Origin: Candidatus Bathyarchaeota archaeon | Lineage (GTDB): Archaea > Thermoproteota > Bathyarchaeia > Bathyarchaeales > Bathycorpusculaceae | Assembly (NCBI GenBank): GCA_963806535.1 | Contig: CAWDYC010000004.1 | Location: forward strand, 96,001-160,000 | DNA length: 64,000 nucleotides | Direction: 5' to 3' | In this document: piece after piece, positions 1-64,000 of the stretch | How positions within the stretch are numbered: the first letter of the stretch is position 1 | How the letters are laid out: every line of letters starts with the position of its first letter | The notes under the pieces: model-generated | The model's database searches: none | Seen by the model: only the letters and a program-made list of their open reading frames with translations | Told to the model about the DNA's origin: nothing | Position numbers and translations under genes: made by a program

Positions 1-227
1 ACGGAAACTTTGCTTTCGGATTAAAAGAACACATCGAAATTCCGGGCGTAAAATATGACCCAGAAATTGGCATATTTGGCATGGACGTTTGTGTATCTGT
101 GAATCGTCCAGGGCAACGAGTAAAGATTCGCAGAAAAGATCAGCAATCTATCGGTCGCAAGCATATGTTAACACCTGAAGAATCAATAGTCTTCGTCAAA
201 CAAACATTAGGAGTCCAAATCGAATAA
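1..227 (+). CDS. rpl5: 50S ribosomal protein L5 (uL5), 3' part
   Basis: Frame from nt 3 reads [29 protein letters not shown]...VQIE*, the uL5 C-terminal motif; precedes S14/S8. Confidence 0.95.
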
Positions 228-243
228 ACCTGAGGATGAATGT

Positions 244-408
244 ATGGGAAAACAGCAACTGAAAAAAGAACGGAAATATGGCAAAGGCTCAAGACCATGT
301 GTAAGATGCGGCGCTTATGGGCCAGTTATTCGACGGTACAATTTATATTTATGTAGGCACTGTTTCAGAGAGGCAGCCCCAAAACTTGGGTTCAAAAAAT
401 ATGAGTAG
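244..408 (+). CDS. rps14: 30S ribosomal protein S14 (uS14, Zn-binding), not in ORF track
   Basis: Hand translation [54 protein letters not shown]; CxxC...CRxCFRE motif. Confidence 0.97.
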
Positions 409-420
409 GAGCTAAAAAAT

Positions 421-804
421 ATGGACACTTTAACAAACGGTTTGATAACTATCAAAAATAATGAAACGCGAAATAAGCGTGAATGCATAATTAGCCCTGC
501 CTCTAAACTTCTGGGGCGAGTCCTACGCATAATGCAACTTAACGGTTACATAGGTGAATTCGAGTTCATAGACGATGGGCGCTCTGGAAAATTCAAGGTT
601 CAACTCTTAGGCAGAATCAATAAATGTGGACCAATTAAACCACGATACCCAGCCAAAGTAGGCGAGTTCGAAAATTGGGAAAAGAAGTATTTGCCCTCCA
701 GAGACGTCGGCATAATGGTTGTTTCCACTTCAAAAGGCGTAATAGCACACAAAGACGCTGAAGAAAAGAATCTTGGAGGAAGGCTCTTAGCCTTCGTATA
801 TTAA
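421..804 (+). CDS. rps8: 30S ribosomal protein S8
   Basis: Archaeal uS8 sequence ([26 protein letters not shown]); operon order. Confidence 0.97.
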
Positions 805-816
805 GGAAGTGTAATT

Positions 817-1363
817 ATGCGGCTCCCAGAAATCTCTAAAACTATTCAAGTTCCAGATAACGTAAATGTAAGTCTAGATGGCAAAAAAGTCAACGTTAAA
901 GGCGCCAAAGGATCTTTAACGCGCGACTTCTCTTTCGCTACAATATGCAATCGAAGGCGACGGCAAAAATATTCGTATTTGGGCAAAGTGGCCTCGCAAA
1001 AAGGAAGCCGCTCTAGTAGGAACGATAGCCTCACACATTCAAAACATGATTACAGGCGTCACAAAAGGATACACATACAAGCTAAAAATCGTGTTTTCCC
1101 ACTTTCCAATCTCCGTAAAACTTCAAGGCAAATCTATTTTGATTGAAAACTTTACTGGGGAACGAAGAGCACGCAGCATAGATATAATTGGCGACGTCAA
1201 GGTGAAAATTGAACCTGACGACATCATTGTTGAAGGCATAAACTTGGAACATGTAAGCCAAACTGCCGCCAACATTGAACAAGCTACAAGAGTAAGAAAT
1301 AAGGATCCAAGAGTTTTCCTTGACGGCATATACGTTTACGAAAGAAATGAGGGTATTGCTTAA
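817..1363 (+). CDS. rpl6: 50S ribosomal protein L6 (frameshift near 945, probable sequencing indel)
   Basis: ORFs 817-1146 and 1046-1363 give N- and C-halves (KDPRVFLDGIYV). Confidence 0.95.
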
Positions 1364-1947
1364 TGGCCACTGAAAAGATCGAAAAGAAACCATCATTATC
1401 ACAAAAAGCACTTAAAGTTAGAGCTCGCGCTAAAAACAAGAAACCTAAATTCGTTAGAGCTGAAAGCTGGAAGTATGATAGATTCAGCGTAAGTTGGCGA
1501 AGACCCAGAGGATTAGACAACAAGATCCGACGAAAAATTAAAGGTTGGCCAGCTGGCGTAAGCGTTGGCTACAAAGGACCAAAAATTGCCAGAGGTTTAC
1601 ATCCATCAGGATACCGAGAAGTCTTAGTTTACAATGCCCAAGACATATCTACAGTTGACCCTACTACTCAAGCCGCACGCATCGCACATACAGTCGGCAA
1701 AAGAAAACGCGCATTAATTATTGCAGAAGCCAAGAAACTTAACGTTAAAATCTTAAACGTCAAAGTTTCAGCCGAACCTGAAGCAAAAGAAGAGGAAGCA
1801 GCCGAAGGGAAGAAGTCACAGAAGAACAACCGCAAACAGAAGAAGCCGTTGAAGACGAAAGAAGTCAAGGAAGAGAAGACAAAAAAGAAAGAGAAAGCAC
1901 CAAAGAAAACCAAACCTAAAACAAAGAAAGGAGAAGAAAAACAATGA
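1363..1947 (+). CDS. rpl32e: 50S ribosomal protein L32e with Lys/Glu-rich C-terminal extension
   Basis: WRRPRGLDNKIRR and RGLHPSGY motifs. Confidence 0.95.
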   Translation: MATEKIEKKPSLSQKALKVRARAKNKKPKFVRAESWKYDRFSVSWRRPRGLDNKIRRKIKGWPAGVSVGYKGPKIARGLHPSGYREVLVYNAQDISTVDPTTQAARIAHTVGKRKRALIIAEAKKLNVKILNVKVSAEPEAKEEEAAEGKKSQKNNRKQKKPLKTKEVKEEKTKKKEKAPKKTKPKTKKGEEKQ

Positions 1948-2400
1948 CCGACCTAAAAAGCCAAAGACGTTTAGCAGCTCAAATTTTAAAAATTGGGCAA
2001 AACCGCGTTTGGATAAATCCTGAACGTATGAGCGATGTTGAAGGTGCAATTACACGTGAAGAAGTAAGAAAACTTATTCACGAAAAAATCATTGTTTCAC
2101 AGCCTGAGAAAGGCGTAAGCCGATCCAGAGCAAAAGTCATCAGAGGGAAAAAGCTTCAAGGGCAGACGCAGTGGACCAGGCAGCATCACAGGTGCTGGCT
2201 ACGCAAAAGTCACAAAGAAAGAGGCTTGGATGCTAAAGATTCGCTCTCTAAGACGCAAACTTCGTGAGTTGAAAGCAAGCAGAATCATAACTGAAGAAAC
2301 ATACAGCCAATATTACAGAATGGCTGGCAGCGGCAGGTTCCAATCTATAGCTGAATTGGAACGTAACTTGAAAGCTAATGAATTATGGAGGAAACGTTAA
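1944..2400 (+). CDS. rpl19e: 50S ribosomal protein L19e (frameshift near 2145)
   Basis: MTDLKSQRRLAAQIL...; second frame GRRSGPGSITG...WMLKIRSLRRKL...WRKR* ends 2400. Confidence 0.95.
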
Positions 2401-3281
2401 TGGCAAAAAGCAGCAATTACCGAGTAAAATTAAGACGCAGACGCGAAGGAAAAACTGATTACCAAGCACGTAAGGCACTAGTTGTTTCTGGAAAGCCTAG
2501 GCTTGTTACTCGAACTGCAAACAGAAACATTACAGTACAAATATCAATTGCTAAATCGCATGGAGATGAAGTTTTAGCTGCAGCTAACAGCCGTGAACTC
2601 GTCAAAAGTTACGGTTGGAAAGCAGCAACTGGAAACATTCCAGCAGCTTACCTTACCGGTTTCCTTTGCGGTTTAAAAGCCAAAACTAACGGCATTAAAG
2701 AAGCAATCTTAGATATTGGTTTAGTTGCTCCAACGAAAGGCGCCAAAATTTTCGCTGCTTTAAGCGGAGTTTTAGATGCTGGTGTGGATGTTCCTCACAG
2801 CGAAGAAAAGATTGTTAAGGAACGCATGAAGGGCGAACACATAGCTAAATATGCTAAGAGTTTAGGTGCCGGCTCCGAAGAATACACAGCTAAATTCTCA
2901 AAGTACAATGCTCAAGGTATTGCACCTGAAAAAATCTCTGAGCACTTCGCCAAGGTTAAAGCCACAATTACAGATTCATTTAAGACTGGAAAACAGGTAA
3001 TTCCAAAGATAGAGAAAGAAGCACCTGCAGAAAAAGTTCCTGAGAAAAAAGCGGAAAAGGCAGAGGAGTTACCAGCGAAAGCTCCTGAACCAAAGAAACC
3101 AGAAGCAAAGAAAGCAGTAACCAAGAAGCCTGCCGCTAAAAAAGAAGCTGCAAAAGGAAGAAGCTCCAGTAGACAAAGGAAAAGGCGCCTGCTAAGAAAG
3201 CAGTCAAAGCCAAAAACAGCAGCAAAGGAACCAACTGCACCAAAAGAAAAGGCAAGTAAGAAAGGTGGAAAGAAAGCATGA
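2400..3281 (+). CDS. rpl18: 50S ribosomal protein L18 with long K/A/P/E-rich C-terminal extension
   Basis: RRRREGKTDY and GNIPAAYLTG motifs; start overlaps rpl19e stop. Confidence 0.95.
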   Translation: MAKSSNYRVKLRRRREGKTDYQARKALVVSGKPRLVTRTANRNITVQISIAKSHGDEVLAAANSRELVKSYGWKAATGNIPAAYLTGFLCGLKAKTNGIKEAILDIGLVAPTKGAKIFAALSGVLDAGVDVPHSEEKIVKERMKGEHIAKYAKSLGAGSEEYTAKFSKYNAQGIAPEKISEHFAKVKATITDSFKTGKQVIPKIEKEAPAEKVPEKKAEKAEELPAKAPEPKKPEAKKAVTKKPAAKKEAAKGRSSSRQRKRRLLRKQSKPKTAAKEPTAPKEKASKKGGKKA

Positions 3282-3300
3282 GTCGAACTGGGAAATCGAC

Positions 3301-3936
3301 ATGGGAAGTGACAGAAAACCTAACTTAGAAGAATGGGTTCCTAAAACCCGTTTGGGCAAAATGATTCAGGAAGGCAAAATAACAACTATTGAAGATGTCT
3401 TCTTAAGCGGGATAAAGATTTCTGAATCCCAAATAGTTGATTCATTAATTCCTGACCTTCAAGAAGAAGTCATCAACGTTAACTTGGTACAGAAACAAAC
3501 TGACGCTGGCGAAAAATCTCGATTCAAAGCTATAGTTGCAGTTGGAAACAGAGACGGCTACATTGGCTTAGGATCAGGAAAAGCCAGCCAAGTGCGAAAT
3601 GCAATTGAGAAGGCTGCTGCGAACGCTCGCTTAAACATTGTTCCAGTAAAACGCGGATGCGGAAGTTGGGAATGCGGTTGCGGTAAACCACATTCAGTTC
3701 CATTCCAAGTTGAAGGAAAATGCGGCGGTGTCCGAGTAGTTATTGTTCCAGGGCCAAGAGGCTTAGGCTTAGTTTCAAGTGAAGTTGCAAAAGTCATCTT
3801 AGGTTTAGCAGGCGTTAAAGACCTGTGGATGAGAAGTTACGGATCAACAAGAACAGTTCCCTCTTACGCATGTGCAATCTTTGACGGATTAAGAAAAACC
3901 TATAATTTGATTACTCAAGTGGACTGGGTGAAGTAA
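3301..3936 (+). CDS. rps5: 30S ribosomal protein S5 (true start may be ATG 3278 with an indel)
   Basis: WVPKTRLG, QKQTDAGEKSRF, RGCGSWECGCG motifs. Confidence 0.96.
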   Translation: MGSDRKPNLEEWVPKTRLGKMIQEGKITTIEDVFLSGIKISESQIVDSLIPDLQEEVINVNLVQKQTDAGEKSRFKAIVAVGNRDGYIGLGSGKASQVRNAIEKAAANARLNIVPVKRGCGSWECGCGKPHSVPFQVEGKCGGVRVVIVPGPRGLGLVSSEVAKVILGLAGVKDLWMRSYGSTRTVPSYACAIFDGLRKTYNLITQVDWVK

Positions 3937-3937
3937 A

Positions 3938-4427
3938 ATGGCGCAGAAAACAGAACAATGCAGAAGCCTAGTCGTCGTCAAAATCAGAGGAACAGTGCGT
4001 GCACAAAAAGAAACAAGAGAAACCCTTGAGTTCCTCCATTTAGTTCACACAAACCATGCCGTACTCATAGACAGCCGCGCAGCCTACATGGGAATGCTGC
4101 AACGCGTAAACAGCTACATTACCTATGGCGAACCAACAAAAGAACTCGTTGCCATGATGCTTCAGAAACGCGCAAGATTAGAAGGCGACAAAAAACTAAC
4201 AGACGAATACATCCAGAAAATAGGCTACAAATCAATCGATGACCTCGCAGAAGCAATCGTAAATTGCAAAGTGCAATATCCAAAAGCTTCCAGACATAGA
4301 GCCACGATTTAAGCTACATCCACCAAGCAAAGGCTACAAAGGCAAAACCAAAAAGGGCTTCAAAGCAGGTGGCGAAGCAGGCTACCGCGGAGAAGCAATC
4401 AACGACCTAGTAAAACGCATGGTCTAA
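3938..4427 (+). CDS. rpl30: 50S ribosomal protein L30 (frameshift near 4275)
   Basis: N-half in ORF track; second frame [12 protein letters not shown]...[15 protein letters not shown] ends 4427. Confidence 0.93.
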
Positions 4428-4722
4428 GACCTGCTTTACTTTCAATTTGTTTTCTTTATGTTTCTTAATCATTTTTGGCTTAGGCATATTTTCTTGAAAA
4501 ATTAATTCAAATTAGTTAATGAGTAAATCACTCATTTTATTGTTTTTCAATTCTGTTTAAGGCATAGTAGAGCCGTGTTCTCTGCGAAATATGCGTTTAA
4601 TGATCATTTTCATGGACAGATTGCTTGGGAGGAATTGAGTGTTTTCTCACCCTTTATGTGCGATACATTTTATAATACCTCTGAAGAAATCCGTTAGTTA
4701 ATTGGAGGGGGAAAGACCACAT

Positions 4723-5181
4723 ATGAGCGCAAAATGGCGAAGAACTACCAAAAACCGCAAATGGCTAGATTTTAAACAAGAACCTGCAAAAAGTAAAAAA
4801 CCAAAAGTAACCAAACCCGAACATGCATACCATGTAAAATCAATAGCTGTTCCCCCGAGTTTTCGGCCATCCAAAAACTATGCAGAACGTAAACTGCAAG
4901 AGCCAAAACCATTAATAGATATATTCCAAGAGAACAACTTTATCACTATAGTTGCGGAAATAGCTGGTTTCAATAAAGAAACTCTTAAAATTCACGTAAA
5001 AGACCAGAAACTTACGCTTTCGGCAAAGTCAAAAGACCGCAGATACTATAAAAGTTTAAATCTTCCGAAGGTAGTGATTCCAGACGTTATGTACACCAAA
5101 TTCAAGAATGGTGTGCTCGAAATCAAGCTTAAAAAAGCTGAAACTGCAATAAATAAAGAAGCTGATCAAAATGCCACATAA
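4723..5181 (+). CDS. Hsp20/alpha-crystallin family small heat-shock protein
   Basis: EPKPLIDIF..., LNLPKVV, FKNGVLEIKLKK alpha-crystallin signature. Confidence 0.85.
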   Translation: MSAKWRRTTKNRKWLDFKQEPAKSKKPKVTKPEHAYHVKSIAVPPSFRPSKNYAERKLQEPKPLIDIFQENNFITIVAEIAGFNKETLKIHVKDQKLTLSAKSKDRRYYKSLNLPKVVIPDVMYTKFKNGVLEIKLKKAETAINKEADQNAT

Positions 5182-5596
5182 ACTTAGAAAAATACGAAAA
5201 TTTAGAGGTTCAAGAACACAGGGTTACGGTAGGATAGGTCAACATCGAGACAGTGGCTCCAAAGGGCATAGAAAAGTTGGAAGACATAAGCACTTGTGGA
5301 GTTGGGTTGTAACCCATGAGCCTGACTACTTTGGCAAGAACGGATTTACTTCACGCCAAAGCATTCACAGTCACGAAAAACCGATAAACCTGATAAAGGT
5401 AGAAGAAATTGCGCGAACAAGCCAGGGGGAAAAACCACAGATTAATCTGACCGCCTTAGGTTACACAAAACTTCTTGGCACAGGAAAAGTCACAAAACCC
5501 CTAACCATACATGTTGCCACATTCTCGAAGTCAGCAGCTGAAAAGATTAAGGAAGCAGGCGGAGAAATCATAAGCTCCCAAGCTAACGGAGAGTAA
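5171..5596 (+). CDS. rpl15: 50S ribosomal protein L15
   Basis: RGSRTQGYGRIGQHR, YFGKNGF, KIKEAGG. Confidence 0.96.
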   Translation: MPHKLRKIRKFRGSRTQGYGRIGQHRDSGSKGHRKVGRHKHLWSWVVTHEPDYFGKNGFTSRQSIHSHEKPINLIKVEEIARTSQGEKPQINLTALGYTKLLGTGKVTKPLTIHVATFSKSAAEKIKEAGGEIISSQANGE

Positions 5597-5605
5597 AGCT
5601 GCTAA

Positions 5606-7025
5606 ATGCCCGGAAGATTCCTCGGTCTCTTTAAACCACTTGGTAGAGTTCTGCCTGAAGTTAAAAAGCCCGAGCGAAAAGTTAGTTTTAACGAAAAAAT
5701 CTTCTGGACAGCCCTTGTCTTAGTTATTTTCCTTGTAATGACTCAAATCCCGCTTTTCGGGGTTGCCCAATCAGCGCAAGACCAATTTGGCTCATTAAGA
5801 GTTATTTTTGCTTCTAACCGTGGAACACTAATGGAGTTAGGCATTGGACCTATAGTCACGGCTGGTTTGATTTTGCAGTTACTTGCAGGTTCAAACATTA
5901 TCGAATGTGACATGTCAAATTCTGAAGACAGAGGACTATTCACTTCTGCAAGTAAAGTCTTCACAGTTGTTCTTACTGGTATTCAAGGTGCAGCCTACAT
6001 CATAAGCGGCATGTACGGGGCAATTTCGGGGCCAGTGTCAATTATAATATTCTTCCAATTGATAGCCGCAGGCATAATCGTTATGTTAATGGATGAACTT
6101 GTTCAGAAAGGCTGGGGTCTTAGGCAGTGGAATCAGCTTATTCATCATGGCTGGTGTTGCCCAATCAGTTGTCTGGGACACATTTTCACCGACTACCGGC
6201 TTGTTGGTTGGTTCTCTTTCAAATTTCCTGCAAGGCGGACAGACAGCGATTACAATGGGCGTTTGGCCAAGTTAACGGAATTTACCCATCTTTGCTCGGA
6301 TTCTTCGCCACAATCGGCGTCTTCTTACTGGTTATTTATTTGAACGGTATCAGAATTGAGCTTCCAATGAGTTACGCAGGATACAAAGGCTTCAGAAGCA
6401 AATATCCAATTAAACTGCTGTACGTGTCAAACCTTCCAGTCATATTTGCGTCAGCATTATTTGCAAACGTTTACTTCTTCGCACAATTGCTCTGGAGCAC
6501 CAATGGGACGACCTGTACCTGGAACAAATCTTTTATTCCAGATAATAGGCGACTTCAGCTACAACGCCACATCAGGTGCAGTTAAACCTGTAGGCGGCAT
6601 CACTTACCTTGTCACTGCACCAACAAACATCCAGCAAGTTGCACTTGACCCATTAAGAGCCGCAGCTTACCTGGGAATTATTGTCGCTTTCTGCGCCGTC
6701 TTCTCTTTAATTTGGCTTGAAGTCGGCGGTTTAGGTCCTGCAAAAGTTGCAAAGCAACTTATGGATTCAGGCATGCAGATTCCAGGTTACCGCAGATCAG
6801 GAAGACCAATCGAAGCTGTCCTTAAACGGTATATTCCTGTAGTCACAGTATCTAGGCGGAATCATTGTAGGGCTTGTGGTTGGCATGTCAGATTTCCTTG
6901 GCGCGTACGGTACCGGCACAGGAATCTTGCTGTCAGTGGGTATAATTTACCAGTATTATGAGTTGCTAATGCGTGAGAGAGCAGCGGAGATGTTCCCGGC
7001 ATTCCGAAGAATCATTGGAGACTAG
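5606..7025 (+). CDS. secY: Preprotein translocase SecY (several frameshifts)
   Basis: GTLMELGIGPIVTAG, YPIKLLYVSNLPVI, MQIPGYRRS, GTGTGILLSVG segments across frames; stop 7023-7025. Confidence 0.95.
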
Positions 7026-7190
7026 TGTACCAACTCCTTAAACAACAATCAAAATTTCTTTTTTTAATAATTTTGGTTGAATTTAGATTAGTCTCTAATT
7101 TGAACTCTCTTTTCAAGCTCTCTTAAAATGTTGTTCTCTCTGTTTTGGGTTGCTTTTTTGTGGCAAAGCTTAAACCGTTTGCAGGTTGCG

Positions 7191-7262
7191 GTGTAAAAAG
7201 GTTCGAAAGGGTCCAAAAAGGTTCAACGAGGTCCAAAAGGATCTGGAAAGGTCTGTTGAGGT
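7191..7262 (+). repeat. Imperfect 10-bp-period tandem repeat (about 7 units)
   Basis: gtgtaaaaag/gttcgaaagg/gtccaaaaag/gttcaacgag/gtccaaaagg/atctggaaag/gtctgttgag. Confidence 0.75.
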
Positions 7263-7563
7263 TATTGCTAAATTAATATGTTATTTTCAAAATTTTTACT
7301 GCAGCAACCAGATCGCTTGCAAGTGCCCAGGTTTTTCCAAGTCAAAATTTAAGTGAAAATTAGCTTTGGTTTTAAAAGCCAATGTGACTAATTATCATTG
7401 CTTTTTTATTTATTTAATCCATTGTTACAAAGTTTTTATGAAGGTCCTTGGGAGGTAACCTGAAAAATACGTTTTTATTAACTAAGTTCTAAGCCTAGAA
7501 GCAAAAACGGTTATTAACAAGGAAACAAGATACGCATACGCATAAGTCAAGAGGAAAAATGCG

Positions 7564-8095
7564 ATGTCTTTAGCAATCACTTCGATTGCCTTTGGCAACA
7601 ATCATAATTATGGTTATTGCAGCGGCCATTGCGTTCATAAACTCTGGAATAAACAGGGTTTTAATCAATTATTTCGTTGGTTGGGAACAATACCGAGTTA
7701 TGCAGAAAGAAATGTCTGAATACCGTTCAGAAACCATGAAAGCGATGCGCGCAAATGACAAAAAACAGGTTGAGAAACTCAAAAAGAAAGAGTCACAAGT
7801 AAAAAATATGCAGGCCAAAATGGTTAAGCCTCAAATGGTTCAGTTCGGCATCTCTTTCGTTTACTTAATTGTGTGGTTTTTAGTCTTAACTCCAACTTTT
7901 CACACAGCTCCGATGGCTTACATACCTGGTATCGGAACAATTGCTGGTGCAATACACTGGGATTTCGTTAAAAATGTCACTGTTGGATCGGCAATTCCAA
8001 ATGCAATTCCTGTGTTCTACTGGTACCCCATCTGCTCGTTCTTCTTCGGCTTGCTCTCATCACGTGTACTAGGCATAATGCCCATTGAACCTTAA
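7564..8095 (+). CDS. EMC3/TMCO1 (DUF106, Oxa1 superfamily) membrane protein
   Basis: TM-coiled coil-TM layout, FYWYPICSFFF motif, usual position after secY; ATG 7564 needs an indel, alternative TTG 7586. Confidence 0.85.
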
Positions 8096-8118
8096 TGCAG
8101 AAAGCAGGGTGGCACCTA

Positions 8119-8727
8119 ATGGATAAAAACACAAAATTCTGCTCCACTGGCAAAAAAACAGTAATCTGCATTTCGGGAATGGCTGGAACTGGAAAAAGCA
8201 CTTTATCTAAAAAACTTGCAGAAAAATACCATCTGAGTTGTTATTCAGGCGGTGACGCTCTCAAAGAACTTGCCAACGCAGAAGGATATGATGCTTCCCG
8301 CCAAGGCTGGTGGGAAAGCCCTGAAGGCTTAAAATTTCTTAACGAAAGAGTAAATGACCCTAAATTTGACAAAGCAGTAGACGCCAAGCTCATTGAATAT
8401 GCGCAGCAGGGAAACGTGCTCTTGGATAGTTGGACTATGCCTTGGTTGCTTAAAGAAGGCTTTAAAATTTGGTTGCTGGCTTCGCCTGAGAAGAGAGCGG
8501 CAAGAGTTGCTGAACGCGATAAGATAACTTTTGATGAAGCACTCAAAGTGTTGAAGGAAAAAGAAGATAGAACAAAGGCAATTTACAAGAAGCTTTATGG
8601 TTTTGCTTTAGGTGAAGATTTAGCGCCGTTTGATTTGATTTTAGATACTGATAATTTAAGTGCAGATGAGGTTTTTGAGGTTCTTTGCAAAGTAATAAGT
8701 AATGTTGTTCTTTCTGTTCCGTCCTGA
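8119..8727 (+). CDS. cmk: Cytidylate kinase
   Basis: P-loop ISGMAGTGKST; RAARVAERD; operon position. Confidence 0.9.
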   Translation: MDKNTKFCSTGKKTVICISGMAGTGKSTLSKKLAEKYHLSCYSGGDALKELANAEGYDASRQGWWESPEGLKFLNERVNDPKFDKAVDAKLIEYAQQGNVLLDSWTMPWLLKEGFKIWLLASPEKRAARVAERDKITFDEALKVLKEKEDRTKAIYKKLYGFALGEDLAPFDLILDTDNLSADEVFEVLCKVISNVVLSVPS

Positions 8728-8769
8728 TCAAGTTTTACGCAAAATTTCTTTATTGCTTAAAAATACAAC

Positions 8770-8832
8770 TTACAAATTTTGACTCCCCACTCCAAAAATG
8801 TTCTCTAAAAGATTGGGAGTCAAATTTTGTAA
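8770..8832. repeat. 18-bp inverted repeat with 27-nt spacer between convergent genes
   Basis: TTACAAATTTTGACTCCC (8770-8787) / GGGAGTCAAATTTTGTAA (8815-8832), one mismatch. Confidence 0.75.
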
Positions 8833-8849
8833 ACTGGGAGGGCTCAAAT

Positions 8850-9896
8850 TTATTTGAAAAGTAACTTTGCGTTTTTCCACTGGTCCAAAGCCAACGATAA
8901 ATAACCAGTTGGGCTTCCCTGAAGTGAATAGAAAACATAGCAGAGATAGCTGCATTGTGTACAATTAGAATAAGTTTCTCGTAATTGCTTGAATTCTTGG
9001 CTGTTCCATTTCTTAGGCAAATCAAATATTGATGCTGCAGAATTGTGGCTATGGCATCCTGCAATTCTGCCTAAATGATCAACAACTAAAAAGTTACTTA
9101 GCGCTTTGCATTTCCATGTTCTTCCATCTTCCCCATAGAAGCTTCTTACCGTTTTCAGAAGCTTGTTTGTCATGAGAATTTTTTTATTTTTCTTTTTCAT
9201 TTCAATTAGAGAATTGCAAAGTTTAACCATGGCTTGATTATCTTTTATGACGAATTCATCGTCTGCTTTGCCAATCCTGAAAAGCTGTTTTTCATCCATT
9301 GAAAGATCATAGGAGTAAAGACAGTACCAGACTGGAATTCCTTTTTGAGTAAAATAATTAGTAATATCAACTATTTCATACATGTTCTTCTGTGAAATCG
9401 TTGGAGTAACACTAACGCTGATTCCCTCGTTTTGAAGGATTTCAACGGCTTCCATTGCTTTTTTCCATGCACCTGGCACAGCTTTTATGGAATCGTTTTT
9501 TGCTTCATCTAAACTATCTATCGAAATTGCCACAAAATCGACGTTTCGCAAAGAATCAATTTTTTCTGCAGCCAGGCTTCCATTATCACAAACGGTTGTG
9601 ACAAAACTCTTTGAGGCATAATCAAGTATTTCGCCGATGTCATCCCTCAATAATGGCTCTCCGCCTGATAAAACAAGATCAACTACACCCATTTTTTTTA
9701 GAATATCTAATCCTTTTTTTATTTCAGATGTTTCAAGTTCTCTTGGATCTTGTTCCTTCCAGACATTGCAGCCTGCACAGCGGTAGTTGCATTTTCTTGT
9801 GATTAACCATTGAGCATGGTGAGGCTTACCGGGAGCAAGTGCACGTGTTGCTATTGATGCTGCTTTTTTCATACCTGTCGTCAAATAAGTTGTCAC
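8850..9896 (-). CDS. Radical SAM protein with SPASM/twitch-like C-terminal Cys cluster
   Basis: CNYRCAGC motif, SGGEPLLR, C-terminal C...C...CTQCSYLC. Confidence 0.9.
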   Translation of the reverse strand: MTTYLTTGMKKAASIATRALAPGKPHHAQWLITRKCNYRCAGCNVWKEQDPRELETSEIKKGLDILKKMGVVDLVLSGGEPLLRDDIGEILDYASKSFVTTVCDNGSLAAEKIDSLRNVDFVAISIDSLDEAKNDSIKAVPGAWKKAMEAVEILQNEGISVSVTPTISQKNMYEIVDITNYFTQKGIPVWYCLYSYDLSMDEKQLFRIGKADDEFVIKDNQAMVKLCNSLIEMKKKNKKILMTNKLLKTVRSFYGEDGRTWKCKALSNFLVVDHLGRIAGCHSHNSAASIFDLPKKWNSQEFKQLRETYSNCTQCSYLCYVFYSLQGSPTGYLSLALDQWKNAKLLFK

Positions 9897-10048
9897 TAGC
9901 CGATTTATTGTGTTAGTGTATCTTCAGTTGGAACTATAAAAACCATTATCCGCAATAAAACAAAATATTTTTTTTGGTCGCAAGACTGATTTTGTTTAGA
10001 TGTTTGCAAGGAACTGTTTTTAAGAATGTACTTCTGGTATTGCTATAG

Positions 10049-13000
10049 ATGGTTTCACTCTTGTTGAGTGAGCAATGGCGGAGAAAACCGTGGCAGATCG
10101 AGCTTCAGAAAAATCCAGAAATATTCACTGTTAAAGAGAATGTACCTGTAGCGAAGCCTCCTATAACCGCTGAAGAAGCATTAACTCTGCCCGCAACTGA
10201 AGTGCTTTCTCGTTTGGCGACTTCAACGCAAGGTCTTAATTCGGAGGACGCAACTGAGCGTTTAAACGTTTATGGTACTAATGAGCTGGCGCATAAACAA
10301 AAGCGTACTGGCATAGTTAGTTTTCTTTTGCATTTTAAGAGTCCTCTAATCATAATTCTATTAATTGCCGCTTCTATAGCTGGAGCTTTAGGTGACCTTT
10401 CAGATTTTACCATCATTTTCGTTATCGTCATCATCAGTGTAAGCATCGATCACTACCAAGAATCAAAAGCTGAAAACGCTGCTGAATTGCTTAAAGAAAA
10501 AGTCTCAACCACAGCCACAGTGCTTCGAGATAACACCAAACATGGAGATTAAACTATCACAAATTGTTCCTGGAGACATAATATCTCTTTCAGCTGGTGA
10601 CATTGCCCCTGCAGACGCAAGAATTATTGCAGCGAAAGATTTTTTCATAAATCAAAGCTCGTTAACTGGCGAATCTTTTCCAGTTGAAAAAAATGCTAAT
10701 CCCTTAACATCTTTGAATTTAGCAAATAGCTCCATCACTGAATGGAACAATTACCTGTTTATGGGTACCTCAGTTGTCAGCGGATCCGCTAATGCGGTTG
10801 TAGTTAAAACTGGCGGCATGACTGAATACGGGAAAATCGCTAAGAAACTGGTTGCAAAGCCTCCTGAAACCGAGTTTGAACGAGGCATAAAAGGATTCAG
10901 CTATCTCATAATGCAAATCACTTTCATATTGATAATTTTTGTTTTTCTTGTAAATGCTTTGTTTAGGCATGGTTTAGTTGATTCATTGCTGTTTGCTGCC
11001 GCTCTTGCAGTCGGATTAACGCCTGAACTTCTGCCCATGATCATTACGATGAACCTTTCAAGAGGCGCCATAAACATGTCGCGAAAAGGTGTCATCGTTA
11101 AGCATTTGCCTTCCATAGAAAACTTTGGCAGCATGAACGTTTTGTGCACAGACAAAACAGGCACACTTACTGAAAACCGAATCACTTTGGTTTTGCATGT
11201 TGATTGGGAAGGACACGATGATGACAAAGTCTTATTGTATTCCTACTTGAACAGTTACTATCAAACAGGCTTGAAAAGTCCACTTGATGAAGCAATCCTT
11301 GTCCATAAGGAAACGGGTATGGAAGGATATCAGAAAATCGATGAGGTTCCATTTGACTTTATTCGAAGAAGAGTTTCTGTTATCGTTGAAAAAGATAGAC
11401 AACGATTTTTAATAGTTAAAGGTGCACCAGAAGAAATTTTGAAGGTTTCAGAATTTTGCGAGCTAAACGGTTTAGTTTCTGACGTTAGCGAGGAACTGCG
11501 CAAAAAAATTGAGCAGAAATATTTTGACTTAAGTTCTGAAGGCTTAAGAGTTCTAGGAGTTGCTTACAAAAAACTTCGAGAAGAAAAAACTACTTACTCA
11601 GTCAATGACGAAAAAGACATGGTTTTTCTTGGCTTTGTTGCTTTTCTTGACCCGCCTAAACAAACCGCTAAAGAATCATTGGAGCTTTTAGCTAAAGAAG
11701 GCATTGAGCTAAAAATTCTAACTGGTGACAATGAACTTGTTACCCGAAAAATCTGCGAGCAACTTGGCTTTGAAATAAAAGGTGTAGTTCTTGGAACTGA
11801 TATTGCCCAGATGCATGATGATGCTTTAGCTCGTGTTGTTGAGGAAGCTAATGTTTTTGCAAGGGTAAATCCAGTTCAAAAAGACCGAATAATCAATTTA
11901 CTAAAAGATAACGGGCATGTTGTCGGGTTTATGGGTGACGGCATCAACGATGCTCCTTCACTTAAAACCTCAGATGTCGGCGTTTCAGTCAATAATGCGG
12001 TTGATGTTGCAAAAGAATCAGCAGATATTATTTTGCTGGAAAATGACTTGACCGTTCTTGCCCAAGGTGTGTTGGAAGGAAGGAAAACTTTCGGCAACAC
12101 CATGAAATATGTTATGATGGGCATAAGCTCCAACTTCGGAAACATGTTCAGTGTAGCTGGCGCCTCGCTGTTTTTGCCTTTCCTTCCTATGTTGCCTGTT
12201 CAAATTCTATTAAACAATCTGCTTTACACGCTTTCTCAGACCACTATAACATCTGATAACGTTGATGATGAGTACATTGAACGACCAAAGCGATGGGATA
12301 TTTCATTTATCAGAAATTTCATGATTGTTGAGGGACCAATTAGCTCGATTTTTGATTATCTTAACATTTTTCCTTATGCTGTTTGTCATCGTTCCTATGT
12401 TTGCGTTTTTGCCTCAGCTACAAAGGGAGCATTTGTTCCAGACCGCGTGGTTTGTGGAGTCTCTGTGTACTCAGACTTTGGTTGTGTTTATCATTCGAAC
12501 AAGGACTTCGCCGTTCTACAAGAGTAAACCTGGCAAGTACTTGGTCTTTAGCTGTCTTGCTGTTGTTGCCATAGCTTTAATTCTACCTTACACAGAGGTT
12601 GGCAAAATATTCAGCTTCTATCCTCCTCCACTTGCTTTCTACGCTGCTTTGGCGCTTATGATAGCGGCCTACCTGTTTCTAGCTGAAGTTGTGAAAAAAT
12701 GGTTCTACAAACGATTTGCTTTCAGAATTGAGCAGGCTTTGGTTCCCAGAAGAAAAGGCTTCTATCTAAGCAAGAATGCACGGTTGGTGCAGGATATAGC
12801 TGCAGTTGTGTGTTTGCGTGAAGAAAACGAAATTTCACTTGATTCTCTGCTTGAAGATCTATCCAGAAGCTTAAACTATCCTATTGATTCAGACCGAGTT
12901 TACCAAAATCTTCAGCATCTTCGCCGAGGCGGCTTAATTGACGTAGACTGGCATAATCGAGTAATCAAAAGAACCGGACCAATCAAAGAATACATTACAA

Positions 13001-13131
13001 AACAGGTTGTTTCCAGCCGTATGTGGCCTTTAATTTCAGATGATTGGATACGCATAAACAAATCGATTCAAGACAAATACGGCAAAGTCAACCCTGACTT
13101 CCAAGACCTTCTATCGCCAAGAAAAAGTTAA
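10049..13131 (+). CDS. mgtA: Mg2+-transporting P-type ATPase (frameshifts near 10540 and 12360) with extra C-terminal domain
   Basis: DKTGT, TGES, GLTPELLP, KIDEVPFDF, GDGINDAP, SSNFGNMFS. Confidence 0.9.
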
Positions 13132-13470
13132 GCAGCTGCGTGCGAATTACGGATTTTATTTGTTTCATTTGATAAGCTGAAATGATACTTTTTGTGTTAC
13201 TGTTTTTCAAAATAGGTCAAATGGTTTCATGATCTGGGAGTCTAGTGTTTTTCTATTTTGGTGTGGTTTGGTCGTGGTAAACTATCTTTTCAGTTTCATT
13301 TGAGAGTTTTTGATTTTCTTATGTTAAATTATCTTCATTTTGTCTTCCTTGAAATTCAAAATAAGAGGGAGCATATGGGCGGTTGATTATTCTTTGTAGG
13401 TAATGAAAACTGAGTGGCATTACAAGTAAATTTATCTACTTGCATACATGTTCATTGGGTGGTTATTTTG

Positions 13471-13679
13471 ATGCCAGAAACAACAACAATTCGAGTTTCA
13501 AAAAAACCGCCGAAGCCCTTGTGCAACTTAAAGAAAAACTAACCGCAGAAAGCCTCGACGAAGCAATACAATCACTAGTCAAGAAACAACGCAACACAAT
13601 TTTAGAAAAAGCCTTCAGCATAGATTCCACAAGAATATCGTCTTTTTCGGAGGAAGACCGCGGTGAAGACCGTAATTGA
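13471..13679 (+). CDS. VapB-type antitoxin (homopolymer frameshift near 13500)
   Basis: MPETTTIRVSK(K)TAEALVQLK... RHH-like; overlaps PIN toxin start. Confidence 0.75.
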
Positions 13680-14068
13680 CTCATACGCTTGGATCGAACT
13701 CTTTATCGGAAGCACAAAAGGCAGAAAAGTCAAAGAAATAATAGAAAATGCTGATGAAATTTACAAGACTGACACTTCTTTGGCAGAGATAGCCCGCAAA
13801 TACATTCGAGAAGGCATTGAAGAAAAAATAGTCACCGCGCGGCTAAATCAAATAGTTAGGGCTTCAACCATAACTTGCTTGGATGCTAAACTGGCGTTGA
13901 AATTCAGCTAGATGCTATATTGAGCTTGCAGATAATGCTCGAAAAACAAAGTTAAGTACGTCCAGTCTTTTTGATGCAATAATTTTAGCAATCGGCAGGT
14001 CGCTTGAAGCAAAGATTGTGACTGGAGATGAGCACTTTAAATCCTTGCCCGAAACAATTTGGATATAG
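13663..14068 (+). CDS. vapC: VapC PIN-domain toxin (frameshift near 13903)
   Basis: VIDSYAWIE; second frame SLFDAIILA...IVTGDEHFKSL. Confidence 0.85.
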
Positions 14069-14103
14069 CCAAAACTAAAACAGAAAAAGTTAAATGCAAA
14101 TTG

Positions 14104-15112
14104 CTAACGCGCCAAAGCAATCCATAAATGGTCTGAAACTGGTCTTGGCAGCATCTCAGCCGAATCGTCACTATGCATCAAAATGCGTTTGTTTGGGTTC
14201 GGATTGAATTCGCCTATTACGTCAGCGTAAATATGCTCTTGACCTAAAGCATCCAATATTTTGTCTGCAGATTCCGGCTCAGCAGCTATCAGTAGCGCGC
14301 CTGAACTAATCAGTTGCAGCGGGTCAATCTCGTAGTATCGGCAAATTTTGGCGGTTTCAGGTTCAACAGTTATTTTTTCTTGAAAAACTCGGATGCCTAA
14401 GCCCGCAGCGTCTGCCATCTCGTGAATGCCATTTAATATTCCGCCTTCAGTTGGATCATGCATGGCGTGGACTCCGCCTGTTCTGTAAGCGGTTAAGGCA
14501 TCTTTCACTACGCTTATTTGATTAAAGAAATGTTTGGCGCTATCAAGCATTTCAGGGTTAAAGACTTTTGAAAGTTGTTCTTCACGATCAGAAGCCAAAA
14601 TTGCTGTGCCTTCAATTCCAGCGCTCTTCGTTAAGATCAGTTTGTCTCCTGTTTTAGCGCCTGCCGCAGTTACGTATTTGCCTTTTTCTGTTAAGCCCAT
14701 GATGCAGCCGACAACGATGGGATTAGCTAAACCAGGTGTTGATTCGCAGTGTCCACCCACGATGGCTATTCCAAGTTCTTTTGCTGCCATATGCATTTGC
14801 GTGCTTATGGTTTCAACTATTTTGCTGTCCGCGTTTTCTGGCAGAAGGAGGCATGAGAAGAAAAAGGCTGGTTCAACCCCGAAAGTGGCAACGTCGTTAG
14901 CGTTTATGTTGATGGCTTCCCAGCCGATGCGTTCAACTGCCCCCGTGATGGGATCCATTGAAACAATAGCGTTTTTGTTTCCAACATCTAAAACAGCGCC
15001 ATCTACTCCAGCGGCTGGACCTAAAACGACTTCGCCACGTTCGTGCGCCTAAGTTTTTGAATACAACTTCTTTTAGAATATCTATGGGGATTTTTCCAGG
15101 CGGCAGCTTCAT
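14104..15112 (-). CDS. AIR synthase/HypE/ThiL-superfamily protein (frameshift near 15045)
   Basis: MKLPPGKIP, DPITGA, NANDVAT, VGGHCE, MHDPTEGG. Confidence 0.85.
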
Positions 15113-15125
15113 AACTTATCCTCTG

Positions 15126-15687
15126 TTAAATCGAGCTTTTAAGCTGTGGGAAAACGCGCAAAACCGCATGCATCACTGGTACAGCAACTACTAAGCCAAT
15201 TAGCATCTGAACAATGTTGAAGGGAACTTCAATCGCCGCCAAAGCGAAAGGATAACCCAGGACAAGAGTTTCGTAGAGGAAGTATCCTAAAACCATCTCA
15301 AAACCGGCAATAACAATTGCTATTGTGGCGCTGATCGTGATGTTTTTGATTTTTTGGTTTATTTTCTTATATAGAAAGCCGACAAGAAAGCCTTCGATAG
15401 CTTTAATTGTAAACGTGCCGGGTGCAAACTGTGCTGCTACAAGGGCGTCGGCGATCGTTGCTCCGGCACCTGCTACGGCGCCAACTAATGGTCCAAACAA
15501 GCAAGGCTGCTACATAGATGAGTGTCTCGCCAAGATTGAAGTATCCGCTGGTAGCGGGAATTGGAACTACAAACAAAAGTGTGGCTGCCGCGACGAGTGC
15601 TGCAAAGATGGCGGCTGCTGCAATCTTGAATGCTGCTGATGGGGCAAAGCCTGTGGAATCGGTGCTGGGCTTTTGTTTGTTACTCAT
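15126..15687 (-). CDS. ECF transporter S component (frameshift near 15500)
   Basis: IPATSGYFNLGETLIY..LLFGP..GA pattern, multiple TM helices. Confidence 0.85.
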
Positions 15688-15779
15688 TACTTCACAGCCT
15701 AAGGTTTCAGGGGCTATTTTATTTGACAGGCGCATATAAAAGTATAATCGCCGACTTGCTTGAAACTTTAATGTTTTTG

Positions 15780-15873
15780 AAAGAACAACAGTTACTGTTG
15801 GCTCCGGGTATTATTCTTCTTTGATAGAAGAAGTAGGAAGGCTGGAATTAGCACCTGTGCCCTACTTCTTCTA
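15780..15873. repeat. Tandem hairpin pair, copy A of dispersed repeat
   Basis: AGAAGAAGTAGG/CCTACTTCTTCT perfect stem; 33-nt core 15822-15854 is 31/33 identical to 57382-57414. Confidence 0.85.
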
Positions 15874-15967
15874 AGCTTAGGTTGAAATGCATCTAAAAAC
15901 CAAACAGCAAAAGAGGAAAATCTAAATGGAAGTTCACGGCAAAATAAACACGACAGAGTGACAAGTC

Positions 15968-16370
15968 ATGACCGAAAGAGAAGACCCAATAAAAATGCAT
16001 AAACAAGGAATTTCCCTAATGGAAAACGGCAAATATGAAGAAGCCAAGAGACATCTTCATCAGAACCGCTGAACTATACTATAAAGGACAAAACTATTTT
16101 GGCGCAGCAGAAATGTACTACAAAGCCGGCGAAGCAGCTGTAGCCCTAAAAGACTGTGCGAAAGGTGCCGAGCTCTTTATGAAATCCGCTGAAGTCGCGT
16201 TTAGCAAAGCCTTTGACAGATACGGCTTAAGCGGACTTGAACAAGCTAGAGACTGCCAAAAAACTTTGGGTAACACGAAAGAAGTAGAGGAACTTAAAAA
16301 GAAAATCAAGGAAATCAACGACAAACAAAAAGAACCCGAAGGCGAATCAACATTCTCAGTATTCTCTTAA
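15968..16370 (+). CDS. TPR/SNAP-like helical repeat protein (frameshift near 16048)
   Basis: MTEREDPIKMHKQGISLMENGKYEEAK joined to ORF 16035-16370. Confidence 0.65.
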
Positions 16371-16479
16371 AATCTCTATTTGCCAATAGAGATCGTTTAA
16401 GCTTAGTTTTACCCCAAATTTTCATTATTTTAGTTTTAGAGAAACAGCTTGTTTGATGGTTTTTTGTACAGTTTTTTAT

Positions 16480-17019
16480 AAAAAACCTAGCAGAATACCT
16501 GCCGCGTTAGCGGCAGGATGAATGCGTCTAACCCGCAGTTCTATTAGTTCTACCAAACGATAGGTCTGTCACCATTAGATAAGGAGGTGAGAGACCTGGA
16601 GAAAGCAAGATCATGTGCCTACCAAGCCAACTACCACCTTATCTGGGCCACTAAATACCGGCGCAAGGTACTTTTGGGCTCAGTTGAGGTTAGATTGGAG
16701 GAAGTACTTAAAACGATTGCTACTAATCACGGCTTTCAACTGCTAGCTGCTAAAGTTCATCATGGCGATCATATTCATGTGTTTGTTTCTGCTCGTCCAA
16801 AGCTTTGTATACCTGAGATGGTGCGTGTTTTGAAGTGTAATTCTTCTAAACTGCTGTTTGAGGAGTTTCCTGAAATTAGGTTGCAGCTTTGGGGTGGGCA
16901 TTTGTGGTCTGAGGGTTATGCTGTAAGGACTGCAGGCGTTGTTACTAGTGCGAAAATAGAAGAATATATCAACAAAAATTAGATGTGGATGCTCGCCTCG
17001 GAAGAGGCGAGTACTTCAC
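16480..17019 (+). mobile_element. IS200/IS605-family element, tnpA-only (~540 bp)
   Basis: Left hairpin CCTGCCGC-GTTA-GCGGCAGG (16498-16517) preceded by GAAT and upstream TTAT; right hairpin CTCGCCTC-GGAA-GAGGCGAG (16992-17011) flanked by GGAT and TCAC; exact ends inferred. Confidence 0.85.
16587..16982 (+). CDS. tnpA: IS200-family Y1 (HUH) transposase
   Basis: YHLIWATKYRR, DHIH (HUH), LWSEGY, IEEYI catalytic Tyr. Confidence 0.95.
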   Translation: MRDLEKARSCAYQANYHLIWATKYRRKVLLGSVEVRLEEVLKTIATNHGFQLLAAKVHHGDHIHVFVSARPKLCIPEMVRVLKCNSSKLLFEEFPEIRLQLWGGHLWSEGYAVRTAGVVTSAKIEEYINKN

Positions 17020-17248
17020 TTTTTAAGTTGCTTTTTTGTAACAGATTTTAGTTTCTTTGCAGGTTGAGTCAAAAAAAGATCAAGGCAAATTGTGAGGAAG
17101 CAAAAGCCAACAACAGGATAATTCTGTTTTTGCAGCAAATTTATGGAACTGTTTTTTCTAACCAAAAGGATTGACCGAGTCAGTATTTGAGATTCATAAT
17201 GGATTTATTGCGAGTTTCAACAACAGTGTTTAAATTGGAGCCTTAGCT

Positions 17249-17597
17249 GTGCAAAAGTCTCAACAAAATGATAGAATTAACGTTAATATTGCAGAGTTAG
17301 AATCTTCAAACAAACAGAAAAGAATACGTGTTTTGCATGTTGACGATGACCAATGCATACTTGAAGTCTCAAAACAAATCCTAAATGATACGGGAAACTT
17401 TGAAATTGACTCAGCCAACAGCGTCGACGAAGGCTTCAAGAAACTATCAGCTGATCAATATGATGTTGTAATTTGATTTTCACATGCATCAAAAGGACGG
17501 TTTGCAATTTCTAAAAGAGTTACGCGAACAAAACAACGATATCCCCTTCGTATTGTTCACTGGAAAAGGAAGAGAAGAATTAGCAATAACAGCGCTC
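17249..17597 (+). pseudogene. Truncated receiver (REC) domain protein
   Basis: IRVLHVDDD...DVVI* then KDGLQFLKELR...FTGKGREE; phospho-Asp region disrupted, 3' end lost. Confidence 0.75.
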
Positions 17598-17822
17598 TAC
17601 GTCTCCTTCGACGTATTTTGCAACTTTCGCAGGATCAAAGTTATCAATTGCTTTTCTAAAAGCGTCTCTCTTCTTGAGTATTATCAATCAAGAAAGTCCT
17701 GCTTGAAAGCAGTCTAAAACCAAAAACTCAAACAACTTGTTATCGTCGTGGACGGGAACACCCCACTCTTTGTCATGGTAATTTATGTAAAGTGGATTGT
17801 CAGTGTTCCAGCATCTATTCAA
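17591..17822 (-). pseudogene. tag: DNA-3-methyladenine glycosylase I fragment (in-frame stop, truncated)
   Basis: Hand translation MNRCWNTDNPLYINYHDKEWGVPVHDDNKLFEFLVLDCFQAGLS*LIILKKRDAFRKAIDNFDPAKVA. Confidence 0.85.
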
Positions 17823-18140
17823 TTTAGCATTCAGGGACTATTTTCACATCACTCTATACTGCATACAATCGTTTTCAACAATCATTTTCTAACTAGATTT
17901 TGATTTAAATGTTTTTCATGATTGAATTGGACTTGTAATGCGCGCGAATATATCCCATATGCGATGGAGGATTTGAGTGAAGCTGGAAAAATTCAGGTTT
18001 CAAAACTTTCGAATAAGAAACAGATGACTTTCGACATATTCCGATTCTGGAAATACCCTTCTTAAGCTAGACAACCGACTTCTTGTTTGAGGAGAAAGGG
18101 GAGCTTCTCACTCAAAGAAACATATTGAGAGGTAAGACTT

Positions 18141-18239
18141 ATGATCGAAGAAATCTTTAACGAAATATTAGACAGTGAAGACGGGGACTATATCATCAAA
18201 GCTCAAGTGCTTGCAATTATGAAACCGGATGGCTGGTAA
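18141..18239 (+). CDS. Small hypothetical protein (32 aa)
   Basis: MIEEIFNEILDSEDGDYIIKAQVLAIMKPDGW*, GAGGT RBS upstream. Confidence 0.45.
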   Translation: MIEEIFNEILDSEDGDYIIKAQVLAIMKPDGW

Positions 18240-18461
18240 CACTTTACTGATACTCTAAAAGTGTTCACACTGCAAAATAGGCAGACAAGTTACTTTTATG
18301 ATACTTAATATTAATAGTTTCATCAATACTTCGTCAAATTCTCTTTGTTAGTTAAAAAACTAAAACTTCGTTCAGACCAAAAAAATATTGCTTCAAGTTG
18401 AAGTAAAAAACACCATAATTTACTTTATCTATTCTTGAAATGACTTAATCTTTCATCTTAA

Positions 18462-18584
18462 TTAAGCATGAATTTGTTGAGGTTCCATGCATGAGTAATG
18501 CTTAATATGGCATTCTTCTTTTGGGCATCCTTCACAGCTGCTAAAGTTTGCTTTCTGGCACGGTAATGTATAAGCGCGGTCCAT
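18462..18584 (-). CDS. Small Cys/His-rich protein (40 aa)
   Basis: MDRAYTLPCQKANFSSCEGCPKEECHIKHYSCMEPQQIHA*. Confidence 0.45.
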   Translation of the reverse strand: MDRAYTLPCQKANFSSCEGCPKEECHIKHYSCMEPQQIHA

Positions 18585-18745
18585 GATTTTTGTCACTTCC
18601 CTGTTTTTGTATTATATAGTGTGTCTTGATATATGAAGTTGCTTAAAAGTTTTACTAAAAATTGCTAAACAAACATTTTTCAATAATTAATTAAATAAGG
18701 AGCCTGCACGCTATTTCTAATAGAGAAAATTTTTCGGTTACTTTT

Positions 18746-20446
18746 ATGCCTGCACTATTCAAATCTCTCTCTGAACTTCTCGAAAAAGTAGAAGCAACAA
18801 AAAAACGGCTTGAAATCATAGATTTAACCGCAAACTACCTAAAAACGCTCAGTCCTGACGAAATCGAATCAGCCACAAACATGATGGTTGGCAGAGCCTT
18901 CCCAAAATACAGCCAAAAAACTTTGGATGTAAGCTGGTCAACCCTGACCCAAGTTTTAGAGCGAACAAGCCAGTTTGACTGGAACCTTTGGCGCCAAGCC
19001 ATGGCAACTACAGGCGACATCGGCTCAGCAACTAAAACCGTTCTTGAACAAACCAAAGCAAAAAAACAAATGCAACTCACAGAAAAATCCTTAACCATAA
19101 CCGAGGTCAGACGAGCCCTTGAAGCCATCGCTCAAGCCTCAGGCGCAGGCTCAAGAACAAGAAAAGAACGCCTAATAACTACTCTTTTTAGCCAAGCCAC
19201 TCCCGTTGAGGCCAAATATCTTGTCAAAATTTTCACAGGCGAAATGCGCACAGGACTTCATGAAGGACTTGATGGAGCAAGCCGTCGCCAAAGCCTTCGA
19301 TGTGCCTCTTCAAAAAGTGCAGCATGCAAGCATGGTACTAGGCGACATAGGCGAAGTAGCAGCAACGCTCAAAACCCAAGGCTTAGACGGCTTGGATAAA
19401 GCAGGCTTTAGCGTTTTTAGACCGGTTAAACTTATGCTTGCTCAGACAGCCCAAACAGTTGCTGAAGCGTTGACAGAGCATGGCGGCAAAACGGCTTTGG
19501 AATACAAGTACGATGGTGCAAGGGTTCAAATTCACAAGCAGAACGGCGAGGTGCAGGTTTTCAGCAGAAGACTTAGCAATGTGACGGAAAGTCTGCCAGA
19601 AATCGTTGAAATTATTAAACGCAACATCACAGCTCCTTCCGCGATTGTTGAAGGCGAAGTAGTCGCTATTGGACAGTGCTGGTTTCCCGATTGCGTTTCA
19701 ACATTTAATGCGCCGCTTCAAACGAACACGCGGCGTCGCAGATATGGCTCAGAGAATCCCATTAACTCTTTACCTGTTTGATATTCTCTACCTTAACGGT
19801 GAAAGCCTAATCGCAAAACCCTACATTGAGCGCAGAAAAATCTTAGCAGAAAACGCTGGAAAAATATCTCTCAAGCAAACAAATCATCACCGATAAAATC
19901 GAAGAAGCAGAGGGTTTTCTTAAAGAAGCCACAGCCGCGGGGCACGAAGGATTAATGGCGAAAAAACTTGACAGCCCATACACGCCTGGACGCAGAGGAA
20001 AAAAATGGTTGAAAATCAAAACAGTCCTCGAAACCTTAGACCTCGTAATCACGGCCGCTGAATATGGATATGGGAGACGAAAAGGCTGGCTCTCCGATTA
20101 CTACTTGGCGGCAAGAGACCCAGAAACAGGCGAATTTTTGAATCTGGGCAAAACTTTCAAGGGTTTAACCGACGCCGAAATCATCGAGATGACTAAGCAA
20201 TTAAAGGCTTCTGCAGTTGAGCAGGAAGGGCATCGTGTTGTGGTTATTCCCAAAATCGTGGTTGAAGTCACTTACAACGAGATTCAGAGGAGCCCCAAAT
20301 ACAAAAGCCAAATGGCGCTTCGGTTTGCACGAATCACCCGAATAAGAGACGACAAAACACCAGAAGAAGCCGACACAATCAACAAAGTTAAGGAAATCTA
20401 TGAAAGGCAGTTCAAGACAAAAGGCAATTTCCCAGAAATATATTGA
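18746..20446 (+). CDS. lig: ATP-dependent DNA ligase (about 3 frameshifts)
   Basis: EYKYDGARVQIH, EGLMAK, YTPGRRGKKWLKIK, ALRFARITRIRDDK. Confidence 0.95.
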
Positions 20447-21366
20447 TTTTGGTCAAGAGAATTTTGAATCAATAAAAAATTGAGAAAAGCTCGCGTTTTT
20501 CATTCCGTATTGAAATTTAACTTGCAGCATTGACATTCACGTTGTCGATTATGAAACCTGTGGCACCTTAAACTGCAGGAGGCAGATCAATCTCCGCTAA
20601 GTTGAATGGTTGACCTCCGGAATTAAGCGCCAGTATGCCTTCTGGATAAATATCCATGTCGTTTCAATGCCATTTGCAGTTGTTGGCGTTCCTATTATAA
20701 TCGAATTGGAATTAAGATACGCAGTAAGTCTCATTGTGCTCCTATTTGTTACGCCGCAACCAAATCCCAATTAACTAGGTCAGTATTAACAAAAAAATCT
20801 ACAATAACTCTGGGATGCAGAATCGAAATCTGTAATGTTTGAAGATTCATTAAAGTGTAAATTAAGAATCCTAATAGAAAAAGCTAATCAACAGAAAAAT
20901 TGTACCAAAGTTCTTTTCTGTTTCAACATCATATTGAGAATTAAAAAAGGAAAAAAGGAATTAAGTATATTGATACTTTGCTTTATAAGGATTGCAGAAA
21001 AAGAGATTTTGCTCTTCATTAGCTAACTTAGAATTTCTCGTTATGCGATAAAACGAAAACATTAAGATTCATTAAAGCAAAACCAACCATCCATAATAAT
21101 ATTGCATAAAACATTAAGTCGAAATAAGCAGGTAAACACCCTAAAGTCAGAAACATAACAGCGAAAGTACCCAGGATTTTTCCATTTTTTCGCAATTTGC
21201 TTCAACAATATTTAGCTGAACAATGAAAATAAGTCTTGTTAACAGAAAATATAGATTCTAAATATGTTTGCCTTTTTTCTAATGCTAAGATTTCACGATT
21301 GGGATACGATCTAATACAATCCAGATGATGCAGAGCAGAGATATATATTTGATATGGTCCTAACTA

Positions 21367-22169
21367 TTGAGTTGTTTCTGTTTCATTATGTGAGATTTTC
21401 ACATCGGGATGGTGGTATCGGCTTTTGTTTACAGTAATTCTTCCAGCTTGTATCGATTCTTTTGGACACCACTGAAGTCATGCGAAGCACAAAGTACAGT
21501 TGCCCCCCAAAATGGTTTACCCTCTTTAAGTGTGATGTTATTCATTGGGCATATTTGCACGCAGGTTCCGCATTGGTTGCAGTTGCTATCTGATGCAAAA
21601 GCGAAGGATTTCCATCCGCGGAGTACAACTTCTTTTGCTAAGCCTAATAGTTTTGGCGTAGCCCTGATAAACAAACCATTTAGGATTAAATGGGTTAAAA
21701 CGTTGCTTGTTTCGATTTTGCCTTCTTTTCGAGCACTCACATAGTTATTTATTTTTTTAAGTTTAGCGTTCCATTTTTCGTGCATTTCTTTTTGTCTTTT
21801 TGCAGTTATTTTTTCGGTTATTATTCCGTTGTTAGGCATTGACACTATAAATGCTCCAGAAAGCTTGCCGCCGCAGGATTGAAATGTTTTTTCAAGGCTT
21901 TCATAGGCATAAACCCATAAGTGGCAACGACAAACACATATTTTGAGTCAAGTTTAGATAATTTTTTCACAAACGACTGAATTATCGGGGGTGCCTTAAA
22001 GTCGTAAATGGAAAAAACTACGCCAATTACTTGAGCGTCTGTTTCAATAATGTCTTTCTTACAGGGGCACTATTGCTATCAGTTTTCCGCAAAGTTTTTC
22101 GGAAAGGTCTCTTGCAACAACCAAAGAATTTCCCGTTCCGGAGAAATAGTAAATCTCAGTTCTTATCAT
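21367..22169 (-). pseudogene. EFR1-family flavodoxin-ferredoxin fusion, multiply frameshifted
   Basis: MIRTEIYYFSGTGNSLVVA N-terminus; CNQCGTCVQICP; RYHHP near end; second Fe-S motif decayed. Confidence 0.75.
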
Positions 22170-22196
22170 ATTGGTATGATATGTCCTTTTGAGATA

Positions 22197-22232
22197 TGTG
22201 GGTTGTTATACGGATAAGAAAAAAACCCACGT
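22197..22232. repeat. Palindromic site GTGGGTT-N19-AACCCAC, copy 1
   Basis: tgtgggttgttatacggataagaaaaaaacccacgt; same geometry at 28153. Confidence 0.7.
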
Positions 22233-22316
22233 GAGATTTTAACGGAAGAATTCAACAATTCTTTGATAGAATTATAATACCGATTGACGTTCATGTAGAC
22301 AAGTGGATGATTAAAC

Positions 22317-22490
22317 ATGACTAAAAAAGAATCTTGCGTTAATACCAGTTATACTGACGGCTTTAAGATTACGGTAAAGCCTAATGGAACTTTCATTGGG
22401 GTTAAAGGGAAAAATAAGCTAGAGGCTGAATCGGCAGAAGAACTGTACGAATTGATAAAAAACTTTAACAAAGAAAAAAAGAAAAATTAA
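22317..22490 (+). CDS. Small hypothetical protein (57 aa)
   Basis: MTKKESCVNTSYTDGFKITVKPNGTFIGVKGKNKLEAESAEELYELIKNFNKEKKKN*. Confidence 0.55.
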   Translation: MTKKESCVNTSYTDGFKITVKPNGTFIGVKGKNKLEAESAEELYELIKNFNKEKKKN

Positions 22491-22553
22491 CAAAGGATAT
22501 AACAGGATAATGTAATTTTATAAAACCTTTTAAAGGATAGCCACCAACTTTGA

Positions 22554-23039
22554 ATGTACAGGCTTCTGGTAAAGATGAAGAAAACGTTGATAGCCTATTC
22601 TAGTAAAAGTGGGGCAACTGAACAAGTAGCTAAACTTATTGAAGAGGTTTTGAAAGAAAAGCCTGGACTGGATGTTGAGCTTGTAAATTTAAGGAAAGAC
22701 TCACCAAATATTGCTCAATACGAAAATTTCATAGTTGGGGCAGGTGTACGTGCAGGCAAAGTCTACAGTGAAGCTTTAGACTTTCTAAATCAAAACTTCA
22801 GTAACAAAAAAGTTGCGTTTTTTGTATGTTGCGGCGGAGCTGGCGATCCCAAGAAATACGATGAATCATGCGCCAATTATATAACAAATGTGTTGGCAAG
22901 GTATTCCAACTTGAAACCAATTGCGACAGAAGCGTTTGGTGGACGAATGAAAATGCTTGGAAAAACACTTTTCGATAACGTTGACCCTGCTAAAGTTCGT
23001 GCTTGGGCAGAAAATCTTGCAAGCAAACTCGCGGAATAA
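22554..23039 (+). CDS. Flavodoxin domain protein (HemG-like)
   Basis: IAYSSKSGATEQVA, VGAGV, AFGG. Confidence 0.85.
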   Translation: MYRLLVKMKKTLIAYSSKSGATEQVAKLIEEVLKEKPGLDVELVNLRKDSPNIAQYENFIVGAGVRAGKVYSEALDFLNQNFSNKKVAFFVCCGGAGDPKKYDESCANYITNVLARYSNLKPIATEAFGGRMKMLGKTLFDNVDPAKVRAWAENLASKLAE

Positions 23040-23183
23040 ATTATTGAAATTCCAGCCCGATAAATACTCAGTTTGACCTTCAAACGAGCGAAGAATACTA
23101 GCGTCAAGGTTCTTTTAACACACATACAAATGTTTTTCTTTCGTGCAAAAGATTATTAACGAATCCTGACTTGCACACCAATT

Positions 23184-23300
23184 ATGTCCTATTCCTTCAA
23201 ATGTCCAAATTGCAACGAAAGGTTTGCCGACCCTAAACAACTCCAAGAGCACAGCGTGAAAGTTCACAAAGGGCAAACATCGAAAAGAATAGCTTTCTAA
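23184..23300 (+). CDS. C2H2 zinc-finger microprotein (38 aa)
   Basis: MSYSFKCPNCNERFADPKQLQEHSVKVHKGQTSKRIAF*: F-x-CxxC-x3-F-x5-L-x2-H-x4-H. Confidence 0.75.
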   Translation: MSYSFKCPNCNERFADPKQLQEHSVKVHKGQTSKRIAF

Positions 23301-23774
23301 ATTTTTGTATTTGTACTATCGAGAATTATCAGTCCCATTCAAAGTTAATGTTCACTATAGATTCTGTGATAACTATAATCTATTTGGAAATAATACATAA
23401 GGAAAGTCCAGCAATATTTTTTCGGTGATCGAACTGAAAAGAGAGAAAAAAGCTAAAGAAGAAGAAAAGAATCAAAGTGAAAAACCGTTTTTTTTTAAGC
23501 GAATTTAATTTTTTGGAACATAAAGAGGGGAGAAGATGAGCAACAAAATAAAGGCAAAGAATGGGAATTCGGAATTGTCTTACTGGATGTTAGCCATCGA
23601 TTTTGACCCAGCCAAATACAGATGCTCAAAAAAAACACGCCAATTTGCTTGCCGACATCCTTTCATTGTAAGTCTGAGCTAATTTGGCATTATTTCCACT
23701 GAATATAAGGTAAATTGCTTTTTAATCAGTTAGCGCTAGTTGCAAAGGGCATTTTTATAGTAAATATTTAGTCT

Positions 23775-23978
23775 ATGGAGCCATATGAAGACGAGAAGTA
23801 CGTATTTCGAGTTAACAAGACTTTTATTATAAACAAGCAACTAACATTCCAAGAAAAAGAGTGGATGTTAGAGGTTGAAAACTTACCAAACAAGCATAAA
23901 TACGAATATCCCGTTTTCGAAGCCTTCTCCTTTCTCCTCGAATACGGAGTAGCTGTTTGGAAAGCCAACAAACAATGA
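23775..23978 (+). CDS. Hypothetical protein (67 aa)
   Basis: ORF with TTTTTATA box upstream. Confidence 0.5.
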   Translation: MEPYEDEKYVFRVNKTFIINKQLTFQEKEWMLEVENLPNKHKYEYPVFEAFSFLLEYGVAVWKANKQ

Positions 23979-24566
23979 AAACAGCCGCTCACCCAAAAAC
24001 CTTAGCTATGTGCAATTGATAGTGTATTAAGCCTTAAGTATGCCTATATAGAATATGCTGGGTATCCCTAAGAACAACAGTGCCTTTTTAGAAGTCCTAA
24101 AAAGATGGAGAGACCTTAAATGTGCAATTTAATCGTTCAACTTCAAAATAATAGTCAAACAACAGCCGTTAAAGACAAAATGTCTAAACATAATTATGTA
24201 AAAACAATAGAGTCATGTTCGCTGTTTCCTGCAACCTTATTAGAGGTCTTTTGGTTTGTATAAAACGATAGTTTTAGATTGCCAAAATACGGCTGTTGTT
24301 ATTTCTTGTGATGATTGCTTTGCCTATAAGAACTGCAAAATGTCGAAGAAGAAAGAAAAGGAACTCAAACGATAGTCCCTTTGGAGAAATTTTTGTGTCA
24401 CTAGCGGAAAGAGCAAAAACTCTCGCAAAAGCTAGTTCATTTCTCTACGATTGGCATTTCGGTGTTTGATTTTACATTATGTAACAAATAATAAATCAAA
24501 TAAGCTTTGTATGATTTGTTAATGAAAGATTTTCATCTCGTTTCTATATTAAAGCTAAGTAGAAGA

Positions 24567-24837
24567 GTGTTTTTTTGGATATAACAGGAGACTTTTTGTT
24601 TGCCCAGAATGTGGTAAACAGAATTTGTCGATTCATCGAAAAACATACGAGCAAATAATAATGGTTTTTTGTAGTAGTTGCAACTTTAACTCACCATTTG
24701 AACCCTCAATCGAAGCACATTTTGACAAAAACAAATCTTTGGCGGAGTTCACTGCAAACCATAGAATGGTTCACGGGCGTCCAAATAAGAACCTGCAAAA
24801 AACGGTTCACTATAGGTTGGAAGAAGTAAACCTTTAG
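24567..24837 (+). CDS. Zn-ribbon protein, Elf1-like paralog 1 (5' end frameshifted)
   Basis: VCPECGKQNLSIHRKTYEQIIMVFCSSCNFNSPFEPS. Confidence 0.6.
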
Positions 24838-24941
24838 TTAAGCTGATTTTCTTATCAATTGACGTAAAATTTAAACTCTGTAATAATGCTATTAGCAAAT
24901 CCGGTTCTCAACTAAAATCAATAAACTCTATAGAGTATACG

Positions 24942-25409
24942 TTGGCAAGCAATATTAAGCCAATTACCACTTTTGAATTCTTCCAAGTGTCAATAATGTC
25001 TGTTTACAAGTTGAAAGTCTTTGAACCCTTTGGCAAAAACGATTATTCGAGAAAATATCGTTTTGCAGTAATTGATCCAAACAACTTCAAAGGCTACCCA
25101 GCGAATTTTGTGTGTGTTTTGCCGAGAAGAATTTTCGAGTCTGGAAAGCCAGTTAGTGCCTTTGGAAGAATGTTTGGCGATAAGAGTTCAGAGTTTGCCA
25201 CTGAATTATTAAAGGAAGCAATCATCCAAGAGAAAGACGAACAAGTAAGAACAGAACTAGGAAAAAGACTCAAGCTTCTTGAATCACAGAGACCTAAATT
25301 GATATGCAGTTACTGCAACCAAGAATTTGAAGAGTACAGCAAGATAAAGTACAGAAACAAATTATGCAAAAGTTGTCTAGAATTAAGAATGCGTCAAAAA
25401 CGAAACTAG
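24942..25409 (+). CDS. Hypothetical protein with C-terminal CxxC-CxxC Zn ribbon
   Basis: ICSYC...LCKSC. Confidence 0.7.
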   Translation: MASNIKPITTFEFFQVSIMSVYKLKVFEPFGKNDYSRKYRFAVIDPNNFKGYPANFVCVLPRRIFESGKPVSAFGRMFGDKSSEFATELLKEAIIQEKDEQVRTELGKRLKLLESQRPKLICSYCNQEFEEYSKIKYRNKLCKSCLELRMRQKRN

Positions 25410-25543
25410 ATTTTTAAACCAGCACAGCGACTTCTCTCGTTTTCAAAAGCCTAGAATTGCAGCAATAAATTATAAATCGAATATGTATTATTCGAGTTAT
25501 CCTAGAAAAGCTTTAATTGCAATTCTGTTAAATTGGCAAGCAG

Positions 25544-25765
25544 TTGAGTGGTGTGCTTACCGGCAAACTCTATATTTGTCCGCAGTGCGGAAAAGAAAAT
25601 TTATCGATTCATAGGAAAACGTATGAGAAAATAATTATTGTTTTCTGTAATAATTGTCATCTTAATTCTTCGTTTGAACCCTCGAAAGACGCTTATAATG
25701 ACGTAAAGAAATGTTTGGATGAATTTACTGTAAATTATAAAACGGTTCAGACCTACACACACTGA
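25544..25765 (+). CDS. Zn-ribbon protein, Elf1-like paralog 2
   Basis: ICPQCGKENLSIHRKTYEKIIIVFCNNCHLNSSFEPS. Confidence 0.65.
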   Translation: MSGVLTGKLYICPQCGKENLSIHRKTYEKIIIVFCNNCHLNSSFEPSKDAYNDVKKCLDEFTVNYKTVQTYTH

Positions 25766-25882
25766 CATCCTATCCAACGATAAATACTAAGATGGCAATC
25801 CATTGCAATTACAAGAATTGGAAATCGCTCTTGAAAACATCAAGCAGCGTTCCTTGACTTGAAGGGTTTATCGTACATCTTT

Positions 25883-26146
25883 TCAATAGGAATGTGTCTT
25901 AGCTTCCTGTTTCCATCCGCGGTTACCCATAAGAATGTACATCCACTGAGGTGTCCCACGTTTAGACATTAGGACTACTGCTTCTTCGAGTATAACTTCT
26001 CCTTTCGTCAAAGATTCGGCTGCGAGTTCTAAAGATCTCTTCTGATTACGAACCATGCCTCCGAGTTCGGCGATAGGTTGACCTGATATCATTCCGCCTC
26101 CACCATCGCGAGCCCACCTGACATGTGAAACCCACTTGTTTGGCAA
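25883..26146 (-). CDS. Hypothetical protein
   Basis: 87-aa ORF downstream of wHTH-TM gene; no motif recognised. Confidence 0.4.
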   Translation of the reverse strand: MPNKWVSHVRWARDGGGGMISGQPIAELGGMVRNQKRSLELAAESLTKGEVILEEAVVLMSKRGTPQWMYILMGNRGWKQEAKTHSY

Positions 26147-26171
26147 AGCTACGGCAAATAACTTAACTGAT

Positions 26172-26659
26172 TCAAAAATTTAGTGTCGATTTAACTTCTT
26201 TTAATAAGACTTTAGCTTGAGGTGGCAGTTCGGGCTTGTTTCTTCGGCTTATAAGTCAAGAACAAGGACCCAATAGAAATTAATGCTATCCCGAAAAACG
26301 CTACACTCTCTTTCGGTAAAATTCCATAGCTCAAGTCCGACAGTGAAAAATACCATTGCAATTCCCATAACAACCATTATCGTGTTACTCATGGCAGCTG
26401 TTGAATACAAAGCAAATTCCTTCTTGCCTGTATCAGTAACAAGAAAATGACCCTGTTTTTCCTCAATCATACCTGCATTCATTAAGTAATTCCAGTCGTA
26501 ATGAAAATGACCATCAGACTTGTAGCCCAATGCAGAACTTATGCTTGATTTTACGCCTGGTTCAGCTTTAATTTTACTGTTTGGGGCAGAATAAATGAAG
26601 TAAAGCAGTTTAGTTCTTGGTGACTGAATATCCGCGCTTATTCCCCGTGATTTTGTCAT
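26172..26659 (-). CDS. Winged-helix-like protein with C-terminal TM helices (frameshifted)
   Basis: LMNAGMIEEKQGHFLVTDTGKKE wing motif followed by two hydrophobic segments. Confidence 0.6.
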
Positions 26660-26767
26660 CGTATCAACTCCCTTTTACAAAATAACAAATGGTAGCGAGT
26701 GCTCTGCAGCTTAGGTCTGTTTGCATAATTTCACCAATAATTGTTTGTTTGCTTATGAATCTATGTC

Positions 26768-26830
26768 TTAGAGTTGCTACTCTAAATGTTAGAGCTGTTT
26801 TAGAGTTGTTATTCTAAATGTTAGGGCTAT
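26768..26830. promoter_or_regulatory. Tandem 32-bp direct repeat containing TTAGAG-N6-CTCTAA palindromes (putative operators)
   Basis: ttagagttgctactctaaatgttagagctgtt / ttagagttgttattctaaatgttagggctat between divergent genes. Confidence 0.65.
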
Positions 26831-26876
26831 ATCCGTTCACGCACTTAGTATGTTTCAAAAAAATGGAGGCAAAAAA

Positions 26877-27484
26877 ATGAATGTAAATTTACAATACAGC
26901 AAGACTCTGGCTGGCGAAGGCGCAATACTTCTTTTACTAAGCCTTGTTCCTTACGCTGGCTGGATATTAGGCATAATCGGTGTAATCCTGTTACTCAGGG
27001 CTATGAAAGAACTCTCAAACTACTATCAAGATGAAGAAATCTACAAAAACTCACTCACAGGAGTGAAATTCTACATAGTAGCTTTGGTAGCGGCTGGAGT
27101 TGCCATTGCATCATTAGTAGTTGGTGTTTGGATCCGCAACAGGTTTTACATTTACAACAGGACTTTGTACCCACAATAGGCTTTGGAGTTGGCTTAATAG
27201 CTTTCTTCGCAGGGCTTATCGTTGCTTTCGTATTCTACATACTTGCAGCATCGCACTTAAGAAGAACCTTCAATACACTTGCACAGAAATCAGGTGAAGC
27301 ATCGTTTACAACTGCTGGCAATTTGCTCTGGTGGGGATCCATACTGTCAATCGTTCTTGTCGGCTTTGTACTGATATTAATCGCTTGGATATTTGCTACA
27401 ATAGGATTCTTCACAATGAAAACTCCACAACAGCAATCATACAATCCACAACAATATGCCCACTCCCCCTTCTTCACAACCTGA
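26877..27484 (+). CDS. DUF996 family membrane protein (frameshift near 27130)
   Basis: GAILLLLSLVPYAGWILGIIG..LS.YY.DEEIY; F.TAG.L...G.IL....AWI....GFF. Confidence 0.8.
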
Positions 27485-27566
27485 GCAAGGAAACATGACC
27501 GCAGAGTAAAGGAATAAGCAACAATAATAATGCACAATTGGAAACGCTAGGAAGGAGAGGAATTTA

Positions 27567-28136
27567 ATGACTGAGGAAATTGGAATTGAAAAAGGTTCTG
27601 ATTGGAGAAAATTCTTAAGAAAACACTGGAAAATATTTGCCGTGTTTGTAGTAGCAGTTATTTTGGCGTTCGTAGGTGCAGTCTATGTCTTTCTCTGGTT
27701 CACAGGAAACGCACAATCAACAGGTCTAGTACCATCAACTTTAGGTCTATGGACAATGAGCCATTTAGTGTCGTTTATTCTGCATGCGATTTTCTGGGAG
27801 CTTCTCTTCATAGGCATTCCAGCAATTATCGCAGCTGTAGTAGGTTGGCAATGGTGGAAAAGACTGCCCGCTGAAGAAAAGCAAGAATATCATCTCTTTG
27901 GCAAAGGCTCACGGTCAAACAGAGCAGGAGGAGCAATCTCGCCATTACTTTTCATCGCATTCGCAATCAAAGTCTATATCGACGGAAACTGGAATACTGC
28001 CATTTCAAGCTTTACACTAGACTATGTCGTAGGTTCCATGTTTACAATACTGCTTTGGATAGTTGCCATCGCCGCAATTCCTGCAACAATAGGGCTCATC
28101 TGGTGGATACGCCACGAGATGAACAAAAAACCCTAA
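27567..28136 (+). CDS. Hypothetical membrane protein
   Basis: 189-aa ORF, about 4 TM segments, strong RBS. Confidence 0.75.
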   Translation: MTEEIGIEKGSDWRKFLRKHWKIFAVFVVAVILAFVGAVYVFLWFTGNAQSTGLVPSTLGLWTMSHLVSFILHAIFWELLFIGIPAIIAAVVGWQWWKRLPAEEKQEYHLFGKGSRSNRAGGAISPLLFIAFAIKVYIDGNWNTAISSFTLDYVVGSMFTILLWIVAIAAIPATIGLIWWIRHEMNKKP

Positions 28137-28152
28137 CCTTTTTTTGATTTAG

Positions 28153-28188
28153 TGTGGGTTATGAAATTGCTATTAGGAAAACCCACGT
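28153..28188. repeat. Palindromic site GTGGGTT-N19-AACCCAC, copy 2
   Basis: tgtgggttatgaaattgctattaggaaaacccacgt. Confidence 0.7.
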
Positions 28189-28282
28189 TGTTAGCAAAAA
28201 AGCTATTGATCTTTTTGTTATTGTTCAATGCCAGTCACAAACCTTGAAATAATCTGAATAGCAAGAGCAGAACGGATGTTTT

Positions 28283-29333
28283 ATGAAAGCTTTTGTCATG
28301 AAGGAAATAGATAATGTTGCATTTATGGAAAAGCCCATTCCTGAAGCCGGACCATATGATGCTATTGTAAAGACAAACGTTGCCTTGGTTTGTACTTCTG
28401 ACTCACATACAGTGCATGGGGCTATTGGTCAACGTAAGAACTTGACCCTTGGACATGAAGCCACGGGCACAGTGTACAAGGTGGGAAGCCATGTGAAACT
28501 CTTCAAGCCTGGTGACAGAGTCTCTGTTGGCGCCATAACGCCTGATTGGGGCGATATCGCTTCTCAAGCCGGCTATCCATCTCAATCTGGTCAACCTCTC
28601 GGAGGTTGGAAATTTTCCAACAGTAAAGACGGAGTATTTGCAGAATATTTTCACGTCAATGAGGCAGACGCTAACATGGCTAAAATTCCTGATAATGTCC
28701 CTGACAATGCTGCCGTTTATGTTTCAGACATGATGTCAACAGGTTTTGCTGGAGCCGAAGCCGCTGACATACCAATAGGTGGAACCGCTGTGGTGTTTGC
28801 TCTGGGACCTGTAGGTCTCATGGCGGTTGCTGGAGCCAAATTCAGGGGAGCAGGAATGATAATAGGGGTAGATTCAATAACTAAGAGACAAGACCTTAGC
28901 AAGTTTTACGGTGCAGATTTGATTGTTGATCCCACAAAGGAAGACACAGTATCTAGAATAATGGACCAAACAGCTGGGCTAGGAGTAGACAGCTCGATTG
29001 AAGCGCTTGGTGCAGACAATCACATTTGAAAACGCAATAAAGGTCACAAAAGCAGGCGGAACAATATCAAACGTAGGCTACCACGGTATCGGCGAATGTG
29101 TTTGTATTCCTAGAATAGACTGGGGTGTAGGGATGGCTCAAAAAACAATAAAGACTTCATTATGCCCGGGAGGACGCTTGAGACTGCAAAGACTACTGCT
29201 TCTGTTACGGAATGGAAAAATTGATCCGACACTTATGACTACTCATACATTCAAGTACGACCAAGCAGATAAAGCGTTTGAAATAATGGATAAGAAACTC
29301 GACGGTGTCATAAAACCACTAATCAAGTTTTAA
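28283..29333 (+). CDS. adh: Zn-dependent NAD(P) alcohol dehydrogenase, secondary-ADH type (frameshift near 29015)
   Basis: CTSD, LGHEA, GWKFSNSKDGVF.EYFHVN.AD.N, CPGGRLR, IKPLI. Confidence 0.9.
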
Positions 29334-29396
29334 CACATATTTAGCAACTAAAAATCTGGCGCTGGAAAATTTTAAGAATATTAAGGGCATTTCGAA

Positions 29397-29529
29397 AGAC
29401 CACAGAAATGGGGTCTGCCGCCTCCACGGAAAAGAGGGATTCGCGGGTTACAAACCGGTGACATAACACGCTTGAAAGGAGAACGGTTCTAGCGTGGTTT
29501 GTTATCCGTTGTTGTGGAGGCGGCTTTTT
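29397..29529 (+). ncRNA. Candidate structured small RNA (strand uncertain)
   Basis: GCCGCCTCCAC/GTGGAGGCGGC 11-bp stem with nested stems, U-tract after, GAAAATTTTAAG box upstream. Confidence 0.5.
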
Positions 29530-29580
29530 GGCACGGCTGTTTCGATTCTGGCACTCTTCGGCTCTTATTTTCACCTTCGC

Positions 29581-29605
29581 TTGCTACTATTGATGATAGT
29601 AGCTA
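29581..29605. promoter_or_regulatory. Palindromic operator 1 (GCTACTA-N7-TAGTAGC)
   Basis: ttgctactattgatgatagtagcta, just downstream of minus-strand TATA at 29610-29623. Confidence 0.7.
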
Positions 29606-29720
29606 ACCTCTATAAACGTTTTCCCAATTAACACCCATTTCATTCCCGATTCAGAGAGGTGGAATTGTTGCATTGTTTCGAGGGTCCCGTGCTGGTGGCA
29701 GGATTTGTTTAGCTTACTAA

Positions 29721-29745
29721 TTGCTACTACCTTAAATAGTAGCAA
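29721..29745. promoter_or_regulatory. Palindromic operator 2 overlapping the TATA-like box of the ArsR gene
   Basis: ttgctactaccttaaatagtagcaa, same spacing as operator 1. Confidence 0.7.
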
Positions 29746-29775
29746 TGACAATACTTACAGCTACGGGTAACCTCA

Positions 29776-30090
29776 ATGATAAACCAGCAACCACTCCCCC
29801 AAGTGCTAAAATGGCTGCTAATAACAACAAAAGGCGGCAAGACTCGAACCCAAATAATCAAAACTTTAAAACAAACTCCGCAAAACACAAACCAACTAGC
29901 CACAACACTCAAAAAAAGCTACAAAACATTGAGCTATCAACTTAGTGTCCTGAAAAAATATAACATGGTAATATCGGTTGGTGACAAATACGCTTCAACC
30001 TACTTCCTATCAAATTCAATGGAAGAAAACTACAGAGTGTTTCAAGAAATAATAAATGAAAAAAAAGCAATAGAAATAGTTCAAAAATAA
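29776..30090 (+). CDS. ArsR-family winged-helix transcription regulator
   Basis: WLL.TTKGGKTR..II..L...PQNTNQLA..L...YKT..YQL. Confidence 0.85.
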   Translation: MINQQPLPQVLKWLLITTKGGKTRTQIIKTLKQTPQNTNQLATTLKKSYKTLSYQLSVLKKYNMVISVGDKYASTYFLSNSMEENYRVFQEIINEKKAIEIVQK

Positions 30091-30447
30091 TATTTTTGAT
30101 TTGTAGAGCTTCAATCATTTTAACATTTGAGTGCAGGAGTAGATTTGTCATTCATCCTCAATTGGAACATGTCTGACTTGATCATTATTTTGGGAACATT
30201 TTTCTTCTTTTTCTTTTCTCTTGAAGTTGAGGAAATTTTTGTTATTGATATTTCATCGGTTATTCATTTTTGAGCAAATAATTTCGTGTGACTGTTAGCA
30301 TCCAAAAATGAACCAACTGGCAATAATGCGCCTAAAAATGATCACAATTATTAAAGAACTAATGATAACCACGTTTATATCCGCTAAAGTTGATATCAAA
30401 AGCAAATATAACACTGATTAACAACACAACATTGGAGAATGATTAAT

Positions 30448-31494
30448 TTGGATGCGCCAGAAAAGAAAGCGTTCGCTAAAGAATTCTACAGTCGCCAAAT
30501 CACAATGAAAGAACTTAGGCGAAAAAGGGCAAGCGCGTTTGGCTAAGTCCAAAGTGGCAGTTGTCGGCGCAGGTGGTTTGGGCACGGTTTCTTCGCTTTA
30601 TCTTGCTTTAGCAGGTGTTGGCTATATTCGCTTAATTGACCAGGACACGGTTGAGCTGCAGAATCTTCACCGCCAAATCCTCTACACCAACGCTGATTTG
30701 CATTATCCCAAAGCTGAAATCGCCGCAAAACGATTGCAAGAACTAAATCCGCTGATTCAGACTGAAGCATTCACCGAAAACGTAAACGCCAGCAACGTCG
30801 AACGGCTTTTGAAGCGGCGTGGACTGTGTTGTTGATGGTTTAGATAATATGGTGACTCGTTACCTTGTTAACCGTGCCTGCGTAAAACTAAAAATTCCCT
30901 ATGTTTTCGGCGCAGCCATCGGCATAGAAGGCAACCTGTCGGTTTTTGCTCCGCCTGAAACGGGTTGTTTGGAATGTTTGATGCCTAACCTCTCTGACAA
31001 CGACTTGCTGACATGCAGCACCCGCGGTGTGATTGGAGCGACGCCTGGAGTGATTGGCGCCTTGCAAGCTATGGAAACCATAAAACTGTTGGCTGGAGTG
31101 GGGCAGACTTTGAAGGGCAAACTGTTGGTCTGCGACTTCAGCGACATGGACTTCACCACCATTGACATATCTAAGAGCACTCGCTGTCCTGTTTGCCACG
31201 GCGACTTATCTGAGGGTTGCTGGCGGCGAACGGCTGGTTTGGCTTTGCGGAAGAGACACAGCCAACATTAACCCTGAAAAACCAATGCGACTAAACCTTG
31301 AAGAAGTTTATCCAGTCGTCAACAAGCACTTTAACGTCCGTTTGAAATCGCGTTTAGCGCTCATGTTCAACTATAAAGAATACGAAGTTAGCCTCTTCAA
31401 CGGAGGACGCATGCTAATAAAAGGCGTAACAGATGAAAAAAAGGCGTTGTCAGTTTATCGAGAGATACTAAAAAAGCTTGAATCCTGCACTTAA
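30448..31494 (+). CDS. MoeB/ThiF/UbaA-family E1-like adenylyltransferase with C-terminal extension (3 frameshifts)
   Basis: YSRQ, VVGAGGLG, NLHRQ, CLEC, CPVC. Confidence 0.88.
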
Positions 31495-32839
31495 TTCTGC
31501 CCATAAAACTCAATGAAGCAATAGCAACTTGCGCAATTGACAGTACGGCACCAACTTTAAGGTATTCTTTCAGGCTAAGGTTAACGCCTTTCCGCCTCAT
31601 CATTTCCATCCACATCAAAATCGCCAGCGACCCAAGAGGGAAAAAGTGTGGACCCAAATTGTTTCCGATGACATTGCTGAAAATCAAGTTTGTCAAGGTT
31701 GTTCCAGTAACTGCTGCATGTTGGATGCTTAGCAAACCCAGAATTGTCATTGGCCAATTATTCATGAAACTTGCCCCAACCGTAACAACCATGCTTGGCC
31801 CAAAAACTCCAAGGCAGACGGAAGCTTGCTTGTAGCTACCAGGGCAGAAGCTAACAGGTTTGTGACGCCTGCCGTTTCTAATCCTTGAACCACCAAGAAG
31901 ATGCTAAGCATGAACAACACGATATCCCAATTGATTTCTCTTGCCAAACCTGTGAGCCCTTTCTTTTCGCCGTTTACCGAGCCATTATGCTTCAACGTAA
32001 ACCAGTAAACAACTACAAGGAAACACTTCGCCACTACAAATTATAAGTGAAACTGGAAATCTATTCAAAGAAGTTAAAACGTAGCCTACATCTATCGCAA
32101 TGAGCGTAGCTATGCTTATTTTCAATAAATTGGAAGAAATTGCTGGTTTGCCTCTGGTTAAAGTCTCTGCGGCTGCGATGTCGTAGGTTTTGGGTATTTG
32201 TTTTCGGAAAAAGAGGTAAATCAACAGGAGGCTGCTTAGGAGAACTACGACGGCGACGGGACCCATAAAAATCAAGTGGTCGATGAAGCTGTACTTGAAA
32301 AAGTCGGCGCTCAAGATGTTGATTGGGTTGCTTGTAATTAATGGCATTGCTGCTGTATCAGCGATTAAGCCCGCAGTAAAAAGATAGGCAAGTCTACTTT
32401 TTCCACCGATGCCAAGGCAAGTGACAACCTCCAATACGATCGGCGTTAAAATTAAGACGGCGCTGTCATTTGCAAAAAGAATACTTACCGCTGCAGTTAA
32501 CAAAGCAATGTAAAAGTAAAGACGCAAGCCGCTGCCGCCAGCCAACTTCACCACACGCAACGCAGCCCACTTGAAGAAGCCCATAGCATCCAAAGTAACC
32601 GACAACGCAACGATACCGAGAAACGCCAGCGCTGCATCCCAAATATTCAAAAAAGATTGTGCCGCCTGCCCCAAACTAACAGTGCCAAGCAGAAGGGAAG
32701 CAGCCGCTCCGATACCAGCCGCATAACCCAACCGCAGACCAAATGGCCGTTTGATCATCAAGAAAAGCGTGACTGCAAAAATAGCACACTGCAGCAACTG
32801 TGATGTAATCCAAGACTTAGCCTCGCGTTGTTTTAGCAA
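31468..32839 (-). CDS. arsB: ArsB/NhaD-family (arsenical) membrane transporter (frameshifted)
   Basis: LFANDSAVLILTP, PL.TSNP.N, NN.P, G...P.GSLA.L.W. Confidence 0.85.
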
Positions 32840-33060
32840 AGCGTGTCTTTCAGGTATAAAAAATTAGCTTATCCAATAAACCGTAATTTGACGTTTAATC
32901 AAATTGTAATTTGATAAAAAGGTATTGTGTGTCATAAATCTAAGGGTGAAGAAGTTGAAATACCTCTGCCGCGACTAAGATATCCCTAAATTTTCTAATA
33001 TACGCCATGTACTTGAAAGTAACCTTTTGAAGAGTTCTCGGATGGTGTTTAAGCTTGTCT

Positions 33061-33312
33061 CTAAAATTGCCGTTCAATTATGGTTTTTATTATAGCCTGT
33101 GTTATGATTTCCTCTTCTAATGGCTTTCCAGTTAATTTTTTGTGCTCAATTATATGTGCATTTATGGCTTTTTTCATTGCAGGCAAATCTGGAACGATCA
33201 TGATGCAGGCTCCACATGAACATTTGTAAATAGGTATTTTGTTAGTTTCTTCAGTGTGAATTTGAGAACTTTTTATTTGTGCTTTATTCTCATTTATTTT
33301 TAATTTTATCAC
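33061..33312 (-). CDS. Small CxC...HxxxH Zn-binding hypothetical protein
   Basis: YKCSCGACI...AINAHIIEH. Confidence 0.65.
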   Translation of the reverse strand: MIKLKINENKAQIKSSQIHTEETNKIPIYKCSCGACIMIVPDLPAMKKAINAHIIEHKKLTGKPLEEEIITQAIIKTIIERQF

Positions 33313-33501
33313 CCTAACGTTTCGGTCGGGAGTATTCTGTATTCAGATTACATTCAACAACTAAGATAACGTTTTTTACAAAGTCAAATTCGCTTGATTA
33401 GCATAGACGCCTTCGCAAGCTTGTAAAGTGCAGCTAACAAATCTTGTTATCCTTACTTCCTAAACAAACTTATATGCAATTTATTGTTTGAGTATCAAAC
33501 A

Positions 33502-33567
33502 GTTAAGGGGTCACTTCCACAGTAAGGCGTCCCTCTCCCTTAGAAAAGGGGATTTTTGGCCCTTAAC
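33502..33567 (+). ncRNA. Candidate small stem-loop RNA/element
   Basis: GTTAAGGGGTCA/TGGCCCTTAAC stem, inner TCCCTT/AAGGGG hairpin, TTATAT box ~30 nt upstream. Confidence 0.35.
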
Positions 33568-33582
33568 CTCAAAAGTTATTTT

Positions 33583-33807
33583 TTAAATCGCACTTTTTGA
33601 TTTTAGGCTTTTTCGATTGAAGCCTTTTAAACCAACTAAAATCATGAGACTGCCAATAATTACAAAAGATATTTCCAATGAGTTTAGAATGGCGCTTTCT
33701 TCATAGATCTTCATAAAGCCTATTATGAAGAAGAATAATCCCAAAAAGTCTAGATTTACACCGATAAGTGTGAGGTACAAACGAGTTTTCATGCTTATTT
33801 TGCTCAT
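33583..33807 (-). CDS. Small 2-TM hypothetical protein
   Basis: Two hydrophobic helices. Confidence 0.6.
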   Translation of the reverse strand: MSKISMKTRLYLTLIGVNLDFLGLFFFIIGFMKIYEESAILNSLEISFVIIGSLMILVGLKGFNRKSLKSKSAI

Positions 33808-34011
33808 TAATCACTCTTCCGTATTTTCCGGATTTAAGAATTGTCATCAATTATGAGCTAGGTAATTCTTTTAGTCTTTACTTAACATTTTTTCGACTTT
33901 GCTTCCAAATGGTTTTAAGCCATCAGCACAAGCTGTCTTTCTAAATGTTAATTTGGTAATCAGAGTGGCTTTCAATAAACGTTAAGAAAATGTGCATTTG
34001 CCGCTGGATTA

Positions 34012-34248
34012 CTATTTTCCTGTGACTTTCCTTGTCGCGATTTCAATGTCTTTTGTTTGGATAGTTTTTCTTCCCGCGTAAATTGCATAATCCAATGCTT
34101 CTTTTGCAATCTTTGTGCCGATCTCATCGAGAACTTTTGCAAGCTCCTGAGCTGCTGTTTCACTTACTCTGTCTGCTCCAGCTTTCTTGCATAATCGATG
34201 CATTGGAGCCATCGCTATTTCTATTTCTTTCATCTTGTCTTTCTCCAC
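34012..34248 (-). CDS. Archaeal histone (HMf-type)
   Basis: APMHRLCKKAGADRVSE...A.YAGRKTI...DIEIA histone fold. Confidence 0.95.
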   Translation of the reverse strand: MEKDKMKEIEIAMAPMHRLCKKAGADRVSETAAQELAKVLDEIGTKIAKEALDYAIYAGRKTIQTKDIEIATRKVTGK

Positions 34249-34360
34249 AGTCTCTTTACCTTTTTAAGGTAATATTAAGCTTTGTTATCTTTATTCTCTT
34301 TGAATTGGGCAAATTATAAATACAAACAACGACATAATTCATATCCCGAGGTTTATTAGA

Positions 34361-34417
34361 GTGGCCAAGAAACCAGCTAAGAAAGAAGTTAAAAAAGCCC
34401 CAGCAAAGAAAAAGTAA
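34361..34417 (+). CDS. Lys/Ala/Pro-rich 18-aa micropeptide MAKKPAKKEVKKAPAKKK
   Basis: GTG start, GAGGT RBS, GGCAAATTATAAA promoter at ~34308, T-rich terminator at 34441-34458. Confidence 0.6.
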   Translation: MAKKPAKKEVKKAPAKKK

Positions 34418-34514
34418 AATCTCGGCATAAGCACATTTACTCTCTTTTTTCTTTTTTTAAGAAATCGTTAATGTAATCGCCGATCAAAATGGTAGAAAAC
34501 AAAGGTTAGTTTTC

Positions 34515-34853
34515 TTACTGTTTGTCAGTAAGGTCCTTAAGCTGTTTTTTGTTTAATCCAACTCCTGGTTCTGCGTCCAGACGTTTGTGCACTTTTCCTT
34601 TTTTGAACATTATCACTGTTGGGTAGTATTCTATGGCGTATTCTTCGCAGACATCGGGCTCCTCGTCTACAATGACGCTTAGGCACTCTTTCGGATTACT
34701 CTTTGAATATTCCTCAAAAATTGGCAGGAACCGCTGTGAAAACGGGCACCAAGTTGCATAGAAGAGAACATATGCTTTGTCTTTGTCCTCTATTTTTTCG
34801 TGGAAAGTGTTTTTCTTTTGGTTTATATTTTTTTGTTTCTTTGCCGCGCTCAT
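34515..34853 (-). CDS. Thioredoxin-like protein (CPFS variant)
   Basis: FYATWCPFS, YYPTVIMFKKG. Confidence 0.85.
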   Translation of the reverse strand: MSAAKKQKNINQKKNTFHEKIEDKDKAYVLFYATWCPFSQRFLPIFEEYSKSNPKECLSVIVDEEPDVCEEYAIEYYPTVIMFKKGKVHKRLDAEPGVGLNKKQLKDLTDKQ

Positions 34854-34866
34854 GAGTTATAACACC

Positions 34867-35729
34867 TCAATATCCTGTTTGAGGATCAAGAGAGCTTCTT
34901 GTTTTTATAAAAGTACCGTCTTCCAGCTCTTCAAAGGCGTTGTCTAGTTCTTCTTCAGTATTCATTACGATGGGTCCTCTCCAAGCCACAGGCTCATTCA
35001 AAGGTTCACCTGACACATAAAGAAAGCGACTGCCGTTTTTTGAACTTATTTTGACAGAATCTCCTTCGCCAAAGACTACGCATTGCCCCTCCGTTATGGT
35101 TTTACTCTGAACCTCAACAGAGCCCTTAACGATATAGGCAAACACTGTATCGTTCTTGGTTGTTTTGTGTTCAAATGTTTTTCCTGTGGCTAACTCTACA
35201 TCAAAATACTCTATGTCAATTGCTAAGTCACGAACAGGTCCCTGAATTCCATCTACATTTCCCGCTATGACTTTAATCTTTATGCCATCTTTTTTGGACT
35301 GTTGGGATTTGTTCTTTTACTATTCCTCGGTATTTGGGATTAACCATCTTTTTCTTTGCGGGCAAGTTTACCCATAGTTGGAAGCCCTGCATCAAGCCGT
35401 CATATTTTTGTGGCATTTCCTGATGAATTATGCCTGAACCCGCAGTCATCCATTGTACGTCTCCAGATTTTATTACGCCCTTGTTGCCCATGCTATCGCC
35501 ATGTTCAACCTCGCCTGTCCACATGTAAGTGACCGTTTCCATTCCTCTGTGGGGATGCCAAGGAAAACCTTTGATGTAGTCTTCAGGGTTGTCTGATCCA
35601 AAGTGGTCTAAAAGCAAGAAAGGGTCAAGCGTAGAGTCTTCATCGTTACCCAAAACTCTTTTCAGCTTAACTCCTGCGCCTTCAAGAGTAAGCGTGACGC
35701 TTCAAAATCCTTTGAATTTGTCTCTCCAA
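34867..35729 (-). CDS. Pirin family protein (frameshifts)
   Basis: LEGAGV, DPFLLLD, GFPWHPHRGMET, GFQLWVNLP, GPIVMNT. Confidence 0.9.
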
Positions 35730-35850
35730 AAAATCGCCTAAAGATACTAAATTGAATCATCCTATATTTGTTATTCGATGTGGAAAAGAATTGGGAATTG
35801 GGGTGATTACTCTGTATTCCCTTCTTCATTTGACTGTTATTAACTATTGA

Positions 35851-36295
35851 TTATGATAGTCCAAGCTGTTTCATGAATCCGACAACATCGTAGAATAGTC
35901 TTTCTTCGACGATTTCGCCGTTTTTCCAGGTGGCAACTGTGCAGAATTCAAGCTTTGCTGTTTTTCCAGTGGGCGGGATCATCTTTCCGTCTGCACCTTT
36001 CATGGGTCCTTTCATGGTTACCGTCCAATCGGCGACGGTGCATGTGTGGTCTCCATCACCAAACGCTATCTTGTAGGGGTTGTTGACTAATCGATTGTCA
36101 AAGGTTTTGAAGAACTCTGTAGCTTCGACGTCATGGTTGTGTCGTCCTACTGTGGGTAAGGGTTGAGCTGGCCAATACACTTTGACGTCTTCTCTGTGAC
36201 GTTTCTTAAACGTCTCCCAAAGTGGACTTTCTGGGACCTGCATTCCATGCATCATCAAGTGTCTTCATTAACTCAAGGTTTTCTTTAACTCCCAT
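35851..36295 (-). CDS. SnoaL-like ester cyclase / NTF2 fold protein (frameshift near 36240)
   Basis: MGVKENLELMKTLDDAWN..., IPPTGK, GEIVEERLFYD. Confidence 0.85.
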
Positions 36296-36504
36296 ATCGT
36301 TCACCTCACTCTTTTAGGAGATATTTTGTGCTAATAAACTTATGATGCACACAAGAAAACCTAAGTCAAGAAAACTAAACTAACAGAGAGGCGCATAGTC
36401 CAGAAACCTTGACGAAAAGCTTTTTATCCCCAAAAAAATGACGGACTCTTTAGGCGAAGCATGTTTTGCACTTTCGATTAAACTCCTTGAAGGACGGTAA
36501 ACTA

Positions 36505-37881
36505 ATGTCTAAGAAAAACCTCTTAGTTTTATTAACAATTAGTTCCCTTTTTTTCACGTTAATCCAACCAAGCATGTCTCAAGTTCAATCATCTACATTC
36601 CAAGGCTGGCAAGTTGAAAACAACGGGGGTTTCTATGCTGAATCAAACGACACTCTAAGATTATGGGCAAACGGCGGAAACGATTGTCCCTCCATATCGC
36701 TTTACAAACCTATCAAACCCACAACTGATTTCACCTTCTCTTTACAAGTCAACGCCGAGACACCAGAAAGCTGCGGAATATGCTTCAGAAAAAGCCTACC
36801 AATTGCTGGAAGTATGCTGGGATTTAACTTTGAATTCGGACACTATAGTCAGGATCTTTTTCTATTGGCTAGGAACTCCAATAGCTCGACAACTAGCCCA
36901 GACGTTTACTCGAGAGATTCAAGCAACTGGACAGCTAGCCAAGTTGCTTATGGAGACCCACACGTTTGGTATACACTGCAAGTAAGCGTTTCTGCATCTC
37001 CTTTTACAATCTCAACCTCCGTCTTCGATGAAAATGGCACTTCAGAAGGGTCATTTTCAACATCCGAAATAACCGATTTTACATTTGCAGATATCAATTA
37101 CGTAGGCCTGTGTGTGTGGGGATATTCGCCTTCAGACTATTCATTTAGAAACATCCAAAACCCCTTTGATAACCCCGCAAACATTTCAATCTCAACAGAG
37201 TGCGATTCAACAACCGCTGGTTCAGCAGTTAATGTTTTTGGCACCTTAACCGATTCAAACAGTACACCCTTGCAAAATAAAATAGTTGTTTTGTCATACA
37301 CTTTTTCTGGAGCTGGTTCGTGGATTCCGATTAGTTCAGGACTCACAGACGAACAAGGCAACTATAATATTCAATGGATAAACAGCGCCTCAGGAACATT
37401 TACACTTAAAACAGAATGGATCGGAGACTCGACATACACGGACGCAAGTAATACCACCACATTGAGTTTTTTGCCCTACCAAAATAAACAAGTTTTCTTT
37501 ATTGAAACAAACAGCACAGTTTACGATTTAGCCTTCAACAACGAAACATCTACTTTGAGTTTCAATGTAACGGGGCCGTCAGGAACTGCAGGTTACGTGA
37601 AAGCAACAATATCCAAAAGCTTACTTACAAACAGTGAAAACCTGAAAGCTTACATTGACGGAAATCAACTTAATTATTCAGCAACATCAACAGTTGATTC
37701 CTGGGTTTTAACATTTAATTATCACCACAGTACCCACCAAATAACCCTCAGATTGGGAACTAATGCGTCCTCAAAAGAACCGTTGGGGAATGAACTAGTT
37801 TTAGTTGTTATCGTAGCCTTATTTGGCATAGTGTTGGCTGTTGAAACAAAATATTGCTTGGTCAAAAAGGCAAAATCCTAA
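36505..37881 (+). CDS. Secreted, C-terminally anchored S/T-rich surface protein with Ig-like domains
   Basis: Signal peptide, beta-rich repeats, TFNYHHSTH, C-terminal TM. Confidence 0.8.
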   Translation: MSKKNLLVLLTISSLFFTLIQPSMSQVQSSTFQGWQVENNGGFYAESNDTLRLWANGGNDCPSISLYKPIKPTTDFTFSLQVNAETPESCGICFRKSLPIAGSMLGFNFEFGHYSQDLFLLARNSNSSTTSPDVYSRDSSNWTASQVAYGDPHVWYTLQVSVSASPFTISTSVFDENGTSEGSFSTSEITDFTFADINYVGLCVWGYSPSDYSFRNIQNPFDNPANISISTECDSTTAGSAVNVFGTLTDSNSTPLQNKIVVLSYTFSGAGSWIPISSGLTDEQGNYNIQWINSASGTFTLKTEWIGDSTYTDASNTTTLSFLPYQNKQVFFIETNSTVYDLAFNNETSTLSFNVTGPSGTAGYVKATISKSLLTNSENLKAYIDGNQLNYSATSTVDSWVLTFNYHHSTHQITLRLGTNASSKEPLGNELVLVVIVALFGIVLAVETKYCLVKKAKS

Positions 37882-37998
37882 AGTATTAAGTTCTATTTTT
37901 TATTAAAAAAATAATTTATTAATCATGCTGGAGATGGACTTAACTCTTCCATCTACAGAGAGAGCTATTAAAATTAAAATAAAAAAAAGAGAAAAAAT

Positions 37999-39066
37999 TT
38001 ACTCTTGTTTCTTGGCTTTTCCAGGACGCAGTGAACGTACGGTTGTGCCTGCACGCCACATTTCGCTATTAGCCATTTCTTTGAGTTCATCAGCGAGTTT
38101 CTGGCGGTAGTCTGGTGCTTGGCTCTTTTCGAGTACGATGCGTGTTTCTTCTCCTGCAGCCACGAGTTCGTAGAGTGAATCAAACACTGGTTGAGTGGCT
38201 TCGCGGAAGCGGGGTCTCCATCTGAGTGCGCCGATGCGTGCGGTTTCGCTGCAGTTGCAGTACATCCAATCCATGCCGTTTTCGTCTACTAAACGTATGA
38301 GGCTTTGGGTAAGTTCTTCGACTGTTTCATTGAAGGCTTCGCTTGGGCTGTGTCCATGTGAACGTAGTGTGTTGTATTGTGCTTCCATGATGCCGGCGAG
38401 TGCGCCCATTAGGACCCCTCGTTCGCCTGTTAGATCACTGTAGACTTCTTTTTCAAAGGTTGTTGGGAACAAATATCCTGCGCCGATTGCGATTCCCATG
38501 GCTTTGGCACGGTCCATTGCCTTTCCTGTTGCGTCTTGACCAACTGCGAAGCTGCAGTTTATGCCAGTTCCATCAACAAAGTTTCTGCGCACGGAAGTGC
38601 CTGAGCCTTTAGGTGCAACAAGAATTACGTCTACGTCTTTTGGTGGGATAACGCCTGTTTGTTCTTTGTAAACGATGCTAAAGCCGTGGCTGAAGTAGAT
38701 TGCGTCGCCTTTCTTGAGGGTTGCTTTGATTTTTGGCCAAACCATTTTTTGTCCTGCATCGGTTAAGAGGAACATTTTGATTGTGCCTTTTTTGGCTGCT
38801 TCTTCCATTGGGAAGAGGTTTTCGCCAGGTTTCCAGCCGTCGGCGATTGCTTTGTCCCATTCTTTTTTGAATACGCCTTCTTTTTCTTGTCCTATTATTA
38901 CTTTTACTCCGTTGTCTCTCATGTTTAGTGATTGGGCTTGGCCTTGGATGCCGTAGCCAAGTGAGACGACGACTTCGTCTTTGAGGATTTTTTGGGCTTG
39001 TGCCACTGTGAATTCTTTTCTTGTGATGACGTCTTCTTTTACGCCACCGAAATCCATCTTTACCAT
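37999..39066 (-). CDS. ilvC: Ketol-acid reductoisomerase
   Basis: GYGIQG, FSHGF, VAPKGSG, SDLTGERGVLMG, EAFNETVEE. Confidence 0.96.
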   Translation of the reverse strand: MVKMDFGGVKEDVITRKEFTVAQAQKILKDEVVVSLGYGIQGQAQSLNMRDNGVKVIIGQEKEGVFKKEWDKAIADGWKPGENLFPMEEAAKKGTIKMFLLTDAGQKMVWPKIKATLKKGDAIYFSHGFSIVYKEQTGVIPPKDVDVILVAPKGSGTSVRRNFVDGTGINCSFAVGQDATGKAMDRAKAMGIAIGAGYLFPTTFEKEVYSDLTGERGVLMGALAGIMEAQYNTLRSHGHSPSEAFNETVEELTQSLIRLVDENGMDWMYCNCSETARIGALRWRPRFREATQPVFDSLYELVAAGEETRIVLEKSQAPDYRQKLADELKEMANSEMWRAGTTVRSLRPGKAKKQE

Positions 39067-39207
39067 TTTATTTTACCTTCAAGCCAGAGACTTTAGAAGA
39101 CGAGGTAATTAAGAATTACGCAGATGGGAAACCAAGATAATTGCCAAAGTTGTTTCGGTTAATTTTTGAACAAGTAGTTTAGTAGTTTACTTTTACTAGA
39201 ATCGAGT

Positions 39208-39807
39208 TTATTTCTTAGTTTTATTGTTTGGGTCTATTTTCAATCCTTTTGCAATTTTTTCAGAGATAAAATAACTTGTTGGAATAACGTAAAGTGGTAC
39301 TGTGATATTAAACAGAACAATACTTGGCATAATTGCACGAACTATTGAATATGCCACTGAAATGCTTAAACCTGACACAATTGACACCAAAAACCCGTAT
39401 ACTGTGTAATCTAAGGGTATCATGATAAGTGTTCGCGTCAAAATACATAGAACTGTGGCAAGAAGCGCGGATTGTAATGATCCATCATTTTTTCCTTTAA
39501 CATTTCGCCAAGCCACTATTTTTTGAGTAATATATAATCCTGAAAGCATTGCAAGAACAGAGACGAAGTAGTATGGTGGACCAACAAAACTTCCCGGACC
39601 GAATTCAATAGTCATAGACGCAAACATACTCAAGAATGCTGCTGATACACCATATATCGGACCAAAAAGTAGAAATGCGGTAACTATTGCAATATCACCA
39701 AATTGATAGCTGAAAGCAGGGAGGAAAGGCACAGGAATTCTAACTAGGTTTAGAACGGTTGTAAGGGCCGTAAAAGCGATTATTATTCCTATTGCCTTAG
39801 TGTTCAT
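39208..39807 (-). CDS. ECF transporter S component-like membrane protein
   Basis: IPVPFLP...FGDIAIV.AFLLFGP..G; FNI motif in last helix. Confidence 0.8.
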   Translation of the reverse strand: MNTKAIGIIIAFTALTTVLNLVRIPVPFLPAFSYQFGDIAIVTAFLLFGPIYGVSAAFLSMFASMTIEFGPGSFVGPPYYFVSVLAMLSGLYITQKIVAWRNVKGKNDGSLQSALLATVLCILTRTLIMIPLDYTVYGFLVSIVSGLSISVAYSIVRAIMPSIVLFNITVPLYVIPTSYFISEKIAKGLKIDPNNKTKK

Positions 39808-39877
39808 TAAAACATAAGGTTCAAAGTAGACTATTTAAAATAATGGAGAAATAGTCCAGAAATTGATTTATAATTAA

Positions 39878-40363
39878 CTATTTGGGTGTTGCCAGTTCCT
39901 TAGCTCTCTCACTAAGAATTTTGCCAAAGTTTTGTCCTATCGGAAAATTGACATCGGCACTGCAAGCGATTTGTATATTTTGAACCTCCGGGATTTTTCT
40001 TGCTTCCTTGAGTAAAACTTGGATGCTTTCTAGATCAGTAATGGGCGCAATTGCGAGGATATCATAAGGTCCAATAGTTTCTGTTACCACGATGATATTC
40101 CTTACTTTCTTGAGGAGTGAAATTATTTCGGATTTATTGCCGTTTGGAGAAGTTTTTATCAATAGAAATGCTTTACCCTGATACCCAATTTTGGAAAGGT
40201 CAATTGAAACAATATGGCTAAAGACTACTCCTTCTTTTTTCATTTTCTCATAGCGTCTTCGGACTGTAAACGGTGAAGCCCTTATTTTTTTTGCTATTTT
40301 CACAAATGAGAGTGTTGAATCTAGCAGCAATTCGCTTAATATTTGATAATCTGTCTTATCCAT
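39878..40363 (-). CDS. Lrp/AsnC family regulator
   Basis: MDKTDYQIL..L..DS..SF..IA; RRRYEKM...GV; GPYD. Confidence 0.9.
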   Translation of the reverse strand: MDKTDYQILSELLLDSTLSFVKIAKKIRASPFTVRRRYEKMKKEGVVFSHIVSIDLSKIGYQGKAFLLIKTSPNGNKSEIISLLKKVRNIIVVTETIGPYDILAIAPITDLESIQVLLKEARKIPEVQNIQIACSADVNFPIGQNFGKILSERAKELATPK

Positions 40364-40366
40364 ACT

Positions 40367-40852
40367 TCATCGCTTTTTATTTGGATTAAGATCAATATTT
40401 TCAAAATTCATTTGGGGCATACCAGCCCAGACGTTGACAACTATCTTTTCTATTCCAAACCTTTTTCTAACAGCATTTATTTTTTGATTCAAATTATTAA
40501 TGTCTTCCGCATATATAACTGCGCAAAAATCGTATTCGCCTACGCAAGTTGAAGGTTCAATCAAATGAGTATGTTCTTTAAAGAATTCAATAAGCTCTTC
40601 TGGATTTGAATCTGTTTCCATACCAATTGTTGCGACTATGTGAAATCCCAGATTGTCTAGTGAAGGAAAAAGTGTTGCTCCTGTAATGACACCAAGGTCT
40701 TCTAAATGTTTAATTCGATTTAGCACAGCAACTGAAGATATATTACACGTTTTAGCGATATTTTTTAAGCTGGTGCGTGCGTCTTGGATAAGTGAGAATA
40801 GAATTTTTCTGTCCGTTTCATCAATTTCGACAGTCGTTTCTTTTTGCCTCAG
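40367..40852 (-). CDS. Lrp/AsnC family regulator (start uncertain)
   Basis: EIDETDRKILFSLIQDARTSLKNIAKTCNISSVAVLNRIKHL upstream and in frame with ORF 40367-40726; GEYD. Confidence 0.88.
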   Translation of the reverse strand: MRQKETTVEIDETDRKILFSLIQDARTSLKNIAKTCNISSVAVLNRIKHLEDLGVITGATLFPSLDNLGFHIVATIGMETDSNPEELIEFFKEHTHLIEPSTCVGEYDFCAVIYAEDINNLNQKINAVRKRFGIEKIVVNVWAGMPQMNFENIDLNPNKKR

Positions 40853-41038
40853 TCAATTAATGATTTACAATAACATAAACGCTTCTAAACGAGAAACTGT
40901 TTCTGCAAAAAGTTTTCAATTTTGCTATTAAATTAGCTGAAATAATGTTATTAGTTAATTATAATTGCTGAGAAATGGCTAGTTACTAAACATTTATATC
41001 AATTCAGGTTTTTGCTGTTGAGATATTGGAAAAAGGTG

Positions 41039-41145
41039 GAGAGGCTGAGAGGGCTCTGGTGATCATGGGTCAATTTGGTTTTGCTCATGAAAGATTTGCA
41101 TTTTCTTATCTTCCTTAGGTTTGTCCAGAGCCTCAGCAAACTTTC
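41039..41145 (+). ncRNA. Candidate sRNA, stem-loop element 1
   Basis: GCTGA-GAG-GGCTCTGG / CCAGAGCC-TCAGC-AAA; TTTATAT box at 40993; G-U pairs favour + strand. Confidence 0.6.
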
Positions 41146-41392
41146 TAAAAGGATAAAGCCAAGGCCAATAAATTTTTGTTAATAGCGCGTGTGACTGTTA
41201 CGTGTTTAAGATTTTGAATTAATCTTCAATGATATGCATAATTATCTAATAAATGCATTTTAATTAAGCAATAAGTGTATTAACATTAATAATGATTCTT
41301 AGAGAAAGGTTGAATGCAAAGATTTTATAACTTACTGGCTTATACTTCTTGACTAAGGCAAGTGAGCTTAGCACTTGTCAGAGAGAGATGTG

Positions 41393-41502
41393 AGGGGCTG
41401 AGCAGGCTTTGGTTAAAATCATTAAATCGCGGATGTTTCGGGAAATTCGGCTCTCTTATCCCTAAGTTCTTCCTTCAATTGTCCAAAGCCTCAGCAAACC
41501 CT
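41393..41502 (+). ncRNA. Candidate sRNA, stem-loop element 2 (paralog of element 1)
   Basis: GCTGA-GCA-GGCTTTGG / CCAAAGCC-TCAGC-AAA with compensatory change; TTTTATAA box at 41323. Confidence 0.6.
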
Positions 41503-41624
41503 GAACAATAAGAGACTTTCAAAAAATTTTATCAGAGACATTTAGAATGTGAAATCTGGTGAAATTCTAGTATAAATCGGAAAATTGTTTATTTTCACTA
41601 AAGGAACATAAGACTTTTAAGTGA

Positions 41625-41680
41625 AAGTAGTGCTTGCAGTTTCCTCTTATTATTTCTTCCTTAGGCTGCACGCTTTACTT
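41625..41680 (+). ncRNA. Candidate sRNA, stem-loop element 3
   Basis: AAGTAG..TGCAGT / GCTGCA..TTACTT enclosing CTCTTAT-TATT-TCTTCCTTAG. Confidence 0.45.
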
Positions 41681-42069
41681 CCCCATATTAATTCAATTTC
41701 AATTTTGTGATTTTCACTCCGGAAACTTTTATTTTTGTCCCTATAAGACTGATATCCCTAATTCTTGCAAGGTTTTATTACCAAGTTAGTTACAATTAGA
41801 TTTTTTGTTGGACGAGATCATCAAACTTCTTGCCCGATATAAACCTAAGGAAGAAAAAGAAAAATGAAAATGTTAAGAGAAAAGATATTAGCTTAGCTGT
41901 TGCGGCAATTCTGCTCTTCTATCTACGGCTATTTCGATTGGATGAATTCTGAATCAGATTGACCTAAGTTAGTAGATACGAAAATGATTGTCCTTTAAAA
42001 GGATTTGAATAAATGATAAGAACTCTTAAAAAAACACAAGAACGTTAGAGTTAATTGAAGAAAATTAAT

Positions 42070-42163
42070 GTTAAGCGGATTTAGCCAAGTGCTAAACAAC
42101 AGGCAAAGTGTAAAACTCAAGAGGGGCACACTTCACCTCAGATAGCAGCCGAACCCGCTTAAG
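42070..42163 (-). ncRNA. Long imperfect hairpin, candidate structured RNA
   Basis: TTAAGCGG/CCGCTTAA outer stem; 12-bp inner stem fully paired with G-U only on the minus strand. Confidence 0.5.
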
Positions 42164-42393
42164 CAATCACTGGCTCTTAGCTTTTTTCGTTGTTAAAGAG
42201 ACTACGATTTAAGAGAATATAAAACAATGTTGTCTCAAATTGAACCAACAACTCTATTCCTTGACCTCGCCAAAAGAGGATTGAAAAAGATTTATGCGGG
42301 CTGTAGTGAGAGGCGTAATTGAGTTTTAGTCCGGTTATTTTACACATTTTGTTTGCGCAAAATAATTAAACAGTTTTGCACTATTAGAAATTC

Positions 42394-42822
42394 ATGACCA
42401 ACAACAAATTTACCCCTGAACTTGTTGCGCCTTGCGGAATGAATTGTGCCATTTGCAGAGCTTACGTCTCTTATACACATGGGGTACCGCGGGTAAGAGG
42501 GAAAATAACATATTGCGCCGGCTGCGTTCCCAGAGCCAAAAACTGCTACATCAAACGAGGCTGTAAAAAACTTTCCAAACACCAATTCCAATCCTGCAGC
42601 GAATGCGACACTATGCCCTGTGAAAAACTTGCTCATCTCGACAAACGTTACCGCGAACGCTATGACATGAGCATGGTAGAAAACCTAAAACTGCTGAAAG
42701 CCAAGGGCATGGCTGAATTCCTTAAGAGTCAAACACAAAAGTACACTTGCCCAAACTGCGAGGATGTAATTTGTGTGCATGATGCAAAATGCTTAGCATG
42801 TGGCTACAAAAGAAAAGCCTAA
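42394..42822 (+). CDS. DUF3795 Cys-rich protein
   Basis: APCGMNCAIC, CAGC, CSECDTMPCEKL, CPNC. Confidence 0.85.
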   Translation: MTNNKFTPELVAPCGMNCAICRAYVSYTHGVPRVRGKITYCAGCVPRAKNCYIKRGCKKLSKHQFQSCSECDTMPCEKLAHLDKRYRERYDMSMVENLKLLKAKGMAEFLKSQTQKYTCPNCEDVICVHDAKCLACGYKRKA

Positions 42823-43359
42823 GTCACCATACTTTTCAACAATTTCTCTAATTATATTCATGTTTCGAGTTGTAGCTTTTAACTTCAGTTTTGACTCAAT
42901 AAACGGATTGGGTAACGCTCCTTCTCCACCACCATGGGTTTCACTGAAAACTTCCGTACCTTTGGATGAGATTACTTGAGCGGTTGATTTTGGAATTGTT
43001 GTTGGCAATTCGATTGGAAATTTTGTTGAGGTATTTGCAAGAAAAGTGACTAGAAAGCTTGTGTCTTCTTTGTTTTGTTTCTTGAAGGGTTCACTGTTCA
43101 ATTATTTTTTCAAGCTGAGTGATTGTGCGGATAAATACAGCTACATTGTAGCCCAATGTCTCTTGAAGTTTAATCTCTATTTTCTTTTTTGATTTCTTCA
43201 ACATTTCCAGGGTCAATTTCAAAAATTACGTTGCCGCTCTGTTTATAGGTGGAAATTTTTTGAAAGCCCAAAGAAGTGAAGGTTTCTTGCAGCTTCTCTT
43301 TTTTAACAAAGTGTCCGCCAACATTGATTCCTCTTAAGGAAAGCTACAAAACGAGGCAT
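42793..43359 (-). CDS. DUF1697 family protein (frameshifts)
   Basis: MPRFVAFL/RGINVGG, TYKQSGNVIF, ATTRN motifs by hand translation. Confidence 0.8.
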
Positions 43360-44269
43360 TATTTCATCAGTTTTAGCATTATTGCTTTAGCCGAGTATAA
43401 TCGGTTTTCTGCCTGCTCATAAATCACCGACTTCGGACTCTCAATGGCTTCAGCGCTTATTTCGTACCCGCGGTGAATCGGCATGTCATGCATAATGTAG
43501 GCGTCGCTTCCTTTGAGTAGTTCAGCGTTGATTTGGTAGGGCATCATAAGTTTAATCCGCTTCTCCTTCTCCGCCGCAAATTTGGGGTCAGTGAAAAACT
43601 CCATATCAATCCATGTGTCAGTGTAAACAAAATCTGCCTCTTTAACGGCTTTTTTTGCATCTAAAGTTGATTGCCAAAGCCCAGTTTTGTTGGCTTCAGC
43701 CAGCATCTCTTCATCTCGTGCTGCTTCATTAAAAATCGGGGTAACCGTTGTTATTTTGACTCCTGTTTTTGTGCAGCCCTCAATTAGCGAGTTGCAAACA
43801 TTGTTGTGAACACCAATGTAAACCAGTTTAGCGCCTTTAAGAGTGCCCTTTTTCTCTTTTATGGTGATTAAGTCAGCTAATGGCTTGGCTTGGATGATAC
43901 TTCTCGTCGCAACCGTTGATTACTGGAACACGCGATGCTTTAGCCATCTTCAACAAATCCGTGTCATAAAGCAATCTAGCCATGATGCAGTCAACATTAC
44001 GCGATAAATACTGAATCTCATCGGTTATGTCTGCCATCGTGAAGTTGGTTGTTCGCCAATCAATAAATAAGCCATGACCGCCAAGCTGAGTAGCTGCAAC
44101 CTCAAAAGAAACCCTTGTCCGAGTGGAAGTTTTCTGAAAAATCAAGGCAGATGATTTACCCTCAAACGCTTTACTAGTATTTTTTGGGGTTGTGCTTAAC
44201 TTCGATGCCTAAATCAACCAATGCATTAAGCTCTTGGCTGGATAATTCTTTGAAATTAATCAGATGCAT
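43359..44269 (-). CDS. argF: Ornithine carbamoyltransferase (frameshifts)
   Basis: FQKTSTRTRVSFE, HPSQA, YTDTW, HDMP. Confidence 0.92.
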
Positions 44270-44364
44270 CTATCTTTGCCTTCCAGATACGCTGACGAGC
44301 CAGCAATTATAAGCTTTATGGAAACCCTTTTCACTCAAATCATACACAATAAGACTGAACCAGC

Positions 44365-45197
44365 ATGATTCTCCTCGTAGCCTCAAAAAAAGACATTGCA
44401 AGCCTAAACATCAAAAAGCAAATCCTAAAGCACTATCCCTTTAAAAAAACTTCTCAAAACCTTCCAAGAAAACTCCATCTACAACGCGAATTTAAACGGC
44501 AAAGACATCATGCTTGTAACTTTGAACCAGGAATCTGTTAATGCACAAAATCTGCCTGAATGTTTTCCCAATTCAGAAATAATCGTCTTTATCTCAAGGC
44601 ATAGCAGTGCAAGTGGCAGACCAACATTGTCTGTTCACACGCCTGGAAACTTTGATGAAGCAGGGCTAGGCGGCTTGCCAAAAACTCGTCTCAGTTTCTC
44701 CTGCAAAAGCCATGAGCGACGCCTTAAAAGCGCTTTTACACTATAAAGAAGAGTTAAGCCTTGACTATGAAGTGTCATATGAGGTCACTCATCATGGTCC
44801 AAGCCTAAATGTGCCCGCGATGTTTGTTGAGTTAGGCAGCTCAGAGAAGCAATGGAGAGATTCTAAGGCTGCAGAAGCTGTTGCTCACTCAGCGATGCAT
44901 GCAATAGCTAATTTTTCAAAACCTGCTAACTCTTGCTCGGCGGTTCTAGGCATCGGTGGAACGCATTATAATCAGAAATTTACGTGCATGGCTTTGGTCG
45001 GAGAAGCTATTTTCGGTCACATGATACCTAAACATGCTGTTTGCAAAATTGATTCAGAAATGTTATTGCAATGCAGGACGAAGACTTTTGAGAAGGTTTC
45101 GCTGGCCATTCTTGATTGGAAAGGAATCAAAAGCGAAGACAAACCAAAACTTTTGTCTGCTCTGCAGGATGTGGGGTTGCCTTTCAAGAAAGTTTAA
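44365..45197 (+). CDS. dtdA: D-aminoacyl-tRNA deacylase (archaeal DTD2; frameshifts)
   Basis: SRHSS, LSVHTPGN, EVTHHGPS, FVELGS, GGTHY. Confidence 0.9.
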
Positions 45198-45299
45198 TGC
45201 GTTATAACAAGCTTTAAAAGGTTAATTATGGTTGCTTTTAAACTCTAAGTTACAGTAACGTTTATTATTCATAAATGAAATCTTGAGTGTGCGATAAGT

Positions 45300-45500
45300 A
45301 TGGGAATAAAATCTTGGCTACAGCAAGCAGCAAGAACTTTAAAGTTAGCTGTTAAACCTGGAAGAGAGGAGCTGTGGCTATCAATAAAAATTAGCCTTTT
45401 AGGCATAGGTGCAGTTGGTTTAATTGGTTTCGTTATTAAACTTTTATCCTATGCTGTAGGCGGCGCGGCTTCACCGGCATCACCGACACCAACACCTTAG
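45300..45500 (+). CDS. secE: Protein translocase SecE / Sec61 gamma
   Basis: LKLAVKPGREE followed by TM; upstream of spt5. Confidence 0.9.
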   Translation: MGIKSWLQQAARTLKLAVKPGREELWLSIKISLLGIGAVGLIGFVIKLLSYAVGGAASPASPTPTP

Positions 45501-45514
45501 AAGGAAACTTATTT

Positions 45515-45985
45515 ATGGACAAGAAAGAAGAGCAAAGACAAGTAAAAATTTTCGTTGTCAAAACAACAACTGGGCAAGAACGCAACGTTGCAAGATTGAT
45601 TGCGTCAAAAGTTGAAATGAACCATATTCCAATAAAAGCTCTTCTTGTACCCGACACATTGAAAGGCTACGTGTTTGTTGAAGCTGATGGACCACATCTT
45701 GTGGAAGAAGCAATCACAGGCTTAAGGCATGTGCGATCCAGAATCCCTGGGCTCGTAAGCTTTGCCGAAATAGAACGGTACATCGTCCGAAAACCAGTCA
45801 TGGAAGACCTCAACGAAGATGACGTCGTCGAAATTACTGGTGGACCATTCAAAGGTATGCGTGCAAAAATCACAAGACTTGACAAGTCAAAAGGCGAAGT
45901 TACCCTCGAACTGCTTGAGGCAACATTCACTTTGCCAATCACAGTACATTCAGATTATGTAAAACTAGTAGAGAAAGCAAAATAA
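45515..45985 (+). CDS. spt5: Transcription elongation factor Spt5/NusG
   Basis: TTGQERNVA, KGYVFVEA, GGPFKG KOW. Confidence 0.96.
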   Translation: MDKKEEQRQVKIFVVKTTTGQERNVARLIASKVEMNHIPIKALLVPDTLKGYVFVEADGPHLVEEAITGLRHVRSRIPGLVSFAEIERYIVRKPVMEDLNEDDVVEITGGPFKGMRAKITRLDKSKGEVTLELLEATFTLPITVHSDYVKLVEKAK

Positions 45986-45998
45986 TTGGTGAAATGAT

Positions 45999-46487
45999 AT
46001 GGGAGAGAAAAAAGTTGTAGAATTGCTCGTAAATGGAGGACAAGCCAATGCAGGTCCACCATTAGGTCCTGCTTTAGGTCCATTAGGTCTAAACGTTATG
46101 GCTGTCGTCACTAAAATTAACGAGCTTACCAAAGACTATGCTGGAATGAAGGTTCCAGTAAAAATCACCGCTGATACAGAGGATAAAAGCTTCGAGGTTT
46201 CCGTTGGCACTCCAACCGCTTCAGCTTTAATCGTTGCTGAATTGAAAATTGAGAAAGGCTCAGGAACACCTAACACTGTTAAAGTAGGCAACTTGTCTAT
46301 GGAACAGATGGTGAGAATAGCCAAAATTAAGGGTCCTCAGCTTTTATCGCCAACTCTCAAGAAAGCAACAAAAGAAATGCTTGGAACCTGCGTTAGCTTA
46401 GGCGTCACTGTTGAAGGAAAAGACCCCCGTGAAGTCCAAAAAGAAATTGATGCTGGCACCTACGAGTCGCTATTTGGTACTGAATAA
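45999..46487 (+). CDS. rpl11: 50S ribosomal protein L11
   Basis: [18 protein letters not shown]. Confidence 0.97.
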
Positions 46488-46545
46488 TGATAAGCGAATA
46501 TTTTTATAATCGATTTCCAATCCCTCATTGGCACGAGGCTTAAAA

Positions 46546-47197
46546 ATGCCCCTAGACAACAAGACAATATTAGAAGCAATTAAACAGGCAAAGGCGAAGT
46601 CTGGCGACAAAAAATTCAACCAGACCGTAGATATGATCTTAGATATCATGGAGATCGATATGAAGTCGCCAGAAGGCAAAATCCAAGAGGTTGTTGAGCT
46701 TCCTCACGATACTGGAAAGCCAAACAAGGTTTGTGTTATTGCTTCTGGAGAATTTGCAATGAAAGCAAAAAACGCGCAAGCTGAATATGTTATTGAACGT
46801 GCTGATTTAGACGCGTTAAATGGCAAAAAGAAAGAATTACGAAAGCTTGCCAGCGCAATATGATGTTTTCATTTCTGAAGCTCCGTTAATGCCGCTTGTC
46901 GGTAGGATTCTTGGTCCAGTTTTGGGTCCAAGAGGAAAGATGCCTATTCCTGTTGCACCTAATGCGGACATTGCAGCTCTCATTAAGAAGCATCGTAAAA
47001 CGGTGGTTGTGAGAATGCGTAACCAACCGATTATTCAGGTTTCCGTTGGTACTCAACAGATGAAGGATGAAGAGCTTGTCGATAACACAATGGCTGTTCT
47101 TCGTGTTTTAGATGGAAAACTCAAGCGTGGCTTGAAAAACGTAAAGTACGCTTTCTTCAAGACATCTATGGGTGAACCAGTAAAAATTAAACCTTAA
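46546..47197 (+). CDS. rpl1: 50S ribosomal protein L1 (frameshift near 46855)
   Basis: KFNQTVD, LGPRGKMP, KTSMG. Confidence 0.95.
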
Positions 47198-47213
47198 CAA
47201 GAGAAGAGAAATT

Positions 47214-48081
47214 ATGCCGTCCCAACAAGTATTAGAAGAAAAATCAACTGAAGTAGAAGCAATAAAGGACATACTGAAAGAACATAAATCCATAGGCATC
47301 GCTAGCCTGAAAAAGGTTCGTGCTTCCCAACTTCAAGAACTAAAGAAAAGCATGGCTGGCAAAGTTTACCTACGCGTGTTAAAGAACACATTAATGCGGA
47401 TAGCTATTGAAGAAATGAATCAAGCAGACTTAAAAAAGCTTGAAGTGTACTTGGATGGCTCAAACGTTTACTTGTTCTCAGACATAAACCCTTTCAAACT
47501 AGCTTTAATGCTGGAAAGAGGCAAAGTAAAAACAACCGCCAAATCAGGCGACATAGCTGCCATGGACGTAATTGTTCCAGCAGGCAACACTGCTCAACCT
47601 CCAGGCCCAATCATTAGCCAACTAAACGGCGTTGGTCTACCAACAAGAATCGAATCAGGCAGCGTCTGGGTCAGCAAAGATACATTGGTCGTTCGCAGAG
47701 GAGAAGTAATCAGCGAACAACTCGCAGGTGTTCTCTCAAAACTTGGAATTAAAGCGGTTGAACTCGGTATTTCGATGCGAGCGGTTTTTGATAATGGCTT
47801 AATGATTACCGGTGACCAACTCAAAGTTGACGTTGATGCGACACGAAAAAGCGTTGAACAAAGCAACCAAGAAGCTTTCGCCTTAGCAATGGAAATCTCT
47901 TATACAACCAAAGAAACAATCAAGCCACTACTTGCAGAGTGCACATCAAAAGGCTCTTGCGTTAGCCGTTAGTGCTGCGATACCTACCAAAGAAACAATT
48001 GGCGACTTAATCCGAAAAGCAAACATGGAAATGACAAGTCTAATCGGTGCAGTCGACAAAGCCAAGCCAAAAGCAGCCTAA
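47214..48081 (+). CDS. rpl10: 50S ribosomal protein L10/P0 (frameshift near 47935)
   Basis: VLKNTL, NPFKL, PAGNT..PPGP; second frame ends VDKAKPKAA* at 48081. Confidence 0.93.
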
Positions 48082-48215
48082 TAATATCTCTCTTTTTAGT
48101 TTATTATTTCTCAAAACTAGGACTTCTCAGCTGGGGCTTCAATTTCATGTCTTAGTTTTGATAAGGCTTAATAGTTTCTTACGTCGTGTACATTTAAATT
48201 ATAATGTGACTAGCC

Positions 48216-49505
48216 ATGGTTGATGTTTGGCTTCCCTACGGAAAAACCGACGTGTGTGTACGAGTTCCAGCCCGAAACCTTCTTGGAACAATCGAACCTG
48301 TAGACTGGTCAGGTGTACCAGATCCCAAAGTTGAAGTTGAGAGAGCTCTAAAAAATCCCATCCCAGTTGGTTCCAAACGTTTGAGCGAAATTGCTAAAGC
48401 TGAAAGCAAAGTCGCAATAGTTGTTGACGACGCAACACGCAAAGCGCCAAACGAATTGATGCTTTTACCAGTACTCGCCGAGTTAAGCCTAGCTGGCGTA
48501 AAAGACGAGAATATCACAATTATTTTTGGTTGCGGAACGCATCGGGCAGTTAAACCTGAAGAAGCGACAGCAATTCTTGGCGTAGAAATAACCAAGCGAA
48601 TAAAAGCTGTTAGTCACGATTGCAAAGCGCAAGATTTGGTTAACATAGGGACGACGAAAACACATGGCAACAAAGTGTACGTTAACCGCGTTTTTGCTGA
48701 GGCAGATGTGCGTGTGCTTTTGGGTGATGTTGGTTTTCACTATTATGCAGGTTACGGCGGTGGCAGAAAAAGCGTTTTACCCGCAGTTAGCGGAGAAGAA
48801 ACCATCAAACATAACCATTCAATGCTTCTGCATGCTAACGCCCGAAGCGGCAACTTGGCTGAGAACCCTGTGCATCAGGACATGACTGAAGGGGCAAGAT
48901 TAGCCAAAGTTGACTTCATTGTTAACACCGTTGAAAATAAGAAAGGTGAAATCGTAAAGGCATTCGCCGGAGATTTAGAGCAGGCTTTTTCTGAAGCTGT
49001 AAAACTTGTTGACGAAATGTTTCGTGTAACTGTGGAACGCCGGGCTGACATCTTAGTTGTGAGTGCGGGCGGATATCCAGCGGACATAAACCTCTATCAA
49101 GCTTACAAAGCCTTAGACAACTCTCTAGACGCGGTCAAACGGGGAGGAGTAATAATTCTTGTCGCTGAATGCACCGAAGGTCATGGAAATCAGGTGTTCT
49201 ACGATTGGATGACGCGTTTGGGTGATTTGAAGAATGTCGAGCATGAAATAAAACGCAACTTTGTCATGGGCGGACACAAAGCCTATTACCTCCTAAAAGC
49301 CCTGCAAAACCACCAAATTATCCTTGTCTCTTCCATGCCCGATTACTATGCCACAAGCATATTCAAACTCAAAACAGCTCGGGCAGTAAACGATGCTTTA
49401 ACCGAAGCGCTAAAAATTGCTGGTTCAGCCTCAAGGGTCTGGGCAATGCCACATGGCAGCTACACATTGCCAGTGTTTAAGGCTCCAGACGAAACAAATA
49501 CTTAG
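48216..49505 (+). CDS. larA: LarA family nickel-pincer lactate racemase-like protein
   Basis: DDATR, GTHR, HYYAGYGGGRKS, GGYPADINLYQ. Confidence 0.9.
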   Translation: MVDVWLPYGKTDVCVRVPARNLLGTIEPVDWSGVPDPKVEVERALKNPIPVGSKRLSEIAKAESKVAIVVDDATRKAPNELMLLPVLAELSLAGVKDENITIIFGCGTHRAVKPEEATAILGVEITKRIKAVSHDCKAQDLVNIGTTKTHGNKVYVNRVFAEADVRVLLGDVGFHYYAGYGGGRKSVLPAVSGEETIKHNHSMLLHANARSGNLAENPVHQDMTEGARLAKVDFIVNTVENKKGEIVKAFAGDLEQAFSEAVKLVDEMFRVTVERRADILVVSAGGYPADINLYQAYKALDNSLDAVKRGGVIILVAECTEGHGNQVFYDWMTRLGDLKNVEHEIKRNFVMGGHKAYYLLKALQNHQIILVSSMPDYYATSIFKLKTARAVNDALTEALKIAGSASRVWAMPHGSYTLPVFKAPDETNT

Positions 49506-49574
49506 ACAACTTGCAATAATCCCAAAGCAACTAATTGAACATAAAGCGCAAACTTTAAGTTTAAACAGTGAAAT

Positions 49575-50072
49575 GTGGATAAAGAAGGCGTCAAAATGCA
49601 ACAAACCTTCAAACTACGCAAATTCGTCCCAAATGACTTACAAAATGTAATGCAAATCAACCGTGTTTGTTTACCAGAAAACTACACTGACTTCTTCTTT
49701 ATGGACCTGCATCAGCGTTTTCCAGAGACCTTCATTGTAGCAGAAGAAAATGGCGAGATCGCAGGCTACATAATGTGCCGAATTGAAGTCGGTTTATCAA
49801 ATTATGGGTTCGGCGGCTTAGTTAGAAAAGGACATGTAGTGTCCATAGCAGTTATGCCACAGTATCGACGCAAAGGCATTGCCCAAGCAGTAATCAATAA
49901 GGCGTTGGAAGGCATGCAATATTACAAAGCCAAACAATGCTTCCTAGAAGTTCGGGTAACAAACGACGCAGGAATATCGCTTTATAAGAAATTGGGTTTT
50001 GAAGTTACAAGAACAATAAATGGGTATTACTCTGACGGCGAAGACGCATACGTTATGACAAAACGGCTTTAA
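49575..50072 (+). CDS. rimI: N-terminal protein acetyltransferase (Ard1/RimI)
   Basis: CLPENY, GHVVSIAV, LEVRVTN, YYSDGEDA. Confidence 0.92.
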   Translation: MDKEGVKMQQTFKLRKFVPNDLQNVMQINRVCLPENYTDFFFMDLHQRFPETFIVAEENGEIAGYIMCRIEVGLSNYGFGGLVRKGHVVSIAVMPQYRRKGIAQAVINKALEGMQYYKAKQCFLEVRVTNDAGISLYKKLGFEVTRTINGYYSDGEDAYVMTKRL

Positions 50073-50207
50073 GCAAAAATAGAATATAAAATGACGTAAG
50101 CGTTATTTTCTTGATGGTTTTTCTATTCAAAAACAAAAACTAAACGGACAAGCAACACAACTTCTTTAAAATGCTGAATGCATAATTAGTTTTGAGGAAT
50201 CAAGTTT

Positions 50208-50897
50208 ATGTCGATCCAAAAGATCCCCGAAAAAAACACTGTCTTCTTTGTTTGGCTAAACCAATACTCTGGAATATTGCTGAAAACCCCCAGCAAAACC
50301 CTAGCCATAGACCCAGTTGACGTCAAACCCAAAAGCCTCCAAGGCATAGATGCAATTTTAATAACTCATGAACACTACGACCATTTAGATCCACGATTAA
50401 TCGTTGAAGTTCAAAAAGCAACAGACTGCCTGATAATTGCGGATGCTGCCTCAACCAAGAAACTTCAACACGCCATACCCGTCGAAAAGCTTAAAGAAAT
50501 CAAGCCAGGCGCTGAAACAAAAATCGGCGAAGTCTCAATAAAAGCAGAAAAATGCAACCACACTGCACAAGCACCAGTAACATACATCATAACCAGCGAA
50601 GACGAACTCAAAGTCTACCACACCGCAGACAGCTTGCCTTTCCCAGAACTTGCTGCCATGGGGCAAAAAGAAAAATTTGATGTCGTTTTTTGTACGGTTG
50701 GAATCGCACCTGGTGCCAGTCCACAATCAGGGTTTGAAATAGCACGATTAACTAAGCCACAAGTAGCAGTACCATACCATACAGGATCAAAGGCAAGCCA
50801 AACAGAGTTTGCTGAAATATTAAAGAAGGAATTGCCAAGAACCGCTTGCTTGATTCCGCAACAAAACAAAATTTATCAATTATCAAAAAGGAAGTGA
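50208..50897 (+). CDS. MBL-fold metallo-hydrolase
   Basis: ITHEHYDH, HTADS, VPYH. Confidence 0.88.
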   Translation: MSIQKIPEKNTVFFVWLNQYSGILLKTPSKTLAIDPVDVKPKSLQGIDAILITHEHYDHLDPRLIVEVQKATDCLIIADAASTKKLQHAIPVEKLKEIKPGAETKIGEVSIKAEKCNHTAQAPVTYIITSEDELKVYHTADSLPFPELAAMGQKEKFDVVFCTVGIAPGASPQSGFEIARLTKPQVAVPYHTGSKASQTEFAEILKKELPRTACLIPQQNKIYQLSKRK

Positions 50898-51532
50898 AAA
50901 AATTGAAAACAGAAACAGCCAGCCAAGAAAAGAAAGATGAAATGGCAAATATACTTCTCAAACTTGATGCGATAAAATTTGGTGTTTTCAAATTATCAAG
51001 TGGAAAAGCCAGTCCCTACTATATTGACCTAAGAGTAATACCAAGCTTTCCAGATGCTTTCAGAGAAATCTGCGACTTCTATGCTGCATACATAAACAAG
51101 TCGGTTGGACTAAAAAACTTTGATAGAATAGCAGGAGTACCTTTGACAGGAATCATTTTTGCATCCCAAATTGCATATAACCTCAAGAAACCGTTCCTTT
51201 TCGTGCGGAAAGGTGTTCGATTGCATGGAAGAGCAAGAAGGGTCGAAGGAGTCTTAGCATCAGGAGATAAAGTTCTTCTAATTGACGATTTAATTACCAC
51301 TGGGCTTTCCCTCAAAAAAGCTGCAGCGGCAGTAAGAGCGGAAGGTGGAGTTGTAACGGATGCAGTTGTTTTTCTAGACCGGGAAGAAGGCGGAAAACAT
51401 CAACTTGAAAAATGCGGAATAAAACTTCATGGCCTATTGAAAATAAGCGAAATAGCAAATGCGCTTTACGAGATTGGCTCCATAGATCAAGATAGCCTTA
51501 AAACGATCTTAAAACAAATAAAAAAGAACTAA
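50894..51532 (+). CDS. pyrE: Orotate phosphoribosyltransferase
   Basis: FKLSSGKASPYYIDLR, LIDDLITTG. Confidence 0.93.
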   Translation: MKKLKTETASQEKKDEMANILLKLDAIKFGVFKLSSGKASPYYIDLRVIPSFPDAFREICDFYAAYINKSVGLKNFDRIAGVPLTGIIFASQIAYNLKKPFLFVRKGVRLHGRARRVEGVLASGDKVLLIDDLITTGLSLKKAAAAVRAEGGVVTDAVVFLDREEGGKHQLEKCGIKLHGLLKISEIANALYEIGSIDQDSLKTILKQIKKN

Positions 51533-51540
51533 AAACAAAC

Positions 51541-52101
51541 TTACTCGTAAAATATTAGGCTAGTCTCTTCAAGTAGCGTATGCAATTTTTCGACGGCTAC
51601 ATAAACGTCTTGTTCTTGTTTGGCTCCGGTACAAACAAGTTTTCCGCTGGCAAAAAGCAAAACCACAACTTTGGGCTCTGCCATTCTGTAAATCAACCCT
51701 GGGAACTGTTCAGGCTCATACATCGCGTGTTCAAGGGTGTAAGCGGCTTTTTCCAAATCAATCATGCCTCCGAGCCCCCCTGAAGCAACAATATTTTGAA
51801 TCTTAAGTTCAGGTTTGCTGATAATTATGATTCCGCCTTTTTTGAGTTCCTTTACGACTTTTGTGACAGCTCGGCGTGCTTCCTTCTCTGATTTGGCGCC
51901 GGTGCAAACCATTTTTCCTGAGCTAAAAATTAAAGTTGCTGTTTTAGGACGTTTTAATCTGAAAACTAAGCCGGGAAATTGTTCAGGACGATATTCTACA
52001 CCTGGATAGCCTTTAACTACAGCGTTTAAATCCACTTTTTGGTTGAGCGTTGCAGAAGCGACCACGTTCTCAATGCTTATTATTGCTTTAATTCTTGGCA
52101 A
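51541..52101 (-). CDS. tbp: TATA-box-binding protein
   Basis: Two repeats ENVVAS...YRPEQFPGL...GKMVCTGAK. Confidence 0.97.
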   Translation of the reverse strand: MPRIKAIISIENVVASATLNQKVDLNAVVKGYPGVEYRPEQFPGLVFRLKRPKTATLIFSSGKMVCTGAKSEKEARRAVTKVVKELKKGGIIIISKPELKIQNIVASGGLGGMIDLEKAAYTLEHAMYEPEQFPGLIYRMAEPKVVVLLFASGKLVCTGAKQEQDVYVAVEKLHTLLEETSLIFYE

Positions 52102-52155
52102 ACAATTTCCCCTTCTTAAACCGGCCCTTAAATATTCATTTATCAAAGGCTTTCT

Positions 52156-52869
52156 TTATAAATACATCTGTGGCATTGTTGGCGCTGGCGGAATGTTGTT
52201 CTGTTCTTTACTTTTTTTGTTGTCGCCTCTTATTATAGGAATTACAAATTCAAGAATCACAAGTATCATTATTATTCCAATTATTAGTGGTAAACCCAAA
52301 GAGTTGCCTCTCATGAAAAGTGTTATCCACCCAAACCATGGAATGCGCATAATTACTTTGCCAACCACCAAGTTTTGAGGGACTCCCGGTGGATTGTTGT
52401 TGTCCCATGGATCTAAGCCTTGGTTTGGCGTTTTAGGCCATGTGTCTGGAGATCCGTTTCCATCACCTTTTGTTTGATAGTATGTAACACCGTTGACTGT
52501 TTCTGATGAAATTATTCGGTGAACAATTAATTCGCCATTTATTGGGCTATGAAAAATAATTATGTCACTATTTGGATAGTTGGTGTTAAGGTCTTTGGCT
52601 TTTACGCCTTGGACAACTATAATATCACCTACACTAAGGGTGCGATCAAACGGGTGATTTATGCTTAACACGAAGCCCTGCCAATTAGGCGCTTCGTTGC
52701 CATCGTAGGGGATACTCATGCTGCCGCTTTCCACAGTCAATAAAGGATAAGACGTCTTAAGCCCAAGTTGCAAACCAAAGAAAAACCCTAGAACTATCCC
52801 GATAATCAAAGCAATTGCGATTACAGTTTTGAAATAATCGTTCTTCCACAACTTTTTTAGAGCAATCAA
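52156..52869 (-). CDS. Signal peptidase I (Sec11-like)
   Basis: VESGSM, IVHRI, TKGDGN, IPWFG. Confidence 0.9.
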   Translation of the reverse strand: MIALKKLWKNDYFKTVIAIALIIGIVLGFFFGLQLGLKTSYPLLTVESGSMSIPYDGNEAPNWQGFVLSINHPFDRTLSVGDIIVVQGVKAKDLNTNYPNSDIIIFHSPINGELIVHRIISSETVNGVTYYQTKGDGNGSPDTWPKTPNQGLDPWDNNNPPGVPQNLVVGKVIMRIPWFGWITLFMRGNSLGLPLIIGIIMILVILEFVIPIIRGDNKKSKEQNNIPPAPTMPQMYL

Positions 52870-52997
52870 GCTTTTGCCTCTGCAACGAAGTATTCCAGTT
52901 CATAACGGCTTTCTATGTTTTAAAACTTGCCTTAAAAAATAAAGAAAAAATAAGAGAGGGCTGATGCTGCGATCAGTTAATTTCTGGTTGCAACTTA

Positions 52998-53168
52998 TTA
53001 AATTTTCTTTTTACTTAGTACTTCGCGGAATACATGACCGCATTTTGGGCATTCGTAGAGTCCGATTTCTAACTGCATACGTTTTCCAGCTTTATCTGGA
53101 CGACCGGCCATTTTCCATGTCTTTTTTGTTTTTGCCACTTCAGTTCCACATTTTGGACATTTAGCCAT
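52998..53168 (-). CDS. Cren7-like chromatin protein with two CPKC motifs (56 aa), not in ORF track
   Basis: MAKCPKCGTEVAKTKKTWKMAGRPDKAGKRMQLEIGLYECPKCGHVFREVLSKKKI*; K.W...G....IGL..P..G..FR matches the Cren7 pattern. Confidence 0.8.
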   Translation of the reverse strand: MAKCPKCGTEVAKTKKTWKMAGRPDKAGKRMQLEIGLYECPKCGHVFREVLSKKKI

Positions 53169-53475
53169 TCAAATTTCCTCCGTATTGCTGTTTCCATGCT
53201 TTATCATTATAGAATAAAAAACTTTCCATACCTTTCAAATCGATATTTTTTGAATCAACATCATATTTATACAAATTTTTGTCAATGCAGCTGAAAGCAT
53301 TTAAATGAAATGGTTGAAAGAGTTCAAAATAGCGTTTGAATATTATCCAAAACAGCAATAATTAAGCAAGCATGATCATAAAAGTGAAATACAATAAGAC
53401 CCTTTGATTTTATGTCGTTTCCATAACATATTTTATATCAGACTCCTGCTTTACCTATCGAGGGTTTACCCTATA

Positions 53476-56349
53476 GTGCAGGCAACTTCTGAAAACGCTT
53501 TTGACATGCTTGTGAAGCCAGTTCGACGGCTCATTGAACAGAAGGGATTCTCTAAACCAACTGAACCTCAAGAAAAGACAATCCCAAAAATCCTCGACGG
53601 CAAAAACGTCCTTTTAATTTCACCGACTGCAACAGGCAAAACAGAAGCCGCTTTCTTACCCGTGTTAAGCATGCTTTTGAAGGAACCCAAAACGCCAGGC
53701 ATCAAAGTCCTATATATTACTCCGTTGCGAGCGTTGAACAGGGATTTGCTTGACCGGCTTCAATGGTGGTGCAACAGCCTAGACATAAAACTAGCTGTTA
53801 GACATGGTGATACCGAAACCAAAGAAAGAACCCGTCAATCACGCAGCCCGCCCGATATTCTGATAACTACTCCTGAAACCTTGCAAGCCATACTTTCGGG
53901 CTGGGTTTTGCGTCAACACCTTCAAAGTTTAAGGTGGATAGTTATCGATGAGGTTCATGAATTGGCTGATAGCAAACGTGGAAGTCAGCTTTCTTTGGCA
54001 TTAGAACGAATAAGAAGCTTAACAGGCAAAGATTTCCAAATGATCGGTTTATCAGCCACAATCGGTAGCCCGGAAAAAGTTGCCCAGTTCCTAGTCGGCA
54101 ACCAACGTCCAGTTGAAATTATCCGAGTCCCCGTTGCTAAAATGGTTAAGCTGCAAGTAATCTATCCTAAACCGACGGATGATGATGTTAGGTTTGCAGC
54201 GAAAATTTACACGCATCCAGAAGTAGCGGCTAGATTACGGATTATTCGCGATTACATGGATAAACGAAAATCCGTTTTGCTTTTTACGAATACACGTTCA
54301 ATCTCAGAAGTGTTAGCCTCCAGGTTTAAGGTGTGGGACATTGATTTTCCAATATCAATTCATCATGGTTCGCTGGCCAAGGTTTCAAGGATAGCGGCTG
54401 AAACGGGTTTAAAACGTGGTGACCTAAAAGGCTTAATCGCTACCAGCAGTCTCGAATTGGGCATAGATGTTGGACGCATAGATCTTGTGATTCAATACAT
54501 GAGCCCGAGGCAGGTAACTAGGTTGATCCAACGTGTAGGTCGGGCAGGTCACACTTACGGCGACGTTGCCGAAGGAGTAATAATTGGAATGGATTCTGAT
54601 GATACTCTTGAAGCATTGGTTATCGCTCGAAGGGCTCTCAATGAAGAATTAGAACCCCTTCAAATTCCAGATAAACCATACGACGTTTTAGTCCATCAAA
54701 TCGCTGGGTTAATGCTCAAAAACAGACGGCTAGAATTTAGCGCTGTTTTAGAGATCGCCCGCAAAGCCGCACCCTACGAAAACTTAACCATAGAGGACGT
54801 TGCTAAGGCTTTCAAATACATGCATGAACGTTTTCCACGTTTAGCCTGGGTGTCCTTTGAAGACCAAGTAGCTCTGAAGCCTCAGCGTTCAAAAGCTCTT
54901 TTTGAATACTATTTCGATAATTTATCAATGATTCCAGTTGAAAAACAATTCCTAGTTATAGATGAGTCAACTGACACGTCAATTGGAGTTTTAGATGAAG
55001 CGTTTATGGCAGAATACGGCAAACCAGGAACAAAATTCATTATACGTGGTAGTCCCTGGCAAATAATCCATGCTACAGAAGACAAAGTGTATGTCCGTCC
55101 AGTTGACGACCCTACGGGTTCAATTCCCAGTTGGATTGGCGAGGAAATTCCAGTGCCATACGAAATAGCGCAGGAACTGGCAGAAATACGTGGATTTGTT
55201 GAAGAAAAAATGAAGAGCGGCCTCTCGCCTGAAGAAGTCAGTGCTCTGCTTTCTAAGCGTTACCCAGCTGACGCTGAAACAATTCTACGTGCTATATCCG
55301 AAACCGTTGAACAAGTTACTGCGGGCTATGCAGTTCCCACTCCAAGAAGAATTATCGTTGAGGATTGGGGAGAATTTGTTATTATTCATTCCAATTTTGG
55401 TTCATTAATTAATCGTGCCTTAGCTCAGTTTCTCGGGGAAGTTTTGTCTGATAAACTTGGCCGTGGCATGGTGGTTCAGCATGATCCCTACCGGATCTTT
55501 GTACAGACCATGGGAAGCATGAGTGCTGAACGAGTTGTTGAAGTTTTTAATGAATTAAGAGAAATGAGTACACAAACTGCTAAGGACACACTGACTAGGT
55601 CAACTGTGAAAACTGGATTATTCAAACGGCGGGTAATTCAGGTAGCAAGGCGTTTTGGTGCACTAAAGAAGTGGGCTGATTTTAGCAACGTAAGTATTCA
55701 GAAGCTTATTTCCAGTTTTGAAGGTACTCCAATTTACGAGGAGGGCTTGAAAGAGGTTTTCTCTAAAGACCTTGACGCAGATGGATTAATCATGGTTCTC
55801 AAGCGTATTCGTGATGGCGATGTAGTTTTCCAAGTGGTTGCAACTGGGGGAGACGCAACTCCTGTTGCTCGAGTGGGAATTGAGCGTGTCAGCATGAAAA
55901 CCGATCTTATTCCTCCTGAAAAAATGCGTGCAGTTCTTATTGCGGCAGCTAAAGCACGATTGCTAAATGAATCAGGCAATTTTGTTTGCACAAACTGTTG
56001 GGATTACATGGAGACGATCCGAATAAAAGATTTGCCTGATAAACCAAAATGCCCCAGATGTGGGTCTTTGGCACTTGGCTTACTAAAGGTTGATGAGGAG
56101 AAGGCTATGCCATTGATTGAGAAGAAGGGGGAGCGTTTAGCAAAGGATGAGGAAAAGATGCAGATGCAAGCAAAAAGAACCGCAGAATTAATTGAAAAGT
56201 ATGGGAAAGCGGCTGCAGTGGCGTTAAGTGCTCGCCGAGTTCAAACCGCAGATATTGCATTAGTGTTGGAGAAAGAGCCTAAGCTTTCGGACCGATTTTA
56301 CGAGTTGGTTATGGAAGCTGAACGTAAATCTTTGAGCAAACGATTTTGA
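53476..56349 (+). CDS. lhr: Lhr-family DEAD/DEAH helicase
   Basis: PTATGKTEAA, DEVHE, SSLELGID, QRVGRAGH, C-terminal CxxC..CPRC. Confidence 0.93.
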   Translation: MQATSENAFDMLVKPVRRLIEQKGFSKPTEPQEKTIPKILDGKNVLLISPTATGKTEAAFLPVLSMLLKEPKTPGIKVLYITPLRALNRDLLDRLQWWCNSLDIKLAVRHGDTETKERTRQSRSPPDILITTPETLQAILSGWVLRQHLQSLRWIVIDEVHELADSKRGSQLSLALERIRSLTGKDFQMIGLSATIGSPEKVAQFLVGNQRPVEIIRVPVAKMVKLQVIYPKPTDDDVRFAAKIYTHPEVAARLRIIRDYMDKRKSVLLFTNTRSISEVLASRFKVWDIDFPISIHHGSLAKVSRIAAETGLKRGDLKGLIATSSLELGIDVGRIDLVIQYMSPRQVTRLIQRVGRAGHTYGDVAEGVIIGMDSDDTLEALVIARRALNEELEPLQIPDKPYDVLVHQIAGLMLKNRRLEFSAVLEIARKAAPYENLTIEDVAKAFKYMHERFPRLAWVSFEDQVALKPQRSKALFEYYFDNLSMIPVEKQFLVIDESTDTSIGVLDEAFMAEYGKPGTKFIIRGSPWQIIHATEDKVYVRPVDDPTGSIPSWIGEEIPVPYEIAQELAEIRGFVEEKMKSGLSPEEVSALLSKRYPADAETILRAISETVEQVTAGYAVPTPRRIIVEDWGEFVIIHSNFGSLINRALAQFLGEVLSDKLGRGMVVQHDPYRIFVQTMGSMSAERVVEVFNELREMSTQTAKDTLTRSTVKTGLFKRRVIQVARRFGALKKWADFSNVSIQKLISSFEGTPIYEEGLKEVFSKDLDADGLIMVLKRIRDGDVVFQVVATGGDATPVARVGIERVSMKTDLIPPEKMRAVLIAAAKARLLNESGNFVCTNCWDYMETIRIKDLPDKPKCPRCGSLALGLLKVDEEKAMPLIEKKGERLAKDEEKMQMQAKRTAELIEKYGKAAAVALSARRVQTADIALVLEKEPKLSDRFYELVMEAERKSLSKRF

Positions 56350-56471
56350 AAACCATGTTATAAGTATATTTAACGAAATTGTCTATTTCGAAGCAATAAC
56401 AGCAACTTTTTAAACCTAGAACTGCTATGTTTGCATATCCGCTTATAGGTGCCCTTAGGAGACTAAAAAGA

Positions 56472-56798
56472 GTGGAAATAAGCCGAAAAAATCTACGCGA
56501 TGAAGTTCTTGAACGAGTCAAATACGTAAAAACCTGCGTTATGGCGCGTGAGCTATGTCTGCTTGTACGCACCAACAGAGCCGTTTTAGAGCCTACAGAC
56601 GTTCAAGAAATCTGTCAATACATTTCAAATCTATGCAAAGAAGAAGGATGCAGCGAACCAAGTGAAATATGCACCAAAGCAGCCAAAGCAGTTGGATCCG
56701 CGAACGAAGAAAAATACCTTGAGTTGTGCGCTCAAAGCTGCGTAAAATGCGGCGAAGCGAGAAGACCGATACCGAAAAAAGACGCTTACGTGGCATAA
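56472..56798 (+). CDS. Cys-rich hypothetical protein
   Basis: ORF with many Cys; GTG start after GGAG. Confidence 0.65.
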   Translation: MEISRKNLRDEVLERVKYVKTCVMARELCLLVRTNRAVLEPTDVQEICQYISNLCKEEGCSEPSEICTKAAKAVGSANEEKYLELCAQSCVKCGEARRPIPKKDAYVA

Positions 56799-56831
56799 AA
56801 CATGATAATCAATTCAAAGGTGAATTATTAG

Positions 56832-57308
56832 ATGTTTATTGCTCCTTTTGTTCCAAGTCCAAACACAGTTGTAGAGTACATGTTAAAGCTATCTGGTTTG
56901 AAAGCTGGAGAAGTCCTGTTTGACATGGGCTCTGGTGATGGCAGAACAGTAATTATGGCGGCGAAAACTTTTGGGGCAAGAGGCGTTGGCATCGAGTTGC
57001 GTGAGGATTTAGCGAAAAAAGCGTTGGCTAACATTCATGAGAACTGTCTAGATGACAGAGTAACCATTGTGAATGGCGACATGTTTAATGTAAATTTAAC
57101 TTCAGCCGATGTTGTTTACCTGTATTTGACTACAAGTGCAAACGAGAAAATCAGGCCCAAACTTGACAGCGACCTAAAAAAAGGCGCACGTGTCGTCTCC
57201 CATGACTATGAAATTATCGGTTGGCGCCCTGAGAAAGTTGAAAACTTTTGTGAAAACCCGCAGTTAGGCTACCCCTCCCACACTATTTACCTCTATAGGA
57301 AACCATAA
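56832..57308 (+). CDS. Class I SAM-dependent (protein-lysine-type) methyltransferase
   Basis: APFVPSP, DMGSGDGR, VVSHDY. Confidence 0.9.
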   Translation: MFIAPFVPSPNTVVEYMLKLSGLKAGEVLFDMGSGDGRTVIMAAKTFGARGVGIELREDLAKKALANIHENCLDDRVTIVNGDMFNVNLTSADVVYLYLTTSANEKIRPKLDSDLKKGARVVSHDYEIIGWRPEKVENFCENPQLGYPSHTIYLYRKP

Positions 57309-57338
57309 TTTTTCATCCGATACAACAGTTTCATTAAT

Positions 57339-57479
57339 AGAACAACAACAGTTGGTGTTAGCACTGGGTGTTGTTTTTCTCTGATAGAAGAAGAAGGACG
57401 GCTGGAATTAGCACATCCTACTTCTTCTCTGCTTTTTAAAGAAGAAGAAAACCTGTGGGGGCACACTTCTTCTTCTTTT
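57339..57479. repeat. Three tandem hairpins, copy B of dispersed repeat
   Basis: Units 57339-57380, 57386-57428, 57438-57478 with (GAA/CAA)n and (TTC/TTG)n arms; first two homologous to 15780-15873. Confidence 0.85.
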
Positions 57480-57539
57480 CAGATAGGAAAAATTCTTTAG
57501 TCCCTTTTTTTCTTGACAAGTTTAGAGTGTCAAGCTAAG

Positions 57540-58061
57540 ATGCAGTTTGTTCCATGGCAAAACATAGCGGATTGGCGTTGCAAAGCATGCGGTTACTGCT
57601 GCAAACTCTACAGCGTAGTCCTGGGCTTCCCAGAATGGTTAAGAATCGCCAAAACCTACGGCGTTGAAACTACAGTGGCAGGTTTAGATCGTTTCTTTAT
57701 TAAACGGGCCAGCGACGGTTCATGCGCTTTTCTCTGCAATGACGCAACAAACTATCATTGTTCGCTGCAAAATGCGAAGCCTGAAGCATGCAAGATTTGG
57801 CCTTTCAAAGTGCTTTCAGAACCCAAATATGGAGAGCCAAATCAGGCTGCATACGATTATGGGGGTATACGTCTGTACGTTTACGGAGATACTATGTGTT
57901 GTGGTTTGCGTTCGGGCACACCAACGTGGGATTTCCGCTATAAAACCATAAAAGAATTTACAGAACTTGCACTTGGACTAAGACAAGTACAGTACAAAAC
58001 AACTAGGCCAGAGACATTTCGATCTCAGCAACAATGGGGAAGACAAATATTTCCCAAATAG
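57540..58061 (+). CDS. YkgJ family cysteine-cluster protein
   Basis: CKACGYCC, CAFL, CSL...KPEACKIWPF. Confidence 0.88.
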   Translation: MQFVPWQNIADWRCKACGYCCKLYSVVLGFPEWLRIAKTYGVETTVAGLDRFFIKRASDGSCAFLCNDATNYHCSLQNAKPEACKIWPFKVLSEPKYGEPNQAAYDYGGIRLYVYGDTMCCGLRSGTPTWDFRYKTIKEFTELALGLRQVQYKTTRPETFRSQQQWGRQIFPK

Positions 58062-58184
58062 CAACTAAAGTAATTTAATTAAGACTTTCTAAATTGGATT
58101 TTGCAATCTTCCCAACTAGATTATTAAGTGAGTTCTAAAATCATAACCATCAAAACATCAAGTAAACAAGAGAGGTAACTGTAG

Positions 58185-58967
58185 ATGCCCAAAGCCAAAG
58201 TTGGCGTTTCAATGCTTTATTGCTTAGGCGAGCCATTCAATCGGATGGTTAAACGTTTAAGCTCAATGGATACTCACTACATAGAAGTCTTAGACGATGG
58301 CATTCATGAATTGAACAAAAACCGAGTCGCCATTCTCAAAGAAACTGCCAAATCCTCTAACATACAATATTCATTACATGCTCCTTTTGCAGACATCAAC
58401 ATTGCTTCGCCATCCAAAGTCATGCTAAATGCTTCCATGAAACGTCTCAAACAATCATTGGCTTACGCAAATCAGTTGGATGCTAAGATTTGGGTTTTTC
58501 ATCCTGGCGCAAAAACAGGAATCGGTCAATTCTATCCTGGCGCTGACTGGAAACAAAACATCGAAAGTATCAAAGAGCTGCACAAGTTAGCGGAAGAATA
58601 TGGCGTAAACATTGCGCTTGAGAATTTGCCTGCAAAATATTATTTTTTTATGAGTAAACCCGAAGAATTCTCTCGTTTCTACAAAGAAACAAACTTGCCT
58701 ATCGGAATTGTTATGGATATTGGACACGCTAACTTAGAGGGCCATATTGAAGGCTTTTTTAACCTCTTAGCCGACAAAATTATTCATATTCACGCCAGCG
58801 ACAATGACGGGTCAGATGACCAACATTTGGGAATAGGTTACGGGAAAATTGATTATACCTGGGTTGCACAAATACTCAAAAAAACTGGCTACGACAGATC
58901 AGTAATTATTGAATCAATAACCAACGTTCCCGAAACAATCACAAAACTAAAACAGATTCTCGCCTAA
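58185..58967 (+). CDS. Sugar phosphate isomerase/epimerase (xylose isomerase-like TIM barrel)
   Basis: LHAPFADIN, FHPG, LENL, DIGH, HASDN...DQH. Confidence 0.88.
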   Translation: MPKAKVGVSMLYCLGEPFNRMVKRLSSMDTHYIEVLDDGIHELNKNRVAILKETAKSSNIQYSLHAPFADINIASPSKVMLNASMKRLKQSLAYANQLDAKIWVFHPGAKTGIGQFYPGADWKQNIESIKELHKLAEEYGVNIALENLPAKYYFFMSKPEEFSRFYKETNLPIGIVMDIGHANLEGHIEGFFNLLADKIIHIHASDNDGSDDQHLGIGYGKIDYTWVAQILKKTGYDRSVIIESITNVPETITKLKQILA

Positions 58968-59887
58968 TTTTCTTTAAGCGGCAGCTCCAACTCCATAAAA
59001 TCTTCAGCGACCAAAGTATTGGCAAAGACTTTTTTCGCTTGTTCCAAAAGCAAAGTGGCATCAGGGTATCTTGCGCTAATATGGGTCAAAACCAACTGTT
59101 TAGCCCCGGCTGCTTTGGTTTCTTCTGCTGCTTGACTAGGTGTAGAATGCCCATCCAATTCCGCTTTCTCTAAAAGCGAATCGTCAAAGGTGCTTTCATG
59201 AATAACCAAATCCGCGTCTGCTGCAAACTTTGCGAATTCCTTGAACGGTCTAGTGTCTCCTGTGTAAACAATTTTTCTTCCAGCCCTGGGCGGTCCCATA
59301 ACCTCACTTGGCTTAACCACTTTGCCGTTTCCAATTTCAACATCTTTTCCCATTTGAAGCTTGGACCATAATTCGCCTTTGGGAACTCCGAGTGCTTGGG
59401 CTTTTTTGGGGTAAAACTTTCCGGGACGAGGCTTTTCCATGAAAGCGTAAGCGTAACTCTTGACGGCATGATTAGACTTAACCGCTGTTACAATGTACTC
59501 CTCTTCATTTAGCACAGTACCTTCACCTAAAATTTCGTTTATTTCAACTGGGAACGTTAAGCCAAAATTCAATGTTTCTTTTGTGCAGACAAGAAAATCC
59601 TTAATCCCTGGAGGACCATAAACAGCAACTGGTTCTTTGCGGTCCATCAAAGCCATCGTCTGCAAAACACCCGGCAAACCCAACACGTGATCACCATGTA
59701 GATGAGTCAGAAAAACTTTTAGTTTTTTGTGAAAGCTTATTTTTCCCTGCATCATCTGCCGTTGCGTGTTTTCGCCGCAGTCAAACATACATAACTCCTT
59801 TTGGCATTGGATTACTACAGAGGGCAAACTACGTTTTAAAGTTGGCACACTGCCGCTTGTTCCCAAAAACACTACATGAATGCTCAT
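58964..59887 (-). CDS. rnz: Ribonuclease Z
   Basis: LGTSGSVPT, THLHGDH, YTGDT, HEST, HISARY. Confidence 0.96.
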   Translation of the reverse strand: MSIHVVFLGTSGSVPTLKRSLPSVVIQCQKELCMFDCGENTQRQMMQGKISFHKKLKVFLTHLHGDHVLGLPGVLQTMALMDRKEPVAVYGPPGIKDFLVCTKETLNFGLTFPVEINEILGEGTVLNEEEYIVTAVKSNHAVKSYAYAFMEKPRPGKFYPKKAQALGVPKGELWSKLQMGKDVEIGNGKVVKPSEVMGPPRAGRKIVYTGDTRPFKEFAKFAADADLVIHESTFDDSLLEKAELDGHSTPSQAAEETKAAGAKQLVLTHISARYPDATLLLEQAKKVFANTLVAEDFMELELPLKEN

Positions 59888-60933
59888 TTTTTCTGCACCT
59901 TTTCAAACACTGCTATTTCCCTTGTTAGACTTCTATGTATGAAAGCGAAATGGGACTCTACATGCTTGTAACCTAAAGCCTTGCCTAATGCTTTAAGGTG
60001 TAATGTTTTAGGTGAAGCAATACAAATCCGTTGCCCCCCTTCCAATAAGTCATAAGTTGAAGCCAAAATATCCTGCACCAACTGCTTTGTTGTTGACTTC
60101 AAGGTGCTTGATGAGCGACCGTAGGGCGGGTCAGTAACCACGCAATCAACCTTGGAGAATGGTAATTGTCGGGCGTCAGCCAAAATCAACCCTTCAGCGG
60201 AAATATTAAAGAAACGCAGGTTTTTTCTGGTGCCCATAATCATTCGTCTCTGAGCATCCACCCCCACAGCTCGGCAACCAATATAGGTGGCTTCAATAAG
60301 AGAAGTGCCAGTGCCGCAAAAAGGGTCAAGCACCAACGATTCCGCTTTGGCATGTGCTAAGTTCACCATGCAACGCGCCATTTTCGAAGGCATCGCAGAT
60401 GGGTGGAAAAACGGTTTTTTTCGAGGTCTGCGCTCTGAAAAAGTTTTAGAGGTTATATCCGTGAGTTTTAAGCCTAAGACAAGTTTATCGTCTGTGATTA
60501 TGCCAAGAAAGGTTTTGTCGGGGTTTTTTAGGCTTACTTTTGTGCCTTCAGTACCGTTTAGGATTTGTTTGCCCAGTTTGCCTTCAAGCACCATCGTATT
60601 CAAAGCTTCGTCGGCGTAGTTTTTTATCCGGTTTATTCTTACCGCAAAACTTTCGCCAGACTTGAGCACAGCTTTGAAGTCTGTTCCAGAAGCAGCCTGA
60701 GCTATGTCCGTTAGATTCGCGTTTGACAAAAAAAGTTCCAATGCGCAAACCCGCGTGTAAGCTGAGCGAACCTGAATGGTCTGCACGCTGCCTTCATCTG
60801 CTTCCAACCGCAGAACCTGGTCAAACTCCTCCGCTTGGGCGTATTGGTAGCCTTCAGCTTCCAGAATAGCTTTAACTTCAGCGGCAGGAAGCGACTTATT
60901 CTCGCCAGATAAAAGAAAAAAGAGTTTTGCCAC
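59884..60933 (-). CDS. THUMP-domain tRNA G10 N2-methyltransferase (Trm11/TrmG10)
   Basis: THUMP, PFFHP, DPFCGTG, TDPPYG. Confidence 0.9.
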   Translation of the reverse strand: MAKLFFLLSGENKSLPAAEVKAILEAEGYQYAQAEEFDQVLRLEADEGSVQTIQVRSAYTRVCALELFLSNANLTDIAQAASGTDFKAVLKSGESFAVRINRIKNYADEALNTMVLEGKLGKQILNGTEGTKVSLKNPDKTFLGIITDDKLVLGLKLTDITSKTFSERRPRKKPFFHPSAMPSKMARCMVNLAHAKAESLVLDPFCGTGTSLIEATYIGCRAVGVDAQRRMIMGTRKNLRFFNISAEGLILADARQLPFSKVDCVVTDPPYGRSSSTLKSTTKQLVQDILASTYDLLEGGQRICIASPKTLHLKALGKALGYKHVESHFAFIHRSLTREIAVFEKVQKK

Positions 60934-61814
60934 TATTTTTGCGCCCTAAGTTCTTGGCTCAAAAGCGGTGCTAGCGAAACCTTGCTCACACTGCCAGGTA
61001 CGCTGTCTGTTCCCACGATTTCCTCTACGCCAGCGTCTAAAATGCGTTTTTGTGCGTCCCCGATCAACAAACCGTGTACGCATGCACAGAAAATATGTTT
61101 GGCGCCTTGTTCTCGGAGAATTTTTGCTGCTCCTACAATGGTGCCGCCTGTGCTGATGATGTCGTCAAGGATGATTACGTTTTGGTCTTTCAGGTTTAAG
61201 CCCTCAGCAGTCTGGACCGTTTGTCCAGTATAGCGGTCCCGCTGCTTGTTTAGGTGTCCACAATCGCCGCCAAGCACTTGTTGAGCTTGTTGAGCGATGT
61301 ACATCGCCCCTTTATCTGGCGATAGGGCAAACGCGCCTTTGAAACCTTTATCCACGAAGTACTGTGCCAAAAGCGGTATGGCGCTTAGAGTTTTGGCCGG
61401 AAACAGAAATTGCTTTAGCGCAGGTTCAGAGTGAATATTTACTGTGATTAGTTCGTCGATGCCTGCTGCTTTGAGCATTCGTGCGATGGTTTCGACGCTT
61501 ATGCCTTCGCCCGCTAGAAACATCTTGTCTTGACGTGCGTAAGCCAAATAGGGAACTACAGCCGTCACTTTGACGGCGCCACTGCGTTTTGCCGCGTCAG
61601 CCATGAATGCTAACTGGAAAAGTCTCCCATCTTGGGCAGGGGGACACGTAGTTTGCACAATTGCTACGTTTTCGCTTTTCACATTGCTTTCTAAGCGAAC
61701 GTATGATTCTCCGTCGGGAAAAACTTTTGAAGCAACGGGAATATTGCCAAAGCCAGTTAAAGTCGAAACCCGTTCAGCAAGCTCCTTAGATGCTGGACCA
61801 GAGATAACCTTCAT
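60933..61814 (-). CDS. prs: Ribose-phosphate pyrophosphokinase
   Basis: FPDGE, PYLAYARQD, DDIISTGGT. Confidence 0.95.
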   Translation of the reverse strand: MKVISGPASKELAERVSTLTGFGNIPVASKVFPDGESYVRLESNVKSENVAIVQTTCPPAQDGRLFQLAFMADAAKRSGAVKVTAVVPYLAYARQDKMFLAGEGISVETIARMLKAAGIDELITVNIHSEPALKQFLFPAKTLSAIPLLAQYFVDKGFKGAFALSPDKGAMYIAQQAQQVLGGDCGHLNKQRDRYTGQTVQTAEGLNLKDQNVIILDDIISTGGTIVGAAKILREQGAKHIFCACVHGLLIGDAQKRILDAGVEEIVGTDSVPGSVSKVSLAPLLSQELRAQK

Positions 61815-61951
61815 TATTTTGCCTTCTTTTCTTTAAGAATGCAAGTTTAGGTTTTAAGGCTTTATCTCTCTCCCTATAAGAACAAGTTTTTCATTGTCCA
61901 TAAGAGTTTTAAGCAATATTCAGTTTTTCATTGAAAAGGATTGAACACTAC

Positions 61952-62740
61952 ATGGATACTTGGCGCCTATTACCGCTTGAAACTAACAATGCCTTCATAA
62001 ATATGGCAATTGATGAGGCAATCTTAAATGCGCGAATTACTGGGCAAGTTCCAAACACGCTCCGTTTTTATCGTTGGCAACCATCTGCCGTCAGCATTGG
62101 CAAAAACCAGGACCCTGAAGCCGTAGTTTACATTGATGCCTGCAAACAGTTAGGCGTTGACGTGGTTAGGCGTATTAGCGGCGGCGGCACAGTTTACCAT
62201 GACTACGATGGCGAAGTGACCTATAGCATAACTGCCAAAACGGAAACTTTAGGAACAGCCGACATCACTGTTGTTTACGCCAAGGTTTACGAGGCAATAA
62301 AAGACGCACTTAGACTTTTGGGAATAACAGCCGACTTTAGCACTGGAGATGCCAAAAATTGTCCAAATATGACTGTCAACGGCAAGAAAATCTCTGGCAG
62401 CAGCCAAATCATAACCCGAGGCATCGTGCTCCAACATGGCACACTTTTGAGAAGTGTTGATTTGGCAAAAATGTTTCAGCTTCTAAAACTAAAAAACGCT
62501 ACCTGCAGCCAAGCCGCAGACATAGGCAAAAGAAAAATCACCAGTATCCAAAACGAGCTTGGGCACACTGTTTCACCCGATACAATTGCAAATGCGTTGG
62601 CTCAAGGGTTTAGGGCCATGCTGAAGATTCAGCTTGAGCCGGGCGAGCTAACATCTAACGAGTTGGAGCTTGCAAAGAGGCTTTGTGAAGAAAAATATTC
62701 TAAGAAGGAATGGAATTTTGAGGGTAAAACGGGCAGCTAA
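61952..62740 (+). CDS. Lipoate-protein ligase A family protein
   Basis: NMAIDE, RRISGGGTVYHD, KKISGSSQ, QHGT. Confidence 0.9.
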   Translation: MDTWRLLPLETNNAFINMAIDEAILNARITGQVPNTLRFYRWQPSAVSIGKNQDPEAVVYIDACKQLGVDVVRRISGGGTVYHDYDGEVTYSITAKTETLGTADITVVYAKVYEAIKDALRLLGITADFSTGDAKNCPNMTVNGKKISGSSQIITRGIVLQHGTLLRSVDLAKMFQLLKLKNATCSQAADIGKRKITSIQNELGHTVSPDTIANALAQGFRAMLKIQLEPGELTSNELELAKRLCEEKYSKKEWNFEGKTGS

Positions 62741-64000
62741 GCTTTTTCTTTATGCCATCGAATACCCTGTGTTGTGTCCTCAAGCACAATGCCCAGTGCT
62801 TTAAGCTGTGCTCTTATCTCGTCGGCTTCTTTCCAATTCTTTGCTTTTCGGGCTTGCTCACGCTTTTGCACTAACATGTCAATGTCTGCAGGCAAGGCTT
62901 CTTCAACTTCAACCCTTCCAATAACCCCTAAAACCTCGTCGATAAGCATCATTAAACCACCAACTTGCGACGCTTCAGTTTTGCTGATCATATTTGCATC
63001 AAGCAGGTTGTTTATTTCTCGAACAAAATCAAACAGTGATGCCAAAGCAGTGCCAATGTCTAAGTCGTCATCCATTGAACCGCCAAAACACGCCTGAAGT
63101 TTCTCAGTTAAAACGGCAACTTTTCCCTTACTATCTTTACCCAATTCAACATCATGCAAGCGCCGAACAAAATTCCGAAGCCTCTCCACCGCGCCCCTAG
63201 AAGATTCCAACCCTTCAAAAGTGAAATTGAACTGCTGCCGATAATGCGTAGACATAAGCAAGTACCTTATTGCAATCGGATCGTAGCCTTTTACTAAAAG
63301 GTCACGTAACGTGAAGAAGTTTCCGAGGCGCTTAGCCATTTTTTTGCCTTCAACAAGCAAATGCTCATTATGCAACCAATAATCAACAAACTTCTTACCC
63401 GTCGCCGCCTCACTTTGCGCAATCTCGTTCTCGTGATGAGGGAACATGTTGTCGACTCCGCCGCAATGAATGTCAAAGGTTTCGCCAAGATACTTCATGC
63501 TCATAGCGCTACACTCGATGTGCCAACCAGGTCTACCCTTGCCAAGCTCAGTCTCCCAAAACACATCACCATCTTCTGGCGTCCAAGCCTTCCATAAAGC
63601 AAAATCCTGTGCTTCTTCTTTAGCGTATTCGTCTTGGCTAACTCTGGCTCCCGTCTTCAACTCACCACTTTTGATTTTTGAAAGTTTGCCATAATCTGGG
63701 AATTTACATATGGCGTAGTAGATTGAGCCGTCTTCACCCCTGTAAGCATAGCCCTTATCCATTAAGGTCTTGATTAAAGCAACCATCTCGGGAATGAGGT
63801 CAGTGGCTCGCGGGTAAACATTCGCTGGCACTATATTCAAGGCTTTGATATCTTCAAAGAACGCTTTCACATAAAAATCGGTGAATTGCCTAAGCGGTAT
63901 CTGCTGCTTCTGACTGCCCTTAATAGTTTTATCATCAATATCAGTTAAGTTCATGACATGGTTAACTTTAAAGCCTCGGTGAACAAGCCAACGTTTAAGC
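62737..64000 (-). CDS. cysS: Cysteinyl-tRNA synthetase (5' end outside window)
   Basis: [34 protein letters not shown] (KMSKS-like). Confidence 0.96.

Follow-up and report, generated by a model that had tools for sequence, protein, structure and literature searches.

An unannotated micro-gene predicted to encode a lysine-rich, H1-tail-like peptide beside an archaeal histone gene

Does a lysine-rich open reading frame of only 18 residues, read divergently from an archaeal histone gene, constitute a gene, and does its product act on chromatin? Archaeal chromatin is thought to be based on tail-less histones and a few small architectural proteins, and we know of no H1-like partner within it. The window analyzed here is a stretch of 64,000 nucleotides from a Candidatus Bathyarchaeota archaeon (GCA_963806535.1, contig CAWDYC010000004.1, positions 96,001 to 160,000). 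The original prediction described, on the strand opposite a tail-less histone and 112 nt from its start, a BRE/TATA promoter, a GAGGT ribosome-binding site, a GTG-started ORF of 18 residues of which half are lysine, and a T-tract terminator, and it read these as a free “histone tail” gene. All of these signals are present in the sequence (Table 1), and the divergent 112 nt gap is correct when counted from the histone GTG to the peptide GTG. From ATG 34233, the likely histone start, the gap is 127 nt; relatives start at this codon, which gives a protein of 73 aa, the length of most homologues. The window histone carries no K/A/P tail.

Table 1. Features of the predicted micro-gene and of the divergent histone gene, in window positions
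Feature	Position	Strand	Basis
Archaeal histone gene, divergent (stop 34012-34014)	34012-34248	-	PF00808 (CBFD_NFYB_HMF) E 1.8e-10; PF00125 E 5.5e-09
Candidate histone promoter, reverse strand ACAAAG CTTAATATTA	34270-34285	-	Read directly; putative assignment
Core promoter, BRE-like GGGCAAA then TATA: GGGCAAATTATAAATAC	34307-34323	+	Read directly; promoter function predicted
TATA box TTATAAAT	34314-34321	+	Read directly
Ribosome-binding site CCCGAGGT (GAGGT at 34348-34352)	34345-34352	+	Read directly
Micro-ORF: GTG, then AKKPAKKEVKKAPAKKK, then TAA	34361-34417	+	Direct translation
Anti-Shine-Dalgarno-like AAATCTCGG, directly 3′ of the stop	34417-34425	+	Read directly
Oligo-T tract TTTTTTCTTTTTTT, presumed archaeal terminator	34445-34458	+	Read directly

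The peptide contains nine lysines among its 18 residues, encoded by a mixture of AAG and AAA codons, together with four alanines, two prolines and one glutamate; its net charge is about +8, and the translation includes the motifs KKPAKK and APAKKK. GAGGT lies 8 nt from the GTG start and is complementary to the 3′ end of the 16S rRNA of the window genome (..GGATCACCTCCTAAG). The micro-ORF is flanked by two minus-strand genes, the upstream one being thioredoxin-like, and is followed by no gene on its own strand, the T-tract closing the unit. Termination there is presumed by analogy with known archaeal oligo-T terminators. The candidate histone promoter lies ∼30 nt from the TATA box of the micro-gene and is conserved between copies L001 and L003. 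Note that the consensus scan for promoters and terminators targets bacterial sigma-70 promoters and hairpin terminators, and therefore says nothing on an archaeal unit of this kind. The thioredoxin-like flanking gene is also present in five genomes without the histone-peptide pair, where its neighbors differ.

Conservation of the micro-ORF

Taken alone, the ORF is not beyond chance, because the window genome (40% G+C) contains 68 stop-terminated frames with at least seven lysines in their last 16 residues. A 161-nt module was used as the DNA query against 120 genomes of the genus, and the strong matches (E 1e-23 to 1e-79) yielded 51 copies (type A), running from promoter through terminator, in 45 of the genomes. 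All 51 are intact and keep the frame open over 17 to 19 codons. The ORF measures 57 nt in 41 copies, 54 nt in seven and 60 nt in three, all 10 length changes being multiples of three, and it starts with GTG (30) or ATG (21) and always stops with TAA. The nine lysines are invariant and the third positions of their codons are confined to A and G; the third position of the Ala2 codon is occupied by all four bases (A10/C10/G9/T7). Mean pairwise differences among the 36 distinct 57-nt ORFs are 0.019, 0.102 and 0.211 at codon positions 1, 2 and 3, respectively. Synonymous conservation, which had been proposed as a check, gave a pN/pS of 0.17 in frame versus 1.11 and 0.77 in the other two frames, these being rough numbers from short, related sequences. 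The 51 intact copies and the coding-type substitutions lift the ORF above chance, and the copies bear out the claim of a separately encoded K/A/P-rich micropeptide gene that carries promoter, ribosome-binding site and terminator signals of its own. Judged by sequence comparison, the micro-ORF is a real, conserved and unannotated gene. The same comparative data suggest that it is translated, and it is presumably transcribed.

The conserved stretch runs from the TATA box to the T-tract, and the flanks vary by locus. The promoter block GCAAATTATAAATAC is almost invariant across the 51 copies, with divergent DNA 5′ of it, and CCCGAGG is near-invariant. Spacing between the ribosome-binding site and the start differs by 1-2 nt among copies, as expected for untranslated sequence. 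The T-tract lies at an equal distance from the stop in all 51 copies and in every paralogue type, and the sequence 3′ of it is unrelated between loci.

Shorter and longer paralogues of 16-23 aa were found in three genera of one Bathyarchaeia family. Within the genus, the diverged types B-D retain the promoter, the ribosome-binding site, a GTG, TTG or ATG start and the T-tract; type D occurs in 47 of 120 genomes (control matches, 0), one copy being that of the window genome (C5:295021-295071). The sister genera carry copies of 17-23 aa in 6 of 23 and 2 of 5 genomes, eight copies in total, all of which keep CCCGAGG, and the promoter is retained as GCAAAT(C/T)TTAAATAC both there and in the paralogues. 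Elsewhere in the class, 297 genomes from other families yielded no copy. Within the genus, none of the peptide patterns tried occurs in five near-complete genomes (96-100% complete), which indicates that the function is dispensable. A profile search of the 120 genomes, based on a peptide alignment of 30 rows, added no copies to those of the DNA search; it did not recover the type D copy of the window genome and is therefore too insensitive for this K/A/P peptide family.

The relatives were also compared with curated H1-like K/A/P profiles (PF07382 HC2, NF038053 and NF050153 Rv3852_fam), and no curated family matched. The best hits of relatives of 20-58 aa score 9.7-17.5 bits against cut-offs of 80-100 (a 23-aa relative, 9.7 against 100; the best of any relative, 17.5 against 80), and the HC2 profile gives 13.4 bits against a cut-off of 40; the 18-aa peptide itself is below the minimum length for these comparisons. 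A Pfam search of 20- and 23-aa relatives gave no match. The K/A/P peptide family is young and accessory and, among the genomes searched, confined to one Bathyarchaeia family. It was further anticipated that standard annotation would overlook such genes, and indeed all 10 of the tiny relatives (20-42 aa) that were looked up are absent from a collection of 15 billion proteins. Gene callers miss genes of this size; even under clear purifying selection, genes of 16-23 codons thus evade standard annotation.

Linkage to histone genes

A histone gene lies within 1.5 kb of the module in 46 of the 51 genus copies, divergent in 42 and tandem in four, and 33 divergent copies keep a gap of 109-142 nt. In named GTDB records, whose genomes overlap the 51-copy set, a histone adjoins 8 of 9 type-A loci. 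The linked histone is usually an extra paralogue. Of 45 peptide-linked histones in the tree, 40 cluster (support 89/58, weak) apart from a slowly evolving paralogue, and the window histone belongs to the faster-evolving extra group. Linked histones occur in both paralogue groups, and well-supported branches require at least two changes of the “linked” label. The module is present in 10 of 12 genomes with at least two histone matches versus 0 of 12 with one, a comparison that is not a statistical test because the 24 same-genus genomes are related.

Sister-genus copies have an adjacent histone in one case of eight, the other seven being without a histone within 1.5 kb; all five sister-genus loci scanned adjoin a tandem ferritin-like gene, and three of them adjoin an ECF S-component gene as well. 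For types B-D, 11 copies were fetched, and none has a histone within 1.5 kb. The six of these that were scanned adjoin metabolic genes, and the type D copy of the window genome has non-chromatin, metabolic neighbors. The proposed link to histone genes is thus strong for type A in the genus, but it fails outside the genus and in the fetched copies of types B-D. That the two genes adjoin within one genus may represent inherited two-gene synteny, not selected coupling.

The identification of the peptide as a “histone tail” was not supported. Among the best 120 of 1297 histone homologues (40-128 aa; 8 read), none carries a K/A/P tail, and the longer entries reflect upstream read-through or an LSFDYF C-terminal extension. 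“Histone tail” therefore describes an analogy and does not denote homology.

Possible roles of the peptide

Positions 34307-34458 would constitute a self-contained, monocistronic micro-gene with a leader of roughly 20 nt before the GTG, and its predicted product is a proline-punctuated, intrinsically disordered polycation, M/V-AKKPAKKEVKKAPAKKK. The peptide would most likely act by charge, as a mobile counter-ion along the DNA phosphate backbone or minor groove, and the charge screening would reduce repulsion between DNA gyres, favoring compaction or bridging. The ending KKAP[AV]KKK* is the one in which K/A/P tails on DNA-handling-like proteins usually terminate; we take these proteins to be topoisomerase-I-like, HU-like and H1-like. 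Models for such an action would be the H1 C-terminal domain and the bacterial PAKKA/KPAA tails. The available text of PMC8015243 describes the Lys-rich C-terminus of H1 as resembling bacterial Lys-rich DNA binders and as needed for compaction, and KPAA-repeat peptides bind DNA in vitro according to the accessible part of PMC9239181.

By analogy with the linker histone H1 tail, the peptide most likely coats DNA or another polyanion, and a chromatin role is plausible. Because the gene is accompanied in the genus by an extra, faster-evolving paralogue of the histone, the preferred substrate is probably histone-wrapped DNA. Our best explanation, to which we give a probability of about 0.5, is a translated micro-gene whose product is a free H1-tail-like polycation, probably acting on histone-wrapped DNA. 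DNA binding and any cooperation with the histone are inferred; the co-regulation with the histone and the chromatin compaction put forward in the original prediction are likewise presumed. A bolder version, which we consider unlikely, is that the free 18-residue peptide supplies a linker-histone-like activity that is gained and lost with the extra histone paralogue and tunes hypernucleosome compaction in trans, possibly under the control of lysine acetylation. If so, no smaller dedicated chromatin protein would be known, and the pair would form a two-gene “histone plus detachable tail” module, a route by which tail or linker functions could precede fusion to a folded domain.

For such a polycation, RNA or polyphosphate would be as good a ligand as DNA. 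The translated peptide may instead bind polyanions in general, for example as an RNA chaperone, as a mini-protein associated with RNA or the ribosome, or as an organizer of polyphosphate granules, with the histone as a neighbor through inherited synteny; this is a minority possibility that we nevertheless take seriously. It agrees with the types B-D and the seven sister-genus copies that have no adjoining histone. The window also encodes a protein with a long K/E-rich tail that presumably is like ribosomal protein eL32, which indicates that RNA binders with Lys-rich extensions are not foreign to this genome. Moreover, the K/A/P protein AlgP, which has KPAA repeats, localizes to polyphosphate granules, as reported in the accessible part of PMC9239181. 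Histone adjacency, however, persists in three arrangements and with both histone paralogue groups. A core ribosomal role is opposed by the patchy, accessory spread (type A in 45/120 genomes, none in the five near-complete genomes by the patterns tried, none in the 297 of other families), and a ribosomal protein was rejected on this distribution.

It is distinctly improbable that the peptide is a histone tail in trans that docks on the tail-less histone or hypernucleosome, is co-regulated through a shared divergent promoter region and perhaps serves as a lysine acetylation substrate. Two core promoters stand back to back within about 45 nt, the gap to the histone is kept in 33 of 51 copies, and 18 aa with 50% Lys fits the range of tailed Asgard histones, whose N-terminal tails are Lys-rich, 16-32 aa long and over 30% Lys (bioRxiv 10.64898/2026.07.02.735847, available text). 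A Bathyarchaeote tailed histone is also reported in the accessible portion of PMC6136690. Against these points, no fused form occurs among the best 120 of 1297 histone homologues, the peptide is without any suggestion of a docking surface, and linkage is mostly gone in the sister genera (1/8) and absent in the fetched types B-D (0/11).

Very improbable is the reading in which the RNA itself is the functional product and the ORF secondary: this RNA would be small and either structured or dual-function, and its 5′ end, which contains the SD sequence, would pair with CCUCGG behind the stop. The element AAATCTCGG can form 9 pairs, one of them G-U, with CCGAGGTTT at 34346-34354, and in such a putative long-range stem the ribosome-binding region would be the 5′ arm. 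Type A copies show little or no variation in CCCGAGG and CTCGG, and the 3′ untranslated sequence (..CTCGGCATAGGCACATTTAC..) is as conserved as the ORF; a purely coding role does not explain the conservation of the CTCGG after the stop. The 9-bp stem is part of the MFE fold of 34341-34452, but the energy of this fold is no better than that of shuffles (z 0.41). Single changes in two copies (L072 and L064) retain G-U pairs; no covarying pair was seen, the 24 type-A copies compared being identical over the 6-bp core. One sister genus (g21) and types B-D keep the ORF but have lost or never had the 3′ arm, and substitutions follow the codon pattern. An Rfam scan of 33800-34900 (E up to 10) gave at best 20 bits against gathering scores of 50-90, a chance-level result with no match reaching threshold, and ARAGORN found no tRNA at 10 loci despite T-arm-like strings 3′ of two copies.

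It is hardly credible that the ORF arose by chance in A-rich intergenic DNA (say, as the complement of a T-rich terminator of the thioredoxin-like gene) or that it encodes a lysine leader peptide of an attenuator: the many Lys-rich short frames of the genome and a position between two minus-strand genes would suit the former, but the module is conserved amid unrelated neighbors and frame-specific purifying selection, in-frame indels and ATG/GTG switching contradict it, and the latter was rejected because the next gene is on the opposite strand, downstream neighbors vary and the T-tract ends the unit.

Comparison with known systems

What the locus offers is a conserved, unannotated gene whose whole predicted product would be an H1-tail-like polycation, repeatedly found beside an accessory histone paralogue, and the pairing makes the supply of tail or linker functions in trans cheaply testable. 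Very small basic ribosomal proteins such as eL41 are Arg-rich and universal in their lineages. They share size, charge and strong expression signals with the peptide, whose family, in contrast, is accessory and varies both in the number of copies and in length.

The histones of the peptide's archaeal host form no octamers, and kinetoplastid H1 is without a globular domain. Like the peptide with its KKPA and APAKKK, the H1 C-terminal domain is Lys/Ala/Pro-rich and disordered and is built of (S/T/A)PKK-like units; it is about 100 residues long versus 18, and the peptide is too short to hold the winged-helix globular domain (PF00538). The resemblance is confined to composition, and no homology is detectable. 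Electrostatic DNA binding and compaction would be expected from the likeness to the H1 domain as described in the available text of PMC8015243. Tailed archaeal histones (Asgard HLoB/HMpB and the Bathyarchaeota B23 histone; PMC6136690 and bioRxiv 10.64898/2026.07.02.735847, in their accessible parts) are similar to the peptide in tail length and Lys content, and share with it an association with histone genes in archaea. The peptide differs in being encoded by a separate gene on the opposite strand, and it is likened to these tails by length and Lys content, not by tail sequence.

The bacterial H1-like K/A/P proteins (AlgP with KPAA repeats, Hc2 of PF07382, hist_H1_lk_Burk, Rv3852_fam and the PAKKA tail of mycobacterial Ku) have the same repeat chemistry, and the ending of the peptide recurs at over 100 bacterial loci. 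Peptides of this kind bind DNA in vitro, as stated in the available text of PMC9239181 and PMC3553676. The bacterial sequences are tails or arrays of 50-350 residues, usually on a folded domain, whereas the archaeal peptide is the whole protein, and with the bacterial profiles the HMM scores of its relatives fall far below the cut-offs. Closest in form are free tiny K/A/P ORFs of other lineages, namely Promethearchaeota (29-34 aa), Iainarchaeum (42 aa) and several bacteria (21-33 aa). These agree in composition, ending and ribosome-binding site, have hairpin terminators in bacteria and are likewise missing from the protein collection; they differ in being longer, with more regular repeats such as (KKKAPA)n. 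No histone was detected in their loci, and they probably arose independently. Given such similar unannotated free peptides in Asgard and DPANN archaea and in bacteria, a class of nucleic-acid counter-ion peptides may be overlooked.

The micro-gene and its coding signature

A free K/A/P micropeptide gene beside the histone gene had been proposed, and on direct reading all of its sequence details (ORF, promoter, ribosome-binding site, T-tract and histone) are correct. Direct translation of the ORF gives (M)AKKPAKKEVKKAPAKKK; Lys accounts for 9 of the 18 codons, and the unit lies within a 266-nt gap separating two minus-strand genes. The 3' end of 16S rRNA in the same genome, GGATCACCTCCTAAG, is complementary to GAGGT. 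In isolation, the micro-ORF is no proof of a gene, because 68 stop-terminated frames of this A+T-rich genome carry 7 or more Lys among the last 16 residues.

Features of the micro-gene locus and other sites mentioned (window positions unless a contig is named)
Feature	Position	Strand	Details
Histone gene	34012-34248	-	Pfam CBFD_NFYB_HMF, E 1.8e-10; likely start ATG 34233, giving 73 aa
Promoter element	34307-34323	+	GGGCAAATTATAAATAC
Ribosome-binding element	34345-34352	+	CCCGAGGT
Possible RBS/post-stop stem	34346-34354 with 34417-34425		9 pairs
Micro-ORF	34361-34417	+	GTG GCC AAG AAA CCA GCT AAG AAA GAA GTT AAA AAA GCC CCA GCA AAG AAA AAG TAA
CCTC / CTCTC	34436-34444		directly before T-tract
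T-tract	34445-34458	+
Thioredoxin-like gene	34515-34853	-	other flank of the 266-nt gap
ORF, presumably ribosomal protein eL32-like	1351-1947	+	~55-residue K/E-rich C-terminal extension
Type-D copy, same genome	C5:295021-295071		outside the window (locus L214, ~2522-2572); peptide VAKAPKKVEKKVKKKK

The 18-codon ORF was found beside the histone in 4 of 30 related genomes, the window's own included, when 1.5-kb flanks of the best histone match were inspected. In the locus alignment, the conserved stretch starts at the TATA box and stops at the T-tract, and the flanks may be unrelated. The 161-nt module was then used as a blastn query against 120 genomes of the genus, which yielded 51 strong copies (type A) distributed over 45 genomes, with E values from 1e-23 to 1e-79. 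Also returned were one copy truncated where its contig stops and a series of weak matches of short length. All 51 strong copies were fetched.

Lack of conservation would have counted against the original prediction; the ORF is intact in 51/51 copies. Lengths are 57 nt (41 copies), 54 nt (7) or 60 nt (3), such that indels are multiples of three only. Start codons are GTG (30) or ATG (21) at an identical position, the stop codon is always TAA, and 25 distinct peptides are encoded. The spacing between GAGG and the start codon shifts by 1-2 nt among copies, which fits an untranslated leader. Substitutions were analyzed using the 36 distinct 57-nt ORFs. Across these, the nine Lys codons are invariant in meaning with only A or G at their third positions, the third base of Ala2 is fully four-fold variable (A10 C10 G9 T7), and amino-acid replacements cluster at residues 6, 9, 10 and 15 (A/V/E/T). 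Mean pairwise differences at codon positions 1, 2 and 3 are 0.019, 0.102 and 0.211, respectively. On synonymous conservation, proposed earlier as a check, the Nei-Gojobori pN/pS is 0.17 in frame versus 1.11 and 0.77 in the two other frames, showing frame-specific purifying selection. The micro-gene is very likely translated (probability about 0.9). It is a real, unannotated and lineage-restricted gene.

Immediately behind the stop codon, type-A copies carry A(A/C)CCTCGG, with CTCGG invariant in 50 of 51, and this element can pair with the CCGAGG(TT) that contains the Shine-Dalgarno sequence. The stem is included in the minimum free energy fold, which is not better than those of shuffled sequences (z 0.41). 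No covariation was found in the stem, and neither sister genera nor types B-D have its 3' arm. The element may mask the ribosome-binding site, or it may shield the ends of what is a very short mRNA. The CCTC or CTCTC immediately ahead of the T-tract is seen again in many copies, across all paralogue types; it may belong to the termination signal or act as another anti-SD-like element.

Association with histone genes

Within the genus, a histone gene lies in the fetched 1.5 kb of 46 of the 51 type-A copies, 42 divergent and 4 tandem (histone upstream on the same strand). Intergenic gaps of the divergent pairs are 109-142 nt in 33 and 258-763 nt in 9. Three further copies have no histone in reach and two are interrupted by contig ends. 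Among 24 same-genus genomes, the module is present in 10 of the 12 with at least two histone matches and in 0 of the 12 with one, a relation that should be considered a pattern and not a test, since the genomes are relatives of one another and the number of "matches" does not give an exact copy number. In a histone tree of 65 distinct sequences, 45 of them micro-gene-linked, 40 linked histones form a weakly supported (89/58), faster-evolving group, and 5 fall within the slowly evolving paralogue, which has no other linked members. On this tree, the "linked" label requires 5 changes, at least 2 of which are forced by well-supported branches. In this genus, then, the micro-gene accompanies an extra histone gene and has kept a histone gene as its neighbor through several rearrangements.

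In some loci (L036, L041, L050, L055, L064 and others), histone and micro-gene are ~300 nt apart, with no convincing ORF between them; these loci have a common upstream flank (..TCTCAAATACAGCGTGGGCTTTAAC..), and the spacer could represent inserted DNA or a gene for a small RNA. In L002 and L003, strings resembling tRNA T-arms (GGTTCAAATCC-type, reverse complement) occur on the opposite strand 40-90 nt past the micro-gene. ARAGORN detected no tRNA in L036 and L033, loci corresponding to L002 and L003.

The predicted histone linkage holds in the genus but not beyond type A or in the two sister genera: only 1 of 8 sister-genus copies has a nearby histone, and 0 of 11 fetched type B-D copies has one within 1.5 kb. 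In 5/5 scanned sister-genus loci, the micro-gene has a ferritin-like gene in tandem as its neighbor (Pfam PF00210, E 1e-35 to 1e-38), and in 3/5 it also adjoins an ECF-transporter S component. In L228, L230, L232, L233 and L234, with conserved synteny, the flanking protein has 326-362 aa and two ferritin-like domains (PF00210, which also includes Dps). Neighbors of the six scanned type B-D copies are metabolic genes. The micro-gene's tie to histone genes is therefore genuine, but local.

None of the best 120 histone homologues (mostly 73 aa), out of 1297 with lengths of 40-128 aa, was seen to be tailed, and the longer homologues inspected among these 120 reflect upstream read-through or an LSFDYF extension. 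A ~79-aa variant with a short hydrophobic end (LSFDYF or LFFDYY; P0037, P0053, P0054, P0082 and P0025) differs from the window's histone, in which this end is absent.

Paralogues and distribution

The weaker in-genus matches are diverged paralogues that share the type-A architecture, encoding MAKDKSPKKEEKKQPAKKK (type B), (TTG/GTG)-PAKKPAKKEVKPAKKK (type C, in which a hairpin behind the ORF shows covariation from copy to copy), and VAKAPKKEDKKGKKKK (type D). The window's genome carries a type-D copy whose promoter (GGCAAATTTTAAATACAAAT) is nearly identical and which also has a T-tract and a GAGGT site; it is located between folate-/pterin-pathway-like genes and a pyrimidine-pathway-like gene resembling dihydroorotate dehydrogenase, with no histone nearby. 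The type-D pattern occurs in 47/120 genomes of the genus, and a pattern of the first eight type-A codons in 39/401 genomes of the order, with 0 control matches in each case. Outside the genus, the eight-codon pattern was matched in 6/23 and 2/5 genomes of the sister genera, and in another family by one unrelated 21-codon ORF; in a class sample, it was matched in 10/103 genomes of the home family and 0/297 elsewhere. Sister-genus copies have 17-23 codons (e.g. VAKKPAKKEVKKAPAKKAPVKKK, carrying an extra PAKKA unit) and retain the promoter, CCCGAGGTTAAACTC-GTG, TAA and T-tract. No type D and no P[AV]KKK* ending was matched in five near-complete genomes (completeness 96-100%) of the genus; the micro-gene family is thus young, accessory and variable in copy number. 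A 1549-nt contig (L115) from a MAG titled Thermodesulfovibrionales bears a Bathyarchaeial-type histone and a type-A micro-gene, and is probably mis-binned.

Known K/A/P proteins and proposed mode of action

Relatives of at least 20 aa were scanned against curated families and gave no match above cut-off; best scores were 9.7-17.5 bits versus cut-offs of 80-100 bits (Rv3852_fam, hist_H1_lk_Burk), and 13.4 versus 40 for HC2. KKAP[AV]KKK-stop occurs at no fewer than 120 loci in GTDB representative genomes; the 120 listed include 9 type-A Bathyarchaeial copies, 8 of them with a histone in the locus. Most other listed matches are C-terminal ends of long K/A/P tails of bacterial proteins, which, judged by sequence, presumably include topoisomerase-I-like, HU-like and H1-like ones. 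About a dozen of the listed matches are free tiny ORFs of 21-42 codons from Promethearchaeota, an Iainarchaeum and various bacteria, all with ribosome-binding sites and the bacterial ones also with hairpin terminators. They consist almost exclusively of K/A/P repeats, e.g. MAKKKAPAKKK(APAKKK)n. Examples are L099, L187 and L199 (Promethearchaeota or uncultured archaeon) and L140 (Iainarchaeum) in archaea, and L112, L144, L151, L161, L185 and L202 in bacteria. Annotation pipelines do miss this class, as had been anticipated: 0 of 10 tiny ORFs looked up, including 0 of 8 free ORFs from other lineages, are present among the 15 billion predicted proteins of a large collection.

Most economically, the peptide would be a polycation, disordered and kinked by prolines, with a net charge of about +8; it would be expressed from a near-consensus promoter and bind polyanions through charge. 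By analogy, DNA is the likeliest target, since K/A/P sequence chemistry binds DNA wherever it has been studied and, in this genus, the gene has been retained next to an accessory histone. The Lys-rich C-terminus of H1 is described as needed for compaction and as resembling bacterial Lys-rich DNA binders (PMC8015243), KPAA peptides as binding DNA in vitro (PMC9239181), and the basic tail of mycobacterial Ku as PAKKA repeats (PMC3553676). AlgP is described as also organizing polyphosphate granules (PMC9239181). Given a real gene, the odds that the target is chromatin, and not RNA or polyphosphate, are roughly even. On chromatin, the peptide would act upon histone-wrapped DNA as a detached H1 C-terminal domain or protamine-like counter-ion. 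Direct docking on the histone as a "tail in trans" is improbable. Of the co-regulated histone tail originally envisaged, the separate conserved micro-gene and its histone link in the genus stand, but the link is not general and no tailed counterpart was found among the 120 best histone homologues. Tailed histones are described from Asgard archaea and one Bathyarchaeote (PMC6136690; bioRxiv 10.64898/2026.07.02.735847). Full-text searches returned no description of a free archaeal K/A/P micro-peptide in the titles and abstract openings of their top-ranked matches. Compared with H1-like K/A/P polycations, the micro-gene product is a new variant, extremely small and free-standing.

Follow-up and report, generated by a model that had tools for sequence, protein, structure and literature searches.

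The hairpin repeat that is present in two copies in an intergenic gap of the window (the whole 64,000-nucleotide stretch of Candidatus Bathyarchaeota archaeon DNA analysed here) is, as judged from sequence, a 3′ module that belongs to one gene family in Bathyarchaeia genomes of the Bathy-6 type, and the two window copies are strays. In these soil archaea the element normally lies 37–75 nt beyond the stop codon and T-run of genes for secreted PQQ-propeller surface proteins, in constant orientation, and the first part of its interior repeats, in inverted form, the 5′ leader of that same gene family (Shine-Dalgarno sequence, purine-rich spacer and ATG). Since the element carries a mirror copy of the ribosome-binding leader, it may control translation of the family. 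Our preferred, if tentative, explanation, to which we give somewhat less than an even chance, is that the module acts as an RNA that places an anti-leader brake on translation of PQQ-propeller mRNAs, the window copies being strays.

Bathyarchaeia are abundant and mostly uncultured, and to our knowledge hardly anything has been described of their repeat elements or regulatory RNAs; a literature search on Bathyarchaeia intergenic repeats or hairpins, miniature inverted-repeats and non-coding RNA found no relevant paper. A structured module that sits at the 3′ ends of genes and contains the genes' own leader in reverse offers a testable handle on control or diversification of the family. Action as RNA would make it a new arrangement for controlling translation; action as DNA would make it a repeat specific to one gene family, targeted or homogenised by an unusual mechanism. 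An expanded family of secreted PQQ-domain proteins, with about 24 copies per Bathy-6 genome and a proposed activity on lignin or humics, has already been reported (PMC11697101), and the words “repeat” and “hairpin” are absent from the main text of that paper.

The stem-loops of the window and their repeat family

A preliminary description of the gap had pointed out three inverted repeats, and all were found where claimed: copy 1 at 41038–41144, copy 2 at 41391–41502 and a separate small hairpin, element 3, at 41625–41680 (all listed without strand). When + strand RNA folding was compared with that of shuffled sequences, element 1 reached z −1.8 (6/200 shuffles as good) and element 3 reached z −2.3 (5/200 as good), while no gain was seen for element 2 (z −0.2, 77/200 as good). 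A second z value obtained for element 3 is −2.7. A TATA-like box had been proposed ahead of each stem-loop; by reading of the sequence, no A/T-rich box is present within ~40 nt upstream of element 2. The stems that elements 1 and 2 were said to share, including the C-G to T-A double change, are indeed there, and TCTTAT...TCTTCCTT words are present in the loops of all three elements. Another inverted repeat of the window, 41063–41091 / 42391–42419, may be due to chance.

The covariance model of the repeat, R1, was built from 18 sequences that include elements 1 and 2 (seed alignment A1), so the scores of these two copies, 83.9 and 78.1 bits, are not independent. Homology is what mainly backs them, and the independent part of this backing is a search with R1 across Bathyarchaeia, of the kind proposed in the preliminary description, which recovered the family, with ~300 matches outside the genome of origin. 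By this comparison elements 1 and 2 are real, homologous members of a multi-copy repeat family. The claim that all three elements are paralogues thus holds for the first two and fails for element 3, which is outside the family (R1 6.5 bits, E ~1) and shares the loop word only; its arms are unrelated to the hairpin family and its loop repeats a local word, CCTAAGGAAGA (41655–41665, − strand).

In the genome of origin, R1 gave 21 matches (18 of them seed sequences), and ~20 related copies were found by BLAST and nhmmer. Elsewhere, R1 detected the element in 28 of 36 genomes of the same genus (g1), in both genomes of genus g16 and in one of 22 genomes from other genera of the order (E 0.008). At convincing scores, the element is limited to genera that possess the PQQ-propeller gene family, which is present in 36/36 g1 genomes, 2/2 g16 genomes and 0/22 genomes from the other genera. 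Viral contigs yielded 57 pattern matches, of which one was a true but cut copy (locus L228). The repeat family has no match in Rfam. No match at gathering score was obtained with Rfam 15 anywhere in the window, and the region 40700–42500 gave three matches at E 0.6–8.5, all well under gathering scores; no tRNA genes were found in the window.

The repeat is about 100–115 nt long. Its arms, conserved in sequence, fold into two helices plus a short outer one, and two 3-nt bulges in them are conserved as well; the closing stem of copy 1 is ~17 bp long and has two 3-nt bulges. This closing stem is maintained through compensatory changes. Among the 29 best-per-genome copies, 92.4% of cells pair and both partners have changed at 8 of the 17 pairs, a result matched by none of 500 shuffles, with slid controls pairing at 34–52%. 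A second set of 33 copies gave changes on both sides in 7 of 17 pairs (0/500 shuffles). Several other identities were considered and rejected: tRNA-like 3′ ends suspected by eye beside some copies were not confirmed by ARAGORN in any of six such loci; a protein-coding reading is contradicted by frames that vary among copies via single-base indels; and K-turn or C/D-box arms do not fit bulges that, by eye, are not followed by the G-A pairs that define these motifs.

The position of the element relative to its gene is regular. In genomes other than that of origin, 23 of the 29 best copies lie behind a family gene (25/29 within 430 nt; one locus is cut), and in genome G052, of the second genus, 14 of 16 copies do so, at 37–55 nt. 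The product of the adjacent gene is PQQ_2/BamB-like with Ig-like domains (Pfam) and a C-terminal TM anchor, and in the genome of origin 13 of 19 copies have the stop codon of a convergent, TM-anchor-ending gene just beyond the element. Flanking conservation is confined to the gene side, where the T-run and spacer stand at fixed distance. The module is dispensable, since family genes and whole family-bearing genomes exist without it: about half of the family genes in the genome of origin have no element (10 of 23 tblastn groups have one), and five genomes of the same genus contain the family and no element.

The interior as an inverted gene start

The core idea of the preliminary description, a multi-copy anti-leader element directed at a family of secreted proteins, is consistent with what was found. 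The postulated secreted-protein family with a common leader exists, as 17 curated family starts in this genome carry the leader. The Shine-Dalgarno/purine spacer/ATG pattern is common to these 17 starts and to element interiors, and is present in 7 of 499 other reliably started genes. In G052, leaders and interiors both use a different, genus-specific form with shorter spacing. Among element interiors, the Shine-Dalgarno and ATG words are kept while the remaining interior drifts. If the interior were a relic of an old inverted duplication of the gene start, as the DNA-level explanation discussed below would have it, it would be expected neither to follow the genus-specific leader form nor to retain these words amid drift. 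A profile HMM that covered the leader and the N-terminal codons picked up family starts and missed elements (best element E 9.2), so the likeness is limited to ~30 nt.

In copy 1 of the window, the leader-like segment of the interior corresponds to the leader when the − strand is read and to the anti-leader when the + strand is read. The anti-leader segment, 41095–41122 (+), complements the PQQ-propeller family leader from the Shine-Dalgarno sequence to the ATG, and the 14-nt perfect complementarity noticed earlier between the element 1 loop and 41841–41854 was verified. The interior of copy 2 is more diverged than that of copy 1, and its leader-like part has no ATG. The exact 11-mer CCTAAGGAAGA, proposed as a probe for leaders throughout the genome, has only three sites in 2.9 Mb, all within this gap (besides the element 3 site, 41109–41119, −, and 41844–41854, +); its window count of three compares with ~1.0 expected with one mismatch allowed, and 9 of 100 shuffles reach three. 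Relaxed by one letter, the word has eight sites (four in elements, one before a family start, two in the gap and one elsewhere), and a loose form with 161 matches in the genome is uninformative.

Pairing of gene-strand loops with leaders was predicted to be stronger for family genes (median −15.2 kcal/mol) than for 490 other genes (−11.8 kcal/mol; MWU p 5e-7), with p 0.14 for a reversed-loop control. The selectivity is modest, only 4 of 17 family leaders falling under the 5th percentile of other genes. An earlier pairing test, run on 40 family ORFs before curation and with only rough start positions, gave no enrichment (p 0.25–0.99) and was superseded by the one with curated starts. The match of an element to the leader of its own gene does not exceed that to leaders of other family genes (as low in 4621 of 5000 permutations), and genome-specific interior variants are not mirrored in leaders of the same genome. 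By prediction, the element does present an exposed stretch that can base-pair with the Shine-Dalgarno sequence and start of family genes, as an anti-RBS regulator would need.

The leader that lies in the window itself can be recognized as what is left, after decay, of the 5′ part of a PQQ-propeller family gene (41841–41897, +), with the leader proper at 41841–41864, an ATG at 41865 and a stop after 10 codons. The signal-peptide-like ORF described at this place is broken, as the frame from ATG 41865 ends at that stop and the hydrophobic run is in a different frame. BLAST with the 36-nt leader (41841–41876) retrieved six family gene starts, three elements and one unidentified place; over 31 nt the leader is 97% identical to that of a family gene of genome G000 (C7:153100–155922). 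The first eight codons of the dead gene resemble family N-termini (MKMLREKI vs MKILKKKI), and the 41841–41897 fragment scores 14.5 bits against R1, via the interior only. A possible further remnant is located at 42134–42187 (+), where tblastn gave weak matches (E 0.29 and 1.1) to the family's conserved N-terminal PNP..GVGQ motif that are not significant alone and agree with the fragment at 41865 in order and strand.

Copies 1 and 2 are in tandem and in the same orientation, and copy 1 has no PQQ-propeller gene upstream. In the window, both copies have lost their gene and have as neighbour the dead gene start that is left of another family member. A rearranged tandem array, rather than an Lrp-controlled unit, is their probable origin. 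It had been foreseen that the elements might prove to be decayed gene starts from local inverted duplications. The complementarity does derive from an inverted copy of a gene start, as a part of that scenario would have it.

Pfam bears out the preliminary description for the ECF-S gene and the Lrp/AsnC pair. The idea that independent + strand sRNA genes are controlled by this divergent pair rests on adjacency in the window, and at locus L036 of genome G012 Lrp-like and ECF-S-like genes also adjoin an element. However, the genes in G012 are arranged otherwise and its element keeps the normal place behind a family gene, other copies examined have no Lrp neighbour, and it is with the 3′ ends of PQQ-propeller genes that the element associates in other places. 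Moreover, the Lrp gene bordering the gap has no ATG, GTG or TTG ahead of its helix-turn-helix, which points to rearrangement at the junction. We give this explanation hardly any weight.

One can also imagine that the leader and its inverted copy are recombination sites, such that inversion would flip the gene (where genes stand in tandem, the promoter region of the following one) and surface proteins would be phase-variable. Inverted repeats of 25–35 nt flank each gene, the family is a large surface-protein set, and in the window a 29-nt inverted repeat of 79% identity, 41637–41665 (in element 3) and 41844–41872, encloses 178 nt with a promoter-like box. Such a switch is nevertheless very unlikely: the repeats are imperfect (79–90% identity, 11–14 nt perfect), no recombinase was linked to them, no locus in the inverted state was seen among the loci examined, and the conserved hairpin arms would be left unexplained.

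Possible strand of action and possible DNA-level spread

Most likely, the module would work as an RNA read from the gene strand (+ in the window), a step that we infer. Two origins of this RNA can be envisaged, a long 3′ UTR form produced when transcription runs through the T-run, or initiation immediately upstream. Its long hairpin would expose the pyrimidine-rich anti-leader; by base pairing, this could occupy the ribosome-binding site and the start codon on family mRNAs, from its own gene or from paralogues, and lower their translation. The outcome would be a common brake for a gene family of about 20–25 copies. A more far-reaching version, rather improbable in our opinion, is that any expressed copy, whether by read-through or by separate transcription, would throttle all paralogues, so that the 3′ ends of the targets would house an RNA dosage or mutual-exclusion circuit spread by gene conversion. 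We know of no self-targeting 3′ module of such kind in archaea or bacteria.

Transcription signals around the element were inspected on both strands. A run of at least five T residues is found between the stop codon and the element in 53 of 61 copies and is likely the terminator of the gene. T-runs that follow the element show no asymmetry (gene strand 27/61, other strand 26/61). An A/T-rich box is seen in the spacer, by reading, too near the hairpin for a textbook archaeal promoter. Wobble pairs have no significant strand bias overall (G:U 49 vs 36 by orientation among 80 unique copies, p 0.19).

It is unlikely, in our view, that the opposite strand (− in the window) is the working one, whether its RNA would mimic the leader as a decoy and so titrate 30S subunits or a leader-binding repressor, or would contain a tiny ORF that truly starts here and whose translation matters. 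Such a role is consistent with the strong ribosome-binding site and ATG present in 24 of 29 best-per-genome copies, with five copies from five genomes that have their first seven codons in common, with three synonymous changes and one replacement, and with the predicted structure in G052, where the Shine-Dalgarno word is in an asymmetric bulge and the ATG in a weak A-U helix. The pair beside the bulge likewise shows 19 G:U wobbles that fit the opposite strand and zero A:C, but 16 wobbles at another stem pair fit the gene strand only. On the side opposite the gene, conservation ends at the hairpin, so there is no conserved promoter for this strand, and its RNA would need read-through from whatever gene adjoins. 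In addition, the small ORFs vary in length and frame via indels, and the ATG is absent from several copies, window copy 2 among them.

The anti-leader RNA explanation has also to be weighed against the module being a DNA-level repeat, i.e., a palindromic intergenic module spread or homogenised among the 3′ ends of family genes, with any RNA effect secondary and the interior a relic of a gene start. Spread could occur by gene conversion or by a copy mechanism with strong target preference, in the manner of REP, ERIC, Correia elements or MITEs, or of a 3′ recombination anchor of variable surface-gene families. Copies are more alike within a genome (identity 0.80 in G007 and G052) than between genomes (0.65–0.70), and in G007 genome-specific variants are present in nearly all 16 copies, the T-run and spacer being homogenised along with them. 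Because of this within-genome homogenisation, a DNA-level repeat remains a serious rival, and we consider it possible, on the unlikely side.

Further observations point the same way. The similarity of interiors is uncorrelated with that of adjacent genes (24-unit Mantel test, rho −0.04, 1228/2000), species of a single genus have anywhere between 0 and 26 copies, some copies are stray, in tandem or truncated, and family genes without an element are common. The wobble pairs are without strand bias, and the arms are nearly identical across two genera despite diverged proteins, which match only at E 2.7e-50 (G052) and 6.8e-54 (G060) vs 0 for the closest same-genus genes. Dispensability, homogenisation, the failure of elements to follow their genes and the variants unmirrored in leaders suit a propagating DNA repeat as well.

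The known mobile elements were compared one by one. Terminal inverted repeats, small size and many dispersed copies are traits that the element has in common with MITEs. The varied contexts and both orientations of MITEs were not seen, orientation and stop-codon distance being constant behind family genes in two genera, unlike free insertion. When the ends of 47 copies were compared side by side by eye, no direct repeat that would correspond to a target-site duplication was found. An IS200-like element as the source of the arms was rejected: it represents the only Y1 transposase type of the genome (three identical copies), and its end hairpins are unrelated. A REP/BIME system with a RAYT does not fit either, the element being ~105 nt vs palindromes of 20–40 nt and the Y1_Tnp hairpins being different. 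TnpB has one degenerate match in the genome, distant from every element.

Comparison with known systems

The sibling sRNAs LhrC1-5 of Listeria and the RNAIII hairpins of Staphylococcus use C/U-rich loops to mask ribosome-binding sites of cell-envelope mRNAs. Like them, the Bathyarchaeia element, a candidate regulator, is multi-copy and paralogous, holds in a hairpin a pyrimidine-rich segment complementary to a Shine-Dalgarno/start region, and has secreted or surface proteins as candidate targets. Unlike them, it is archaeal, and its copies stand directly behind the candidate targets and contain ~30 nt of reverse-copied target leader.

Regulators derived from or embedded in 3′ UTRs exist in bacteria. 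Masking of a ribosome-binding site is reported for an archaeal RNA, sRNA162 of Methanosarcina mazei (PMC3510493). As with these regulators, the element follows a stop codon, its strand is the coding one, and it is predicted to pair in antisense with a translation start region. It differs from them by the T-run that precedes it in most copies and by having its own parent gene family as predicted target.

Like REP/BIME, ERIC, Correia elements and MITEs, the element is an imperfect palindrome of 100–115 bp with conserved ends and a variable centre, found in many copies, some of them stray, tandem or truncated, between convergent genes and homogeneous per genome. Unlike these repeats, it is fixed in position and orientation behind one gene family in two genera, shows no target-site duplication by eye and no match to the transposase type compared, the IS200-like Y1 element, and has an interior that follows the family leader. 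Finally, the attC sites of integrons are imperfect palindromes at gene 3′ ends in one orientation, with conserved outer parts and unpaired bases and a variable centre, and in all of this the element resembles them. It differs from attC in that the complementary core words that define attC were not seen, by eye, at its ends, and in that its genes all belong to one family and are mostly dispersed.

The gap and a hairpin repeat family

The start of an Lrp/AsnC-type gene (40367-40852, - strand) is separated from a DUF3795 gene (42394-42822, + strand) by about 1.5 kb that contain no long ORF. Three inverted repeats are present here where the preliminary description placed them (elements 1, 2 and 3, at 41038-41144, 41391-41502 and 41625-41680); they do have loop words in common, and the loop of element 1 is indeed perfectly complementary to positions 41841-41854 over 14 nt. 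The folding energies of the three elements are unremarkable by themselves (z-scores for the + and the - strand: element 1, -1.8 and -1.5; element 2, -0.2 and -1.0; element 3, -2.3 and -2.7). Searches of the window for Rfam families and tRNAs gave no match. Inside element 1, 41063-41091 forms an inverted repeat (29 nt, 83%), possibly due to chance, with 42391-42419 at the first DUF3795 codons.

When element 1 was compared by BLAST with its own genome (2.9 Mb in 12 contigs, 91.75% complete), its 3' half was matched about a dozen times, and a fuzzy word search and nhmmer raised the number of copies to ~20. A covariance model, R1, with a closing stem of 17 bp was built from an alignment (A1) of 18 full-length copies from this genome, elements 1 and 2 among them (83.9 and 78.1 bits). 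At E up to 1, it retrieved 21 places in the genome, the 18 seed copies and three partial ones. Element 3, which had been described as a paralogue of the other two, scored only 6.5 bits (E about 1) and is therefore not a member of the family; the "leader" region scored 14.5 bits, via the interior only.

We searched 60 relatives with R1 at E up to 0.01. Matches were found in 28 of 36 genomes of the same genus (1-26 each) and in both genomes of a genus from another family, G052 and G060 (16 each; 18 in G060 on a more sensitive re-scan), while 22 genomes from 19 further genera gave a single marginal match in one genome (E 0.008). A pattern scan of genome contigs returned at least 80 loci, including many chance matches in bacteria; at least 33 matches in at least 28 of these loci were confirmed by the covariance model, and among the matches listed the confirmed loci were all titled Bathyarchaeota, Bathyarchaeia or "Crenarchaeota archaeon". 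On viral contigs, one of 57 pattern hits was a true copy, incomplete because the locus ends there (IMGVR_UViG_3300033977_000275, locus L228, positions 1-75; 43.6 bits); this contig may represent a provirus, or Bathyarchaeia sequence that was filed in the wrong place.

Position behind genes of secreted PQQ-propeller proteins

In the orientation of the model (the window's - strand), the element is closely followed by the stop codon of a convergent gene. This was the case for 13 of 19 copies in the window's own genome, for 14 of 16 copies in G052 (at 37-55 nt) and for 23 of the 29 best copies from other genomes, the rest of which comprised two at 300-430 nt, one cut locus and three without such a stop. 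Read on the gene strand (the window's + strand), the order is gene, stop codon, ~25 nt, T-run, ~25-nt spacer and hairpin. The orientation relative to the gene is always the same. The gene product is 700-930 aa long and carries a C-terminal membrane anchor with a basic tail. Its domain match is PQQ_2 (BamB-like propeller), and an Ig-like domain scores below threshold. These genes evidently belong to the expanded Sec-secreted PQQ-domain family reported from Bathy-6 genomes at about 24 copies each (PMC11697101).

In the window's genome, tblastn found 23 family hit groups. The 3' ends of 10 of them carry an element; in the remaining groups, stop codon and T-run are retained and the hairpin is absent. 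Applying a limit of E 1e-10, we found the family in 36/36 genomes of the genus, in 2/2 of the other genus and in 0/22 from further genera. Five genomes of the first genus without any R1 match all possess it (10-41 matches), and ten loci taken from R1-negative genomes of that genus contain the T-run and no hairpin. Thus, bar the one marginal match, the element was found only where the family was, and not in all such genomes.

Family genes, their fragments and elements, tandem and truncated ones included, are clustered in the window's genome at C4:41700-52000, C4:428500-446200 and C7:149100-156100, which look like hot spots of family duplication and decay. Two elements on contig C4 have beside them stretches resembling tRNA 3' ends (T-arm and acceptor; L009, about 2990-3050, and L012, about 2540-2600); ARAGORN recognized no tRNA there, and they may be pieces of tRNAs, or genes with introns that this program misses.

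In the window, copies 1 and 2 form a tandem that no family gene precedes; the gene immediately before them, in divergent orientation, is the Lrp gene. Its helix-turn-helix is intact, and since no ATG, GTG or TTG lies between the upstream stop codon and the helix-turn-helix (translation from the earliest canonical start codon, GTG at 40726, would truncate this domain), a rearrangement at the Lrp/gap junction is suggested; either the gene uses an unusual start codon or its 5' end was lost in this way. At a locus of another species of the genus (L036, G012:C11:234363-237468), Lrp-like and ECF-S-like genes resembling those of the window also adjoin an element; the gene order there is different and the element follows a PQQ-propeller gene, as usual. 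The neighbourhood may thus be old and have undergone rearrangement in the window. The proposal that the elements form a local sRNA unit controlled by Lrp draws on the adjacency in the window; nothing ties them to such control, and we regard it as extremely improbable.

The element interior and the family leader

We curated 17 family starts in the window's genome, requiring an ATG followed by a signal peptide. They have a common leader, in which the Shine-Dalgarno sequence lies unusually far upstream and is followed by a purine-only spacer, the ATG and A-rich codons; only 7 of 499 other reliably started genes fit this pattern. The first 30-35 nt of the element interior show the same pattern on the strand opposite the gene, and the likeness extends a few bases upstream of the Shine-Dalgarno word. 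In G052, 13 gene leaders and 16 interiors have a form of their own: the Shine-Dalgarno variant differs, the spacing is shorter, and leaders and interiors agree in their set of minor variants; therefore, the interior tracks the leader between genera. Complementarity to the leader of a secreted-protein family, as first proposed from one locus, thus holds between element and leader family-wide. A second interior word, centred on CTATCAC about 10-20 nt past the ATG, recurs in both genera (for example in L024, L029, L033, L034, C5:65251-65361 of the window's genome and G052 copies).

The secreted-protein gene taken as the target in the gap does begin with a family leader: in BLAST of the gap against its genome, 41841-41876 matched the starts of six family genes, three elements and one other site (top match 31 nt at 97%). 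The gene itself is not intact. The frame from the ATG at 41865 resembles family N-termini in its first 8 codons and stops after 10, and a weak match that may be a remnant of a family motif follows at 42134-42187; the "target" is therefore the defunct 5' end of a family gene. Within the genome, the exact 11-mer CCTAAGGAAGA was found in this gap only, as if element 1, hairpin 3 and the gene fragment had been copied from one another locally.

Predicted duplexes between 18 gene-strand interiors and the 17 leaders of the same genome had a median of -15.2 kcal/mol, compared with -11.8 kcal/mol for the same interiors and 490 other genes (p 5e-7; reversed loops as control, p 0.14), with a large overlap of the distributions, just 4 of 17 family leaders lying below the 5th percentile of the others. 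With uncurated starts, a pairing test had given no signal. Elements match the leader of their own gene no better than other family leaders, and genome-specific interior variants of G007, a genome of the same genus, are absent from G007 leaders.

Sequence is conserved at fixed spacing on the gene side of the hairpin and not on the other, so a dedicated promoter is possible only for the gene strand. In 53 of 61 copies a T-run lies between stop codon and element; the A/T-rich box of the spacer lies at a rather short distance from the hairpin. Past the element, T-runs are about equally frequent on the two strands (27/61 on the gene strand, 26/61 on the other). Judging from these sequence features, we tentatively favour an anti-leader RNA read from the gene strand. 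An opposite-strand leader mimic or small ORF, to which the leader-like reading of that strand would correspond, appears unlikely with the conserved flank on the gene side alone.

Hairpin structure and homogenization of copies

Among 29 copies, the best one per genome, standard pairs made up 92.4% of cells, 8 of 17 pairs changed on both sides (27 cells) and 0/500 shuffles did as well; slid partners paired in 34-52% of cells. A second set of 33 copies gave 92.6%, 7 of 17 pairs and 0/500 shuffles; both alignments were fitted to R1 and lean towards its structure. The 5-bp helix beside the outer bulge covaries in neither set, and the arms are near-identical between the two genera, whose family proteins match only at E 2.7e-50 and 6.8e-54; the arms are thus conserved as sequence, beyond pairing. 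Wobble pairs do not name the strand: among 80 unique copies, pairs 2-16 contained 49 G:U in the model's orientation and 36 on the other strand (p 0.19), with one hot spot per strand.

Sequence conservation of this kind would also befit a DNA-level repeat without a primary RNA function, which we hold to be possible, if doubtful. In G007, 16 copies are near-uniform behind diverged paralogues, as are T-run and spacer, and the similarity ends sharply at the far end of the hairpin. Interior similarity is uncorrelated with that of the adjacent genes (rho -0.04; 1228 of 2000 permutations as high; 24 of 29 units, those covering 300 aa or more of the adjacent gene). Copies of one genome have a median identity of 0.80 in G007, likewise in G052, and 0.70 in the window's genome, against 0.65-0.70 between genomes, and copies also occur stray, in tandem and truncated. 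Three observations argue against a classical mobile element: the placement is fixed, no target-site duplication was seen by eye at element ends, and the end hairpins of the IS200-like element of this genome are unrelated. The anti-leader RNA and the DNA-level repeat are compatible: copies may well spread by conversion and act as RNA. That the elements are inversion sites we consider highly unlikely, and part of the probability goes to none of the readings named here.

The window also contains an IS200-like insertion sequence of about 560 bp (about 16500-17060) encoding a 144-aa Y1 transposase (tnpA ORF about 16617-16979, + strand, C4:112617-112979), identical in three copies on contigs C3, C4 and C8. 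Its ends were considered as a source of the arms and rejected; the subterminal hairpins on its left and right sides are rich in G+C and bear no relation to the repeat.

We found no description of the element in print (supplements aside), and it lacks those defining features of MITEs, of REP/RAYT and of every Rfam family that were tested. In anatomy and population behaviour it is nearest to palindromic repeats of the REP, ERIC, Correia or MITE type. In working logic it is nearest to sibling anti-RBS sRNAs and 3'UTR-borne regulators, the RNA here being a prediction.
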